Below, one piece after another: positions 1 through 19,132 of a DNA stretch of 19,132 nt (positions are counted from its first letter, which is position 1; the number at the start of each line of letters is the position of its first letter). The position numbers were made by a program, and so were the translations under genes. This stretch comes from Vitrella brassicaformis CCMP3155 (Eukaryota > Protista > Chromerida). The notes beneath the pieces are model-generated. The model was not told where the DNA came from. It did not search any database and was given only the letters and a program-made list of their open reading frames with translations. The stretch covers positions 1 to 19,132 of the forward strand of contig CDMY01000800.1 of NCBI GenBank assembly GCA_001179505.1, read 5' to 3'.

Positions 1-27
<27 letters not shown>
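1..27. repeat. Poly-G homopolymer (27 G); possibly an assembly or sequencing artefact
   Basis: Positions 1-27 are all G, and the run is cut by the window edge. Confidence 0.9.
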
Positions 28-31
<4 letters not shown>

Positions 32-119
32 CTTGAGGCCCTTCTAATGTGCATGAAGTCGCTGTAGCGGCTCTTGCAGGCAGCTCCAGCTGATAAAATC
101 TTATCATTTCCCCTGTTCT

Positions 120-2345
120 ATGACTCTTCTGCTTTCGCTGGTTGGGGCGCCCCTTTTCCTTGTTTTTAAACCGTCATTTGCGTCCCTTCTTCGAGCCCAG
201 TGGCCAGCCAGTGCACTATCTCTTCTGGATGTCTCCCGTTCTTTCGTCCCCTCGCTGGCCGATGCTCTCACGGCCTTCGACTTCGGTGATTTTCCAAATC
301 ATCCTCGCAATCCACTCGCACCAAAACGTTTGTGTGTCGCACCAAAACGTGAGCCTGGAAAACTCATTTCGTGCAGAAATGCGAGAGTCATCGACGTGTT
401 GTCAACTTATATTTTGTCTGCGCCTCCATGCCCAGACCAATGCCACGTGTGAGGCTCCGGTGAAGTACACTGAGATATTGGATGGCGATTGTGTAGCAAA
501 CGACAAGCTCTGGGGCCTCCTGTCGGGCACGCCTAGAGCGACCGCGAAAAATGGTTGACATGATCTACATGGGATATGAACTGGGTGAGACATTGCTGTC
601 TCTAATCAGACACGCTATACACGTCATACCTTGCTGTCTCTCAGATCCTGTGGAGGTGCGCTTCCACGAGCTACGCCATGCAGTTGACTGGTTCGTTGTG
701 GGAGAAAGTCGGCTGGCCGACTCATCAGGGGGTCCGAAGCCTCTTTTGATGGCCAGCACTCCAAGACCCTGAGTGGTAGGTACCGGTAGACGCGCGAGCC
801 ACATCCGTGAGTTGGTTTCGTGTGCATACAGCCGTGAGTCAGGTTTGGCGATTTGCGGGATCGAATCGTGCTTATACAGCTTCCAGAATCAGAGGCGCGT
901 AGCAACTATGAGAGCGGCGGAACTTGCCAAAAAGACAGTGACTGCTATGGACCCCAAATGTGGGCTCGCAGTGAGCTCATGAAGAGGTTCTTGCAGCTCA
1001 ACAAGAAGGCGAAGTACGTGACTCAAGCCAAAGATCTGCTCCTTATGAGCGACCCGGATGAGATACCTGCCGGGGATGTGATGAAGCTGGTGAAGCACTG
1101 TGAGCTTGCCAAACCCCTCCCTGAGGCTGCAACCGTCCTTATCAGCTAGGCCGGCAACTCTAACCTAGTCTCACCGGTATGATGGATCTAGACATCCCAC
1201 AATCACCACATGCCACAGCCCCACGAGGCAATCTCGTGGTAAGTGCAGCACCAGGAGCAAAAAAACCTGGGTCTATCGGAGTAGCTATGAATCCGTGGAC
1301 AAACATCTACGTGGGTGATTTTGTGTGTTCTTCCAAATGCAGCTGGCACATAACAGACTACAACTTCATCCCCTTCCTGTTCGTTGAATGTGAAAAACGT
1401 TAAGGACAACTATTCTGTGGTTCTTTTGCATTGTCACCCATATCAGATGCCACATATGCGCACAGCCACGGCCACATACTCCCAGCTGATTACTGCCTCG
1501 GCGACGCTTTGCTCGGCGACCCGCTTTGCAAGCTGCCGTCCGAGTTTCAGGCTGAGCTTAATGCACCACTTGCCAGTGAGCAGGAAGTGGATCACAGGAT
1601 TCATCATATACAACGGCTCCTCTGTTCAGACACTACTATTCCAGAACTAGAGCCTCTTCGTCTTTCCTCTCTGGCTGCACAATTATCATGGAAGCCTCCC
1701 AAAGCACTTTTAACCGAGATGGCGGCTCGACTGGTGTGGGCGCAGAGGAGGTTGTACACAGAAGGAACTAGGAGGGAATTTGTGTACCTCCGAAAATACA
1801 AGCCTATACATAAGGTGAGCGATACGGGCACGGGGCGTGGCATAGCGATGAAGGCATGTACTGCCAGCTTGGCAAGAAATATGACGACTTGAAATTAAGA
1901 GAGTTGCCATGGTTCATCAAGTGCAACCCTCACAGGTAAGGAGACTGTTCGTCAAGTAGGGCGTCTCATTTTTTCCATGTTTCGCATCTGTCGCAGGTTC
2001 CCTGTATTGTTCGGACATGCCGACCCTCGATACTTCCAGGAAAACAGGGGACAAATATTCGCAAAAGGGTGATCCGTCAGAGCGAAAGGCCTGAAAGAAT
2101 GGTCGTCGATGACCAGATGGAAGTCCATTGAGGGGTAGCGTCTTCTTCGTCAAGTCATGGTGCCGTGCTGCGGTTGGGCAGGAAGAACTCCAGAGATAGC
2201 TAGGGCCCTCTTATGGAGGGTGTACAGACATTGCCTTAGAGATGAGGAAATACTTGATGCAGCTGCAAACCTTTCAGTGAAGCCCGCCAAGCTAAAGCGA
2301 TCCTTCATGTCAGACATAAAGGCATACTTCATCAGGTTGTTCTAA
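120..2345 (+). pseudogene. Glycosyltransferase family 17 (MGAT3/GnT-III-like beta-1,4-GlcNAc transferase), frameshifted, introns retained
   Basis: GT17 motifs occur in order but in different frames: hydrophobic N-terminus (120-), MVDMIYMGYEL|DPVEVRFHELRHAVDWFVVGES...KPLL (551-750; GT-AG intron 585-644), RFGDLRDRIV (841-), LLLMSDPDEIP with DxD (about 1037-1069), split PNA/g/WH (about 1333-1350), and LPWFIKCNPHR|FPVLFG (introns 1815-1867 and 1936-1996). Disablements: frameshift at the A5 run 547-551, stops at 770-772 and 1147-1149, and further frameshifts. The 3' end (stop at 2070-2072 or 2343-2345) is uncertain. Confidence 0.7.
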
Positions 2346-2413
2346 AACATTGGCTCTTCAGACCAGTCAGATTGATCATGTACACTTCTCGGATTCTTTG
2401 CGACGTGCGCGGT

Positions 2414-2710
2414 AGAGAAGGGGTGAATGGGTAGATTTGATGACGACTGATGTTGCCTTTGTGTAAGAATTCACATTCATGATATTGGGCGTGTTCGGTA
2501 TTTGCAAAGAGACAGCCAGCAGATCACTCAGATGAAAGAGAGTCCATCGGGAGGGACTGACTGGCTGTGATTGAGCGAGGGAAGGGGGAGGGAGCGAGTC
2601 AGTCAGTAAAGTTGCGACCCACGAGCCAGCCTTGGTTTGCTCGTACAGACGGCAGAGAAGGGGTGAATGAGCGACTGATATTGCTTTTGTGCGATATTGC
2701 TTTTGTGCGA
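2414..2710. repeat. Dispersed direct repeat plus a 16-nt tandem duplication
   Basis: AGAGAAGGGGTGAATG at 2414-2429 and 2654-2669, each followed by CGACTGAT(G/A)TTGC(C/T)TTTGTG (2444-2463, 2672-2691). GATATTGCTTTTGTGC is tandem at 2677-2692 and 2693-2708. Confidence 0.85.
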
Positions 2711-3296
2711 GGATAGCGAGTGTCCGTATTATCCTTTCGGCACACGAGACAGCGGGTCACTGCGCATACCCAAAGAGATTTGTGTTTCATCAAGTCCATC
2801 TTGCTTCCACGCACTTCTACTCGCAGTCTACGATGTATCACCACCACCGATGATGGTTCTTGTTGCGCCTCCTCTGCGTTCGACTGAGAGCGTAGACAAC
2901 CTAGAGTCCATCGACCCTGAGGCACCAAGAGGGGGACAAGAGCGTCTGCAGGACCGCGAGTACGGCTCCTTCCTCTGTCTTCCTCCGTTGTAAGCATGGC
3001 GTCAAGAAGCTTAGTCTTGTGGGTCTTGTGTCTCTACACACGATGAGTGTATCCCCCAACCTATGAACCTCAAACACTGGGTCTGCGTCATATCGAACGC
3101 TGACAGTCTTGTCCTATGTCTCACGTCCGCCCCATCCATTGATAAGTTGACGGAATTCGAGTCATACTCGTGCACGTCACATATAGGGATAAAAGGCAGA
3201 TAAGTCGCCAGCGATTGTCATGTGGGCCCGACACCCTGGCTGCGCTGTAAAGTGTTCCACTTCCTGACAATAACAAGGTACAGCGCAACGAACACT

Positions 3297-6200
3297 TTAC
3301 AGCGCGTAGTGGATACGTGACGCAACGAACCTAGACAGGAACTTGAATACAGCATTGGTCTTCTCTGCCGCATTCGATGCCATGGCGGCATCGCCTGCAG
3401 GCCCCCGCGCAAACGACAAGCAGGGCTGCTGTGTATCGTCGGGATGTGCGTACGTACTTGCTTGTGGCGATTGATTGGCAATTGCCTCGAGCCTTGACTT
3501 CATGTCGGTGAGTTTCTCCAGCAGACGGGTCACCAAGCTACGCTGGTAGGTGAGGCAGCACTCATGTTGAGGGACGTGTAGGGCAGTACCACTGTACCAG
3601 CCCACTGTCTTACGTGTCCGTCTTCCCGCAAATTGATGGATCCGTCCTCAAAGTCACCCGCAATCAAGAGCTCCCTGCCCGTATCACAGCAAAACAGAGA
3701 CCACGAAGTTCACTTATTCATCCGCTGAGTGAAAGGCTGAGTCTGTGTGACTGACCTGCTCCAACTGAGTAATTGAGGGAGCTTCGACAGGGAGGCCTGG
3801 CTGGTGAGCCAGCTGTCTGGCATGTCCCAGACCCACATGTCTGCATTCCATCATAGATGCAAAAAACGACAGTGTCTTCTTCCATCTGGTTGGTGCTCAT
3901 TCACGCGTATGGTCCGTGTGATGTGCTTGCTTACAGTGCAGAAGCCCAACAGTGTGCGACACCGGTGTCTTGTCCGGACTGCACAGAAAGGGAGATTGCT
4001 GCCTCGCTGCATGCAGCTGCCTCTCTGTACTCCCTTACAGGTCGCTGGGGTCGATGTCGGCTGCAAAGGTCGCGAGAATGTCGAATGCCTTGTGCTGCGG
4101 GTCACCAGCCTGCCGCATCCTCATGGCCAAGATCGACATGTTCGAGAACGCCGAGCCGTAGTCGCCACCTCTCATGTACTGTGACGTAAAACACATTGCG
4201 TCTTTTGCCTGCCTCCCTGCCTCGCGTTTTCTGTATGTCGCTCTGCTCACTCACGTCCTGTGAAACGCGGATGTATTTGTCGATTTCTGCTTTGGGCATG
4301 GGCTCTGGCTGTGATGGGTGCCGCTCCACCACCCTCTCGCTGGCCCTAGCCTTGGCGAGTGCTTCCTGGTACGAGGTTACCTGCTGCCTCAGGTGGTCCT
4401 CGTTGGCCCGCAGCTGGGCGATGTCGCGGCCAAGCACCTGAATCAGCTCCTCCAGCTGCCTGTTCTTGGCCTCGATCCTCTGGTACACCTGCGCGAAGCA
4501 GACCAAACTCTGTAACGGAGTGCGTGCACCCATATACATCGCGCATCTTCCCTCACCTTGGTAGTGGTCGTGTTGGCGGCTGTGTATTCCTTTCGCAGTG
4601 TCATGTAGTCGTTTTCGAGCACTTCGTACTTGGCCTTCGCGTCCTTGTACATATCCAGAAGGTGTTGATACTTGTCCCGAGGCACCATGCCCTCGGGCGG
4701 CTGCATGATCTGGTAGGCGTCCTGAAACGCCTTCTTGATGTGATGCTCAAACAGCTCCTGCAGGAACCTCTGCACCGCACACAGATACGTATGAGAGACA
4801 TCGGCGACACCACTGCCGATAGAAGGTCTGACGCACCCGTGTCTCGTTTGCGATGTCCTGTACTTTGTCCCCGTGTTGTGTCTCCAGTACGCCCACGACC
4901 TTCTCCAGCTCCTCACTCATGACACGGTAGAACACCCACTCCATGTTGCCCTCCAGCTCCTGCAAACAGACAAGGCCACAGACGGGGATGTGACGGTGAC
5001 CGCGTCTACCTGTTTGATGGCGGCGGTGTATCTGTCAAGGTCGAAGCCGCCTCCACCAGATGCCCTAGCACCGATCTTGCTTGCCAGCATTTGAAAACTG
5101 CACCACGGCAGACAGGCATCCAAATGCATGAACAGATACACACGCAGCGACATTCATAGGATATGCACGCCTGTATGAGAGGGCTCTTCTCTCACCCTTT
5201 GCGGAAGGTATCGTCACCAAGTAGCTGCTGCACACCGCCACTCTCGAGCTTGTCCTGCAGAAACAGACGGACAAGAGCGGAGAGTTGGGGGGAGACTCAC
5301 AGTGGGATGTGCATGTCGATGTGATTGGGGGTTTGCTGACCATGATGTGTGCCTTGATGCCCTGTGTGACGGACGGTATCTCCCGCTCCATAAGCGACAG
5401 CATGTGGGTCCTCATCTCGCCATCCTTGCCCGCGAACACCTCCATCGCCTGCTTGGCGCGCGATATCTCTGTGGCGGAACCAGGAGAAAGGTCCTTTACT
5501 GAAGATGTCTGCTTTTTGTACTGGTCCCTTACTGACGATGAAGCCATGGAAAGTGTCCGCAATGTCCTCCTTCTGGATCTTCTGGGCGAGAGCGTTGTTG
5601 CGCGAGCGGTGCGAGTCGGCCGCCCTGTCGATCTCCTCTATTGCGCGGTTGGCCTCGCACTCGAGCTCTCGCTGCAAGAAGGGAACCAGGCCATCCTGTA
5701 ACTTGCCCAGCTGACCGATCCATACACACGATGCACACAGGCAACCAGCGAATAGAGAATCATTCATATTCATTTGCCGTCGCCTTCTCTTCTGTTCTCA
5801 AGAAGACACTCTCACCCTCTGTATGGTCTTGGCAGCGAACTTCTTGATGAGCGAGTTGAGCTTGAACTTGAGCCACTCTGCCGTTCCTTCCATCGGCTCC
5901 TCATCAGTCTTCAGAGCACCACTCGCCGCACCAACGCCATCACTTGTCGGCACCGCCGCTGCGGCGACCTTCCCACCTCCACCTCCGCCCTCCTGCAGTT
6001 GCCGAAGCAGCATCTGGAGTCCACCACCGTCATGGCCAGTGTCTTGTGCTGAAGCTAGTGCAGGTGGCATGGGCATCGGCACCAGACTGTCTGGCATGGG
6101 CATCGGCAGGGGCGGCCCCGCCGCCCCCAGGGGTACCGATGGCATGTCCTGCCCTGGTGCGAGTGGCGAGGGAGACGGGTAGGGGGTGGCGGGCAGCGCC

Positions 6201-8979
6201 ATGGATGAGTCCTCCTTGGGCACTGCAGGGGAGGGGGCGGGGGTCTCGGGGAAGGATGGCTGGAATCCTGGCGGTGGCTGGATGCTGGTAGATGCCTCTT
6301 CTTTCCCCACCGTTCTCTCCACGGCCTCACCTCCCATAGTCTCCTCTGCATCGGGCTCCTCTGCTCTGGGCGATAGTGGTGGCGCCTGCTCGGATGGTGT
6401 GAAGGGCTGCACGTGGGAGGTGGTGTCGGGCAGGCCCGGTGAAGGAGATCGCAACTGAGTCAGCGACTGAGCAGACAGAAAAAGGACAAACGGTGAGTCC
6501 GTGATGCGTCTACATGATGTCCTGCTCACGTCGGCTGACCTGATGGTGTAGGTTGAGTTCTGCCTGTTTCCTGGTAGTCCTGTCGGCTGGTGGCATCCGT
6601 TCGAAGCAGTAGATGATGAGGCTACGCCCTTGCTCCACCTTGACTGAGTCGTGCTCACGTGGCATCCCGCACGCCCAATCCACGCATGAATGAGACATCG
6701 GCAGCTGACCAGCAGGAAAAACAGCATAGCAGATGAGTGTGCCTGTGGGGCTTGTCATGCTCTGTTCGCACCGCCCCACCTGTCTGACGGCCTTTGCGGG
6801 CAGAAGTGGCCTCTGTGCGGTCCACTCCCTGGTTTCGATGAGGACGAACCTCTGCACCAGCCCGCCATCCGCCTCTCTCACCGGCACACCCACCACCACA
6901 AAGGCGCTGCCCGCACCCTCGCCATGCGCCACCCGCACTCGCGCAGGGCCATCCAGCCCTACACCCCCCACGCACATGAGGCGCATCGTCTGGTCTAGAG
7001 TGAGGGGGCGGTGTTGGTCTCTGCTGGTGCGGTAGAACTGCACGCTCATGTTGCTGCCACTGCCGACCACCAGGTACTCTGGCGGGGGCGGTGCGGACCG
7101 GTGGTGGGCCAGGGATATGTCCGTGGGCGTGTGGGGTGTGAGGGTGTTGATGGATGCGATAGTGGGGCTGTCCAGGTCGGAGGAAAGCGCATGGGAAAAC
7201 AGGTCCTCTGTCCGAGGAGCGCCTTTCTCGGGACACTGGTGGGGAAAAGGATGCAAAAACAACCAGGGATGGTAGACATTGGAAAGTGTGGGGCCATCTA
7301 CACCCATCCACACATTTGTCTATGGAGTTTGCCTACCGATACGAGCCAAGCAGCGATGTGGTTGGGTTTGATGGCGGCGAAGAGCACTTGCCCGTCACGC
7401 GAGAAACACAAGTCGGCAACTTCAGGAACACCTGAAGCCGACGAATCCGCAGACAAACACCATCATCGGTCAATTGCTCTGCCTGTTTTCGTGTACAGTG
7501 ACCCACTCGCTGACCTGATGATTCGCTGGAGAGGCCGTCGACAGTCTGGCTGCGGCCACCCGGCGCCTGTAAACGCGTAGCCATTCACACACTCATGGAT
7601 TCACGTATTCTCTGCATCGACTGATTCCCTCCTCCCCTCTGTCACCATGGTGTGTGTGGTCCTGAACAGGTCCTTGAGCCGTATTTTCTTGCAGCACCGC
7701 ACTTTGAGCCCCGATACTGCAGCGGCTGTCAGCACCGCATTGTTGGTGCTGTCGAACTTGCCCGACGTGGCCTCGCGGATCAGGTCGGGGAAGTTCCACA
7801 GCACCATCTGCTCCCGATGCAACACGACCAGTGTGCGCGAGACGCCCTCAGGCGTACGTGGCTCGGGCCACACAACCTACACGTACAAAAGAACGCAGGG
7901 GGCAGGTTGCGCGTGATCGACCCGACGTGCGTCTTACCCGCTTGGCAGGGTCGTCTAGAGCCGGAATGGTGAACGAGTAAGGGTTCTAGGAAGAAAGGCG
8001 AAACCTTCCAGGTGTTGGGAGCCACAAATCCTGCCTGTTTGTCTTCATGTCTCGTGGTGGCTCACCTCTTTGCTGTCGTCTGCTGTTCCGTCAGTGAATG
8101 CCATGACGTGAAGGTTGCCCTGCTCATCAGCCCCAGCGACCCAATGCAGCGGGGGCAGGCTCTCGGATATCACACCCACATCGGGACTCAAAACCAGCTG
8201 GAAATCAGTAAACTGACACACAGACATACGAACAGAAGCAAATCCCAAACGTGTGTGCTCTCCTCTGTTAAGGTGAGCCTGTCAGTCAGTCAGTCGAGTC
8301 ACCTTGGTATCTGCGCGGAGCTTGATCTTTGAGTAGAAGCTGCCAACTACAGGGACGACGCGAAACATCCCCGCTTGAAACTGATACGCTATCATACTTT
8401 TCAAGTTCAAACAATGACACACGCGCACTACTCAACATAAACCTCGCCGCACCCTATCTGTGCCAGTGAGATATCCCCGGGGTCAACGCTTACGTGTCCC
8501 TAGCGAGTATGATTCGCCCATTGTGTTCAGGGGATGGCTCCACGGGGTCCTTGTACTCACTCAGAGACTCCGAGAACAACACCCTGTTGCAATGCTCACC
8601 TGACACGACGGCGAACCAAGTAACACGCGCACGCACAACAATGGGTGTGGACCTGCGTGTGGTGCGGAGTGTGCAGTCTGTCACCTTGCACATGTGCCAG
8701 TTTCCATATGCTTGTCGAGGCCGACACGGGATGGCACTTCTCACCCGTGTCATCCACAGTCTCCGTCGTCACGCTACCGAACAGCAACAGCACAAGCAAA
8801 ACATGCAACAGTCAATTCCATGTGGCCGATGTACATGCTTTGATTCTCTTTGATTCTCACCTTACGACAGGTGCCGCAGCGTCTCCCTCTGCACCCCTCA
8901 AGTCATTCCCCGAGGTGCCCGACCGACGCACCGCCAGGTCACTCGTCCCTCCATCCTGAGATGACTGCTCATTGCCCAT
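3297..8979 (-). CDS. EDC4: EDC4/Ge-1/VARICOSE-like mRNA decapping scaffold (WD40 propeller, Pro-rich linker, helical C-terminus), about 1250-1275 aa
   Basis: Phase-consistent GT-AG model, exons 8861-8979, 8685-8773, 8494-8599, 8303-8396, 8066-8197, 7938-7985, 7646-7876, 7515-7566, 7337-7431, 6780-7235, 6540-6704, 5816-6454, 5533-5710, 5341-5468, 5196-5254, 5010-5097, 4837-4959, 4557-4769, 4255-4488, 4039-4178, 3935-3978, 3756-3840, 3614-3674, 3297-3542 (possible in-frame intron 3395-3457). Segments GRIILARDTMIAYQFQAGMFRVV, VAGADEQGNLHVM, KRVVWP...TLVVLHREQMVLWNF, DLCFSRDGQVL, EYLVVGSGSN and GGDYGSAFS...IDPSDLPDKTPVSH...LLSWSRELL match, in order, motifs I recall from EDC4/VCS. Confidence 0.72.
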
Positions 8980-9002
8980 TGCGAAGATCTCTGTCTGGTC
9001 GG

Positions 9003-9057
9003 GCGATCTCTTTGGCGCATGGGGGAGATCGCTTAGGGTTTCGATACGCGAAACCCT
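9003..9057. promoter_or_regulatory. Two adjacent perfect hairpins in the divergent intergenic region / EDC4-like 5' leader
   Basis: GCGATCTC (9003-9010) pairs with GAGATCGC (9025-9032). AGGGTTTCG (9035-9043) pairs with CGAAACCCT (9049-9057). Function is inferred only. Confidence 0.45.
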
Positions 9058-9250
9058 TCGTGACGCCCTCTTTTTCCCCTCTCTCCTCCGTGATGGCGGC
9101 TCCCCGGTCTCTCCGTCCTGTCCGAATGCTCCTCATTTATGCTCACGCGAGATGAAACGAGATCACGCGTCTTGGGGGCTCGCCTTGGGGGCGCCTCCGA
9201 GTCAGTCATCTCCGTCCGGGTGGCGCCAACGTTCCCTCCCCCTCCACAAG

Positions 9251-10592
9251 ATGCAGCTCGTCTCCCTTGTGCCCCTCCTGCTATGTGCCGGCATCTCTGC
9301 GGGGAGCCTACCTGAAAGGAATGACACACGTTGACACTCGAGCGCACAGGCGATCAATCGTGTGTCATTTGAATTTTGCAATGCTTGCAGGTCTATGAGG
9401 TCGCTCCATCTTCACCGCTCGCTCAATGGAGGCTTCTGTTGCTACTGTCAGCACTCAGGCGACGACAAGAAGGCCTGGACAGCCGACTTTGATTCTGAAG
9501 TGACTTTTTCTGGCACACACGATGCGTGACCCTTCATGATTGGTGTGACCCAGGTGCCGGTCGAGGACCGCGTGTGCCAACCCGTACCTGCTGCCGCATA
9601 CCCGCCTCCTGACGGCGAGACGTGGACGGATGCCAAGCTCCAGTTTGCCATCGCCAAGCTCGACTGCCACCAGTACTGCATCACCATCAAGCCCTTTGCG
9701 GAGCACCCGGGACATGAATTCTACTACAACCTGATGGTCCTGCTGCTCACCGACGCATCCACACCCCTTCCCATCTTTCCATCTGTCTTTCATGAGCTCA
9801 CCCTTTCCCCCACTGACTGTATCTATCTGTCCGCCCATGTTGCAGGCGCTGTTCGCCAAAGGCTGCGACGAGGTCAAGCGCTGCAAGGGCGTGGAACCAC
9901 AACCTGAGCCGCGCTTCGCCGAGGTCCCATCATTGATCCATACAGCCGGATGAGTCACGCAAGGGACTCCCTTCCGTGTCCGTGTGTCTCTGTCACAGGT
10001 CGTCGAGACCAACCCGCGCAACGATGAGGTATAGCTGCGTTGTGGTCGCAGCAAGGCGTGCATTCTTCCATGTTCCCTGTCCTGGTCGGTTTCTCTCAGG
10101 AGATAGCCGGCCTCGCGGCCAAGAAGGCTGCTGCGGAGGGTGGTGCCGGCCCCGCCCCTCCTGCTGCACCGCAGCCCGCCGGCAAGGTCTCAGAGAAGCC
10201 GGCCGGAGAGACCCCTCCTACTGCACTGGAAACGCCGTAAGTGAGCAGGACACTTTTTTCAAGCCCTCCATTTCCATAAGAGACGGTGTGTATGTGCATT
10301 AAGGGAGGAGACTCTCCCTGAAGCCCCCCAGCCTGCCAGCCGCCAGTCGGAGGGTGAGAGAGCGGTGGAGGAGGGTGCCATAGCCCCCGAGGAAATTCAG
10401 CCACAGGAGCCCCCCATGGAGCCCGTGGAGCCCATGGAGCCCGTGGAGCCCATGACGCCCGTGGAGCCCGAGGACTCCAACTTCTCGATCGATGCCGACC
10501 AGGGGCAGCCCGAGGCTGGCTCCGAGGAGCAGCCCGAGGCGGCTGCCCAGCCTGAGGACTTGGACGAGTCCGAAGACATCGAGGAAGAGTGA
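9251..10592 (+). CDS. Putative secreted protein (about 285 aa): signal peptide, 8-Cys domain, Pro/Ala linker, acidic Pro/Glu tail; function unknown
   Basis: Exons 9251-9318 (MQLVSLVPLLLCAGISAGSLPE; needs a GA donor), 9391-9499, 9554-9736, 9846-9923, 9999-10028, 10100-10236, 10340-10592. All downstream junctions are GT-AG and in phase. If exon 1 is wrong, the start would be the ATG at 9395. Confidence 0.7.
10416..10469 (+). repeat. Coding minisatellite, 3 x 18 nt (MEPVEP MEPVEP MTPVEP)
   Basis: ATGGAGCCCGTGGAGCCC twice, then ATGACGCCCGTGGAGCCC. Confidence 0.9.
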
Positions 10593-10840
10593 ATGAACCA
10601 CACCAAGCAGAGCACAAAAAAGGACTGTCGATTCCGTTTTCGAGGGGTTACTTTTGTTTTCAAAAAGAGAGAAAGAGAGAGAGAGAGAAATGATAGCAGT
10701 GACTGATGGGAACGAGATCTTACGGACACGAATGAAAGATGGATGAAAACCATTAACAAGAGTCCACTGCACAGCACAAGGGTCACACACAAAGACACCT
10801 ATTCCCCACATTATCCCCTTCTCCCCTTCTCCCCATCACG

Positions 10841-13206
10841 CTACACGACAGGCTCCCCCCTGACCCTCGAAGGCTGCACAACGTTGCGGCACTCACCGAA
10901 CCTACCACACCACATAACCAACGCATACCGAAAACATCCCTGTGCGGGGGGGTTTGGCATCCATGGGCGGTGGGTTGCTCACCCGACACGTATGGGGCCC
11001 TTCTCGGCGTAGCCCGTCATAACCACTGCACACACGCACACACACCACGCACGCACAAGCGATGCACAGACCAACAGACTGGCCATGGGGCGTGTGTAGT
11101 ATTCTGAGCATGTCTGACCTTCATCGCCATCCTCGAGAAACTTCCTCTCTTGACCTGGACACCACGCCACGCCCACAATCCACACCAGCTACACCAACTC
11201 AGTGTAGTGTATGTGCCTGTGAATCAGGGCGGACCATTGGAGAATCTGAGGGGCTCGCTGCCCGCCCACGTGAGTTCAAGCAGCGAGCCGAAAGAGGACT
11301 TCTCCTTCACATTCGTCAGACAGCCAGCCAGCCTCTAATGCACTCATAGTGGTGCGGTGCAGCGGGCGTACCTTTCCTGAGATGGTGCCGGTGCCCAGCA
11401 GGTCTCCGGCCCTCATGAGGCACCCATTGCTTGCGTGGTGCGTCAGCTGCTGGAAGATCGTCCAATACATATACCTACGCGACGCGCACGACACGACCAG
11501 GGAGAGATAAAGAAGGAGGGAGATGGATTTCCATAAACGACACTGACTGACCTGAGATTTGTTCTGCATATTGTTTCGGGTGAGTGGTCGGCTTCCAGCT
11601 TCACTGCCACCTGATAATTGATACATAAGCTCTCTGTCCTTCCTCTCCCTCCACGTATACACATCGCTGTTTGGTTGGCTATGTGGCTGCCTGCCTGCCT
11701 ACCTCTAGTTTGATGTCGTATGAGGGGAAGTCGACGCCTCTGTGTCTGAGGTGTGGGAGGGGCTCGGGGTCCTGCTCGGGCGCTGTACACCGAAAGGGCT
11801 CCAACGCGTCAAGGGTCACAACCCACGGAGATATCGCAGTAGCTGTCACATACACGGCAAACCCCACGACAACACAGCACATACATCCCCACACATGTGA
11901 ATGCATGTCTGTGTTCGTCGGAGTGTGAGGGTGTGCCTCTCTCTCTCTCTGTTTGTCTGCCTGTTTGACTGACTGACCGAAGCTCTTGCCGAGGAATGGT
12001 CCGAGTGGTTGGTATTCCCACTTTTGTATGTCCCTTGCCGTCCAGTCGTTCATGAGCACCAGGCCAAAGATCTTGTCCCTCGCCTGATCCAATGGCACAG
12101 GGTCGCCGGCAACGAACTCACCACCAACAAAGGACGCCTGCACACACACACGCGGCACACGAGGGACAGAGGGATATACATATGTGGTGACAGACAAGCA
12201 GACACCGGGAAGGCGACATTCATCATCGATGTACCTACCATTTCTAGTTCGAAGTCGAGGACCTTTGATGGGCCGAACACGGGCTTGTCGGCGTCCTTGG
12301 GCAGCATCTGACCGCACGGGCGTATCACAGGCTGACCTACGCGAAGGGATACAAAACGAGAACTCGCGCGTATGACAACTGCTTGATTCGTCCGCACGAA
12401 TATCCGCGTGTGCGACTGGACCTACCTGATGGAATGATGGTGCTGGCTCGGCCGTGGTAGCCAACAGGGAGATGCACCCTGCGTGCCGAAACAGATGCAC
12501 ACACATACATTGGTCGTCGCCCCCTCCGTCCCTCCGTCTCTTCCTTGTTGTACCGACCAGTTCGGCAGGAGTGGGTTTTCTTTGGACCTCCATATGCTGC
12601 CGACATTGGTGGCGTGCTCCTTGCTGGCATAGAAGTCGGTGTAGTCGCCGATGACGGCTGGCAGGTGCATCGTGACGTCCTTCTGCTCCACGATGGCCTC
12701 CTTGACCACATCCGGCCGGTGGCTCAAAGAGCTGGGGTGACTGTCAGACAGATACTGCTGCAGACGCTCACGCACCTCAGACCTACATACACCCACCACA
12801 CGCATCACCGGCACATGTATGTATGTATATCCGTTTGAGGGTTGCAGAGGGGTGAGTGGGTGTAGTGACTGACCATGCCTGGCGGCCCGCCATCATGAAG
12901 GGATTCAGATAAAACTGCAAAGTCAAGTGGCACACAGAGAACGCAAACGCATGAAACCGCAGAGGATGACCCATGTTTGACTCATGCACGACTGCGTACG
13001 TCGGCGAAGTACGGTGGCACTAGGTTCTTCTCTGCCATGACGCGCATGTCGAGGATCTTGTCGCCGATGGCCACACCGATGGTTGGACGAGGCATGCTGC
13101 TGCCCGTACGGCTGAACACACCGAAAGGCAGGTTATGCAGAGTGAAGTCCGTCCTCGGAAGAGGATTGGGAAACAGAAACTTCGGCAACGACGGAAGCGG
13201 AGCCAT
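10841..13206 (-). CDS. FAH: Fumarylacetoacetase (fumarylacetoacetate hydrolase), about 431 aa, 13 exons
   Basis: Exons 13000-13206, 12874-12914, 12558-12782, 12426-12478, 12239-12336, 11978-12137, 11703-11842, 11552-11610, 11372-11474, 11235-11304, 11119-11154, 10983-11025, 10841-10901, all in phase. Motifs: [100 protein letters not shown]. Confidence 0.96.
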
Positions 13207-13328
13207 GATCTGCTGATGAATCCTTAAACGAAATGCTTGAAGGATGATGCACTCGCGAGAGATCTGAGCTCGCAGGTAGGGACCTGGTGAGGAGATCGGC
13301 ATCGTCAGCAGTATCATGGCTCCGCTTC
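13194..13328. promoter_or_regulatory. Compact bidirectional promoter bounded by an inverted repeat that contains both start codons
   Basis: Arms 13194-13219 and 13302-13328: a perfect 16-bp core (GAAGCGGAGCCATGAT / ATCATGGCTCCGCTTC) extended to 26/27 nt with 1 mismatch and 1 indel; 82-nt spacer. ATGs at 13206 (-) and 13316 (+). Confidence 0.8.
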
Positions 13329-14161
13329 AAAGATTGAAGCCCGCTTTGTTCATGGCCCTGGCAGCGACAACCACGCTTTCCGAGGCGTTCGGACCGCCTC
13401 TCCTCCGCCGCCATCTCTCTGCCAGGAGGCGTCATCTTTCAAATGTGCATGCTAATGGAGGCCCGGAACATGTCGAGGTGAGTGCACGCTGATCTGCTTA
13501 CCGGTGATTTCTGACAGACAAACAGACTGTTTGCTTGCAGAATCCGATGGGGCTAACAAACACGGAGAGGCAGGTATCGCTGAATCAGCGTCAGACAGCC
13601 CTCTCTCTCTCATCAAGATCAAGACACAACAGCATCCAGCCCACCGCTGCCACATCTCTGCACTCGCTCCGAAGGCCCACAAGGCATGAGCCGTTTCCCA
13701 TCTCGATGAGCCTGACAGAAGTGCATTCGCGGCGGCAAGCATTGGCCAACATTGCCGCCCTCTTTCTGCCGGCCCTGCTCATGACGACAGCCGCCATTGC
13801 AGCTGACGAGAGTCAGCCTGGTTCCCCGCCGTCAGGGAGCAGTTCGCCTGATGTGACCACTGGCCCGTCGTCGGTTGAGAGTGAGGAGGAGCGTCTGAAG
13901 AGGAAGAAGCAGCTGCAGGAGGAGGCGCGAGGGGGCGGCAAGAAGAAATCCACCTCATACTTCGAGGACCTGGCGGTCAGTCAGTGGGTCAAGTGAGGGA
14001 GGAGCCACCAGAGAGGTCGTGCCACCGAGATCGGTGTCTTGTTTGTCTTTGTGTGTTGTGTGCAGAAGGAGCGCGAGCGTCAGGCGGGTCGGCGCAAAGG
14101 TCGGCTGGAGACGGTGGAGGACATGTGTGAGGTCATCGGCAGGGGGTGCGGCGGCGTCTGA
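13316..14161 (+). CDS. Small plastid thylakoid-lumen-targeted protein of unknown function (signal peptide + transit peptide + twin-arginine signal)
   Basis: Exons 13316-13477, 13541-13975 (probable in-frame intron 13574-13639) and 14066-14161. [25 protein letters not shown] (signal ending in the ASA-F-type motif), an Arg/Ser-rich transit region, then [28 protein letters not shown] (RR + hydrophobic core + AxA). Mature part is charged and ends [13 protein letters not shown]. Confidence 0.78.
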
Positions 14162-14526
14162 CCAAAAGGGCACAGCCATACACACACGGAAGGGGGATGA
14201 ACGGGGACACATTGGCGTGTGCGGAGCGACACGCTCAAGAGATATTTGTGCATCTGGGTTCAGTTGTGCGTGCATACATTGCATGGGACGACTCAATGAC
14301 TGAATGCACATCGCCTGATGGGCGAGCGAGAGGTGGTGTGGGCGCTTTCGCCTTGTGCTGGACCACGTACCGGTGTTTGCGCACACCAAGCACACCCGAG
14401 CATACACCTGCACGCATGTGTGAAAAGTGCCCGGCCATTTGGTTTGTGTTCGATGTATCTGGGATCGACGATCATCTTTGTGTCCGTTCATTTGCAACCA
14501 TCTGCCAGTCTTGAGAGTGAATGAAT

Positions 14527-14562
14527 GAACACGTTGAACACGTTCGACACGTTGAACACGTC
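14527..14562. repeat. Tandem 9-mer array, 4 x (G/C)(A/G)ACACGT(T/C)
   Basis: GAACACGTT GAACACGTT CGACACGTT GAACACGTC. Confidence 0.85.
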
Positions 14563-14697
14563 GGGGAAGCTACGAAAGGGAGCGTATATAAGTGAGGTTG
14601 GGGCAAAATACTATAACCACACAAAGATGCGTAACCAATTCAGTCGTCCTTGCTGCTATACATACACACACACGTAACTTATGCATCCACGGGGCAC

Positions 14698-14982
14698 CAG
14701 GCAGGCAGGCAGGCAGGCAGGCATGTGCACTTAAAGCGGTTTACAGGTGCATCAATCACGGGTCGACAACCCGAGTAGGAACACCCACTAGCTCAAACAG
14801 GGCACTAGCGATCGGGGCATCGTACTACATACACACCACACAACCGTCAATCCAATCACACGTCTCCCTTTAGAGGCCACTTGACGGACAGACAGACAGA
14901 CACGCGTCGAGCAAACAAGACTCCATTTATTCATTTACGGGTATGCGCATGTAGCCTGGCTGGCTGGCTGGCTGGCTGGCTG
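14698..14982. repeat. Tetranucleotide microsatellites: (CAGG)n 14698-14723 and (CTGG)n 14956-14982
   Basis: Read directly. Similar SSRs occur in many introns, e.g. (CCTC)n at about 17670-17702 and (CT)/(GT) runs at about 15221-15247. Confidence 0.85.
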
Positions 14983-15424
14983 ACAAAATGGTGCCGCCCC
15001 AGCTGTACTTAGTCGATGCAATCTCGCTCGGTCAGGTAGTCAGGTATATATCTGGCATTGGTTCGTGGGTGGGGAAGTGGGTGGGGAGGTGGCGGTTCAA
15101 ACGCTCACAGTGATCGTATTGGCGACAGACGGACGGGCATGATCTGTTGCAGACGCCACCACACACAATCGCATCCTTCATGACTCGAGACACCCATCCA
15201 CCCACCCGCCCCATCCCCCACTCTCTCTCTCTCTCTGTGTGTGTGTGACTTTCTGTAGGTCCCGTTGTTGTCATCATCCGTCACTAGCCAATCCAGGCAC
15301 GAATCGAGGCAGCCATGCAATGAACCCAACCAAAAGCAAAAAACGCTCTGTCCTTTCCTTCCTTTCGTCCCCGCCTCCATCCCGCCGTGCCTCCGTCCAT
15401 CTGTCCACCTGTCTGGCCATTGCA

Positions 15425-18400
15425 TCACCAGGCCTGCCTCTGTGCGGCTGCGGCGAGCCTCGTACCCAGGACGTCTGGTGCGCACACCCCACCCGCATCG
15501 CCTGTAGTGGTGCCATTGGGCTGTCCGTGGGACTGGGTGTGGTACGTCAAGGGCGTCATTTGCCTCTGCTGCTGCTGGTGGTGCTGGTGGTGGTGGTTGG
15601 TCTCTGCAGGGAGTGGGGGCGATGGCGCTGACGCGTTGGTGTGGGTGGTGTTGTCAGGTTCGGCGGCCTCGGACGGCGTGGATGCCGGAGGGGACGGCAG
15701 GGGATGCACCGGCAACGAATGCACATGATCCAACTTGCGCTTAAGGTAGGTGGATACAACAGAGACAACAAAGACAGGGAGCGGGCATCCATGCATGTGC
15801 GTGACAATTATTAATACGACGGGTGTCGTTTGTACCACAGCCGCTTGTGTGTAGTGGTGCGACTCGCCGCACAGCAACAGCAACAGGGCCCGCGCATCCT
15901 CGTAAGCGCGTTCCATCACCAACCTACACAATACAAGACAACACAAAGCAACACAACACAAGACAGCAGAGGTGACTGACGCCTTCATTATTGTCTGGCG
16001 TGTTGGTGCCGTCTGTTTGCGTTACTTGCTGAACATGGGTATGGGTGTTTGTGTGGCCGGTGCGTCCGGCTCGCTGCTCTCCTGCTCGATCTTGTAACCA
16101 CACAGATCAGCAGACTCCTGCATATATTCACACGTACACACATAAGGTGGTACGTCTGTCTATAAGGTGGTACGTCTGTCTGTCTGTGAGGTGCCTGCCT
16201 GCCTGCCTGACCTCGTGTGCCCAGGCCAGCGTGTAGGAGGCGAGAGGCATCACCTGGGAGATGATAGCATCACATGGCCTCCCGCAGTACGTGTGTCAGG
16301 CGTCCATCGTGCATGTACGTATGTGTGTATGTGTGTTGGTATTGACCTTCCTGAGGTAGTTGAGCTTGATGGAGTGGAAGTGGATGGCCTCGTCAAACTG
16401 ATACACGTCACGCAGCCCCTCGCATATCAAACCTGCCTGCAATCACACACACACGCACACAAACAGACAGACATACACCGCACACATCGGTGTCACAGTG
16501 CCTGAATTGGTTACCAGGTGTGCGATGATCCAGTGTTGTGTGAATATCTTGACAGCCTCGGTCCACACGGCATGCAAATCCTCCAGGTCGTTCTTGTCGC
16601 ACTCGTCAAGACGCTTGTTGTACCTGCACAATGCACGCGTACACATATAAAGTCAACGTAGCGCACTTGGTTCCTTTGTTCCTTCTCACAGCGATTCCAC
16701 GGTGGTGTAGCTCTTGATGGCATTGGGGGCGATCACCGAACCGCACCTGATCGATCAGCAGACATGAGGGACAAAATAAAGGAATGGTCGTGTGGCCGCC
16801 ACATGCAGACACGTGCCCCCGTCCATGTTAGGTTTACGTGTCGCATGGCGTGGCCTCCGTGACGGTCTCCACGTCGGTCGAGTCGTCAACAACGTCCTGA
16901 AAGGTTGTCGTCCCTGACATGACAACAGGGGTTTAAGGTTCCATGTGTACATACTGCTGAACGTCTTGTGTGGGTGACCTATGTTGCAGTTGGGACACCT
17001 GAACCCTCTCGCCTCGTCCCGAGGCATCACACACCGACTGAAGCAAGCAAGCAACCAATCAATCAGTCAATCAATCAGTCGACCAGCACACAACCAGAGA
17101 TGAGTATGCGGACTCGGTTCTTCCTGCAGGTCCCTGCCTACTCGCATCTGCAGATGAACCGCCATCCCAGCAACTTCTCACGACGCACTGATATACGAAA
17201 CAGCCAACTAGGGCGCAAGTGGCCCATCGCTCTCTTCCTCCCCTCTCTGTTGATGCGTATGATGTGTGTTCGCTGACTGTCAGTGGATTTGATGAGGTCG
17301 TCGTCGCCGATGTATGAGATGGTCAGCTCGTCGCCCTCCTTCAACGCCACACGAGACCCTTCACACATGCGCACATACACGTGGAAATAACACATTCAGT
17401 TCTCGGGGGTTTGGTATGGCATACGCAAGACGTATGCATCGTTGTCGCCGTAGAGCCAGCAGCACGACGCCGCGCACGAATGGGCCATCAGAGACGTGCC
17501 TGCACTCATAACACACAGCACACCCCCTGCCGAAACATGCTCACACGCACAACAGAATCCCCCTCTCCCCTGTACACTCACGGTTGTACAGCACGAGCCC
17601 TTCAGCCTCCGTGTGATGACCTGACCGCACAACACGCGAAAACGCACATGCGGGAAGGAAAAGACCACTTCCCTCCCTCCTCCCTCCCTCCCTCCCTCCC
17701 TCTGTCTGTCCCTTTGGATGTACCGAATGAGTTGTATCTCCATACGATGAGCATCTTCTGGTAGTGCAGTGGGTGGATTGGGGTCTGGCTGCCCAACTCG
17801 TACCCATAGCACGTCCAAGGCTTCGTGCGGCCCTCCCCTGTCTCGCACAGGTGCACCCATGCCTGCAACTGATCATCCTTCCGCCGGGCCCCTCCTGCCA
17901 GCTTGCTGCTGCTGCTGATGCTGGCGGCGCTGCCCTTGCGTGTGGGTGAGGCGTCGAGGGGGCACAGCTGCAGACGCTCCACCACTCGCAGGACGTCGGG
18001 CGACGGCTCGGCAATCTCATCGGGGTCTGACCCAGACGCATGCATACAGACATATATGCACGCATTCTCACACCCGGCCAATGTCTGTGTGCGTGATCTT
18101 CTGCACGTATCGTACCTGGGATGCATTTATCGAAGCACTTGTGCAGGTCGCGTTGTGACATGTACTGGAGTGAGTAGAGTGCGGCAAAGTGCCATATGGG
18201 TGGCAGCTCGAGGGGCTTGTCCTCGTTGACCTTGACCAACTTGTCCCACAGCTGGGCATCCAGCGAAGGCAGCGCCACCAACAACGGCTCCTCCTTGTAC
18301 ACCACCGTACCCGGCGCTAACGCACGACGCGTGAACAGACACCCTGCAGACATTCACAAATCCATCCATCGAGCCATCGATCGGATGCAGGCATGTGGTG

Positions 18401-18750
18401 TATTATAAGTCGTCCCTGGGTGTCTTACTTCCTTTGCCTTCGACCCGCCTGACCTCGACGGCCCTGTCGATCTGCTCGTCGCTCCAGTTGGAGGGCGTGT
18501 CATCCATACAGCCACCACCACCAACGGACTGGCTTAGACTGTCGCCCGAGGCCCCCATACTCTCACTCTGGCGGCCGGCTGGCCCATCATCCCCTGACGC
18601 ACTGCTCGCCTGCACACGGTGGCCATGCTGCTCCCGCTGATGACGGCGCTGCTGGTGATGACTTCCTCGCCCACTGCCCAGTTCGCGAACTGTCGTCCTG
18701 GATGCGACCTCCACGGCACCGTCACGTGCACCGCCATACTTCACCTTCAT
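15425..18750 (-). CDS. AKMT: SET-domain lysine methyltransferase, ortholog of apicomplexan apical-complex methyltransferase AKMT (SMYD-related), about 673 aa, 16 exons
   Basis: Exons 18429-18750, 18116-18343, 17724-18026, 17582-17620, 17425-17499, 17278-17358, 17142-17187, 16979-17037, 16838-16913, 16690-16746, 16515-16623, 16347-16436, 16212-16253, 16026-16117, 15836-15923, 15425-15739, all in phase. Motifs GKGRCLFT, LELPPIWHFAA, WRYNSFGHHTE.EGLVLYNR, LMAHSC, GDELTISYIGDDDL, post-SET CRCDRC, CPNC...CDTC, VMPLASYTLAW and LLCGESHHYT closely match Toxoplasma AKMT as I recall it. Confidence 0.88.
16142..16180. repeat. Intronic tandem duplication (19-nt unit, period 20)
   Basis: ATAAGGTGGTACGTCTGTC at 16142-16160 and 16162-16180, inside AKMT intron 16118-16211. 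Confidence 0.85.
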
Positions 18751-19049
18751 TGAGTCATTAGAGCGGCGGGTCGAGTCTTAGATAAAACTCTGTGCGTGAG
18801 CGACAGACACTCCGGCGAGTCTTAATACATACACCTCTGGACCTTTGACATTGCAGAATCCTAAGCTCCAAAGTGAAACCGCTCTCTCCTAAGCTCTAAA
18901 TCGGATTCCGAGTAAGGGGCACCCACTGCGTGGGCACCCCGGGCCGCGAATTGGGCGGGGGTCGAAAGCAGCGTGCAAAGTGGTGGTTCAATTATGCGTC
19001 ACAGAGACTTGCACAGCACGAGTGTTTGCGAGAAGCACACCGACGCATG

Positions 19050-19113
19050 CAATAATGGCGAGAGTCTCAAAAACATGCAGACAACAATGGCGGGAGCTTG
19101 AAAAACATGCAGA
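19050..19113. repeat. Degenerate 2 x 32-nt tandem repeat upstream of AKMT
   Basis: CAATAATGGCGAGAGTCTCAAAAACATGCAGA and CAACAATGGCGGGAGCTTGAAAAACATGCAGA, 27/32 identical. Confidence 0.8.
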
Positions 19114-19132
19114 TCTCGAAGACAGACGTGGC

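What the first reader, a model, noticed from the sequence alone, without database searches (positions are those of the whole stretch)
13171..13351. Mirror-image start codons: an inverted repeat gives two unrelated head-to-head genes the same 5' leader and N-terminus
Seen: each gene read 5'->3' gives TCATCAGCAG-ATCATGGCTCCGCTTC (FAH, -) and TCGTCAGCAGTATCATGGCTCCGCTTC (lumen gene, +), with a perfect 16-nt core through both ATGs. Weaker similarity continues to codon 12: [12 protein letters not shown] versus [12 protein letters not shown]. The ATGs are only 109 nt apart, and a small palindrome cluster (GCGAG-AGATCT-CTCGC, 13255-13273) lies near the symmetry axis. FAH has a roughly 8-9 residue N-terminal extension compared with typical FAH. 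Inferences: (a) one gene captured its start region and leader by inverted duplication of its neighbour's; (b) a symmetric bidirectional promoter or initiation element; (c) a transcript spanning both arms could fold and hide its own AUG, or overlapping 5' ends could form a sense-antisense switch coupling a cytosolic catabolic enzyme to a plastid protein.
Basis: partly seen in the sequence, partly recalled or inferred. Interest (0 to 1): 0.8.

Follow-up and report, generated by a model that had tools for sequence, protein, structure and literature searches.

The report
Start codon copied from flipped neighbour
In the alga Vitrella brassicaformis, a young gene without known relatives seems to have got its start codon and leader as a flipped 27-base copy of the neighbouring fumarylacetoacetase gene's start, joined to a 246-base copy of another gene's delivery-signal region; this looks like a DNA-repair patchwork, not a regulatory device.

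Summary
The inverted repeat is real. It has a perfect 16-nt core (13194-13209 / 13313-13328) and matches at 25 of 27 columns, and it spans both ATGs (13206 on the minus strand, 13316 on the plus strand). The 16-mer occurs nowhere else in the 72.7-Mb genome, so it is not a start-codon consensus. DNA contigs from two studies carry it, so it is not a misassembly.

Similarity stops sharply at the 27 nt.

RNA contigs end the FAH mRNA at 13246-13250. No contig spans both arms, so the hairpin and antisense ideas find no support.

New here: 13 nt after the plus arm begins a 246-bp segment (13342-13587) that is 98.4% identical to the 5' end of a PABS-domain gene on another scaffold. The plus gene is FAH-like to the left of a shared GCTTC and PABS-gene-like to its right, with a 13-nt snap-back hairpin between.

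Best reading (0.55): one microhomology-mediated, multi-template repair event built the orphan's 5' end, with FAH as donor. The plus gene's transcription start is unresolved.

The scan has noted similar flipped gene-start copies elsewhere in this genome; I did not test those.

The parts
13194..13219 (-). FAH-side arm: 13 nt of leader, the ATG (13206-13204), codons 2-4 and the first base of codon 5 (M-A-P-L)
   Evidence: It lies inside the FAH RNA contigs of runs X1 and X2 (13000-13250 and 13000-13246, no differences).
13302..13328 (+). Plus-side arm: an inverted copy of the FAH arm (25 of 27 columns; 16-nt perfect core 13313-13328) that holds the annotated ATG 13316 of the orphan gene
   Evidence: The annotated protein P0001 starts MAPLQRLKP.
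13000..13250 (-). FAH exon 1 as transcribed: CDS 13000-13206 and at least 40-44 nt of 5' UTR (13207 to 13246/13250) with no upstream AUG
   Evidence: RNA contig pieces. Pfam FAA_hydrolase_N starts at residue 24. Donor GT on the minus strand at 12999-12998.
13316..13477 (+). Annotated exon 1 CDS of the orphan gene (54 codons; signal-peptide-like, then transit-peptide-like)
   Evidence: P0001. The splice 13477|13541 is seen in Logan RNA contigs L006 and L007 and.
13324..13340 (+). Perfect 7-bp-stem, 3-nt-loop hairpin GCTTCAA-AGA-TTGAAGC. It accounts for most of the 13-nt filler (13329-13341) between the two copied segments
   Evidence: Such hairpins occur at 8.3e-4 per nt in 42 kb of this genome, about 0.017 for a 20-nt zone.
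13342..13587 (+). 246-bp segment (rest of exon 1, intron 1, first 47 nt of exon 2) duplicated at 98.4% on scaffold C667:719-965, at the 5' end of a PABS-domain gene
   Evidence: Its 3 substitutions and 1 indel are the 'variant' letters seen in DNA run X5 and in both RNA runs. The NCBI model is P0274.
13255..13273 (.). Small palindrome cluster in the spacer (GCGAG AGATCT GAG CTCGC); probably chance, by my own estimate
   Evidence: The spacer halves show no mirror similarity. No separate significance test was run on the cluster.
13541..13975 (+). Orphan gene exon 2; it holds a twin-arginine-like stretch [26 protein letters not shown]
   Evidence: RNA contigs and joints; P0001.
14066..14161 (+). 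Orphan gene exon 3, up to the stop codon
   Evidence: Joint 13975/14066 with GT..AG; sequence; P0001 is 230 aa.

Best explanation
The mirror-image starts are a mutational scar, not a device.

Proposed event (inferred): in an ancestor of the sequenced Vitrella strain, a break or stalled fork just upstream of FAH was repaired by microhomology-mediated synthesis that switched templates several times. It copied about 27 nt of the FAH start (leader, ATG, four codons) in reverse complement from about 100 bp away. It added a short snap-back hairpin. It then copied about 250 bp from the 5' end of an unlinked PABS-domain gene: most of that gene's signal/transit-peptide exon, its first intron, its 33-nt second exon and 14 nt of the next intron.

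Result: the plus-strand orphan gene now has a 5' end with FAH's AUG context and first four codons, fused in frame to a borrowed plastid-type presequence.

Shown: the repeat itself, its uniqueness, its sharp ends, the second duplication, the three-way GCTTC junction, and transcription and splicing of both neighbours.

Inferred: that this was a single event, its direction (FAH and the PABS-domain gene as donors), the repair pathway, and that ATG 13316 is the start codon actually used.
For: - The repeat is real and unique in 72.7 Mb.
- Similarity ends abruptly on both sides, as expected of a copied patch and not of an old palindrome.
- Contigs from two DNA studies span the repeat unchanged.
- The FAH residues after codon 4 (LPKFLFPNP) are ancestral, shared with Perkinsus and many other FAHs. 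FAH's sequence is therefore native right up to the patch.
- The plus gene has no relative at all in 5.8 billion proteins, and residues 71-230 are unique in the genome.
- 13342-13587 is 98.4% identical to C667:719-965. There the reading frame continues upstream to its own ATG and a fuller hydrophobic signal (MRPQDLLLQVLL+ALFMALAA).
- The three-way junction: the plus gene equals FAH to the left of GCTTC and equals C667 to the right of it. GCTTC is present in all three. A 13-nt insert replaces one T of C667 and forms a perfect 7-bp hairpin with the end of the patch.
- Template switching and polymerase-theta-type templated inserts are known to make reverse-complement copies. The inserts can carry mismatches and slippage errors, and a few percent derive from distant loci (PMC5453318; PMC5068794).
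Against: - There is no outgroup or second strain lacking the patch, so neither the ancestral state nor the direction is observed.
- The junction arguments (GCTTC, the hairpin) were noticed after the fact.
- Templated inserts in the cited worm data average about 10 bp and mostly copy from within 10 bp of the break. Here the patch is 27 nt copied from about 100 bp away, plus a 246-bp ectopic piece.
- DNA contigs of runs X3 and X5 pass 13342 without the fork that a second copy with a different left flank should cause. The C667 left junction therefore rests on the published assembly, on reading-frame continuity, and on where the RNA exon-1 contig starts.
- The plus gene's transcription start is unresolved. 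If it lies after 13318, the plus arm is not part of the mRNA's coding region.
Confidence: 0.55

Rival explanations
1. A simple local template-switch mutation made the 27-nt inverted copy. It was unrelated to the 246-bp duplication, which was a separate event, and its direction is unknown.
For: Short-range template switches that create inverted repeats are common and need no second template (PMC5453318). A second perfect 16-nt inverted repeat with a 32-nt spacer lies in the same scaffold at 3242-3305, whereas shuffles give essentially none of 13 nt or longer. This suggests that such events are frequent in this genome. The patch differs at 2 of 27 columns and the 246-bp copy at 1.6%, so their ages need not be equal.
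Against: Two rare rearrangement boundaries lie 13 nt apart, share the pentamer GCTTC and are bridged by a hairpin made from the end of the patch. Independent events would not be expected to produce that.
Confidence: 0.17
2. The direction is the reverse: FAH lost its own start and took over an inverted copy of the plus gene's leader and first four codons.
For: The residues before LPKF in FAH relatives are short and variable (1-11 aa), so replacing them would be tolerated. Vitrella's six residues (MAPLPS) are a little longer than the commonest forms (M, MS, MSG).
Against: The FAH-like part of the plus gene ends exactly where its C667-like part begins. A chimera is the derived state. The plus gene is an orphan and FAH is ancient.
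Confidence: 0.1
3. The arms are a functional paired element: a symmetric downstream promoter or initiation element, or a shared translational control sequence that couples the two genes and is kept identical by selection or gene conversion.
For: The core from -3 to +13 is perfect, and both differences lie in the leader. The genes share a divergent promoter of about 100 bp. Because the repeat is inverted, both mRNAs carry the same sequence, not complementary ones. The 11-mer ATCATGGCTCC is about 4-fold more frequent than its control.
Against: The 16-mer and the leader-plus-ATG combination occur at no other gene. No transcript contig spans both arms or overlaps the neighbour. The repeat ends sharply inside a codon. 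One partner is a lineage-specific orphan.
Confidence: 0.08
4. Chance resemblance of two start contexts, or an assembly artefact.
For: Both genes have an ATCATGGC-type context. A uniform model expects about 3 perfect 16-nt inverted repeats with spacers up to 200 nt somewhere in 72.7 Mb (my own calculation).
Against: The extension to 25 of 27 columns and the placement on both ATGs push the expectation far below 0.01 per genome (my own calculation). Contigs of two DNA studies and the FAH RNA contigs reproduce the sequence.
Confidence: 0.03

Closest known systems
Short-range template-switch mutations (four-point model; Loytynoja & Goldman 2017, PMC5453318) and their effects on coding sequence in yeast (Abraham & Hazkani-Covo 2021, PMC8604942)
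   Same: A short segment is copied in reverse complement from nearby DNA. This creates a new inverted repeat with sharp ends and replaces several neighbouring codons at once, with no need for selection.
   Different: Here the copy carries a start codon and leader from one gene into its divergent neighbour, so two unrelated proteins begin alike. It is also joined to a second, ectopic copied segment. No ancestral sequence is available to run the formal test.
Templated insertions and 'filler DNA' at repaired double-strand breaks (polymerase-theta end joining with snap-back synthesis, PMC5068794, PMC4912351; MMBIR, PMC8421209)
   Same: A patchwork of short templated pieces, microhomology at the joints (GCTTC), a reverse-complement copy of flanking DNA, a small hairpin-type insert, copying errors (one mismatch and one slippage in 27 nt), and an occasional piece from another chromosome.
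   Different: The pieces are longer and the local template lies farther away than is typical in the worm data (about 10 bp, and within 10 bp of the break). The pathway in Vitrella is unknown, and the repair enzymes were not examined.
Acquisition of plastid-targeting presequences by exon shuffling or duplication in algae with complex plastids (for example Euglena, PMC2920757)
   Same: The same signal/transit-peptide coding segment, with its intron, sits at the 5' end of two unrelated genes: the orphan on C800 and the PABS-domain gene on C667.
   Different: The copied block does not end at intron borders. Its left end is inside exon 1 and its right end is 14 nt into the donor's second intron. 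That points to DNA-level copying and not to recombination within introns. The missing start codon was supplied from the neighbouring gene.
Bidirectional promoters of head-to-head gene pairs
   Same: Two divergently transcribed genes lie about 110 bp apart from ATG to ATG, and the available RNA contigs show their transcripts do not overlap.
   Different: Known bidirectional promoters share short transcription-factor sites between the transcription start sites. They do not share a unique 27-nt block that includes both start codons.

Membership tests
Template-switch / templated-insertion mutation | Reverse-complement copy of a sequence lying nearby | tested here: met
   Arms at 13194-13219 and 13302-13328, with 82 nt between the extended arms.
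Template-switch / templated-insertion mutation | Sharp ends, with no residual similarity in the flanks or the spacer | tested here: met
   Global alignments of the spacer halves and of the coding flanks are no better than shuffles (p = 0.68 and 0.55).
Template-switch / templated-insertion mutation | Microhomology at the switch points | tested here: met
   GCTTC is shared by the FAH arm, the plus arm and C667:713-717, 1 nt before the 246-bp copy begins. This was noticed post hoc.
Template-switch / templated-insertion mutation | An ancestral or sister sequence that lacks the copy | not testable with these tools
   Every run that holds the locus is near-identical. No Chromera or other relative's locus could be fetched.
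Genome-wide start-codon consensus | The motif recurs at many unrelated gene starts | tested here: not met
   16-mer: only the two arms. 13-mer: 5 against a control of 10. 11-mer: 19 against 5.
Overlapping sense-antisense 5' ends, or a transcript holding both arms | RNA that covers both arms or both start sites | tested here: not met
   The FAH RNA contigs end at 13250 and 13246, and the depth bins show no other contig at or below 13257. Contigs show presence, not absence, so rare isoforms remain open.
Fumarylacetoacetase (Pfam PF09298 + PF01557) | N-terminal and C-terminal FAH domains | tested here: met
   Exon translations hit both families. The closest relatives are full-length FAHs of 55-68% identity.
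Plastid (thylakoid-lumen) targeted protein of a complex-plastid alga | A signal peptide, a transit peptide beginning with F, and a twin-arginine signal | tested here: inconclusive
   The sequence reads [24 protein letters not shown]|FGPP ... [18 protein letters not shown]. There is no Pfam hit. Atlas look-alikes are uncharacterized diatom and haptophyte proteins (0.92) and PsaN (0.83, a lead only). No targeting predictor was available.
Presequence exon shuffling | The copied block is bounded by introns | tested here: not met
   The left end is inside exon 1 (13342). The right end is 14 nt into the donor's intron 2.

The most novel reading that the evidence does not exclude
Vitrella may repeatedly build or re-head genes at divergent promoters by inverted, templated copying of a neighbour's start, sometimes together with borrowed targeting presequences. 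Under this reading, the case here and the other flipped gene-start copies noted in this genome are products of one recurrent, promoter-associated repair process, and that process is a real route to new plastid-targeted genes.
Probability: 0.2. Interest if true: 0.75.

Novelty: new variant of a known kind. Interest (0 to 1): 0.5.

Why it matters
How nuclear genes acquire start sites and multi-part plastid-targeting leaders after endosymbiosis is usually argued from distant comparisons. Here the joints are still readable at single-base resolution. One gene's AUG context and first four codons came from its head-to-head neighbour, and its presequence came from an unlinked gene, stitched at a 5-nt microhomology with a snap-back insert.

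If confirmed, it is a clear natural example that templated repair can donate a working translation start across a bidirectional promoter. It also gives a concrete pattern (mirrored ATG arms in head-to-head gene pairs) to search for genome-wide. It removes the more exotic regulatory readings.

Tried and rejected
- Genome-wide consensus: rejected by pattern counts.
- A larger decayed palindrome around the AGATCT axis: rejected, because the spacer halves are no better than shuffles.
- Protein similarity to codon 12: rejected. FAH's LPKFLFP is ancestral, and the plus gene's ALF belongs to the block shared with C667.
- Reading the plus gene's transcription start from Logan contigs: failed. The exon-1 contig appears to start at about 13342-13346 (depth bins), which coincides with the duplication border. 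It therefore probably reflects a graph fork with trimmed short ends, not a start site. Look-ups for P0001 in full and for residues 1-57, 11-57, 13-57, 16-57, 17-57 and 18-57 found nothing. Only residues 49-230 was found.
- Look-ups of the genomic exon-1 ORFs of both copies: nothing found.
Only 42 kb could be used.
- Chromera or Vitrella FAH models: they did not appear among the 120 best hits of a full-length FAH query, so the N-terminus of the nearest relative is unknown.
- Origin of the 13-nt filler elsewhere in the window: none found.
- Spliced models were never joined by hand. FAH was searched with exon 1 only, and the orphan gene through the database protein P0001.
Full report
**What is there.** The window is a whole 19,132-bp scaffold of Vitrella brassicaformis CCMP3155. 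The genome is 72.7 Mb in 1,064 contigs, and the organism name comes from the plus gene's database protein. The quoted sequences are exact. The minus strand of 13194-13219 and the plus strand of 13302-13328 align at 25 of 27 columns. There is a perfect 16-nt core (13194-13209 / 13313-13328), one mismatch and one 1-nt indel, and both differences lie in the leader part. The ATGs are at 13206 (minus strand) and 13316 (plus strand).

**Not a consensus, not chance, not an artefact.**
- The 16-mer occurs only at the two arms in the whole genome, plus one unrelated site at one mismatch.
- The 13-mer from the ATG onward is no commoner than its reversed control (5 against 10).
- The 11-mer ATCATGGCTCC is mildly enriched (19 against 5). 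It is therefore a favoured context, but a rare one.
- The leader plus ATG occurs at three other places, all CAGCAGCATCATGG.
- Single DNA contigs from two different studies (runs X3 and X5) cover 10500-13587 with no difference in the repeat region.
- In 42 kb of this genome I found two perfect 16-nt inverted repeats with short spacers, the other at 3242-3257 / 3290-3305. Composition-preserving shuffles give almost none of 13 nt or longer. Short-range inverted copying may therefore be frequent here, but the sample is small and contains the focal case.

**The similarity is a sharply bounded patch.** Read outward from the symmetry axis, the spacer halves align no better than shuffles (p = 0.68). 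The same holds for the coding sequence beyond the 16-mer (p = 0.55). The spacer palindrome reads GCGAG-AGATCT-GAG-CTCGC, a 5-bp stem with a 9-nt loop, and by my own rough estimate this is what chance gives.

**The genes.**
- On the minus strand, the exon translations hit both fumarylacetoacetase (FAH) Pfam domains.
- Runs X1 and X2 hold spliced RNA contigs. The FAH contig covers 13000-13250 in X1 and 13000-13246 in X2 and ends there. This gives a 5' UTR of at least 40-44 nt without an upstream AUG, so ATG 13206 is the first AUG.
- On the plus strand, the gene has exons 13316-13477, 13541-13975 and 14066-14161. The splices appear in RNA contigs and in Logan contigs L006 and L007. The product equals the NCBI model P0001, 230 aa.
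- P0001 has no relative in 5.8 billion proteins and no Pfam hit. Residues 71-230 are unique in the genome.
- Its N-terminus reads like a signal peptide followed by F (LSEA|FGPP). Further in there is a twin-arginine-like stretch. Language-model look-alikes are uncharacterized diatom and haptophyte proteins and, weakly, PsaN. 'Plastid/lumen protein' is therefore a reasonable but untested label.

**The FAH N-terminus.** A search with exon 1 found FAHs whose alignment to Vitrella starts at residue 4-6. The best named hit is from Perkinsus chesapeaki. Thirty retrieved FAHs carry LP[KR]F[LI]F, usually followed by P, just before the DFTIHNLPYG core. The motif is preceded by only 1-11 variable residues in most of them; a few have longer N-termini. 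Vitrella reads [15 protein letters not shown]. Only M-A-P-L is shared through the patch.

**A second copied block next to the arm.**
- A search of the genome with 13100-13480 found that 13342-13480 recurs on scaffold C667.
- Alignment shows that 13342-13587 equals C667:719-965 at 98.4%, with 3 substitutions and 1 indel, and with sharp ends on both sides.
- Those four differences are exactly the 'variant' letters seen in DNA run X5 and, beside the reference letters, in both RNA runs. Both copies are therefore expressed.
- In C667 the block lies at the 5' end of a PABS-domain (spermidine-synthase-like) gene. NCBI model P0274 starts [16 protein letters not shown]...NPMVLANTERQ and then splices at a GT inside the shared block.
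- Upstream of the block, C667 has its own in-frame ATG, giving MRPQDLLLQVLL+[11 protein letters not shown]. Its hydrophobic run crosses the border of the block.
- Only these two copies of the presequence exist in the genome.

**The junction.** The three sequences line up as follows:
- Plus gene: ...ATGGCTCC GCTTC [AAAGATTGAAGCC] CGCTTTG...
- C667: ...CCAAGT GCTTC [T] CGCTTTG...
- FAH, read on its own strand: ...ATGGCTCC GCTTC CGTCG...

The plus gene equals FAH to the left of GCTTC and equals C667 to the right of it, and GCTTC is common to all three. The 13-nt insert, together with the end of the patch, forms a perfect 7-bp stem with a 3-nt loop (13324-13340). Hairpins of this kind occur at 8.3e-4 per nt in my 42-kb sample, which gives about 0.017 for a 20-nt zone. 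A sequence that matches one parent on one side of a microhomology and another parent on the other side is the derived, chimeric one. This is my main reason to propose that FAH and the PABS-domain gene were the donors and the orphan the recipient, and that both copies arose in one event. These features were noticed after the fact, and no outgroup is available.

**Mechanism.** The mechanism is inferred. I propose a break or stalled fork upstream of FAH that was repaired by microhomology-mediated synthesis with several template switches. The pieces are an ectopic copy of about 250 bp, a snap-back insert, and a 27-nt reverse-complement copy of the nearby FAH start. Short template switches that create inverted repeats are documented (PMC5453318) and can replace up to five neighbouring residues in yeast genes (PMC8604942). 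Polymerase-theta-type templated inserts can be reverse-complement (by snap-back), are error-prone (about 1 error in 30 bp, including slippage), and about 3% come from distant loci (PMC5068794). The one mismatch and one 1-nt indel in the patch could therefore be copying errors and not a sign of age. The sizes and distances here are larger than is typical in that data set.

**Consequences.** The two mRNAs carry the same sequence around their AUGs, not complementary ones. A hypothetical RNA covering both arms would fold strongly (-69.6 kcal/mol, z = -6.1). However, no RNA contig covers both arms. The depth bins are fully accounted for by the FAH contig up to 13250/13246, and no other contig reaches positions at or below 13257. 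I see no evidence for a shared regulatory element.

**What stays open.**
1. The plus gene's transcription start. The depth bins imply that its exon-1 contig starts at about 13342-13346 in both RNA runs. That is the border of the duplicated block, so it most likely reflects a fork in the assembly graph with short 5' ends trimmed. This is my inference about the assembler. ATG 13316 gives a more complete signal peptide than ATG 13352 ([12 protein letters not shown]), and I rate 13316 as the true start at about 0.7.
2. The DNA contigs of X3 and X5 pass 13342 without the fork that a second copy with a different left flank should cause, although the right-hand fork at 13558-13587 is present. The C667 left junction needs raw or long reads.
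3. Whether this was one event or two.

**Comparison and novelty.** The class of event (template switching, patchwork repair) is known, and so is the spread of presequences by duplication. What is unusual is the outcome: a start codon with its leader transferred in mirror image across a bidirectional promoter into an unrelated gene, joined base-by-base to a borrowed targeting leader. Notes from this scan list other flipped gene-start copies in the same genome (s1-248667, s1-197160, s1-201966, s1-218431). I could not test them. If they share this junction style, the process would be recurrent.

Noticed in passing
window 3242-3257 / 3290-3305: A second perfect 16-nt inverted repeat (GCGCTGTAAAGTGTTC / GAACACTTTACAGCGC) with a 32-nt spacer on the same scaffold. 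Shuffles of the 42-kb sample give almost none of 13 nt or longer.
   Followed up: partly
L009 (G000:C667) 684-965: The PABS-domain gene is annotated to start at MALAATTT (L009:729). An in-frame ATG 45 nt upstream (L009:684) would give a fuller signal peptide, [29 protein letters not shown] transcripts of the same gene give ORFs that start at MHDTRLP, inside what NCBI treats as an intron.
   Followed up: partly
window 13342 and 13558-13587: DNA contigs of runs X3 and X5 break at 13558-13587 but not at 13342, although the assembly has a second copy with different flanks on both sides. X3 shows only reference letters at 13551/13555/13556, X5 shows only the C667-type letters, and the RNA runs show both.
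   Followed up: partly
window 13315-13317, minus strand: CATG is its own reverse complement, so the plus arm also holds an ATG on the minus strand. That ATG is in frame with FAH, 37 codons upstream ([10 protein letters not shown]...). A longer FAH transcript would encode an N-terminally extended FAH. The RNA contigs do not reach that far.
   Followed up: partly
P0002-P0005, P0155-P0170 and others (FAH relatives): A large FAH clade (Perkinsus, Cardiosporidium, many uncultured eukaryote-like sequences) has a conserved N-terminal motif LP[KR]F[LI]FP just before the Pfam domain start. Animal and bacterial FAHs lack it. Its role is unknown.
   Followed up: no
window 14692-14730, 14883-14903, 16170-16210, 16320-16336: Tetranucleotide-type repeats, (CAGG)n and (GACA)n, and GT-rich runs where contigs from many other loci pile up (depth 150-500). 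These are dispersed simple repeats that break every assembly there.
   Followed up: no
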